Of a stretch of DNA of 64,000 nucleotides, positions 1 through 64,000 are shown piece by piece (position 1 is the stretch's first letter; every line of letters starts with the position of its first letter). Origin of the DNA: Vermamoeba vermiformis (lineage: Eukaryota); assembly GCA_045837725.1 (NCBI GenBank), contig JBEWZL010000126.1, positions 1 to 64,000 on the forward strand. The letters are read 5' to 3'. Made by a program: the position numbers and the translations under genes. The notes below the pieces were generated by a model. It made no database searches, was not told the origin of the DNA, and was given only the letters and a program-made list of their open reading frames with translations.

Positions 1-739
1 AAATACTAAATTACAATAAAATATAAGATTTAATCTACTTACGCTTGATTCATTGCCAGTCATCGAGCGGTCCGACTGTCGCGCTCGATCTAGCACTCGC
101 ATCTTTGCTTACGTTCCAACAGCCTTTTAAATAGTGATTAATATTTTGTTTTAGTAATGAAATGAACAACAATTTTAATTTTACAGAAGCGCGAAGCTCG
201 ATCCGTAATAACAATTTAATTTAAATTATTAGTGTAATTTTAAATTTGAAAATGACGCATTCCTTGCGTCTTATTGGTTGTTGGTATTATTAAAATCAAA
301 CTTACCAATTATTTTGATGCGTCCAACGCATCCGATCTCGTCATCTTGTAACCGAAGCCGTCGGCGAGCAGTGGTGATGGTCCCAGCAGTGGTACACGAA
401 CGGATAGTGCCAGTGTACCATGAAACGACCATTGGTGGTCGGGATCTCACGCATCGAAAGTAGCTGGAACTTTCGATCGCGCTTAAAGTTCGTAAGGAAA
501 ATCTAAATAAAAAATTACGTGTCAGTATGTTGTACTTAATATAGTTTAATCGTTATTAATTAAAAATCCGGATAAAATCCGAGCACTAAGCTCGATCCGG
601 ATCTGATTTTTTAATTGAAAACTTAAAAATTGAATTTACGATATTATAATTATAAAGATGGTGGAAGGATATTAAGAAAATATTACCTTGAATATTCTCG
701 GTCTCTGCACCGAGATTGTTCGCCTACTTGTTCGCGATC

Positions 740-1435
740 TTAACGCCGCGCTGGAACAACGCTGAATGTCGTTTGGCGCGTGTGTGTTAATAATAAACGA
801 CCAATCTAATTGACCAAATCGACCCTTGTGGTCGATCTGTTGCGAATCCTAGATTCGCTACTGTCAATCCTCAAAATAACTCGCTGAACGGCCGTGTTGA
901 CTGTGGCACGGCACTGTCTGCTGGTAATAAACAATAAATAAATATAACGACCTTTGTGGTCGTTCTGTTGAATTACTGATGCGAAATAGCCCGTGCGCCA
1001 TTTTCGCATCAGCTCTAATCCGCAGATCCTCCAAAATAACTCGCGCTGGAATGGCTCTGATGCCGCGGCGCGTTACTATCAGCTGTAAATAAACGGAAAA
1101 ATAAATAAAACGACCCTTGTGGTCGATCTGTCTAAGGTTTTAAAAATAGTTTCTAAAGTTGACGCGTGCGATTTTGATTAATCCGAAATTACTCGCGCTG
1201 AATGACTTTGTCGTCGTGGCGCGTCACTAACAGGTGCTAATAATTAATACATAATCAATAATTCGACCCTTTGTGGTCGATCTACCAATTTCGCGACCGG
1301 TTTGTTCCAAAAATAACTCGCGCTGTAACGGCTCTGATGCCGCCACGTGGCGTGTTACTGTCAATTGAAATAGCGTCTAAATAATAATAATAAATCAGCT
1401 GAATGTTCAATTCGACCCTTGTGGTCGATCTGTCA
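740..1435. repeat. Degenerate tandem array, ~130-165 bp period, with conserved hairpin CGACC-YTT(T)GT-GGTCG
   Basis: The hairpin core starts at 820, 948, 1111, 1264 and 1413. A second conserved block, AAA(T)TAACTCGC(GC)TG, lies at ~873, 1033, 1186 and 1311. The segments between them differ. Confidence 0.85.
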
Positions 1436-2130
1436 CGGACTTGAAGAAAAATTGACGGGTGCGATCTTGGCTAAGTTCGTAATAAACACAGAATTTCTTA
1501 AAATGATTTTATTTAAACTAATGAGACAATTGGATGACGCGAGTAACGAGAATCTCATTCATCTCGCGGATTTAAATTGAGATCGAGGTTCAAATCTGAC
1601 CTCAAACTCAGCCAAAAAATAAATTATTGCCAGAATTGTTATTATTACGTACCCCAAATTATACTAAAGCCATTAATTGTTCATTGCTCTTCTTCGATCC
1701 GTCAATTTGACAAGGCGGATCTCCGCAACGTTTTCTCCACTTCCTGGGGACCGAGAATTTTTCTGGTATTTTTCCGCGTTGTTTCTCGGCAGTCTAAACA
1801 ACATCTAATCAATTAAAATCTCAAATGAATATTTCTCTTAAAGTTAGCGATCCTGATCCCCTCCAGCGCCCTTGGGACCCATCGCTATTTCTCGCTTACC
1901 TTATCAATTTTATCGGGGACCCTTACTGGTCCCAATAGCTCATTGTTGGAGCTATCTTTCTAAGCTGTCACGAAATTGAATTAAGATGTTCATGTTCAAT
2001 TTCGTTTGTTTTGCTCTGATTTTTGTTAAACTTTTTCAGGCCCTCTCCATGCCAATTTCCAGCCATTGGGGGCCATTCCTTGCTCCCAAACCCGATGGCT
2101 GTAAACGCTCCTGCTTCTTTGATCCACTGC

Positions 2131-2167
2131 CCCTAACCCTATGTCTAACCCTAACCCTAGCCCTAAC
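2131..2167. repeat. Short interstitial telomere-like (CCCTAA)n tract
   Basis: The sequence ccctaaccctatgtctaaccctaaccctagccctaac. Confidence 0.55.
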
Positions 2168-2506
2168 AAAAGCAGTTTTTCAACTCCTTTTCTACCTTGC
2201 ATCCCCACACAAGGGATGTGTGCTGTGTTGTAAGAATATCCATAGTAACTTCCCCGTCAGAAGTTTGAGGACGGAGTTTCGACCGGAGTTAAATTTTTAC
2301 GAATTAATTTCTAAATCAACAAAATTACAAAAACGCTTATATGCATACTATTATATATATCAATATTTACCATTAGCATTAAACGGATTTTGAATCCGAT
2401 TTTTTGTAAAGATTCTCCCGCCACTTTTTGTCCGTTTTTTTTAAACGGAAAATTGGCTACTATTTCGTAATTTTCTGCACACGAGCACCACGCAAGACTA
2501 ACTTTG

Positions 2507-3936
2507 ATGGAAAAAAATAACAAAGAGGTAAGTTATCACGTTTCAAACCGAAAACATAGGCAAAAAGCTTCGTTTTATCAATTTTAATTGCGTTTTTGAA
2601 ATTTTTCCGTTTCTAAATCCGATCAATTTTCGCAGGTCAAACGGAAGCCAGTGCCGAAGCGCAAGGGGGCCAAAAAACTTTCAAAGAAGCAGAAGAGGCT
2701 TAAAACTATGTAAGTCATGCGAAAAAATTATTTAAACCTTACTCATTAGCAAAAATTAGAACCACCAAGCGGCAGAAGGCCAGATCTGATGGTTGGGAGC
2801 CACTTACTCCCTCCCCAATTCGTTTCATTGAGACCAAAGTGCCTAGTACTGTTAAGCTTGAGCCCTTGACTGGTCACACTCCACTGGACTGCTTCAAATT
2901 GCTGTGGAGTCCGAACATTCACGAGAAATGGATTGCACAAACCAGGGCAAATGTGCCTCGTTTTCATCGAGCCCTCCGCGAAGACCACTTGATAGCTACA
3001 GGCTGGGACTATATAGGCTGCCACTTGGACTTTATCGTGGACCCTCATGATGCTTTGAAAGACCACTGGACTTACAAGGACTACCTTCCAGGACGTGACA
3101 TCATGTTGGATCTGCATGCACAGCGTGATTCAGTCGACTCTCATACTCTTGCTATGCTTTTGAGTGACAACTTCAGTACCTATGTTGACATAGGGTCCCA
3201 TGTCACTATTGACGAGATAGTTGCCCCCTCTCATATCGATAGCACAGCGGTGTCAGTCATTCCGCGAAAGCCCCACTCACATGGTATACTTGTCTGGGCT
3301 GCTGCTGTCAAACTCCTGAACCAAGCTCCATATCTGGTCCGTATATTACCCAAGACTGAAGAGTATCCTGACTGGAAGACAGAAGAGATTGTGGAACAGT
3401 TGGTTGGAGCTCTTAATCCTTCAATTAAGAGAAATTTCATCATGGACTCCTGGTTCGACAGCCTGGCCGTGCGCAAGTACCTCACCGCAAAGGGCCAGTA
3501 TTACACGTTAGGTGCACATGCAGGCAGAGACAAAGACTTCTGGGACCAAGCTAGACATGGTCTGCTTCCTCATATGTGGAGACAGTATCAAAACAACTCA
3601 ACTAAGCAGCTTGCCTCTGTCTTTTCGGATGAAGGGGTGCATCTCTGTGTGTCATCTGCGTACCGTCCCCTGCACCGTTTGAACCAAGACCTCGATAGAT
3701 GTCCTCTCTCAGAGGCTTATAAGAAGCACTTCAATGTAGTGGATCTTTTCAATCGAAACTTCTATAAGAATTTGCTTCCCCACCGGAGAATGACTGTCAA
3801 CAAGGTTTTGTTCGACTCCTACATTTTGATCGCTCTGCTCAATGCACGTGCATTGTACATGAGTCAAGATGAGGTAGAACCCTTGCCTGTTAAACAATTC
3901 ATTCTTGAGTGTCGAAACTCCATCTTTAATATGTGA
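2507..3936 (+). CDS. piggyBac-family (DDE_Tnp_1_7-like) transposase, 3 exons
   Basis: Catalytic-type motifs VTIDE, IMDSWF and VVDLFNR, plus IPRKPHSHG. Two upstream exons (MEKNNKE and basic VKRKPVPKRKGAKKLSKKQKRLKT) splice in frame into the 2839-3936 ORF. No C-terminal Cys-rich domain. Confidence 0.85.
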
Positions 3937-4069
3937 TTTGCATTTTTGAATACCACTATATAAAACTATTCATAAAATAAAAAGTCAGGCCGAAACTCAG
4001 TCCTCAAGCTTCTGACGGGGAAGGTAAATACTTTCAATAAGTTTGTGTAGTGTTCTTTTTGGCAGGTGC

Positions 4070-4316
4070 ATCCTACAAAGGGGATGCCTACCCTGTCCCC
4101 ATGAAGGGGATGCCTACCCCGTCCCCACAAAGGGGATGCCTATCCCATCCCCACAAAGGGGATGCCTACCCCGTCCCCGTGAAGGAGATGCCTACCCCGT
4201 CCCCACGAAGGGGATGCCTACCCCGTCCCTGCGAAGGAATGCCTACCCCGTCCCCACAAAGGGGATGCCTACCCCCTCCCCATGAAGGAGATGCCTACCC
4301 TGTCCCCACAAAGGGG
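4070..4316. repeat. GC-rich 27-bp minisatellite, about 9 copies
   Basis: Tandem unit GGGATGCCTACCCCGTCCCCACAAAGG with substitutions. Confidence 0.95.
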
Positions 4317-4624
4317 TTGTCATTGATATTTGGCAGGCCAAACCCATTTTTTTTTTGTGTGGCCAGCCCTGTCAGCCAGCCTGGCCCTAAAGTATATATA
4401 TAATTGTCTCAAGAACTTGTCTGCCTCACCTTAAAGGTAGAGTTCATCCAGTTTCCTTTTTTTTTATGGCTGGCCATAATTTGTATCCTCAGTCTGTTTA
4501 GCTTTATGGCTGGCCATAAATTTGATTACTTAAAAAAACACTCGCTTTGTATTGGCACATGAAATCTTTATTTTACACTTAAATGAAGTCAATACAAGCC
4601 CTCTACATGATGTTTAATGTGACA

Positions 4625-4822
4625 GGAACGCCTCCTGTTGACCAATTTTACCAGACCCTGATCTGTGCCGTGGGAACACTTGTTGTTGACCAGACCCCCA
4701 TCCACACCACAGGGACGCTCCCTTGTTGACCAAGTTTGACCAGACCCCCGTCCGCGCCACGGGGACGCCCCCTTGTTGACCAAGTTTGACCAGACCCCCG
4801 TCCGCGTCACGGGGACGCCCCT
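4625..4822. repeat. 50-bp minisatellite, about 4 copies
   Basis: Unit GGGGACGCCCCCTTGTTGACCAAGTTTGACCAGACCCCCGTCCGCGCCAC. Copies 4711-4760 and 4761-4810 are nearly identical. Confidence 0.9.
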
Positions 4823-4839
4823 GTAAAAAAAGTTAAAAG

Positions 4840-5904
4840 TTAAACCCTAAAGTAGAAGTTAGCCCTACATAGTATACTAATGTCCTGTTGAACAGTTTTT
4901 GACTTTCCAAGCAATGATTGGTACGCTTGGTGGGCAGTTTCTTTTGTTCTCTTTGGGGCATATACACTTATTGGATACATAGGCTTCTCCATTGTGCATG
5001 CTCGGCATCCCTTCAATCCAGAATGAGATTTCACTCCTACAACTTCATTTGAGGCAGGAATATCCCCAATTGTTAGCAATAATTCAACATGCACTTGACC
5101 TTGAAGTTCTTCTTCCAACTCTAGTAACTGAGCAACTAGAATTTCTGTAACTTGTTGGGTAATTGTTGCTTGCTTTTCAGTTTTTGGAACAATGCAAAAA
5201 GGCCATTTGACATCCATTCTACGTTTAATGTTTCCAGGACAATTAGAAATGCACACATAAAACACACCAAAGGACTGGTTTTTGGTGAGATTAGTGTCAT
5301 CATAATAGTACTCCACTGTACACTGAATTAACTTTAATCTGATTGGATAAGTACTTGTAGACTTACACGCAATAGCATGCTTAGCTCTGGAGGACCTAAA
5401 TCTTGCTATAAATGATACAAATGCACTTCCACTTCTGATAGAATCAAAATTTTTTCCATCGTATGTACTATCTTGATATAGACTGTCTATTATATCTTTG
5501 TCTTCTCTAATGTAAGAGATATAATCCTTGACAGAGTAAACAGGAACTGTTATCTCCAATTGATTTTCTTTTACCATTGTATATTCGTCAACTTGAAAGC
5601 AATGTTTTTCAAATTTATCTCTAAGGGCTGCAAAGCTTGCAGGAACATCTTCCAAATTCAAATCTTTGTGCTTCAAGACTTGAACTAACTGATTAAAACA
5701 AGTTTCTGACAGTCCATTTTCTTGTTGTAAGCACAACAACATTTTTTCTGTAAAAGTCAGTGGTATTGCTGGAGCCACGACTTTTGAATTTGCTTTGCTT
5801 TTTTCTGGTTGCTTTGGAACATTATCTTCTACATTTCTTTCAATTGATTCTTCTTCATCAACGTCCATTTGCTCAAGGAGTTGCTCTTCCATTTCATTTT
5901 CCAC
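4840..5904 (-). pseudogene. CACTA/Mirage-like transposase, C-terminally truncated
   Basis: YYYDDTN..FGVFYVCISNCP..R, ILVAQLLELEE and LLTIGDIPA..VG..H....CRAC match CMC transposase motifs. The ORF stops next to the minisatellite. A frameshifted zinc-finger-like remnant (WPAHVKGYQH) lies upstream. Confidence 0.7.
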
Positions 5905-6209
5905 AATTTCAATAATTTGATTATTATTATTGATATGTGGATTAGTGGCGTTATTTTTATTTTGTTTTTGATATTGTTGGATTGCTTTTGCATTGTCTAC
6001 TGCCTTGGTGTGCTGGTAGCCCTTAACGTGTGCAGGCCAGTCATCATAGTTTCAAATGGAACCAAACACCGATATTATTAAAGGTGAATTAAAAAACGAG
6101 GTGGAGGAGGAGATATTAGCAGAGGGATCTATTTTATGGCAACGGTTTCAATCCTCTTCATCATCCAGAATCTAACAGTGTAATCAGCCACGTATAAATT
6201 GTATTTGAA

Positions 6210-6853
6210 ATGACAACAAAGCCAAAACCCTTGACTAAAAAAAATGAGGTAATCAATTAAAATGTCTGTTGCTAATACCAAAACCCATCATTATTAGGAA
6301 GTTACCATTCAAAGTTTAGCAAACAAAATAGAAGTTCTACAATCAAAGCTAGATGAATTACTTGCCACTGTTGAAAGTGGCTTTGAGAAAATCCATCAAG
6401 ATAATTCTGACTTATCCATTGCCATTACACAAGAGCTTAGTAAAGCAGTAAATAAAAAGGTGAAGTACTCCACACTGTCTGAAGATCAAAAAGTAAGTTT
6501 TAAAAATCAAGCATTACAAAGTTTCATTTGTTTTTTTAGACCCAGATGCGAGAATCTCTAACACATTTATGGTGGAAAGATCCTTCAGTTAAAGTTGATG
6601 CTACCTTTGTTGCTAAGTTATTTAATATTGAAGCTCAATCAGCTACAAATGCACAGTTTGTCAAAGAGATCCTTTGCAGCCAAAAGCCCAAAGCGAGGAA
6701 AAAAGTAAGCTTCCTAATATATATGTATTGTTAAACCAAAACCACTTTAGAAGAAAGCTTGCTGCAGTTGCTACTGAAGTTGACGAAGACAGCTCTGTTG
6801 TAGAAGAAGACCCTTTGGTCAACAGTGTTGAAAACAATACAAACAGAAATTAG
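6210..6853 (+). CDS. Spliced small coiled-coil protein, probably a transposon accessory ORF; last exon possibly frameshifted
   Basis: MTTKPKPLTKKNE / EVTIQSLANK..SEDQK / TQMRESLTHLWW..ARKK join in frame across GT-AG introns. The best-looking last-exon frame is off by one. Confidence 0.5.
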
Positions 6854-7459
6854 CAAAGAAAATCAAAATTGAACCATCTTTGCTGTTTTTGATCAGAAAA
6901 CTTTTAAATCTAAGCTAGATTTTGCACAAACAAATTGACAAACAAAAATAAATACCATTCATTGCTCAAAAATAATTGTTCTTTGCATTGACAAGCACCA
7001 TTTCATAGCATAGAGGATCATTTTTGCATCTGATTCTGAAAACCCATCGAAAGAAGCAGAGAGCAGCAAAAACAATGTTATTAGCTGATGGTATTTTTGC
7101 ATTTATTCTCTTCTTTATTTTGCTTTGATACATAAGGCAAAGATGCTTGTCTTTCCTAGTATTATCAAAGCAAATATAGTCTTACACCAGACATACATCA
7201 ACTAAGAGGAAAGTATAGCAAAGACAAAATAGAGGTAGATTTATGATTTTGTATTACAGGTCTTTGCTTGATATTGACTTGTGGCCCTAGCAGTGGGTTG
7301 TAATAACATTTAAGCCATATTTCAGATCTGGTAAAATTCTCACGATATATCATGATATCGCCAAGAGATTTTTGAATTATCACAGAAGTGGGTTTTGCTC
7401 ACGATTAACAACACTACATTTGATTGAAAAGTTAAATCAAAGTTGATACTGAATGATAG

Positions 7460-8840
7460 GTCTATTATAGGGTGCCACTTAACATAACATGAAATTGAAA
7501 TTGGATTTGAATGCAATATAGCTCTCTCTACTGGGATCCACCACACATTTAAATGAAAAATGATTGATTTTGACTACTGATTGATCTATTGGAAGCCACT
7601 CAACAATTCATGAAGCAAGCATCTGATGCACCATTCAATCTGATTCAAACTCTACTATTGGATACCAACTATCAAACAGATACATTGAAGAGTTGATGCA
7701 TAAATCAGATTCAATCTCTATTATTGGGTACCAGCTAATAAAATAGAAGATATTGAAGAATTGAAGCTTTAATGAACTTGAACTCTCTCTTATTGGGTGC
7801 CAGCTATCATTAAGCATGAAACATCACACATTCATCAATACCATTCTCTTTATCAGGATACCGCTTAACATTAGAGAATAATTACATCAGATTGCACCGA
7901 TTCTCCTGCTTGGATACCACCACACATTGGAATGAAAAACATTGAATTTAATTATTGAGCACCTATTTGAATCAGATATCATTGATCTATATACTGGATA
8001 CCACCTAATGTTAGCAAGAAATAGCATTGATTTTGCATTCATTTCTCTCTATTATAGGGTACCACCTAAGAAAATAGATAACGAACGAATATAATAGATA
8101 CAAAACATTGATCATTCATCATCATCTATCTCTCTATTGGATACCACCTAACATTTGGAAGAGAAACATTGTATTTGATGCATGAATCTCTCTATTGGAT
8201 ACCACCTAACATCAAGAATTAAATCATTATCAAATCACATGAATCTCATCTGTCAGGATACCGCCAATCTGGAAGATGCAGAAGTGGATATGATGCAGGT
8301 ATCATGCATCAGCAGACTTAAAGCAACCATTAGCTGTGAACCAACATTGACATCTTCATTCTATTCTCATTCATTGGAATCCACCTAACATTCAGATCAA
8401 AATCATTGATTTATATCATCATTCTCATTATTTGGGTGCCGCATTTGAAAAAGCGGACATGAATGAAACAGGATTAGACTGCCCGCTTCAGTAGATTTAA
8501 AGCATTAATTAGCTGTTAAATAGCATTGATTACTATACCAATCTACTTACATTGATATCGTGATCACTCTATCCACACTCATCTCTCTTCTATTGGGTGC
8601 CGCCCATCATTCATGATGCGGACATGAATATGAAGCATGATCACACTTCATGCATCATTATACTTAAAGCATCCATTTACCAATTAACCAACATTGATCA
8701 ACTTTAACAATGAAATTTCATTCTCCTTTCTCATTACTCTTGGAAGCCGCTTAAGAAAGCGGAAATAAACTTGATGAATGGATACTTATTATTAGAATCA
8801 AATACTTTACCTTGGAAGCCGCATTTAATTAAAGCGGAAG
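7460..8840. repeat. Interspaced motif array, consensus TCTCT(CT)ATT-GGNNNCC-RC-YTAAC, about 17-18 copies
   Basis: Cores GGATACC, GGGTACC, GGGTGCC and GGAAGCC recur every ~55-85 bp from ~7470 to ~8260, then more sparsely to ~8820. Confidence 0.8.
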
Positions 8841-9174
8841 TATATTGTTGATTGCATCTAATAATTAAATGATCATAATAAGGATTTGGACTTATCAGTG
8901 CTCGCGCAGAATGTCACAATCCAACATATTAAAATGACAAATGCACAGGTGCATCAGCGAGGGCAGTTTGTTGTCGGGCACCACTTGGCTAGGGTCAGAT
9001 GCTGGATGGCTTGATGACAAAGCTGTTTGTTACTCACAAGTTAACTCGTCGAATTGGACTTGCCTACAACTTGCTTTTTGAAATAGACACGGTTCATCAT
9101 TAAATTGTTCAATACTCTATTTTGCAAACTTAGGATTGCTGCTTGGTTCTCTTACTAGCTAATTTAAATAATGC

Positions 9175-10149
9175 CTAATTTTTCTTTGTGTACTGAACGT
9201 TAATGTAAAAGCAAGTCTTTAATGAAAACAACAACGCAATACATGAACCACCTAATTAGGAGGCAGCATTGTAACGCACTTCATGGTCTTGAAAATAAGT
9301 CCGAGTTAGAGTAACCCCAAACACTATTGTATACTAACCTCAGAAGCTTGGCATTTTCCAACATCGTTATCTGTTACTTTTTGATCCACCGTGCACCCGT
9401 CACAAGAATAATCGTTGCAGTGTTTAAATTGAATCTCCGTTCGAGTTGTGCTGCGATTGAATGAATTAATTAATTTAACGTGTATAATTATTACGTACTC
9501 AGTACAAGTGATCAGCTTCGCTCTATTCACCCAGGTTATGAAGCACAAATCCGTTATAGTTCCAGTATGCAGGATCGAGTTGGTGCAGTTCGTTTCTGCG
9601 GACTTAAACGTTAGTAGCCATCTATTGCCATACAAAATATCAGGAGCTGGACCACAAGTGCGCAGAATGGACTCAACCGTGTGAGGTGTTGAGTGCATGC
9701 AGCCATCCAACAGGCTCGAATCATCGCCAGAGCACTGGTTGGGATCGCAATTTGAGTCGCAATATGTTACAGATGACATAATGCAACCATTGCACTTATT
9801 CGCTCGATAGAAGTCCGGGTTGTCCACATCTCTTGCGCAAACATTCAACTGTCTGTAAAAGAAACTCTTTGGCTGACTGCAATTACCACCACTAAATCGA
9901 ACTTCATAGTAGCCATCCGGAAAACGCTTTATATCTGTTTAAATGTCAGCACTGCGTAACGAAAGAATACTGAAAAAAATTTTTTTATTACTTATTAGTA
10001 AAATAAATTTAAACTGTGCGTTATAACTGAAATCGAGAATAAATCCGTAATTTGTTGCAATTACCAGTGTTGGGTTTTAAAGAATAAGCGACGGCGCCAC
10101 ACAAGGTCATAAAGACCAATAAGGTAGATATTAGGGCTTTTGTGTTCAT
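9175..10149 (-). CDS. Secreted cysteine-rich protein, multi-exon
   Basis: Signal peptide MNTKALISTLLVFMTLCGAVAYS followed by a GT donor, and a Cys-rich exon at 9324-9848. The 3' end is approximate. Confidence 0.65.
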
Positions 10150-10420
10150 TGCGTGCAATAATAATATTTGGTACAATTTTTTTTCTCTGTCAGGAAAAAT
10201 TGGTCGGCATGTTCCAATTCCGAAGAGCTAATCGGAAAATTAACCGTAATTCGGCTCTAACCATGCATGAACAAGTAACGGAACGAACCTCAGTATTGAA
10301 GTACGCAAAGACAAAGCAACTAAAATGAGTACTCGTGCTGCGACCGAAGCAGTATTAAAATTTTATTATTTTTATCAGGTCGGTTTACCGTTGTCCAAGA
10401 AGTAAGCTAGTTTGGCCGAT

Positions 10421-11479
10421 TCACTCCACTGTGACTACAACTTTGCCGCGAGATAATCCTTCGCCAAGACACTGCATAGCCGTTTTAGCCTCTGACAAAG
10501 GAAAGAGCTTGTCAATCGACACGGCAATGTTCCCTTTCTCCACTAGATCGACTAGCTCACTCATATCTTTGTTTGGCTCGTGCGCCAGAATGCTCATTTG
10601 CTTGCCTACGCACCAAGAGATCCATTTGCTCCAAGCAAGTGTGTTCAGAATGAGCGCGACTTGTCCGCCAACAAGTACATAGCGACCATTATTCCGCAAC
10701 GCGTTCTGGTAGTTGCTAACCGAGTGATGACCAACTAAGTCTATTATGACATCATAAGGCTTGTTATTAGCGTTCATATTCGTGAAGTCTTCCTTCGTGT
10801 AGTCCACAACTTCTGTCGCTCCGAGAGATTTCATCATTTCAAATTTAGCGGCCGAGTCAACAGCAATGATTTCGCCGGCACCAAAGTGACGTGCAAGTTG
10901 AATAGTATATGTGCCTGCTCCACCACCTGCGCCGTTAATTGCCACGCGATCACCAGGACGGATCTTCGCCTGTCGAAGTGCTTGAAGTGCGACTAACCCT
11001 GCTTGCGGCAATGCAGCTGCTCGTTCAAAAGACATGCTCTGAGGTTTAGCAGTCAACATCTTCTCCGAGGCACAAGCGTATTCAGCGAGTGCACCGCCTT
11101 TCTTGCTCCACATAATGTCGCCAAAAACTTCGTCGCCAATCTTAAATTTTGTGACTTTGGGGCCAACAGCTTCGATGCAGCCGCTCACGTCAGTGCCTAA
11201 AATGAGTCTACTTGGTCGTGTGAGGCCCCACATGCGGACATAAGCGGGAGATCCGGTCAGAAATTCCCAGTCAGAATGGTTGAGGGCAACTGCGCGAACG
11301 CAGATCAGAACCTCGTCATTGACTGGATGTGGCTTGAGTACATCAGTTTTTAGCTGGAGCTGTTCCCAATTGCCATATTGAGAATACACGACAGCTCTCA
11401 TTTTCGTTACCAAACTTCGAAAAACGGATGCTGCCATAATCACTGCGCAAAAAATCGTAAATAAAGTTATTAGCGTCAA
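10421..11479 (-). CDS. NAD(P)-dependent MDR-family (quinone oxidoreductase/alcohol dehydrogenase-like) oxidoreductase, intronless
   Basis: MRAVVY, ILGTDVSG, GALAEYA, INGAGGGAGT and GKVVV. The real start is probably the MAASV or MRAVV ATG. Confidence 0.9.
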   Translation of the reverse strand: MTLITLFTIFCAVIMAASVFRSLVTKMRAVVYSQYGNWEQLQLKTDVLKPHPVNDEVLICVRAVALNHSDWEFLTGSPAYVRMWGLTRPSRLILGTDVSGCIEAVGPKVTKFKIGDEVFGDIMWSKKGGALAEYACASEKMLTAKPQSMSFERAAALPQAGLVALQALRQAKIRPGDRVAINGAGGGAGTYTIQLARHFGAGEIIAVDSAAKFEMMKSLGATEVVDYTKEDFTNMNANNKPYDVIIDLVGHHSVSNYQNALRNNGRYVLVGGQVALILNTLAWSKWISWCVGKQMSILAHEPNKDMSELVDLVEKGNIAVSIDKLFPLSEAKTAMQCLGEGLSRGKVVVTVE

Positions 11480-11810
11480 TTAATATTAGCAGGAAACAAG
11501 GGCAATAATGTTAATGGATATCTCTCCTTTCAGAAATTATTTAAATTTTGATCAAAAAAAAACTTACCAGATGTGCGGAAGGAAGCCTGTTTTTATAAAG
11601 AAGACGCTGGGCGAAACATTAATACTGTTGGTTGCGAAAAAAGAAGACTGCCACGTCACTAAGATTTCTTTTTTACGCAGCTGCGCTTGACGTCAACAGG
11701 CTGCCACGTGCGAGTTTAAGCACTTGTTCGGCTAGTTTAATTATAAGTCCTTACGCCTCGGTAGTTGAGGTCTTCTTGTTTGATCTACATTTATCAAAGA
11801 TTTATTTTTT

Positions 11811-13454
11811 TTACAGCAAACAACACCGGTATGAGCTCGGCAATGTTAATTTTGACACAACTGTAGTGATGCTAAGTGCTTCTAACTGCATTGGCTCAGC
11901 TGAGTTTGAAATCGCAAACGGATACAGATCCGTACTGCTAGATGTGACGTACGCAGTCGCTGATTGAAATGTCGCACCAGTCAAATTGAGTTTCACTTCT
12001 TTGGTTTTCAAAGTCGGATTAATCAGCACAACGACCAACTCGCCTGTCTTGTTCACGAATGCAGAGGACAACACATCAGATTGGTTTGACATCGCTGTCG
12101 ATACACGCACTGCGCTTGGGCGAATGAATCGGCTAAAGTTTCCAAGGGCCCACAACATTTTGCTCGCTTCAAAATTGCCATCCGTTTTGTTCTTGTCGAC
12201 GTAAATCAACCCGTCTTTGTAGTCATAGGCTGATATTGCTGTCCACCAATGCCACGCTGAGGCACTTGCATTGACGAGATCGTTGTGAATCACGCGTGCG
12301 AGGTAGATTGCAGGTTTGATGCCTAGATCGCGATGATTGCCATTGATTTCGCCATTATTATCGCCTAATATACAATACTCTGACTGCCACAGTCTCAAGC
12401 CATTCACTTGTTTTACTTTGTGATGCAGCTTTCTTCGCACTTGAACTGCTGCATTGTACGGCGATGTCGTGAAATAGCCGTGGCCCATGATGACTTGCTC
12501 GACTGAGGGCAAATCTCCAATGAACATTGGGCCAGGTGTGAAAAACGCATCGATTTGGTTGCCCCTGCGAGGCTTGCCGTGCGCTGAATATAAAAAGTTG
12601 TATTGGCCTGCTTCCACGATGGTGATTTTAGTAGGGATCTGCTCGCGTGTGATAGCCGCGTCGAGTGCGGTGACGATGCCTGTAATGTCTTCGTTCGTGA
12701 ACGGCGTGCCTTCTTGTCCACCACCCCAATCCCATTGCGGCTCATTCGCAGGACTAAGGTAATCGAACGTCACCCCAATTTTGTTCTTGACGCCCTTCAC
12801 GACATTCACCAAGTAGTCCGCAAACGCGTCGAAGTTCTCTGTTGCCAAATTCGGTTGACCTGCTGTCGCGAACGCTTTGCCATTTTTAGTTAAGCTAACG
12901 AGAGGGCTGTTGCAAAATGCCAAAAACTTCTCGACGCCGCGATCTTTGGCAGCCTTTAAGAACCACATTTGACCGGCCTGCAGGTCCCATTCATATTCGT
13001 CGTTCTTGCCGATGAATGACTCGGCTCTGCGCCACTCGTCAGTTATTCCGCTGTTGTCGCCTTGCTGCGCACTTCCAGCTCCAAGATTGAACCTCCATAA
13101 TGAGAGGCCGATGCCGCTAGGTTGGCCTATGGAAGTAGTCTCCAGGCTAAACAGTAAATCGGCCATGGCTGTTCTCTTGGCATCAGGCCAGTGACCAACG
13201 AATTGACACGACCAAGCGTCAGATGCGCCAAAATTCTCTATTGTTTGGTACTGCTTTGACAAGTCGATTGAAATTACAGTGCTATCTTGACCTTGATTGG
13301 TGCTCGTGTCGTCGGGGCCTAGTAATGCACAGGTTAATTGAGCGACAAGTGAATTTAATTTATTGCGAATCTGGATTTGGGTTGTAAATTTGTGTTTAAA
13401 GTAATTGAATACGAAATAATTACTTACTGATATTATCTTCATTATTAATAGCAT
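11811..13454 (-). CDS. Glycoside hydrolase family 30 (Glyco_hydro_30_2-like)
   Basis: QTIENFGASDAW, IGLSLWRFNLGAGS, acid/base SPANEPQW, nucleophile WQSEYC, and GNFSRFIRP. A short intron is likely near the 5' end. Confidence 0.88.
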   Translation of the reverse strand: MLLIMKIISVSNYFVFNYFKHKFTTQIQIRNKLNSLVAQLTCALLGPDDTSTNQGQDSTVISIDLSKQYQTIENFGASDAWSCQFVGHWPDAKRTAMADLLFSLETTSIGQPSGIGLSLWRFNLGAGSAQQGDNSGITDEWRRAESFIGKNDEYEWDLQAGQMWFLKAAKDRGVEKFLAFCNSPLVSLTKNGKAFATAGQPNLATENFDAFADYLVNVVKGVKNKIGVTFDYLSPANEPQWDWGGGQEGTPFTNEDITGIVTALDAAITREQIPTKITIVEAGQYNFLYSAHGKPRRGNQIDAFFTPGPMFIGDLPSVEQVIMGHGYFTTSPYNAAVQVRRKLHHKVKQVNGLRLWQSEYCILGDNNGEINGNHRDLGIKPAIYLARVIHNDLVNASASAWHWWTAISAYDYKDGLIYVDKNKTDGNFEASKMLWALGNFSRFIRPSAVRVSTAMSNQSDVLSSAFVNKTGELVVVLINPTLKTKEVKLNLTGATFQSATAYVTSSSTDLYPFAISNSAEPMQLEALSITTVVSKLTLPSSYRCCLL

Positions 13455-14361
13455 CTATATCTCCTTCGGCAAAAGCCTTTACTGCAGTCGCGTAGAAATT
13501 TTTTGCCTGTCAATTTTCAAATCGAAATTAATATAATTTAAATATATAAAATGGAGTTGGTTGAATAACGAGTATTGCACTTACATAGTGTAATAGATCG
13601 GTATTTATTCCGCTGCCGAACTTTTGCTGTCCTAAAAGCTCACTGCTCTCCATTATTGCTCGTCGTGCTTTCTGTTCCTTGTTAACACAGTGTTAGTTTT
13701 TTTAAAATAATTGTCACCGAGCAACAACGAAGACGGCAGATATTTTAAAGAAATTTAATCTACTTCTCCTTACACTGATTTAAATAAGATCAAGAAGTCT
13801 AATGCGTAATTTGTAAATTACTGTCAATAATTTCAATTATTACGAAGCAAATAATGATTTTAGGGACGAAACCTTCAAATCTCCGTAAAATAAACTGGCT
13901 ACAATGTAATTTGGAATATAATTATTTCTATCATTATTGGCAATACGTTTAATATTAGTTGTAATTAAAATCATTAAAATCTACCTCAGGATTTTATCTG
14001 GATGACAACCTCCGCACACATCTTAACTTCTCCTCAGTCAAGCAACCTAAAGCGCCAAATTATCGTAGATATTTTTTGAACCATGTTTGGCCCGTTTATC
14101 GTTGTTGTATCTTTTGTGCTACTCAGATTCTGACGATAAATGAAGAAGAAATGTTACCAGTCTCTTGTCTCCCTCGTGCAAAACCGCCAAGCTTTCACCC
14201 GTCGATTACTGATAGGAAGCGTTTGAAACTTGCGAGTTGCTTTGGTTAAAGACCCCAGACCAGACCGCTAAGTCGTCGATTTTTTTGATCAGTCATTGTT
14301 TTGTCTGTTTCGTATCGACCACAACCACAAAATATATATTAATTGATATTTTTATGTTAAC

Positions 14362-15601
14362 ATGGGCAACTCTATTAAGCCTAAAAACGCTGACCTCGAT
14401 AGGCGTGTGGCTGATAACATCCAAACCATGATCAGCAACACGTTGGGAGGATTGAACTTAAACGCATCCAATAAGTACGAAAAAATTCCCATTTCATATC
14501 CCGACAGTAGCGAGGAGTTGGACATGCTTCCACTCGAACTGTGGAACGAGATCTTGTTCCTGGTGGAAGATAAAACTCTAGCAAAAATAGTACCAGGCGT
14601 GTCAAGATTGCTATATCACTTTACTAGCGAAGATAGCGATATATGGAAGCGTAAATGCGCGTTCAAATTCAAAGACGAACCAAAACCTGAGCATCTCTCG
14701 TGGAAGAAATTTTATTGGGCCAGCGGTGAGTTATTATAAAAGATTTTTACGTGTTAATATTTATATAATTTATAAATTACATTTTTGTAATTAACTAATC
14801 GGTGGTTTGGAATTCCACTCTCAACGACAATTTGAAATTTTAAGATTTAATACGATCATCATAATAAATAACGTGTAATATACTAATACCAATCCTAGCA
14901 ACAAAGCTCTTCCCGTTGTTTAACTTTACCATCGGCAAAACATCACATCCCCAACTCTGCGCTGCTAAAGGTGCTCAAGCGCGCACCTCAGGCTCGTCGC
15001 GCTATGTAGAAGTTAACGAGGTCAACTTTTGGGTGCACAGCGATAACAATATGTTTACTTCAATGTACATTTGTCGCGGCATCTACATTATTCCTGCGTA
15101 CGTCCGTTCGCCTTTTAAAAACATTTACTACTAAATCAAATAATAATATTTTCCATGATAATTTAACTATACCCGTTCTCGAGTTATTCGTGGGCTAATT
15201 TTACGTTTAGAGAGTGGGAAGAGAAAGGTCTCACTTGGGACAAATCCTTTCACGAATACAAACAGTGGTGCAAAAAGACGTTTGGAAATTACAAAGTCAG
15301 CGAAGTGCCGCACAAAACTGAGTTTCAAGGCGAGATGTGTTTTACGGCCTCACTCGAGACGGTTGTTAGAGAGGCCTCAGACATCCTGTACATGATCAAA
15401 CTCGATTTCAACTTCACAGTCGGTACGTGCTGTTTATACCGACTACTCTTAGTGTCCTGCTCTAATGTGTATTTAGGCGACGAGAACACGAAAGACACGC
15501 TCTACAGCATCTCACTGTCATCGTACAATGATCTCAATCAGGAGAAACACGAGTTCGAGCGACGATTTGACGAGCGAAAAGGCGACGAGGGCCTTGAATA
15601 G
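14362..15601 (+). CDS. F-box protein, multi-exon
   Basis: LDMLPLELWNEILFLVEDKTLAKIVPGVSR..IWKRKC, with downstream exons bounded by GT/AG. Confidence 0.75.
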
Positions 15602-15715
15602 TGAACTTGCGTTCGTAAACGTAGCCACATCAACTCTGCTGTTGCCAACTTGAAGACCTGTGTGGCTTCAACCAAATGGAACGTACCCGCTTTATCTTGT
15701 ATAGATCAGGTTTAT

Positions 15716-16808
15716 TTACGGAAAACCAATAATATTGTAGGAACTAAACACAGCTGGAGCGATACCCTCACCTTGATTTCCGTCATAAGCTGGAATGTAT
15801 AAAATATTACCACTGTCGACAAATGCTTTGACTTGAATCACGTGATTGCCCGGAGATACATTGGGAACAATACCATACCTACAATTACAAATTAATATCA
15901 GAAAGAGAAAGCATTAGTTACTTACAATTGAAGAGGGTACAAAAAGAACGCATTTTGACTTAAAATTGTAGCATCACATATTGGGTTGCCGTCAAACACA
16001 AGCTGAACTCTTGATCTTTTTCCTAACGGTAACCGTTAAATTTGGCCCATTACAGAAGTAAGTTCTTACCAGCAACGTTATTGCCTGTATACGATACATA
16101 CAATGTAATTTGAAGAAGAGAAAAATTACGAGGGACATTAAGGAATAGCTCGTACGGTTGTACTACTGCCCAGCTTGTTGAAGAAACGGGATTGCCTGCT
16201 GTATATGTGAAGGTCTTCGAATATGACCACACAGAAGGTAATTGAACAGTGTTGCCGTTGCTGATAGACATTTGATTGTTATTGTTATTGACTGATAAAG
16301 TTTGAATTTCGTTTGTTGCAGACGCATCTGGCAGAGCAATACTACCGCCACCATTCGAGAGCGAAATTGTGTCCGAAGTGAGTGACATGACTTGAATTTC
16401 GTTTGTAGGACTATTATCAGGAATATTAACGCTGTTTCCTTCAGAGATAGACAATTGTCCTGACGGATCGAGGTTCAGAGTTTGGATTTCGTTTGTGGAT
16501 GAGGCATCTGGAATCTGAATTGAATTGCCGTTGCTGATTGACAAAGTACCGTCATTTGCTATTGACAGAGTTTGTTTCGCGGCACTTATTTCGTTGCAAA
16601 TATTAACTCCTCCGCAAGTTTTAACATCCGTTGCAGAATTGATCGTCAAATAGTCCTCGCCCGCACTATTTCGAACAGAAAATTGACGAGAATCGCAAGT
16701 CTGACCTACAATAGAGTATTACGATTACGGAACGGCTAAAATCGGTTTCTTACCGAAAGAACCGATGGCGAAATGAAGCAGAGTAAGTGCTAATATAAAA
16801 TTTTGCAT
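15716..16808 (-). CDS. Secreted protein with tandem (I/L)PDxSxTNEIQxL repeats and a C-terminal beta-rich domain
   Basis: Signal peptide MQNFILALTLLHFAIGSF and 3-4 repeats in the 16050-16649 ORF. The last exon (YGIVPNVSPGNHVIQVKAFVDSG..GFP*) is followed by AATAAA. Confidence 0.75.
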
Positions 16809-18233
16809 TAATATGAGGCGTTCAAAGTCAATTATTAATGAATAAGATGTTTTTTCTCGTTGCGATTTAAAAACAAAGCCAATTCGCTTTTTGGTGAACA
16901 CTGACGTACATCAACCAATTAGTGTTTGGACAGAACTGAATTGATTGAATCGAAGAAGAAAATTTTGTGTATAACACGGATTACTCACGGATAATGTCTT
17001 GCAATTATTAACTTCAATGCTTTCAAAAATAGCAGGCCTCGAGGAATGCAGGCAAGTACAATCTATACTACCGCTCTGCTAACTTGAACACAACGTTTTG
17101 AATGATGCAAAACCTAAACAAGTGGTTAATACAATTGTAAAGTTTGGTTTTTGCTTACAAATGCAGAAAGCAATGCATTAAACAGCTGAATACGGGATCG
17201 TGCTAGACTGGGTGCCAACTCGAATGTCCAAGTTGTAGCGGTGACAACAATAGAGCTAGAGCCAGAGCTCGTGCAAGTGAAAAGCGAATTGGAGATAAAA
17301 ATCAGATCTGAACACGTGGTACCATACTTGATCAGATTTTAAATTTTTGCAAAATGCGTTTGTATAACTAACAATCGCTGCAGCAATTCGCTTTTTGGTG
17401 ATAAGGTAATTTAAAAAACGAATTTCGTTATTATTTATATTTAAATCCACCAAAACGAGTTTATAGTTTATGCCATTGCCATAATGTAATTCGCTCAATG
17501 AATTATCTTTACCTTATTTAAATTAATGCAAACAGTACACGCTAATCCTCGGAGAAGTTTTTCATGATCGTACGAAACGGATCGTACGCTGGTCAGTGCT
17601 GCGAGAAAATGAGCAGCCATTAACTTGTTGTAAAATAATAAAGAGGTTCTTGTGTTGCGCTTGTTGAAGCATTTTAAATACGATTAAAAAACTTTTTAAT
17701 CGCCTAAACAATATTTTCTAACCGCGATCGCGCACGCTTATACGGCCGCTAATACATCTCATGCACGCCTTCTCTATATTACATTGGTACTATTCAGGGT
17801 AAAAACCTTTTCACATAAGCACGAGGGGGAAGATTATTTGAGTTCGACGTCCAGATCAATTAATTTTTGCTATCCTGCAGTCAACAACAACTGAGTACTT
17901 AGTATATCATGAAAATAATATGTTGACAGAATATTATTGTACAAAAGGGACCCGCCAAAGTATAACAATGGAGTAAGAATCAAATCTTGGTGACGAAACT
18001 TCAACGCGCTACTTCGACCGTAATTGACTTCAATTATTGGTAATTGTAAGTTACGGATTTTTAAATTAGTGATGGATTTTTCTGAATTTATCTGATAATT
18101 ATTAGTAGTATTAATTTGCTCCCACAGATGCAATTGTCGATTCAACGTCCTAGATATCCTGATACCTTGGTTTCAATTTATTAATAATTACTACTGTGTT
18201 TTGTACGAACTTGCAAAAGGAAATTTCTGCTGC

Positions 18234-18703
18234 TTAATGGTACGTCGGTGGGTAACCAGAATATTGCATTGGATTATACGGCTGAACATTTGTTTGCTGA
18301 ACAACGACGTTATTTTGCGGCGGATATTGATACTGTTGCTGATATGGCATTGTTTGAATAGGAATGCCCATTGGGATCGTGTTCATCATTGGCGGCTGAT
18401 TTTGCACGTAAGTCACTGTAGTGGTCATCGGCGCTGAAACGGGGACTTGTGGTTGTGGCGTGGTCTGGATCTGGTTCAAATTCGAATTAAAAAGTCAATT
18501 CGTCTCCAAAAATCATACTGACCGTTGGATTTGGTCGATTAGGATCGTATTCTTTCCAATTTCCTTCCTTAAGAGCTCCTTTACACTCTTTACAATATGA
18601 TGATTGCAATGACCCCTGATCGAACTTTCTTTCTATAACAAACGCGATCAGATCATCGAAGAGAACGAAAGAATAGCTTACTGCATGCTTGACACCTCGG
18701 CAT
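18234..18703 (-). CDS. Small zinc-ribbon (CxxC..CxxC) protein with P/Q-rich tail, 3 exons
   Basis: Spliced translation MPRCQACKRKFDQGSLQSSYCKECKG..., then a Q/P/Y-rich last exon. Confidence 0.65.
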
Positions 18704-18915
18704 TATGAAATATTGGTACAATCGGTGTTGGTATGTTTATTTACAATAATGGATTGATTTCAAAAAGCGAATTGGAGATGCAATCTTTCGCCGGATTATT
18801 TAATTTTTCCTTTGCACAGCACGTGACCAATTCGCCTTGAAACTGCAATACTTGAAAATGTCAATAGCCAAGGCGAATTATGGGTTATTTACCACAATCA
18901 AGCAACTGCGTTACA

Positions 18916-19369
18916 ATGAAGACCGACATAATTATATTACTCGTATTGACTTGCGTGGCCAGCACGTTTTGTACGGTTAATTATCATGCTTTTATTCTGA
19001 TCTAACAGCGAACAATAGGTGCCGGTATTACGGTCTGTGGAGGCTCAAATATCGTATTTCCTTGTGAAAATGGAGGTGCGTGCGCATCCGGCTGGACATT
19101 TATGCAGTGTGGCTCGACAAATGGAACAATGGAAGTGATTCAACCTGAGGGGTCTTGCGGTGCGTATTTAATATTGCATTATTACGATTACTATAGTATT
19201 TATTAAATTAGGCTTAACCTTGCAGCAACAAACTACCGTTGGTGCAGCAGTTGGTGCTGCTGGCGCGGCTGCTTTGGCAATTGGTTTGGGCGTTGGACTC
19301 GGTCTAGGACTGCAACGAACTCGCTTAAAGAATGCCAAAAAGGAAATGGAACTCCTCTCGCGGACTTAA
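18916..19369 (+). CDS. Small single-pass membrane protein with Cys-rich ectodomain (absent from the ORF track)
   Basis: Signal peptide MKTDIIILLVLTCVAS, Cys exon (VCGGS..PCENGGACASGW..QC..SC), and TM VGAAVGAAGAAALAIGLGVGLGLGL followed by a basic tail. Confidence 0.65.
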
Positions 19370-19462
19370 CGTTGTTATTATTGATAAAGAGCTACAACTA
19401 AAACTAGAGTTTGAAAACGAGTGTTTATTCAGCAAGAATTGAAGTACAAGGGAATAAATAGG

Positions 19463-20905
19463 TTAAAAAGTCATCGAGGAAGGAGCACTGCTGGGCTGGA
19501 GCATCGCGCCAATCTCTTTCATTGAGGGATCGGCCGGATCCTTGCGCCAACATTTCTGCATGATCTCTCGCAATAGGTCGGGGCAGTCGCTTGGAATTTC
19601 AGGCGTTAATCCTTCGTTGATGATGCGCACTGCCAATGCATGGTCTTCGCGTCGATCATGATCGTGGTGAGGAGGTTTGCCAGTCAAGAGTTCTAATTTC
19701 AATTTAATACCGCTACAAGAACTCTTTAACGCCAAACTTACCATAAACAACCATGCCAAAGCTCCATACGTCTGATTTTGTAGAAAATTCGGTTACTTGA
19801 ATGCCGGAGTCCTTTCTTTTCACAGAAAGCACTTCCGGAGCCATCCAGGGAATAGGCATCGCCTTGACGACTGTTTCAGAATTGCCTGTGGTATTTTTTT
19901 GACTTCCTGACATTCCAAAGTCACTAATCTTGCACACGCCCTTATTCAACAAAATGTTGCGGGCACCCAGATCTCGATGGACGATGTTTGCGTTGTGTAA
20001 GTGATGAAGACCCAGAGCAATGGCATGAAGCATACTGTTCATTGCTTTAGAGTCAACTGGGCCGTGATTTTTGCGATACTCTTCGAGACTGCCGTCGGGA
20101 CAGTATTCGAGGACAATAATTGGTGATTTCGTGTTCTTATCGTGCGAATAACCGTACAACTGCATAAATGAGTGAGAAAATGGCAATTAATCGGCGAAAA
20201 ATTAAATTACCTGAATAATGTTTGGATGCGGCTTGATCTTGGCCATAATTTTGATTTCTAAATGTGCGTTAGGATTTTAATAATTAGCAAATTACTCCGA
20301 CGGTACCTCGTTTGAATTCTTCTGGAGGCATTGTCGTGGCGTATTTAAGAGCAACAGTGGCTCCATTATACAGACCGAGATAGACCTTGCCTAAATAAGA
20401 AGAATTCGTTTGCGGGATCACGTGCAATTTCCAAATTACCGAAAGATCCTTGACCAATCTCGCGGTCAATCTGAATCTCGTCAGGAGATATTTCCGATGC
20501 GCCCGGAATCAGTGCCGTTGTGTTGCCTTGCACAAAGTGGATCGGCGTAGAATTTAAAACAATTTTGTCTACCAGCTTTCCAACTTCTTTGCTTCCTCTA
20601 TATTGTTGTCCACCAAACTTGCACTTGCGTAATACCTCCGCCATTTTTATAATAGCTTTAGCAGCGGGTTTGAATTTTGCGCGGTAATCTTCGCTGCGCT
20701 CAAAATGCACTTTGTATTCGTCCCAGTGTTCTTTTATATCTTCAACGCGGCTAAATATTCCTTCTAACACCTCAGCCGTTGATTTCTCGTCAAATAGCTT
20801 GTATTTTTTGACGATCTTCGTAACAGCTTCGCATTTCTCGCGGATGTAGTCGACGGCCGCAAGAGACTCTTTAAGAGCCTTCTCCATCTTCGCTGTGGTG
20901 CTCAT
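19463..20905 (-). CDS. Tyrosine-kinase-like protein kinase with an N-terminal helical domain
   Basis: GQGSFG, VALK, HRDLGARN, DFG, PIPWMAPE and SDVWSFG, spread across short introns. Confidence 0.9.
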
Positions 20906-21040
20906 ATTTTGCGTTGGTTGTAGAATGAGATAAATTAGTTTGCGAATTGATGTTTTTGAAACGGAATCACAAAACGAAAGGCGAATTGGATTAAAACTAT
21001 TAATTGAATCAAGTTTATTGCTATTGTTCGGTTATTATAA

Positions 21041-21931
21041 TTACATGGGTGAGCCGCAACCGCTGCAGAAGTTACCAGCACCTTGCGCGCCGCATTTGGT
21101 GCAGAATTTTACGACAGGTGCAGCTGGTTGTTGTTGAACTTGACGTGTTCCGCAACCTGAGCAAAATGCTGCGCCATGAGCAAGCGGGATGCGACACGAG
21201 ATGCAGGCATTGTTTGTAGTCATCATGGGGTTCGTAGCCATCATTGGCTGCATGTTTGGCATCGGTGTTGGGACCTGCATGCTCGGGTTTGAGAAAGCCA
21301 TGTTTGGATTTGAATGTGCCATCGGTAATTGAGGTGAAGATGGCTCCTTGCGCTTGACATTAACGACGTCGTTTTGGACATAATTGACAGTCTTGGTTCG
21401 CTCAACACGGGCCGTGTCGCTAACGTTGAGTGTAATTGACTTCTTTCCTCCTTTAATCGTAATCATGCCCTTGAGTTTTTTGGCCATTTCCTTCAACCGG
21501 CTAGATCCGCTGTAGGATTTCGCTCCAGATTTGATTTTCTTCATTGTGGACATCAACTTCAGAGTCTTTTCGGCGCACGATTGCTGAAGGTTCAAAAACT
21601 CTGCCTCAGCGGCAAGCATCTCGCCATAACTTCGGTACTCGACGAAATATTCTTCCCATTTAGCAAGCAGATCGTATAAAATTTGGATCATTTGGGTGAC
21701 GTTCATGTCCTTGTTGCTGTAAATTGATCGATTAAATTCTTCGCATTTCTCCACGATCCATTTCATATGAGTGTGCATGGGCTCGGGAATAACGCTGCCA
21801 GGGACGGGTTGACCAGGAGTAACTACTTGCTGGGCATAATTTTGTTGTTGGAAGACGCCGGGACTAGCGACGCCAGGATTGTAGCCAGTATTAATGGCGC
21901 CAGGAGGAAGAGTGTACACTGGTTGAGACAT
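21041..21931 (-). CDS. Helical-domain protein with C-terminal double zinc ribbon
   Basis: Intronless 296-aa ORF with CISC..FCSGCG and FCTKCG..FCSGCG. The central domain resembles the N-terminus of the adjacent kinase. Confidence 0.8.
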   Translation of the reverse strand: MSQPVYTLPPGAINTGYNPGVASPGVFQQQNYAQQVVTPGQPVPGSVIPEPMHTHMKWIVEKCEEFNRSIYSNKDMNVTQMIQILYDLLAKWEEYFVEYRSYGEMLAAEAEFLNLQQSCAEKTLKLMSTMKKIKSGAKSYSGSSRLKEMAKKLKGMITIKGGKKSITLNVSDTARVERTKTVNYVQNDVVNVKRKEPSSPQLPMAHSNPNMAFSNPSMQVPTPMPNMQPMMATNPMMTTNNACISCRIPLAHGAAFCSGCGTRQVQQQPAAPVVKFCTKCGAQGAGNFCSGCGSPM

Positions 21932-22921
21932 GATGAAGGGAGTGGATGTCGCGCAACTTGTTTCAGAATTGAAAAATGAATGGCGGAATTGATAAACCTA
22001 CAATTTAATCCATTAGCACGTGTATTTGCGTTTCTGAAAGTGTCAGTCATCTCCGGAGATACAAATTAACCTCCAATTCGCTTTTTGTATAAGAGTTGCG
22101 GCGAATTGCCCGATTTTACGGCGCGCATGAAACGTTGGTTTAACGAAAAGAAAACGATACAGCTCCATACTATTAATACGTGGATGGTCATTACCTACGC
22201 TTTCTACTGGACTTACTTGCGTGGATGAGGATCTTCACCAGATGCTCCCGCCGGCAAGTTGTTCTCGGTGAGCCATTCGTTCAACTTTCAATGCTCCACT
22301 TTAATACATGCGGACGACCAACCAAGAGTTTTCTAATTTACTGCGGTGAAAATTGATTATTTATATCAAATAAGGTATTAAGCAAGTTGCAACATCCTCT
22401 ATTTAATTTATCAGAATAACCGTTGCTTCCCAAATATAGATAATATAATTTTATTTTAAAATTATTCTCGATTTCAGTAACTAATAAATCCTGGTTTAAA
22501 CAATAATTACCTGCATCTGGTTGTTTTAAAACAAAGAAATTACAATTTCAGGAAGAACTTCATCGATATTCTTGCGCTGCCCTTCGAGTTCTTTTTTTCA
22601 AAACTAATGTGCACCTTTTTGTTTTCTTGTTGCGTTTGGAATAAACTAGACAAAACAATTTGCGCAATGATAAGACGACATTATCTTGGTATGGTACAGT
22701 CTCGACGGAGGAAAAAACTTCAATAAGGTTCTGCAGATCTCTAAGTTTCGAAACTCCGGCGGTCAATTTATATACCAAATGAAGTAATTGATTTTTACCG
22801 CACGTGTGCCTTTACTTTCTACGCGTTGCAGCGAACACAATAAGGCTTCGTTGCTCCAGGAGTTTGTCTTCGGCGTGCTGATAAGTTCTTGTCGATCCAT
22901 GAGAAGCCTGACATGAGGATT

Positions 22922-24014
22922 TTAAGCAGCTTCATGGTGACGATCCTTGTAGGGTTCAGATCCCTCAGCAACACTCTTCTCGACACGCTCTTTCTCAGGG
23001 TGCAGTATCCAAGTCACTGCTACGGCAATAAGAGCACCAGAGAACTCTCCGACTGGGTAGATCCAGCCGTAAGTCCATTCGCCGGATATTACGAAGGCTC
23101 CGAATGCAATGGCTGGATTCAATACCGCACCGCTTAACGGTCCTATTATACCATTAGTATAATATTATATTGTAATATCTCTCTTACCGGTAAATAACAA
23201 GGACGTGGCGACCCATCCGCCCACCGAGAAAGCTGTTCCCGTGCCAATGAGCTGATACCTTGTAGCAGTGCCCAAAATGTTTAAAATGTGCACGAAAGTT
23301 AGTAGTATTTCGACGTAGAGGGCTGTAGTCCATCCGTAGTGCGCCAGAGGTCTACCGCGATGATCATTCTGTGCAAGCAAAGAAAAAAATTAATCACGAG
23401 TCAAATGCGATAATAGATTACCTCTGGGTTATCAGGAAATATTCCGCGAATAATAGCAGCACCTGGATCGCAAAGGATTAGACCATTAGAATAATAATTT
23501 AGGTACTCGTACCAGCAATTGCGCCTCCTAGCTGAACAACCCAATAAGATAGCAATTTCGCCCATGGATACACTGATCGCAAGCAGAATGATAACGATAC
23601 TAACGCAAAGATTAGTTTCACTCGAAATTTTTGAAAAAATTACACGAGTACCTGCAGGATTGAAATGCGCGCCACTAATGCCACCAAAATTAAGAATCAT
23701 GATCGATAATATTAATCCGTTTGCTAGGGCTCGACCCGTCAAGGTTACTCTATCATAGAACAACTCAGTATTTTCTAACTGGAATTAAGTTCAGTATACT
23801 TGTCGTAAGCTGGCGTATCAACCGTTAGATGACCCATAACAGCTCCGCCAATACCTACAACAGCTAATAGTGCCTAAGAATTATTAATAATTAATTTCAA
23901 TTGTCTTGCATTACTTACAGTTCCGATAAACTCGGCCAAATGACTTCTGATCAGAGAGTAAAGGGATTCTTTGCCTAATTTTATGCTCTCGAGCTTTCTA
24001 AATACAGCACCCAT
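22922..24014 (-). CDS. Aquaporin / MIP-family channel, multi-exon
   Basis: LAEFIGT, GISGAHFNPA, a second LNPAIAFG, and WIYPVG. Confidence 0.9.
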
Positions 24015-24570
24015 GTTTGTTTAATTAAAAAACTCTTTGTTGAATTGATATTTTTAAGCTATTTTCCGGATTCTTCGGGTATTTCAGCCATATTTTGACT
24101 AATTTTATGGTGCACAACGAAAAGATGTTGCGCGTGATTGTTTTGCAGAACAAGAATCGACGAGGTTACCTTTTCGATCAACTTTGCAATTTTCTAGTAC
24201 ATCTGCTGGCAAGGCAGCTAACGTCAGTTATGAATATTTGATAATACAACATCGTTGTAATAACAGGAATATTTTGGAAATATTTTGAGGCAACAGGCTG
24301 TTTTTAAAGAAACTAAATGTTTTTAAAATCTAGATTAGATTTTGAAGTTGCATTACGTGCACAGCTGCAGTAAGTCTACCATTAATTTCGATTAACTTAT
24401 TTAAGTCTTATAAGAATAGGCCAATAAACAGGTCAAGGGGCCTCCCGTAGAAACGTGTAAAAACGAATTTTTCTGGCCAAATATTTCTTCGGACAGGACC
24501 TATAAATAAACACACACATCGCCCATAATGGCAACCACAACGGAGCCCTTTATATATTATTTATATATAA

Positions 24571-25125
24571 ATGGATAAGAAACAGCTACGCAGATACAAA
24601 AATGATCAAATTGTGCATCTGAAAATTATGATTGATCAAATCCCGGTTGCTAAAACCGAATCTGGCTTGCTAAGCTTCGAGGAACAAGAATCTTCAGCGC
24701 GTCTTAATGCATTTGTAGAGGCAGCTATGAATCCAGAATCGTTGGTTGAGCGACTTCAAATAAAGGATGGCTTGATCAGCAGTATTTTCAAGAAGAACTT
24801 CCATGTGCCACTAGCCACAAGTTTGCAAAACAAGGTCTCGTACAGTTTGATTAAAAACCGCCGCAAGATTGGCAAATCTGACTTAGTACTCATTACAACG
24901 TACCACTGCTATGACATCTCTTCAATCAAACCTTTTTTGCCAGTACTAGATGGAGGTCGTGTGGGATTGGACAGCGATTTTACTCCGCTTTTTACGGTGG
25001 TATCCAGCGAAGTTCCGTTCATAATCAAATACAACTGGCATGAGCAAGAAATAACACTCCGATTTGATGTAGATAAGTGGCGTGGTAATTTTGTAAATGG
25101 CCAGTTTGTTGGCAACCCAATATAA
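24571..25125 (+). CDS. Hypothetical intronless 184-aa protein
   Basis: ATG-initiated ORF with TATAAATA at ~24501 and AATAAA just after the stop. No motif recognised. Confidence 0.6.
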   Translation: MDKKQLRRYKNDQIVHLKIMIDQIPVAKTESGLLSFEEQESSARLNAFVEAAMNPESLVERLQIKDGLISSIFKKNFHVPLATSLQNKVSYSLIKNRRKIGKSDLVLITTYHCYDISSIKPFLPVLDGGRVGLDSDFTPLFTVVSSEVPFIIKYNWHEQEITLRFDVDKWRGNFVNGQFVGNPI

Positions 25126-26141
25126 TGCATAAATAAACCTCAAGATCTTGCCGCTAAAATTAGTCACAAAAAGAGTCGTCTCCGCCAAAATTAGTCGCAA
25201 ACAGGAAGGGCTAATTGCAAAATTTTAATATATATAATGCATAATAGTATATTAAATAATACCACATTAAATGAACTTTAAACCGGTGAAATGTATTGTG
25301 CAGATGTGAAGGTTTACCCTTCAAAGGTGTGATTGCAACGTGCTTTAAACAGGCACCTAACGCGCCTTCGTCTCCTAGACATATTACGCTGGTTTAATGG
25401 ATCAAAAAAGGGAACCGGGAAATAACCGGGAATTGCGGTACCAACCCGTTTTTTCGCGGTGCCGTACTTCATTCCCGTGACCTGTATGTAGCGCTAGTGG
25501 TGCTTATGTAAATAATGAACTAAAATAATTATTTGGGCCTTCGAGAACAACCCAACAGCACTCCGCCCCGATGTATTGTGTTGCTAGTACGAGGATGATT
25601 CATGATACAATACACATTGTGGCTGACAGCCAGCTGAGCCTATTTGTTTCAGAGTGCGGATTCGGATTGACCTTGACGTTTGCTGAGCTCGGAGGTAACT
25701 ACGTTGCTTCATTTAATTCTAGTAAATATTATACAACATTGTATATTTAAAATCTCAATTTAGGACTTTGGATTTAATTATTAATAATAATTCAAAATAA
25801 GTTTTTCTCTAGACAGAGTCTCACTGCACGAACTCGTTTGTGCTAAATGAACGATAATTATTCAGGCGAAATTTTCAGAAATTATTTTTTTAAATATCTA
25901 ACGAAACTTTTTGATTACAGCTCATATCTCGCGCCGCTTCCAACAATTTGTTGAAGACCTATCCAATTGATGTGTTTACTGTGGCGGTACTTTGATTGCC
26001 AACATTAACATTTGTGGAATTCCAATGGTTGCAGACATCGCGATTAACTTTGCCGTTCCAACCGTTGGCTAAATTTAGCGCTAAAGTCCGGTTCATGAAC
26101 AGTTTTATGAGCTAATTTGGAGCATCTTGAAGAAGACCTCA

Positions 26142-29100
26142 ATGCGAACTATATATTTATCGCTATTTATTATTATTTGTATTTCTAAGGTGGAATCTGG
26201 AGGTAAGCAGCCTGATACTCGATTTGATCAAATCTCTGATTTACCTTTTTACAGCCTTTATTTATACGGTGTATCCAGATCTTATGTCGGCAGACTCACC
26301 TTACTATCAACGGAACAGCACCTTCACATTTTCAGATGCGGTTAATTTCCCTCGCAATTTTTTTACCTTGTACTCGGCACCAAACGACAGCTATATCGCA
26401 TTCCAAATTTTTGCCGAGACGATAAATGGCTTGCCTGCTGCTCCTAACGTCACTTTAATGCAAACGCCCGAAGATCAGTACATTTACAAACCGGCTGGTA
26501 AATCTGTTCTTTTATCATTATGGCCTTTCTAATGCCTGATAATGTAGGTAATTTATACTCATCCGTTGGCGTGCATTTGATTGACTCAGTAGCCTTTGCT
26601 GTAATTAATAGCGGATTTGGTCTTGGTTTAGCGTTAATTAAGGGAAATCCGGATAATAACTTGACCGAAATGAAACTAATGGCCTGGAATTGGATATTTT
26701 GGGCCGATATTCTACTTAGCAACGGCAACAGTTTCCCGGATGACCCAATTAACAACGAACTCACATCCATCGCAATCGCGCATCCAAGTACGAAGGCAAT
26801 CCTTGCAGTAATGCTTACCAACTCAGTTCAAGGAATATTTAAAATGTTATTAGCTGACGGTACGATAATAGTCCGAGTATATAAACGTACTAATTTGTTT
26901 TTTTTAGTGGATTCAACGCTTGGGTACCAATCGAGTTCCATCGTCTCCTCTCCAGACAATGTATTTACTGCTCGCCCAGCACTTGCGGCATATCCAGATG
27001 CAGGAGTCAATACCTATATTCTCGCTTATAGTTGGAAGATCTCGAAGTTCCAGTACGAGATCCTCGTTCAAACAGTCGACGACATTATGACGGTCACAAA
27101 CATTACAAATATTCCGTGGTCGACATCGTTTTTGCCGATAGACGTTCAATTAACCTATGTTGGTGAGTCCAAATTAGGAAATTTAAATTTAATTTATGCG
27201 AATATTTCTAGACCGTGCAAATACTTTAAAACTATGACGATTATTCAAACCATAGAGTAACATATAGTGCTATTAATATTCTGCTTGCATATGATTAATC
27301 TATTGAAGTGAACTAAAAATGGACATTCGATACTAAGTTTCCTTTTTAGGTAACAGCGTTATTGCGTTAACGTACCAGCTCATCAATGAGACGCACGCAA
27401 CAGTAAAACAACAATTCGTTAATATTGTCGACAAAGGCACTGTTTCACTGGTAGATCTCGCTGCCGTCGAAGATCTGGCCTTGACTTACGCCATCGCTAC
27501 GAATGTTATGCCTGACGGAAGATTAATTACGACCTGGGCTAGTAGTTCGAATACAAGTACCTTTAATGGTATAATCAGCGATTATAACAACAATACGAAT
27601 CCGCCGATCGAGTTCACGATTCCAGCAGCAGATCCGTCACTTCCCATTGCTCGACTGCAAATAGCCCCGCTCTCATCGACATCATTTGCGGTCACTCAAA
27701 TGCGCATTGGTGAGCGCTCTTCATCGTTCACGAACTACTACATCATTTCAAGTTGCGACGACGGTGTAAGAACGATGAATGAGAACTGTGTGCAGGGCAA
27801 TGCAGGCTGCGTGAACTGCATGTGCAGCAACAGCGATGGTTATTACGCCACGGGAGATTATAAGACATGCAAGACTAGTAAGTTCAGTCCACACTCTTTC
27901 GACAGATTTGAATCCGGTTCTGTTCACATTTTGGAAACTATTAGACATTTACCATCGTTATTAATATTAATATTAGTTTGCGGCGATAATATTGTTGCAG
28001 GCAATGAAACGTGCGACAATTCAAAGGATGTTAACTGCGTGGATTGTGCGTGCGCTCAAGGCTCAACTTGGAATTCTACAGGTACGCTTTAACCTGAAGA
28101 TCGTGGTGTCCGTCTATATGAGCTATTATCACTGAAGTGTAGCCTATTAAACCTGCAAAAGATCCGCGACACCTACTTGCTGACCAGATCCCGTTTTCAA
28201 CAATTTTTAACCGATGTTTTAATATAGAGTTGCTATGCACAACCATTGTTATTGACGCTGCTCCATCCAATATTCCATCCAACCACCAAGTTAGTGGCCC
28301 TACCGCAGAAGCACCGGGTGGCTGGTCCAACGATTACATAGCCATTTTTGTGGTGTGTCCGCTCGGCCTCGGTGCGGCAATATTTTTGGCTGTTTATTTC
28401 GGCAAGAAACGAAAGGCAGAACGAGAAGCAAAACAAAAAGCTGAAAAGAGTGATGCGAATCTAAATCCACGAGAGACAACCGGATCGAACTACGCAACAG
28501 TCCCGCGTGCTTATGGATCGATTCCCGCCAACGAAGTAGAGCTTCAATCGACCAATCAGGGCGGGGCAAGTGGTGCGTTGAAGAGTTCGCGAGCAGTGGA
28601 CAAACTGAACGTGCCTTATGCCGAGCTCAAGTTCTTAACGGAGATCGGTGCTGGTGCGTACGGCAAAGTATTCATTGGAGGTAATTAATCGATCCTACTC
28701 GCCACTCACTATATTATAAATGAATAAGAGACTAATAGTTTGTTATTGAATAGAGTGGCAACGAGTGAAAGTAGCACTGAAGATCAACACTTCCGCGACT
28801 GGTGCTGACTTTGAACGAGAGGCCAAACTCATGGTGTTAGTCGCATTAGTATAGCATTATCAACACCATTGTTGCAATTAATTTGAGAGGTTAATAACGC
28901 TTTACTTTGAAGTGAACTTCGACCGCATCCAAATGTGGTGCAAATGCTCGGAGTGTCCTCCGATGGTCCTTACCCCGTGATGATTCTCGAGTACTGCGAC
29001 GGCGGCAGTCTCGACACAAAGCTGTTCGACACGAAGCAAGCGTGGACAGTCGCAGAACAACTGCGCACAGTGAATGGCATTGCGAAGGGTCTGTTTCACC

Positions 29101-29622
29101 TGCACAAGAATCAGATTATTCACCGTGACATTTCTGCGCGCAACATTTTGTTGAACTATAATCAGCCAAAGATATCAGACTTTGGCTTGTCTCGCTTGGT
29201 GAGTGACACGAAGAAAGGAAGTACGACCAAATCCAACGTTGGTCCGATCCGCTGGATGTCTCCAGAATCGCTGAAATCCATGTCTTACAGTACAAAGTAA
29301 GCACCTTAATATCGAATATACGTTTATAATAATACTCTCGAAAAATTCCTGACAATTTACATTTTTCAGATCGGATGTGTGGACTTTTGGCTTGGTCATT
29401 TACGAAATCGTTGCACGTAAAGAACCTCACGCCGATGCAGATCAAATAAGCATTGGAGTGCAAATCAGAGATCAAGGCATCACTCCTGAGATACCTGAAG
29501 ACTGCGATCCGTGTTTGAAAGAATTAATGGTGCAGTGTTGGCATCTCGATCCGGAGCAGAGACCGACCATGGAAGAGATTTGCGACATATTGGACAAGTA
29601 TATGGAGAATAACAAAATGTAA
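26142..29622 (+). CDS. Receptor-like tyrosine-kinase-type protein kinase
   Basis: Signal peptide MRTIYLSLFIIICIS, large ectodomain, Cys repeats (CDDGVRTMNENC, CGDNIVAGNETCD) and TM YIAIFVVCPLGLGAAIFLAVYF. Kinase motifs GAGAYG, HRDISARN, DFG and GPIRWMSPE. Confidence 0.9.
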
Positions 29623-29636
29623 ATATAGTTGGTTTA

Positions 29637-31696
29637 TCAATTTTTAGATGTGCTGTGGATGCGACAATACTTTTTGTGGCCATATGCAATAGTTCTAGTG
29701 CACTGGTAGCCCTTTTTTGTGTATGCACGACATTGACGGTAGTCTTCTGAACTCGATGAATCATAATCACAAGAAGACGAATCCGAAGATGAATCCGAAT
29801 CCGAAGATGAATCCGAGGTATTATAATAAGAGTGGTGATGATGTACGACTTGCTGCTTGGCTTTAAGTTCAGCTTGTTCCTTTTCGAGCTGTAATCTGGC
29901 CTTCTCTGCCTCGAAGGCTTTTCTTTCTGCTTCGAGTCTCTTTTGTTCGTTTTCAAGTCGCTGATTTTCAGCGGCAATTCTCTTCGCCTCAGCCTCTTCT
30001 TTCTCACGCTTTGCTCTTGCAATTTCTTCTTGAGCCTGTCTTTCAGCGGCCATTCTCTTCGCTTCGGCCTCTTCTTTCTCACGTTTTGCTTTGTCCAGTG
30101 CTTCCTGAAGCGCTTTTTTCTCGGCGTCTTCTTTCTGCTTTCGAATGCGCGCCTTTTCTTTATCTTTGTTCTTTTTTATCAATTTATCTTGCGCTGCGCT
30201 TTTGATTTCAGCAATTTGACTCGTGATGCCGGAGATCTGTGGCGAAAGTTCAGGCATGTACATCTGAATCTCGTCGAACAAGTTATTGTTAGATTTGAAT
30301 TCTTCCATTACTTTTTGTTGTTCTTCAGGTGTCGTGCAGCTAGCAAGTTTGTCGGCAAGTGCCACAACGTTTTGTTTCACGATCGGCAAGGACTTAGTCA
30401 CGTAAACCTCGTTGTTTTTCTGTCTGTACTTGTCCATGAACTCTTTCAGCCATTTCTGTGTCAGCAACAAACATTAGTTTGGTTGACTCAAAGATAACGA
30501 ACCGTCGTCTGTTACCTTAAATTGTTCAATTAGTTGGCTCGCTTCTTTCTCCGTAACAACGGACGTTTTCAATATTTCTTCGAACGAAGCGATACTCGAT
30601 TTAAAGTGGTCCTCGCAGTAGTCAATGAACGACTTTGGCTTCATTGGAATGACTTTGTCCAACTTGTCTTTCAATTCTTTCATTGAGTTTTGCAAGAACG
30701 ACTTGGCTACTTCTGGTGCAGGAGCGTTTAAGGCAGATGCAGCAACAGGTGGGTTGGCTGGTGGGGTAGTACTAACGCCAGAGGTTGAAGACTGCGTTGG
30801 TTTGCTTGGGGTGACTGAGGTGCTCGACCCTTCTTTCGGTTTCGTTGACGGTGAGCCAGTGTTGCTTGCATTGACAGCACTAAGGGAGGGAGATGAAGAC
30901 GATGCAGCTGATTTCTCCGAGCTGAGGGACTTGTTGGCTGACGTAGTTTGGCTTGTCAACGGTTTCGTTGCAATGGAGGCAGGTTGGGTTGATTTGGCGG
31001 CACTGCCAACACTTGCGGACGAAGAAGGGGACGGTGTAGTCTGCTGGTCCGAGATACTCAGTCTAGCGAATGAAAGACGGTTGGCTCGAACGGTATCTGA
31101 AGTTGGCTTGACAGGTTGTACTTCGGACTTGGAGGACGGAATTTTCGTGTACATGTCAATCAGCGGAAATAAAGTCGAAGAGCTGCCTCCGGAGGTTTGA
31201 TTTATCTTGTTGAATTGTTCTAGAACGCAAGTTAGACTCACTCTTTCGATTTAAAATAAAATTGTTCGTACCTATCTCTTGTTTCGGTGCAAAACTGCTA
31301 AAAAGATGAAACATGATTCGCAACACGTCTTTTTCTTTGCCGCTGAGGAGTTCTGAATTGAGGTATTGTAAGAACTACAAACCTGACTGTTAGATCTAGA
31401 ACTTACCTGCAACGCCAACGTCTCCAATATTAATATTGCGTTGTTGCGTAAATGTCAATATTTTCGCTGCATTTTTTTGCATCGCAAGTCCCTTCTGAGT
31501 GCTTTGATGCGGTTCCAGCGTCTCTCCGGTCAGTGCGGACAACAGTCGCAATATTATGACACCGTCATTGAATTGCTCTTGTTCGATTGACTTGATATTT
31601 AACGCGAGCTTTGATGACACCCACTGCAATAAATGCTACCAAGTGGGTTAGTATAACATTACCAATGGTATCATCGTAAGTACGTACCTCCGACAT
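29637..31696 (-). CDS. Calponin-homology-domain protein with S/T-rich linker, coiled coil and C-terminal CCCH-like finger
   Basis: LQWVSSKL..FNDGVIILRLLSALTG (CH domain). An intron at ~30457-30515 joins the two long ORFs. C-terminus CRAYTKKGYQC..YCRIH. Confidence 0.8.
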
Positions 31697-32033
31697 GAGT
31701 AGTTGTGGTAGTTTGAATAAATCGAAGAATAATGAGGTCACGCTACTATTCTGCTATGCACAAAAAAGAATTCACCACGCGCAACAGGAGATATGACCAG
31801 CATTGAACTATTTACGACTTTGGCCAAGAGATATTCCGTTGCAAAGTTCTCTTCATTTCGACACTCAACGACGGCATCATTTAAACAGCTATCTGTGGGA
31901 CTTGACCATGCAAGCGCTGGCGCACCAGTACACCGGCAAAAGTCGTAATATCGGAAATTTATCTCCGAACTTCTGTCGAGACACCTTCGATATTCCTAGC
32001 ATGCGTCAGAACAATAAGTAAAACTGCGCCTCA

Positions 32034-33340
32034 TTGTTTCAATATCACAATAGACACAACTAAATATCTGAGCCGAAAAATTGATCACGTACCTTCGTAT
32101 CAATAGAGCCACGTATCTATTTGCACCACATTGCCGACAATCTTATTTCATCGCGTGCATTCCATGTTGATGCACATGCGCGGCATTGCACAATTCAAAC
32201 ACGATTTCGTTACTTTCTTCGCTGTCTCAATGCGTCATTTGCTAATTTCGTGTTATTTAATTTTAGTTATAAATATGCAATATCGTTACTTACGGCGAGT
32301 CAACATAGCTCTCCGTCAATTTGAATCCAAGCCCTGGAGCAATTTAAGTATTTTTTTTGACCATTGCGGAGTGTGACATATTGCATCCCCGTTCATTCTT
32401 ACCAATGCTGATCAGGCATTATTGACGCTCTGAATAATAGATAGAGAACGGCTAGATCGCGGTCTTGGTTGAGCCAGGCGTTGTATCGGCTGTGGCATGA
32501 CGAGCACTTGCGATCTGTTGGGCGTTTCGCGTGGTAAAATTATCATATTTTTCACGGCTCTTGAGCACGTGGACACGTGTATTCGAAGGATAATCTTCCA
32601 ATAAAATCTAATAAATTGATGAATATAAGTCTGGCTCAAAAAAACAGTGGGGTAAAAATGATTGCGGATCGCGATATTTTGAAGTTATGTGCAAGATTAT
32701 CTCTTACCAATGCTTATTTTGCGACATCAGTACTCTCACTATCATTCACATGGCAACTAGATTATATTGATGTGTTATTTAACCATCGTGCAGGTCGTGG
32801 AATGACGAGCACTTGTGCACATCTGAACCTAAAACAAGAAATTTTATTGTCGCATTTTCGTAATGAACAATCAAATTGCAGCATGAAATTATTATATAAT
32901 TGTTGAATGAACGTTAGTTTACAGTAAAGCACTGCGTATCCAAGTCACTTACAAGAATCGCATTTAGATTGAACCCACATGCACCCAATCGTTGAAAATA
33001 ATGCACTTTTGCGGCGGCATTAATGTTTAAGAGGTATTCTCGCTGTTGTGGTCGACGGTGTTTCAAAAAAAGCGAAACTGTCTCTGCAGTACGTACAAGG
33101 CACATGGCTAGAACTGATAATGAAGCATTCTGATCGCGTAAGCAGGTTTAGTATAATTGTGATATTTTTTCGCACTTTGTACGAGAGCGAAGCGAGATCC
33201 ATGGATAACAACCTGATCTGCAGTTTTTTTCATTCCCTCTTGTGTATTTTCGCTCATAACGCAACTGAGAGCATAATATACTATGTCATGCTAACGGATG
33301 CTTTTCTAAGCAGATCGCACGAGAAAGAAAAGAGTTTACT
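32034..33340 (+). repeat. Dispersed degenerate repeat, copy 1
   Basis: 32034-32185 is highly similar to 40113-40268. Blocks TCTTACCAATGCT, GTGG(C/A)ATGACGAGCACTTG and AGCAGATCGCA(C/T)GAGAAAG are shared in the same order. Confidence 0.75.
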
Positions 33341-33865
33341 TCGTCATTTGATCACTTCCGCCTGACAAAGACGCGCCACAACGCCACGATAAAGGCAATG
33401 AAATTGTGACATAAATAATTCAATTTCAAATACACAGCTATGGTAACTCGTCATGTTACCAGCGAGTAAGCAAGATCTTCGATCTTCTCAACATAATTAG
33501 TTTGAAATCAAATTCTGTAAATATTTGATATTAGTATGATATTTAGTCTTTTGATATTGATCTATTTGTATGAATTTTAGGTATTTTCAAGCTTAAAAAC
33601 TAATTATTTTCTTGCAGGGCAACGCGGATTTGGCCCCTTTTTATAATTAAATTCACCGTTCGACCAAGAGATATAATGAACGTTCACCGAATCTTCGTTT
33701 TGAGCACAAAAGAAAAAGCGTCACGCGAAAGGGACATCTGACCAAAAGAATGAAAGCATACAAATAAAACCCTCATTTTGGACGCATTATTATCGCAATT
33801 TAATACAACAAGTTGACCAGCACTAGCGCACGAATATAGGCCTGTCACAATCAAGTAGCCCTACC

Positions 33866-35069
33866 ATGAGCAAGAGCTGTCACAAAACAACGCCGCCAGT
33901 GGTCAACAACCCTCCTGGCTATGATGTCGTCAAACAAAAACTGGCCGAAATGGGCGGTGCTTGGCAACACTTCGATCCGAACCAATACGTGGTCAAGAAT
34001 CGAATCAAAGAACAATTATTCGGCGACGAATATCACGAACGATATGGCCAAGAGGTATTTGCTTACTTATTTGCATCATAATTCAATTCTTTTCGTAATT
34101 TCAATTTTAAATATTGAATTCTCTCTGCAGCTCACGCTCAAAATTTACATGAGCAACGTGCAACCAAATCAAACGTGGGCTCGTATTGCAGGTAATATAA
34201 CTCATTAGTGCTCGCATTGACGTTATTCAAGAATTGACTCACTTTTTTTAACAGATGCGTTGAAAGTGGGTAACTTTCCATTTGGAAGCAGCCACGCAGG
34301 TCTTCAAGTCGGCAACAAAACGGTGAACTGGTACGACAACTCGTTGGTCACCATTGGTAAGTCATTGCAGAGCTATAAAACGTCGAGTCAGCGATACTGA
34401 GTACCGTGCAACAGGTGAGTTTGGCGCATCAACAGGGTTCATTCTGTTCTCACCAAACGAAAATCTCGCAGTAAAACTGTCAAGAGAGCTCATGGATCAG
34501 GTAATGAGAGCGTTGTTGTCGCTCGCGTGTTTTTTGTTTTGAACGAGTGCGCTGATACCATTCTCGTAGCTCGCGGACTTTGTCATCGAATGGAACGCTA
34601 ATGTGACTTATTCCCAACTTCACAAGAACTGCCAAGTGTTCGTGAAAGAGTTTTTAGAGGTTATTGGCCTTTCAATGCCGACTGGTCCTTTGGGTAAGCG
34701 TTTCAAACGAGAGCGAATCCGCAGCCTGCTCAGTCTGCTCAAACATGTCTTTCGATAGGCAAGCTGATCCAAAGTATTCGCCAAGGACATACTAAAAGAC
34801 GAATAGAAACGAAGTATTGTGGTACTTTAGAGTTTGAAACTCATGAGGAGTTGGATCGACTCGAACATGAACATTCAGACCCGACTCTGCCTTTGGACAG
34901 GCAACTGACCAGCGAAGAGAAAAAAATGCTGAAGTTATTTCATCGTGGTTTTCAGATGCAAGAACGAGCACGAGAACCGATGCCTCCTCGACAGATCGTT
35001 TGTCCTGCGGGTGAAGATCCCACCGGCTTGCCTTCATCTCGAATCAAACAAGAACAAGAAGATATTTAA
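33866..35069 (+). CDS. PPPDE/DeSI-like permuted papain-fold peptidase, multi-exon
   Basis: SHAGLQVGNKTVNW (His) precedes YSQLHKNCQVF (Asn-Cys), the order expected for permuted NlpC/P60-PPPDE enzymes. Confidence 0.65.
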
Positions 35070-35546
35070 ATAAGCAAATGCATCTTTTGTATCAATGGCA
35101 ATCTTTATTAAAATCCGAACTGTGTATCGTAAAGGTTAATATTTCATCAATGTCACATCCTCGTTCAACATTATATAATTGATAAATTGATAATCCCGGG
35201 TTGGTTACTTCTCGTAAGATTTTGTCTTTGTTGTTACCACAAGATTCTTCATGAAGATACACACATAACGCAATTATTATGACGGCTTAGCTTTAAGAGC
35301 GCAGTAAGTTCATAGATCAATTATTTTACTTGAATAGAGCCAACAATATTTATTTGAGGTGAAATTAATTTTTAGTTGGCCAAAAAAAGAATTTTGAGTG
35401 CAATATTATTGGCCTGATTAAAATTAACCCACACGTTTGAGAAATCAGGCCAATATCGTGCAAAAACAAAATTAATAGCAATATTTTGTGATGGTTCTTC
35501 GTAACAAATTAATTATTATTTATTTAGAGGGGTTTAAATAAAAAAA

Positions 35547-38500
35547 ATGACTCAATTCGAAGTCTTAGAGCAAGTAGAGAGATTAATTGCTGATGGTAAC
35601 TATTTATAGATTTTGGGAAATCGCTAACTAGATTATAATTTAATTAAGCCCTACATTGCTGTAATGCTGTGTTGGATCTTGGCTCAAACCAATTGACAAC
35701 TCTTCCATCATCATTATTTGCTCTCACAAGCTTGGAAGGGTTGAATCTCAGTTATAATCAATTGCCAACCCTTCCATCATTAATATCAGCTCTTACAAAT
35801 TTGCAATGGTTGGAGCTAAATTTCAATCAACTGACAACTCTTCCATCATCAACAACAGCTCTCACAAACTTGCAACGGTTGTATCTCTATTCAAATCAAC
35901 TGACAACTCTTCCGTCATCAATATCTGCTCTCACAAACCTGCAACGGTTGTATCTCTGGTCAAATCAATTGACAACTCTTCCATCATCAATATCAACTCT
36001 CACAAACTTGCAACTGTTGAATCTCTGGTCAAATCCACTGGCAACTCTTCCATCATCAATATCAGCTCTTGCAAACTTACAGCAGCTGTATCTCAGGTCA
36101 AATCAACTGACAACTCTTCCATCATCAATATCAACTCTCACAAACTTGAAACTGTTGGATCTTGGGGAAAACAAATTGACAACTCTTCCATCATCAATAT
36201 CAACTCTCACAAACTTGCAGGGATTGTATCTCAGGTCAAATCAACTGAAAACTCTTCCATCATCATTAGTAGCCCTTGTAAATTTGACAAAACTGAAGAT
36301 TGAAGATAACCCATTGAAATCACCACCATTAGCAGTTGCAAAAAAGGGACTTTTAGCAATACAAGATTTTTATGATAAAGCCTTTGAAAAAATTCAAGTG
36401 CCTCAAAAGAAGATTGTGATTGTTGGAGAAGGCCTTGTTGGCAAGACATCCCTTGTCAAAAGACTCAAGAATGTCAGGTTTTACAGTCTTCAAGGCTCAT
36501 CAAGAACAGAAGGAGTTGACATTCATAACATAGAGATATCAAAAGGCAAGTTCGTGAGTGTTTGGGACTTTGCAGGCCAAGAGCACTTCTTGTCCAGTCA
36601 CAAACTGTATTTCACCAAGAACTCAGTGTTTGTTATTGTTGTTCAGCTCATTGACAGTTATCAACAAATCAGTGATCAACTTGCCAAATGGATGTTCATT
36701 GTTCATCAATTGTGTCCTGAGAGTAAAGTAGTTGTTATTGCAACCAAGTTAGATTTAGTGAAGAAAAATGAATTGAAAGAGAAAGTCATGCAAATTGATC
36801 ATGCAATCACCACTCTACAAAGTGAACTTCCATTAAATTTACAGTTGAATCCAAATGATGCATTGAGTCCAAAATTGTTTGTGATAAGCAATGACAATAT
36901 GAAAAACATTCCAAGCATTGTTGATTTACTCAAAGGTAAATATGCCCTTTATCAGCATTAGAGTGGTTAACTTGTTGTAGTTTTAGCAAAGGAATCAATA
37001 GCAAGCTCTGTCATAGGCAGTGCTGGCATGTTAAAGCTTCTCAATGACAGCAAAGAGATGTGCATGACTGTTAAGCCATTGGCTCTGCAATCAAACTTAT
37101 CAATTCAGCATTGTATTGAAGTTCTTCATTCCTTGGAAGAGCTTGGAATGATTGTGTATCTTGAATCAAATGAGCAAGATGAAGATGCAACAGTGATACT
37201 GAATGGTGATTTGATCAGCAAAGCATTCAATCAACTCAAAGTCAAATCCAAGAGCCTCAACACTACAAGCATTACAGGATGGATTGACTACAACCTGGCA
37301 AAATCAGTCCTATCCAATGATATCAAATTCAAGTTGTTTATTGAAGTTGTTGAGCAAGCAAAGTTGATTTACATTGAAAGGAAGGGAGAAGTGAAAGATT
37401 GGAAGATATTTGTTCCTCAAATTGGCTTGAATCACAATACCACTCCATTGTATCAAAAGGAAACATTTCATTATTCAGTTGGAAGAATTTATCACTTCAA
37501 GTGCATGCTGCCTATTGGCTTCTTTGAGCACCTCACCATTCAAATGCAATTCTTTGCTAAAATCACATTGTGCAATATTTTGATATCTTCATGTGGCATC
37601 AAGCTGTTTGGTAACTCTGAAGCTGTTTACATTCAAAAAATCAAACTTGGTAGCCAATTTGATTCAGCAGTGCAACTTTTGTCTCAATCAAGCAAAGGGT
37701 AAGCCAATGCAATCCATAAATTACCAGTTGTAACAGTATGTTTAGTGCTTTAACTCTACTGCCTCAAGTCCTAGAAGCATTTGAAGAGTGCTTATTTAGC
37801 TACCTTGCTCATGAGCAAACTGTGACAAAGTTTGTGAAAAGATTGGCCATCTGTCCCTGCACCTGCTGTCAACAGAAATTCAGAGACAACAATCTAACAA
37901 TTGATCAATACCTGCCATTTATGCCAAGTGATCAGATCAGTCCAAACAGTACTCCACTTTTGACACTGTTCATTAGGTTTGTTCTCCATCAAATGTATTG
38001 CTCTCACTGACAGTCCCTGGCAGGAACAAGCGGTTTGCTGGATGTGCAGAATCAGATGCAAGTGTTCCCATCACTGATTTGCTGCCAGAAGTGGCTTTTT
38101 TCAATTGTAAGTGGCTGATAATCATCCTCAACTGACATTACCTTGTTTGAAGTGCCATTGATTCAGTTCACACACATTAAATTGAACAAGTTCAACATCA
38201 GAGGCAAGGGTGCATTTGGCACAGTGACTACAGGAACACTTCCAAATGGTCAACAAGTTGCTGTGAAAGAGATCAAAGACATTCAAGCTGCTTTCAAAGA
38301 GATCAACATACTGAGGTAATGATAATGGCCATGTTAACTCTAACTTACATCCCCATAGAATGCTTGATCACCCTTGCATCTTGAAGATCATTGGCTACTC
38401 TCGCAGTGAGTTGAACAACACAGCACACATGTACATCATCACTGAATTGCTTGACAAGTCACTCTCGCAACTCGTCCATGAATTCAAGGGCTCCCTTTCA

Positions 38501-39847
38501 ACTGATCTCATTTTTCTTCTCCCCATTGCAGTCAGCATTGCAGAAGGCATTGCACATCTTCACAGTCGAAATCCACCAATCATTCATCGAGACATCAAAC
38601 CTGACAATATAATGGTATGTTAGATCTTAAGAGATGATAAAGCAACTGACCTGAATTGATTTAGCTTGATAAAGAAATGAAAGTGAAAATAATTGACTTC
38701 GGCATTGCAAAATTGTCAACTCTTCCTTATTTGTATGAGAGACAAGTATGAATAATGACCAGTAGTAATGAAACTGAAGCACAATCTAATTGAAGTATGA
38801 CATCAGGGAACACCAGGCTATTGTGCTCCAGAAGTGATGGGACAAACTCAATACAACTCAGCTGTTGACATCTACAGGTATTTGAAAGTTTGTATTTGAT
38901 TGCCTTTATGTATCCTAATTTGTTTTTCAAGTTTTGGACGTGTTCTGATGAAGATGTGTGGTGACATGGGTCACTTGAAGCAACACAACGAATTATCGCC
39001 ACTGATCGAACAACTGCACACATTCATCACCAAGTGTGCTGACAAAGAGCCATTACATCGTCCAACAGCATTTCAGTGTGTTGATCAACTCAAAAACATG
39101 CTAGAACGAGCCACACTATTGAAACGACATCATGCACATCTCTTTGAAAACATTGGTCAGGCTAAAGAGCTGTCAAAGTAAGTATCCAAGGCCTCAATTT
39201 CTGCTCAAAGTCACTGATTTGATCATCAGAACAAAACAGCATTACTCTCCTGTCAAGGATTTGCCAACTCAAACACTGACTTGGACGTCGGCTAAGCAAC
39301 AGTTGGCAACAAATGCGTTTGCAAACAAAGATGAGCTGAAAGCACAACTGAAAACACTTCAATTGGAGATTAGAGACAATCCAGGCAATGGTGATTGTTT
39401 GCCTTTCTCGTTGATTGATTATCTGAAAGTGACCACAGACTTCAACGGTGATTGCAGCTCATTACGACAAATAATTGCAAACTACGTTCGTGCCAATTGG
39501 CAGCACTTGTCAAAGACATATCCTGACACGATTGGACCACTACTCAACACTGAAGAGAATGCGCGTGAATGGGCAGCGAAGTATCAGCGACCACAACAAT
39601 GGTGCGAAACTGAGTTTGCGAGCATTTGTGCTGTCTTTTTCAAGTACGTCAATTGCACAATTGCGTTGAATTATCGCACTGACATTTCACCAGGGTACGA
39701 GTGGAGATCTTTGTGATGACTGCACATCACTCGCTTGAACGCATCGTGTTCGAGCCCGTTAACATGGACTACCTGCCGACCATTCGCCTTGCTTACGTGA
39801 ACAACAATCATTACGTCTCTGTGTGGCCAGTTGATGATGACGAATGA
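35547..39847 (+). CDS. Roco protein: LRR-ROC-COR-kinase with a C-terminal OTU-like domain
   Basis: 23-aa LRRs. ROC motifs GEGLVGKTS, RTEG, WDFAGQ and ATKLD. Kinase motifs GKGAFG, VAVKE, HRDIKPDN, DFG and GTPGYCAPE. OTU-like PGNGDCLPFS..W..IRLAYVNNNHYVSV. Confidence 0.9.
35669..36320 (+). repeat. 69-bp coding tandem repeat (LRR units)
   Basis: About 9-10 near-identical units containing ...ACAACTCTTCCATCATCAATATCA(G/A)CTCTCACAAACTTGCA... Confidence 0.95.
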
Positions 39848-40112
39848 TAGTATTCGGTCAGATTTAGTAGTTTCTTGGATTTATTTTTGTTTTTAAATTT
39901 TTAAAGCGCATTGCGAATAATAAACTTCACATTGTTCATCTAATTCCGATAATTACAAATAGCGCGAACAGCTCACTTAAAAATTTTGCGGACACCGTTA
40001 TCATATCTTCGTTGGTCCTTGTCCGGACAAGGACAAGCGCTTAGTGTCCGAAAAACACATTGCAAGCAGCTAAGTTCTCAAATGGTTGATATTGCTTATT
40101 AACGGCGGCACG

Positions 40113-41660
40113 TTGTTTCAATATCACAATAGACACAAGTAAACATTTGAGCCGAAAAATTGATCACGTACCTTGTATCAATGGAGCCACGAATCTATTT
40201 GCACCACATTGCCGACAGTGTCATTTAATCACGCGCACACATATTGATATTGATGTACATGCGCGGCATGGCATGGCACGATGAGAACAAAAACCTCCAC
40301 AAGAGAACCAGCGTGCGTCACGAATCGTCGTGTCTAAATGCAACGCTGCGTCAGTTGTTATTGCACATTCATTGCTTACATAGAGGTGTAGTCTTATTCG
40401 AGTTTGTTATTGCGTTGGTCGAGTTTGATCCTCGTTGGCGTGATGCAAAAAAGGATCCGTTGTGATGACACCACGTGCCGATCTTAACTTTAATACTGGT
40501 GCTATGATACGACCGTCAATTCATTGGTTATTTCAAGTTTGATAAACAGAACGAACTCACCTTTTCTAAGCGTTTGGCGTAACGAGACCGATCCGTTAAA
40601 AATGACGCATATAAGCATGAACCTTGACAAATGATAATTAGTAACATAAATTACCACAAAAATACGACGTTATTTTGGTAAAACGAGTGTAAAATAAGAA
40701 AATTATTACTCGTCTCAGTGCGCGATATTTCGAGTATTGCTCGCTCTTACCAATGCTCATTTAACCCCATCGATCCCCTCACTATCATCAGTGCGGCGAG
40801 TAGTTGTGCATGACATGTCATTTAGAGCTTGCGTTGGCCGTGGAATGACGAGCACTTGCCGCAGATCTAGCCAAGAGCACTTTTCTACGCCTGATATAAT
40901 AGTATTCCGCTTTGTCTTCGCTGTTGTGACATATTTGGGCTGATTAAACGTTGTTAGTACCCTGCATTGATCGTTTAAAATATTATTTATGCCGATCATT
41001 AACTAGTTAATTATTTTAGTATTTCGGATCGTTTCTAGGTCAACCTGTAGGCATTGAAAATTGAACATGTGTTCGTCGAAATATATTACTATCGTTTTTA
41101 TCTCTAAATACTCAGATACTTCGGGCTAATTGCTTCGGGGAGCAAGATCGTATTTGTCATTATTGTAGTTTGAAGGCTGTACTTTCTGAGTGAAGCAGTC
41201 TGTTCATAACTCACTTTGGGATGAAGTTATGTTGTCGCTGTCGTGGTCGAGCAATGGACGATGCAGATTAAAATTGTCATAATTGTAGTTTGGAATTTTT
41301 TTAATCTGGGACTCCAAACTTTTACGGAATATATGTCTGCTACGATGTAATTGCTCATTTTGCACGAGAATAAGGGAAGATCTGTGCTGACAGGGTAAGA
41401 ATCCAGAAATATATTCGTTCCTGATCGTGCGATCGGAGTCACATCGCACTTGCGTATGTAATAGATTATATTGTATCCAAATCTACGTTTGTGAGCAGAT
41501 CGCATGAGAAAGGACTGAGAATGCCACGATCCTAATGATCCGCCAGAATATTCGTTCCTCATCGTGCGATCAGAGTCACATTGCACTTACATGTACAATA
41601 GATTATATTGTATCAAAATCTACCTTCGTGAGCTGATTGCACGAGAAACGACCGAGAACG
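40113..41660 (+). repeat. Dispersed degenerate repeat, copy 2, with an internal ~138-bp tandem duplication
   Basis: Matches 32034-33340 in blocks. 41410-41510 is repeated at 41548-41648. Confidence 0.75.
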
Positions 41661-42014
41661 GTTCGATCCATTACTTTTTCGCATCTTTAAAGGAGCACCA
41701 CAGCAGCATTAATGAAGCTAATAACATGGCACAAAATAATATATACGAAATTAGTTATCAAACAGAAACGCTGTTTGGGTAAGGAACGGTAGCAGATGTC
41801 GAAGATCTTTTCAATAATCCTTTATTTGATGCAATGGTGCGCTCATAAAATATATTTTTAATTCGTCGTTGTGTTAATTTTAGAATATTGTAAATATTTA
41901 CAACTAAATGTAGTTTTTTTCGGTATTAGAAAAACAAATCCACAAGTGAGCGCTCTTTGCAATCCAATACTCATTAATATCACTACTTTATAAAATACCA
42001 CCCATTATTATTAT

Positions 42015-42820
42015 TTGAACAAATTGATAGCAGGAACAACCAATCGTAGCTTAGTTTGTTCTGCTCAGTTCGTCATCGTACTTTTGTATGGATCAGATTC
42101 TGTCGCGGTCAATGCACAATCGACAAACTCTTCGTGCGATCAGTTCATGGCTTGTGGCACCACCTACATAAACCAAATACAAGGACCAATGGCATCACAA
42201 AATATGAGCGAGATCTGTCGACTTGGTCGCCAGTACTACTTTCGGATGCACCTTTCCTCACCTAACTTTATGCACTCCTTTTCCTAGAGGCGTACTACCG
42301 CATGCTGGATCTAGTGGCGGACTCTTGTCAAACTACGTGCCACGTAGTCCCTCAGCCCGCTGCTTGTGCTGTCAACACGCGAAAAGTCTGCACGGCTAAC
42401 GGAGATCCGCATCTGACGACCTTTGACGGCAAACACTTCACGGTTGGTGCCATGTCTCAAACACTATTCGAAGATGATTGGTTGTTGGTCAAGACGGTCA
42501 ATCAATTCATGCCAGGAACTGCCAGCATTCCGTGGATCAAGGCTATTTTCATTCAATACAAAAACTGCACGTATTTCCAGTCGACTATTGAAGGCTCAGG
42601 AAGTGCGATTCGAGCATATGGAATTGGTGCACATCTCGTCACGCTTGTTGCTGATCGTTCTGAAGTCCACATCCAGTTACGCGGGATCAACACGGACATT
42701 TTGATTTCACCACTGCGCATCAGCATTGCATCGCCGTTTTGGCAAACAGCTAAAGGCGACTGCACTTTGACTCAAGCTTCGTCTGGCGTGCTGGATGCGA
42801 CCAGGGCTAACAAATTTTGA
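42015..42820 (+). CDS. Secreted VWD-domain (GDPH) protein
   Basis: Hydrophobic leader, Cys-rich N-terminal part, and CTANGDPHLTTFDGKHF. The start codon was not located. Confidence 0.7.
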
Positions 42821-42920
42821 CTAGTTTTCTATTCTTTTTATCTCAAAGAATTGATTCGTCACAAAAATGGAGTTTTTGGAAGCTACTACTTTCATTACTT
42901 TTTACTATTATCAGTGAAAC

Positions 42921-43321
42921 ATGGGTGCCGTGGTTAGCGCGGTAGCGGCAATCGAAGGATTCGTGCCCGTCGTCAAAGAAGTCCTCGACATAATTCAAAA
43001 AGGCGTCCAAACTGCGCAGCAAGTGTTAAATACTGTTGATGAAAAATTAAAAGGCCTTCCGCTCGCCGATAATCAGAAGAAATCTTTACGAGAGTAAGAA
43101 TGAGGTTGTAACGCGATTAAAAATGTTAATTGTAACACAGACTCGCAGCTTGCGCTGCCTCGAAACTAATTGATGGCACAACTATACCAAAGTCCACCTT
43201 ACAAGAGATTGGAAAGAGATTCGGCGAAGCTTTCGACACAGATGTGACCAACTTCGCTGACCAATTTACGAACGCATTGAATGAAGTCACTACTATTGAT
43301 CCTAGAATCCACACTAATTAA
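42921..43321 (+). CDS. Small helical protein with N-myristoylation-type start, 2 exons (absent from the ORF track)
   Basis: MGAVVSAVAAIEGFVPVVKEVLDII..KSLRE / LAACAASKL..PRIHTN* splices in frame over a GTAAG..CAG intron. Confidence 0.7.
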
Positions 43322-43414
43322 TACTAGACACAATCCTGTATTAAGCAAATACCAGTAAACGGATCTCAAATGAATTGATTTATTGCCAGATGCGAAGCCT
43401 CTTCAGGCATCATT

Positions 43415-46400
43415 TTACTTCTTAATTACAAGTATACTATTCTCGCCGTCATATCCGAGAATCAGCTGGTTGTTGGAGTTTGATTCGGCAATGTTCATCG
43501 GATCTTCGTTCAGAATCCACAAACAAATGTCAGTATTAAGAACCTGTGCCATGTTATACATATGCAAATGCAATCCTCCTCTGTGCACGAAGAATTCTTC
43601 GTCTAACGTGATATAATCACCGATTTTGCCGTTTTGTAAGAACGTCTTAAGCAGAACCAAAGACGTCAATTTCTCTTTTGCTAGCAACAGAAATTCCTCT
43701 AGTATTAAATATTAGAATAAGATATTATAGCAAAAAAGTCCTCTGTGACTTACGGATTGAAGTCGGTAAAACCAGATCCGTATTGTCAAAGCTTTTCGCG
43801 TGTGCTTTCAACTGCAACCAGATGTCGTTATCAATATATGTCTTAGTATTGTCTTGCTCGACCAGCAACCTCTTGTCAGTAATTATTCTCGGAATTTTTG
43901 CGCCTGCGGCAATAATAACACTGGTGAAGTGCGATCGTAGCAAAGAGACAGTTTCAAGCTTCGGAAACTTGGTCAAATCGAGTGTCGTCGTTGTTCGGCG
44001 CAGCGAGCCAAAGTAAGCACCATCGTTGAGTGAAATTGAACGCAAGTTAAAGAAGTTGGTGTGTGCGATTGTTTCATCGAGGTGTTCAATTGAATAGGAG
44101 CCACCGCTCAGATCCAAGTGGGTCAATTTGGACAATAACGAGAGCTTATTGAGAGAGTACTTTTTGTGCTCATTGACGATCATCTAAACTCTCTTCAGAT
44201 CCGGTAATTTGCCTTGTACAAAAAAAATTAGTGCTTTTGACTAGAAAACTTTCAAACTAATTTTTTTTCAGATTGCGCTGAGATTTCTGGCATTTCAGAA
44301 CTTAATCGGTTAAACGAACTTACTTTTCATTTCTCGATAGATTTTCTCCTCGAGGTTGCTTTTCTCCTCCGTCATATTTTTCGTCAACACTAATCCGATA
44401 GCTTTGTGGTGCGTTGGTTCTACAAAAACATCATTAAATTATTAACGCTATAAATTTTCAAAGTACCAGCAATTAAGCCCCATCCAAGTCTATTCTTCAA
44501 AGCTTGTTCGGTTAATTTGTCTTCGACCACTAAGATTATGTGCGGGAGTTCTTGCGGCTGATTAAAATTGATCTTTTTCTGCACAAAGTACAAGATGGCA
44601 TTCCAAATCTTAGGGTACAATGGTCTGAAGTCCGCGGATATCGATGACGTGTTCGAAATTGACGCAGATCTAGAGCAACGAGGTTATTAGTTGCTGCATA
44701 TAATGGCCACAAAAAACCACAAATTTGATGACTTACGTTGCCGATGTATGAGAATTCGAGGAATTAACCGTTGATTCTGAGACTTCGTTGAAGGCTTCAA
44801 GTACCGCAGCAGAAAGTTCTTTTGTAATGCTCGTCTCGATTTGCTTTCGTTTTTGTTCTGAGACCTGAAGTTCGTTCAATCGCGTGCTTCTGGAGCTGAA
44901 TTCTTTTTGAAGCTGAGTTGAGATCGATGACTCGACAGCCCGACTAATCTGTGTCATTTCTTCTTTCAATTTGTTGCCTTCGTAATTCGAATTTTCAGTC
45001 GTCGTAAAAGTTTGATGTACGCGACGACTGTTTGACTCCGTGATCGAGTTACTTTGTTCTTCTTGAATGTTATGCGATAAATTCATCGTTTTTGCATAAT
45101 TACTCGATTTCCTAGAAAAAATTGTTAGCAAGTGCAGCATGATGCAGCTGTCTTTACGTACGAGGTTGCAGCACGATCTGACTGATTATTTTCTCTTCTT
45201 AACTCATTGCGTATGGTGAAAGCAGTCGTTTGATCTTCTTTGTTTATCGATTCATTCGTTGAACCCGAGCTAATTTTAGACGACGTATTAATGCTGATCT
45301 AAATAGCAAAGCGTTAGTTTTACAAAATACGACTAATTTGCGAATTTGAAATTACCGTAGAGCTGCTACCGATGAGTTCATCTACAAATATGACAATAGC
45401 TGTGCGACCACCTGAGTGTTTGCACTCTTCAAATCGCTGCTTCATGTAGCCTTCGAACTCGTTTTCATCTTTCAAATCGAACGACTCGCGATTGACCACT
45501 TGAATCAGTGAAAAATTGTAGTACGTGACCAGCGGAAGAAGCAAGTTGTAGACGATACTAGGGCTGTGCCTGCTTTCATCAAACAGGCCGCAAATGTCTG
45601 ACAGTAACGGCGCGAAATGAAATCCACGGCACAACTCCATCTCTAACTGCGGAGTGCCCGTCAAATTCACGATGAACCTGCCGGTCAACGAGCCAGTAGA
45701 CTTTGGGTAGTGTTCTTGAATAAACAGTTTCCGTCCAACTAATCCATCGTAATCGGAAAATGCTGATCGATCTTGATTGGACTAAACAGTTATAATTAGA
45801 GATGCAATGAATTGATGTGAAGGAGTGCTGCACTTACGAGACTGAGGTAGTTCCATTGCAAATTTGGCTTGTCTCTTTTTCTCAAGTACTTTTCAATCGC
45901 TTTCACGAACAATTTTGCAGTCAAAGTCGCATTTGCATCTCGTCTTCGCCTGTTTAGAATTTTGTTGGCCACGTGATTTTTGATTGTTGCAATTTGAGCG
46001 ACCGTGAAATTGGTCAATTTCGATTCTAAATACCCCTAGAAAATCGGAAGAATTAGCTTTACTATTGCGTATTCGATAGTAATGTTTACTTACTTTGAAA
46101 ACAGGGTTCGCGACTAGCTTATCGAACGTGGCTGTCCAATTAGGAAATTTCGTGCTCTTTTCCCACCCAGCACGAATCATCTTAATCGCGCTACTAACGA
46201 TCATAGGCCCAATGAAGATATGATAGCCAACTCTACCATCGCGAATAACAGCAGCGTCAAGCTTTTCTTTGAAATTAGTGGCAAGAATGACGAACAAGTT
46301 GTGGTACTCTTTGGAGCCAACAATAGCGATAAACTGGTTCAAAAAGTCGCTTTTGTAACCTTGTTTCTAAGAATTATCGGTTAATCTTGTATTCATGAAC

Positions 46401-47338
46401 CACTATGAAAAGATCAATTCTTACATCCGCAGATCGATCACCTCCGATGGAGTCAAATTCATCCACAAACATGCAATAGGACTCATTAGGGTTTTGTTTG
46501 CATTTATCTGCTTCTTCTCGAATTCTCTTTTCAGTCTCGCCGACTTCCTTGGTGACGAATCTAGCTGCACTTCCTCGACCGGTTATATTTGCTCCGCGAA
46601 AGAACATCATTATGAAATCTGCAAGATTTGTCTTGCCAGTACCTTAGTAACAGTTTAGTCTAGCTAAGCGACAAGTTATAGACCGTAGTCTTACCTGGCG
46701 GACCGTACAGCAAGACTCCTGCCGGCCTTCCAAACCATTCTTCGCTCGCTAACGGATACAAAATGTCGTTTCTCAATTTCTTAAGCAGTAAATCATCGTA
46801 AAATCGGCCCCTAAAAGAATAAAGAATTAAAATTTTTCTGGATGTTGCAAGGTCAACTTACTGCGCAGCCTCAGCTTGTTTCCACCCATTAATACGATCA
46901 TCAATATTAGAAATATCCAGCGGTATGAATGGTTTGTTCGAGGAGTCAGTCTGCTGAGGAGCACCGACAGTAAAAAGGCCTTTGGCTTCACGATCTAATT
47001 CCATTGTTAGTATTTTCATTAATTAATTCTAGGGACTTACTTTGTATTGCCGTTATAAATCTGCACTCGAGATAATATCCGCCATTTTCTTGTTTGACAT
47101 CCATTAGCTTGATCCTTCGTCTTGCAGCAGTGATGGTAATTCCAAAATAACCTACTGCCGTAGGATCGTGACTCAGTACTTGTAGAAGGGATTCAGCTGC
47201 ATTAATAAAGCCGCTGCCAACGATGCAATCGCGGATGTCGTTGTAGGTTGCTTCATCCGTCCACAGAAGTTTGACTGAATGCTTGACGCTGGGCGCAGTA
47301 TCGAAGCTAAAATGAATGATTAATGTACGACCTTCCAT
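43415..47338 (-). CDS. Large multi-exon AAA+ ATPase with a second degenerate AAA-like region, S/T-rich linker and C-terminal LRR-like region
   Basis: Walker A GVLLYGPPG/TGKT, Walker B CMFVDEFD, and ILATN..LDAAVIRDGR. Later IVIFVDE and LTHLDLSG/LRSISLN/LETVSL. It is treated as one gene, but not every junction was checked. Confidence 0.75.
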
Positions 47339-47620
47339 AGGTGACGTTATTAACAAATAAAGCGAAGGATTCGGAAAAACCGAATTTTGTAAACAGATCT
47401 AAATAATTCACACTCAATTCTTTCACTTTTGAAAGAATAACTTGTTAAGGCAAGCAATAGGACCGAAAGTCATACGACTTTTAAGGAATATGTAACCTTA
47501 CCTGATCAGCCGATCCAAGTTGAAGATCTCACGACCAAAGAATTGAAAAGGTATAAAATAGCGTTGGTTTGTTTCACCATTTTCAATTTTCTGCGCAACA
47601 ATCACAGCACAAGACCACCT

Positions 47621-48331
47621 ATGAATAAGAAAACTTTCAGCAAACAAGACGGCGATAATAGCTACTTCGGCTCTGTTACCTTCACGGAACCAGCGTCAGA
47701 GGAGCAAGACGGCCAATTCTTTTGCGAAGCGATCAACTCGTCGTCTCTTCGTTACTACACGTTTCAGACAAATGTGACGCTCTTGCAAAGCTTGCAGTAC
47801 CAACAAATCTTCAATATACTTGGACACAATACCAACAGGTACACCTTGGTCGGACATCAACTTCGCATTGATTCGCCGACTAGTCCTGGCGTGCAAGTGA
47901 TTGTGGTGCATCAGCAATTTGACAACACCGACGACCGCTTGACAACACTTGCAAAGCTGACGCAAAAGCAATTAGCCTACGTGAACAGCCAGCTGGCGCA
48001 ACTCCATACCTTGCAGCAGGAAGTTACTACGCTAAAGGGACACGTCGTCAATCCAAATCAAATCATCTTGAGAGTTACGAAGAGATATTGGCGGGATTAC
48101 AAGTTCTGCTTCACTGAAATAATTGCATTGACGAGAGAACCCAGCGGATGGATTTGGAAGAGCCAATGTGCCACTGACGATAAATGGATCACTGACGTCA
48201 ATTCACCGGAAGGCAGGACAGTGAATATGAACCTGTGGGGCCAAACAATCAGCTACACGATGCCTGCAGCTGAGTGGCGCCAAATTTCGAGCCATGATGT
48301 TTTGATCGAAACTGTACAATATCCGTGGTAA
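47621..48331 (+). CDS. Hypothetical intronless protein with a central coiled coil
   Basis: ATG at 47621, TATAAAA at ~47552, and heptad-like LTTLAKL..LHTLQQEVTTLK. Confidence 0.7.
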   Translation: MNKKTFSKQDGDNSYFGSVTFTEPASEEQDGQFFCEAINSSSLRYYTFQTNVTLLQSLQYQQIFNILGHNTNRYTLVGHQLRIDSPTSPGVQVIVVHQQFDNTDDRLTTLAKLTQKQLAYVNSQLAQLHTLQQEVTTLKGHVVNPNQIILRVTKRYWRDYKFCFTEIIALTREPSGWIWKSQCATDDKWITDVNSPEGRTVNMNLWGQTISYTMPAAEWRQISSHDVLIETVQYPW

Positions 48332-49164
48332 GCTTGGGAGAGCTTTGATATCAAGTTATTTGGCCGATCTGTTTCTGGTTAATTAATAATTTAATGAATT
48401 TGTAGTAATATATTATCCTGTCAACAGTGTAACCAAAAGTAAAAGTCAATTTGCGATCGAAATAATTTTATAAATATAATAGAAAATTTGTGCGTGCTTA
48501 CCTGTGCTTCTTTTATCGCACAGATACCCTCAATGTCATTGAAAATGAAAGTAGAAGGGACAAACGCGTCGCTTGGGCTTTGAGATAGCTGAGAAATGAC
48601 AAGCATTTGTGCTGCTGATCTTGATCCCGAAGACAGCTTGTAAATCAATGACTCTGGTTGCGTGAATTGTCTTAATTATACAGTATTTTGAAAGAAGGAA
48701 CTAGTTGTGGGTATCCAGAGAGAAAATAAAAAAAAATTATCGATCAACAAGCAGAAGCTGCCTCATCTCGAAATCAAAAAAAACGGTTAAAATTGTCGTT
48801 TTATCTCAAGTAATAAAAATATGATGGCCACATAATATGATTCTATTCTGCGCGAAACTAGATGCGATCTTGACTTGGCTTCTCTCTTCATTCTTCATCG
48901 TGCAAATTAAACGAAACTCCACCAGTGCGTCACACGAATTATATTCTACTCATTACACGACGGAGAACCGAAAAGCCTCTTTGATTTTAGTCGATCTTGT
49001 CATCTCAAAGGACCACACAAATACGCTAATGCAACCTTGTACGCAAAATAAAGCCCGGGCAATCATTATACTAAAGAAAAATCAAATTTTATTTACGTAA
49101 AATGAAACAAACTAATTCTGTATAATTCGTGAAATTCGCTTAGCCTGGCTAATTCATTCTCTTC

Positions 49165-64000: not shown

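Follow-up and report, generated by a model that had tools for sequence, protein, structure and literature searches.

The 64-kb stretch of DNA analysed here (the window) contains a gene for which one reading is given about an even chance of being right: an intact signalling gene of the Roco family, with recently duplicated LRR units whose concave face has been reshaped by positive selection and with the LRR domain serving as its sensor. The gene model is made up of 12 exons and 1253 amino acids, over which LRRs, a Roc domain, a COR-like region, a kinase and an OTU-like end follow one another (Table 1). Within the LRRs, variation peaks at positions x3, x5, x7 and x8 of the LxxLxLxxN motif.

Gene model and domain order

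Once spliced, the model would run without any internal stop over its 1253 codons, and its 11 predicted introns, all of them GT..AG, would measure 38-61 nt; judging from these introns, the gene is eukaryotic. The protist origin in the preliminary description finds support only to this level, as a search with the actin-like ORF retrieved one match at 98% identity and then matches at 58% or less, which gave no placement of the lineage. The bacterial Roco proteins P0001, P0002 and P0121 begin similarly to exon 1. The succession of LRR and Roc agrees with the Roco-type gene recognized in the preliminary description. The Roc domain matches Pfam PF08477 over ORF residues 248-362 (E = 3.9e-22; 79.1 bits, with the cut-off at 27) and displays the motifs G1 (GEGLVGKTS), G3 (WDFAGQE) and G4 (TKLD). 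In addition, query residues 2-372 are collinear with the Roco protein of C. tepidum (6hlu_A, residues 228-610, E = 2.7e-37), with LRRK1 (8e04_A, residues 366-752, E = 8.1e-35) and with LRRK2 chains.

Table 1 Features of the gene and their positions in the window
Feature	Position	Strand	Basis or remark
Exon 1: inferred start codon and N-terminal helix before the LRRs (MTQFEVLEQVERLIAD...)	35547..35595	+	Model open from this ATG
Intron 1, inferred	35596..35648	+	53 nt, donor GTAACT, acceptor AAG; joined exons restore the frame
Exon 2: LRR array through Roc	35649-36935	+	Uninterrupted
Nine in-frame LRR units, 69 bp (23 codons) each	35669..36289	+	Inside exon 2; Tandem Repeats Finder, unit table
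Degenerate terminal LRR / C-terminal cap (KLKIEDNPLKSPPLAVAKKG)	36290..36340	+	3' end approximate; precedes the linker to Roc
Roc GTPase domain, rest of exon 2	36380..36935	+	Pfam PF08477, motifs
COR-like region, exons 3 (36981-37698) and 4 (37737-37976)	36981..37976	+	Between Roc and kinase
Intron between exons 3 and 4	37699-37736	+	Model
Linker and protein kinase domain, six exons	38024..39177	+	Pfam Pkinase, spliced motifs
Exons of the kinase part	38024-38106, 38153-38315, 38359-38614, 38665-38745, 38807-38877, 38932-39177	+	Introns GT..AG, 43-61 nt
OTU-like cysteine-protease region, exons 39230-39643 and 39694-39847	39230..39847	+	Stop codon 39845-39847

The region that follows Roc may tentatively be assigned to COR. 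Its hhalign comparison with 48 Roc-COR regions of Roco proteins gave weak E values (0.048-0.071) and a collinear alignment covering template columns 214-355 and then 397-427. No Pfam family was found for 36983-37699 at E<=10, and the search for PDB sequences retrieved no match to the region at E<=10. Its AlphaFold model is poor (pLDDT 47.7), and Foldseek searches with this model returned no row at E<=0.001; the weak rows include 6hlu_B (rank 18, E = 0.016), 8e05_A (rank 19) and 3dpu_B (rank 23), found among tandem winged-helix proteins, and the COR domain 3dpt_B at rank 37. The sequence relatives of this region amount to two matches among 1.84 billion representatives. The COR domain is poorly detectable with Pfam in brown algae too, as PF16095 was reported in only 18 of 111 genes in the studies of these algae (Zambounis et al. 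2012, PMC3341825; Teng et al. 2024, PMC11378527).

The kinase is apparently active and of the Ser/Thr type, as the Pfam Pkinase family matches 38360-38620 (E = 2.7e-12) and the VAVK, HRDIKPDN, DFG and APE motifs are intact in the inferred spliced model. At the C-terminus, Pfam OTU (PF02338) reaches 13.8 bits (E = 0.084), short of its cut-off of 23.3; in the protein atlas, OTU appears in 26 of the 30 named matches, the best of which has a score of 0.93 and 193 shared features. The model contains a Cys-type motif (GNGDCLPFS) and a His-type motif (NNNHYVSV), which we take to be the putative catalytic Cys and His motifs of an OTU protease. A literature search for a Roco kinase fused with an OTU-like domain retrieved one paper, which is unrelated judging from its title and abstract. 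If a single Roco chain does carry both a kinase and an OTU-like protease, as it appears to, it would connect GTPase and ubiquitin signalling.

The repeat array and its variable positions

Tandem Repeats Finder reports a single array at 35684-36265 (period 69, 8.4 copies, 81% matches, 0% indels, score 716). In the frame of the ORF 35669-36961, it reads as nine units of 23 codons followed by a degenerate cap unit, so the array that the preliminary description had placed at 35669-36320 is indeed there. The units have the form x3-L-x5-L-x7-x8-N-x-L-t-t-L-P-s-S-i-s-x-L-t-N-L-x2 and match Pfam LRR_8 (E = 1.3e-37), and residues 1-200 are modelled by AlphaFold as an LRR solenoid (pLDDT 83-96). The motif N(P/S)..SPP of the cap is common to the relatives P0004, P0005 and P0016 and to bacterial Roco proteins. 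All eight xxLxLxxN strings quoted beforehand (EGLNLSYN to QGLYLRSN) were found in the order given and all are different.

The characterization of the scaffold as almost invariant, and of the units as near-identical at the DNA level, proved to be exaggerated. At least one unit varies in 28 of the 57 scaffold nucleotide columns, and the mean DNA identity between units is 0.79 (range 0.65-0.93); the mean amino-acid identity is 0.68 among the nine units and 0.74 among the inner six. Only a 24-nt core is near-invariant, with 0-3 mismatches in eight of the nine units. Nevertheless, the likeness of the units' DNA does exceed what amino-acid constraint and codon bias would produce. Pairs of units that have the same residue use the same codon in 158 of 245 cases (0.64) in the beta-strand half and in 265 of 321 cases (0.83) in the remainder, against the 0.33 and 0.31, respectively, that are expected from codon usage in the rest of the gene. 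Since this sharing is well above the codon-bias expectation, the units are either young or homogenised.

The claim that variation is centred on the beta-strand positions held up. Mean non-synonymous difference is greatest at the codons x7 (1.55), x3 (1.25), x5 (0.94) and x8 (0.91), followed by position 19 (0.90), which nearly ties with x8, and x2 (0.78); by our own arithmetic, the chance that exactly these four would occupy the top four of 23 positions is 1 in 8855. The mean pairwise difference per nucleotide is 0.449 in these codons and 0.164 in the other 19, and the respective values are 0.433 and 0.122 when the inner units 3-8 are considered. The entropy at the variable positions is 1.5-2.5 bits. 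The strands predicted by AlphaFold fall on x3-L4-x5 in each unit, which supports the placement of the variable positions on or beside the LRR beta strand. Targeted adenine-specific hypermutation of the retroelement kind was dropped as a candidate, as the variable codons differ by ordinary one- and two-base steps that involve all bases.

The selection tests use nine units of 23 codons from one gene and a tree derived from the same data; their p values are nominal and hold for units that have not recombined with one another, recombination being known to inflate such tests. On a fixed tree of the nine units, partitioned codon maximum likelihood (ML) gave omega = 6.7 at x3, x5, x7 and x8 (against omega = 1: 2dlnL = 24.7, p = 7e-7) and 0.57 in the scaffold, where constraint is not strong. 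The set x2, x3, x5, x7 and x8, defined a priori, gave omega = 5.65 (p = 2.4e-6) with the same approach. When the beta-strand half was given its own synonymous-rate multiplier (r = 1.26), omega was 5.8 (p = 2.2e-5). At this multiplier, the interleaved L4, L6, N9 and L11 codons are not much older than the rest, which argues against the variable residues being old differences preserved inside a homogenised scaffold. Counting methods gave lower values. By parsimony, the four codons underwent 22.5 non-synonymous against 3.5 synonymous changes, a rate ratio of 2.2 (binomial p = 0.012). The NG86 ratio is also 2.2, and the Fisher test of the N:S counts of these codons against the scaffold gives p = 0.054; both are much weaker than ML. 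By our own arithmetic, the five conserved Leu/Asn codons of the beta-strand half have a high NG86 pS of about 0.56, and omega is about 0.8 when it is measured against this local synonymous value. An iqtree model in which each partition had its own branch lengths (omega = 1.30 at the four codons and 0.58 in the scaffold) was replaced by the shared-branch model, since four codons with a tree length of their own say little. The excess of non-synonymous over synonymous change that had been anticipated at the exposed positions was hence recovered in this one array, with an omega of 5.7-6.7 by ML and a ratio of 2.2 by parsimony at nominal p values. Such divergence between the repeats of one protein shows adaptation of its surface; it does not demonstrate an ongoing arms race.

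Copies, relatives and comparable systems

One copy of the gene is present in the window, where neither a second copy nor a second array was found. All eight matches to the 24-nt scaffold core in the window lie inside the array, and no spare cassette was found there. The repeat shuffling proposed in the preliminary description was therefore not borne out within the window, and somatic assembly from cassettes was dropped as a candidate for the same lack of any cassette. DNA contigs from the source sample carry variants at 36389 and 36400, and one of them has 113 other letters in place of 37713-37810; this may point to another copy or allele, one closely related to the gene. In this one sample, contigs (X1-X4) break within the array, and contig depth is 1084-1321 over the inner units and 341 over the flank. 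This roughly 3-4-fold increase is close to what the copies in this array alone would give, so nothing in the depth suggests that identical words recur in many arrays. The contigs from organism B (X5) cover just 37484-38101, outside the array, and the way they are joined is that expected of an indel-bearing, diverged copy rather than of splicing of this gene. No RNA run was listed as containing the stretch, and two RNA runs under the same species label (X9 and X11) contributed 0 reads to it, an outcome that does not speak against expression.

Protein searches with the LRR-Roc ORF scored 8000 candidates of near length, 2544 of them at E<=0.001, and retrieved 3121 matches of longer length; in both searches, no match exceeded 55% identity and the gene itself was absent. 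A metagenome scan with a protein alignment matched at least 597 stretches, of which at least 379 were relatives and 80 were kept; these look distant, with best-segment identities of 27-56%. The contigs of P0004, P0005 and P0016 are absent among the metagenome matches listed. These three relatives, paralogues from one related organism, are 45-48% identical to the gene and share its LRR scaffold. Between P0004 and P0016, identity reaches 87% in the Roc part and 79-83% at scaffold positions. At x3, x5, x7 and x8, identity among the three paralogues is 8-33%, and their unit numbers differ. P0004 and P0005, which both list a longest contig of 271752 bp, may be neighbours.

The prokaryotic LRR-Roc-COR proteins (6hlu from C. 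tepidum and proteins of cyanobacterial type such as P0121, P0128 and P0131) also have an N-terminal helix directly before 23-residue repeats of the NQLTTLPxxIxxLTNL type, then a cap (DNPL..PP) and then Roc, with an overall identity of 37-45%. They differ from this gene in that it contains spliceosomal introns and also encodes a kinase and an OTU-like domain. Of three bacterial Roco proteins examined, two show the variability pattern at x3, x5, x7 and x8: P0121, with 26 units, and P0131, with 18, have entropy at these positions only, on a near-invariant scaffold, although at 1.1-1.7 bits the variable positions of P0121 have less entropy than those described here. LRRK1, LRRK2 and Dictyostelium Roco4-like proteins share the order LRR-Roc-COR-kinase, with the reservation that the COR of the present gene is only COR-like, and LRR and Roc are collinear with LRRK2 (7lht_A, E = 2.3e-31) as well as with LRRK1 at the E value given above. 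Unlike LRRK-type proteins, this one has neither ankyrin nor armadillo repeats before the LRRs, and the OTU-like domain takes the place of WD40 after the kinase. Its LRRs are presumably much more alike than those of LRRK2.

The brown-algal LRR-ROCO proteins also have N-terminal LRRs of a single type on a conserved scaffold, followed by Roc. According to Zambounis et al. 2012 (PMC3341825), the positively selected sites of the Ectocarpus ROCO repeat are 15, 17, 19 and 20 of GxxPxxLxxxxxLxxLxLxxNxLx, and x3, x5, x7 and x8 correspond to exactly these sites of the 24-residue Ectocarpus exon. That source describes each brown-algal LRR as its own 72-nt exon, whereas here the nine 69-nt units share the exon 35649-36935. 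In the same study and that of Teng et al. 2024 (PMC11378527), exon shuffling and alternative splicing are held responsible for brown-algal ROCO diversity, the proteins are described as LRR-ROC-COR only, in contrast to the additional kinase and OTU-like end of this gene, and families comprise 9-47 genes per species, with clustering and pseudogenes in Ectocarpus, compared with one copy in 64 kb here. The fungal NLRs (Podospora nwd/het-e) of Dyrka et al. 2014 (PMC4986451) share the logic of alike repeats with variation and positive selection confined to the binding face; concerted evolution is proposed there as the generator and repeat-number polymorphism between strains is documented. The likeness is looser than had been claimed, since these proteins are described as having a NACHT or NB-ARC switch instead of Roc and WD, ANK or TPR repeats without LRR motifs, and since the identities between the present units (mean 0.68, inner units 0.74) fall below the >85% amino-acid identity over at least 100 aa used for the fungal repeats (PMC4986451).

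The idea that such a pattern marks diversifying receptors finds a parallel in Ectocarpus ROCO, where selection was reported at these very positions. Since the pattern is also present in bacterial P0121 and P0131, it does not by itself mark an immune-type receptor. The variable face is thus already known from brown-algal and bacterial Roco proteins and is not a new kind of system. The gene is a good candidate for a sensor.

Origin and role of the variable face

Several scenarios may explain these observations. According to the preferred one, a single 69-bp unit would have been recently duplicated in tandem to form the LRR solenoid, possibly with gene conversion between units as well, and the shared codons of the units would be due to this recent duplication and, possibly, conversion. 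Point substitutions would then have accrued preferentially at the exposed positions x3, x5, x7 and x8. As this change would have been faster than synonymous change, the concave face would have been reshaped by positive selection, leaving a specific binding surface with many Tyr, Trp and Arg residues. Under the most likely working model, the LRR would be the input (sensor) domain and would bind a ligand: a partner bound on the concave face would change the state of the Roc-COR GTPase, with the kinase and possibly the OTU-like domain as output.

It is possible, if rather doubtful, that the gene belongs to a germline-encoded repertoire of many LRR-Roco paralogues that diversify rapidly, exchanging and reshuffling their units by unequal crossing-over and conversion. 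In such a case, strains would differ in the number and order of units and in the residues of the concave face, and this polymorphism would serve the recognition of non-self or pathogens, as proposed for Ectocarpus ROCO. The selection reported at the same four positions in Ectocarpus (PMC3341825) is congruent with this, and so is omega >1 at x3, x5, x7 and x8. So are the related organism's paralogues, at least three in number, which differ in unit number and at the variable positions even though P0004 and P0016 are so similar in Roc, and two of which (P0004 and P0005) may adjoin; the source-sample contigs with other letters at 36389, 36400 and 37713-37810 add a hint of a second copy or allele. 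Nevertheless, only one copy is present in 64 kb, the scaffold core is confined to the array, the depth over the inner units is about what the array's own copies would give, and the array occupies a single exon, so that the exon-shuffling route of the brown algae is not open here. At the other extreme, the LRR may have a fixed role without ongoing diversification, either binding one conserved partner or acting as a lid on the protein's own kinase or Roc-COR. The differences between units would then be what any LRR surface needs, and the array would be striking only through its recent amplification. The LRR covers the kinase in structures of full-length LRRK2 and touches Roc-COR in the Roco protein of C. 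tepidum; together with the same entropy picture in bacterial P0121 and P0131 and the borderline counting tests, this speaks for a fixed role. We consider it unlikely, as partitioned ML still puts omega far above 1 once a local synonymous rate is included and the relative's paralogues are almost wholly different at the variable positions although two of them share 87% Roc identity, which is hard to square with one conserved partner throughout the family. Finally, the amino-acid changes would result from relaxed constraint if the gene were a decaying or silent copy. This is highly improbable: the open 1253-codon model with its 11 canonical GT..AG introns and the intact motifs of Roc (G1, G3 and G4) and of the kinase (VAVK, HRD, DFG and APE) contradict it, and relaxed constraint predicts omega near 1 everywhere instead of 0.57 in the scaffold and about 6 at the four codons.

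Recent duplication followed by positive selection on the concave face of an intact gene thus remains the preferred reading. That the gene belongs to an inherited, fast-diversifying repertoire of intracellular receptors in a barely sampled eukaryotic lineage, with single-exon arrays remodelled by unequal crossing-over and selected point change and with recognition linked directly to a kinase and a deubiquitinase-like output, is an idea in which we have low confidence; if true, Roco proteins would have provided, independently and for the third time, a solution to the task generally ascribed to plant NLRs and brown-algal ROCOs. Roco proteins have been studied chiefly because of LRRK2 and Parkinson's disease and, to our knowledge, little has been established about what their LRR domains sense. 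With a measurable signature of adaptive change on its LRR face, a Roco kinase such as this would offer a tractable case for the questions of what an LRR domain of this kind binds and how binding is linked to the GTPase and the kinase. Membership in a polymorphic family, if demonstrated, would carry the concept of Roco immune-type receptors beyond the brown algae and would provide a route of diversification that needs no exon shuffling.

The Roco-type gene and its repeat array

A reading of the sequence predicts a gene of 12 exons separated by 11 GT..AG introns (38-61 nt), with an open frame of 1253 codons. The predicted domain order is a short N-terminal helix, nine leucine-rich repeats (LRRs) with a cap, Roc, a COR-like region, a kinase and an OTU-like end. 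Within the LRR-Roc ORF, Pfam recognizes LRR families and a Roc GTPase (E = 3.9e-22), and a protein kinase downstream. The C. tepidum Roco protein (6hlu), LRRK1 and LRRK2 all give collinear alignments to the stretch from the LRRs through Roc; Roc has the motifs G1, G3 and G4, and the predicted kinase has VAVK, HRDIKPDN, DFG and APE. The window contains one LRR-Roco copy. Two other kinase-domain exons, 41% identical to each other and distant from the Roco kinase, each terminate a run of long ORFs without Pfam match. A glycoside hydrolase ORF and an alcohol dehydrogenase ORF, neighbours of each other, have no introns, in contrast to the Roco gene. Further tandem repeats lie near a piggyBac-type transposase ORF.

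Features of the window
Feature	Position	Strand	Detail
26-bp and 50-bp tandem repeats	4078-4316, 4686-4822		
Short CCCTAA-like repeat	2131-2167		
piggyBac-type transposase ORF	2704-3933	+	DDE_Tnp_1_7, E 6.9e-08
Zinc-type alcohol dehydrogenase ORF	10424-11479		
Family-30 glycoside hydrolase	11814-13454	-	unbroken, 547 codons; Glyco_hydr_30_2, E 1.9e-151
Kinase-domain exon	19716-20186	-	PK_Tyr_Ser-Thr, E 1.4e-35
Kinase-domain exon	28911-29297	+	PK_Tyr_Ser-Thr, E 7.6e-35
Exon 2 of the Roco gene	35649-36935		
LRR-Roc ORF	35669-36961		
Nine LRRs	35669-36289		
Tandem array	35684-36265		
Contig differences inside Roc	36389, 36400		
Swapped stretch in one contig	37713-37810		98 nt for 113 other letters
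OTU-like cysteine-protease region (tentative)	39230-39847	+	exons 11 and 12 of the Roco gene
Unbroken ORF	49737-54281	-	1515 codons; sole Pfam match weak, class-3 lipase, E 3.3e-04
Divergent actin-like gene	59475-60620	+	Pfam Actin, E 8.3e-73

The repeats form a single tandem array in the 64-kb window (period 69, 8.4 copies, 81% matches, 0 indels), which the ORF frame resolves into nine 23-codon LRRs followed by a degenerate cap unit. The eight xxLxLxxN strings listed in the preliminary description were all recovered in their listed order, every one different. Its statement that the surrounding scaffold is almost invariant in DNA was too strong: a 24-nt core is near-constant (0-3 mismatches in eight of the nine units), but it is the only such part, 28 of the 57 scaffold nucleotide columns vary, and two units match on average at 0.79 of their nucleotide and 0.68 of their amino-acid positions. 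The core is absent from the rest of the 64 kb, where 0 matches are expected by chance. Where two units share a residue, they also share its codon 64% of the time in the beta-strand half and 83% of the time elsewhere in the unit, against 33% and 31% predicted from the codon usage of the remaining gene. The similarity of the units is greater than conserved residues and codon bias can account for, which implies that the units are young copies or that conversion holds them alike.

Amino-acid change on the variable face

In the register L1-x2-x3-L4-x5-L6-x7-x8-N9, the codons of x3, x5, x7 and x8 differ between units by 0.449 per nucleotide and the remaining 19 codons by 0.164 (0.433 and 0.122 in the inner units 3-8). 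These four codons also have the highest non-synonymous difference, with position 19 and x2 close behind. LRR residues of this type lie on the concave face. AlphaFold models the LRR part with confidence (pLDDT 83-96, residues 1-200) and puts a strand on x3-L4-x5 in each unit, in agreement with that placement.

Averaged by Nei-Gojobori over the nine units, the four codons have dN = 0.80 and dS = 0.37, and the scaffold (17 codons outside x2-x10) has 0.11 and 0.34. A maximum likelihood codon model in which the partitions share branch lengths but have their own omegas gives 6.7 for the four codons and 0.57 for the scaffold (against omega = 1, 2dlnL = 24.7, p = 7e-7); the a-priori set x2, x3, x5, x7, x8 gives 5.65 and 0.51 (p = 2.4e-6). 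One alternative is that conversion homogenized the scaffold while selection kept old differences at the variable codons. That would make the interleaved Leu and Asn codons far older than the others, which they are not: when the beta-strand half is given its own synonymous rate, the fitted rate is 1.26 and omega is still 5.8 (scaffold 0.58, p = 2.2e-5), which counts against the survival of old differences in a homogenized scaffold. Parsimony on the same tree is more modest than maximum likelihood: 22.5 non-synonymous and 3.5 synonymous changes at the four codons, 23.5 and 16.5 in the scaffold, a rate ratio of 2.2 with a binomial p of 0.012 and a Fisher p of 0.054. Since each of these tests draws on a single small array and on a tree built from that array, uncorrected for recombination, and since NG86 synonymous divergence is high at the few conserved codons of the beta-strand half (by our own arithmetic, omega is about 0.8 by that yardstick), the excess of amino-acid change proposed for the LRR face is likely, but not proven.

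Relatives and known systems

Protein searches returned neither the gene itself nor any match above 55% identity. The closest proteins (P0004, P0005 and P0016) are 45-48% identical across 88-99% of the ORF and have the same scaffold, NQLSTLPSSISTLTNL. They terminate at the point corresponding to the end of exon 2, so the intron that follows is probably shared. P0004 and P0016 are 87% identical in Roc, where a one-residue indel lowers the ungapped values of pairs with P0005. The three proteins agree at 79-83% of scaffold positions but at 8-33% of the four variable ones, and their arrays count 10, 9 and at least 6 units; a relative thus has a small family with variable faces. The actin-like gene has one relative 98% identical and the next only 58%, and from these matches the lineage appears poorly sampled. 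Public DNA contigs matching the array come from one sample; they confirm the sequence and break inside the array. Contigs of the source sample differ at two positions inside Roc, and the swapped stretch recurs in the same form in an organism-B contig, pointing to another allele or a close paralogue of the gene.

Among described systems, the brown-algal LRR-ROCO family comes closest: its proteins begin with the same domains and are selected at the same positions (PMC3341825). There each LRR is one 72-nt exon, with exon shuffling proposed (PMC3341825), whereas the present array lies inside exon 2; PMC3341825 and PMC11378527 describe large gene families without the kinase found here. The comparison with fungal NLRs made in the preliminary description holds only as logic: their switch and repeats are different, and the array's mean protein identity lies below the 85% identity used for them (PMC4986451).

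COR-like region, OTU-like end and proposed working

The COR-like region occupies the expected place between Roc and kinase. It has no match among Pfam and PDB sequences; compared by hhalign with the Roc-COR regions of 48 Roco proteins, it aligns weakly (E about 0.05), though collinearly across two exons. Its fold model is poor (pLDDT 47.7), and Foldseek on that model gives weak rows only, with Roco COR structures amid other tandem winged-helix proteins. Among 1.84 billion cluster representatives the COR-like exon has two relatives, both on one 2.6-kb contig. The Pfam COR profile also missed 93 of 111 brown-algal ROCO genes (PMC11378527). The COR identity of this region is not proven. At the C-terminus, Pfam OTU gives E = 0.084, OTU clusters make up 26 of the 30 named protein-atlas matches (top score 0.93), and Cys-type and His-type motifs are present. 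The assignment to OTU is a tentative lead, not proof, and the resulting chain would be LRR-Roc-COR-kinase-OTU.

Most probably the LRR arc serves as the input domain of a Roco switch: recently duplicated units would have supplied a regular scaffold, in which selection then altered four exposed residues per unit to give a specific binding face rich in Tyr, Trp, Arg, Asn and Asp. From what is known of Roco proteins we infer that partner binding would change the Roc-COR GTPase state and thus the kinase output, perhaps also an OTU-like output; in full-length LRRK2 structures the LRR covers the kinase, and in CtRoco it touches Roc-COR. An adaptively shaped sensor face, with the type of partner left uncommitted, has in our view about an even chance of being correct. 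That the gene belongs to a receptor repertoire directed at variable non-self molecules is rather unlikely. The idea that such a pattern marks diversifying receptors is in line with the selected positions of brown-algal ROCO proteins (PMC3341825), but two bacterial-type Roco proteins, P0121 (26 units) and P0131 (18 units), have near-identical 23-residue LRRs varying only at x3, x5, x7 and x8, with the entropy profile of the present array, and so argue against reading too much into the variable face. A fixed cellular protein as partner seems slightly less likely again. The gene fits best as a new member of a kind already known, Roco proteins in which the LRR has been amplified recently and its face varied adaptively. 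A literature search of limited scope found no relevant paper on a Roco protein with an OTU domain, and the kinase together with the OTU-like tail may represent an undescribed Roco architecture.
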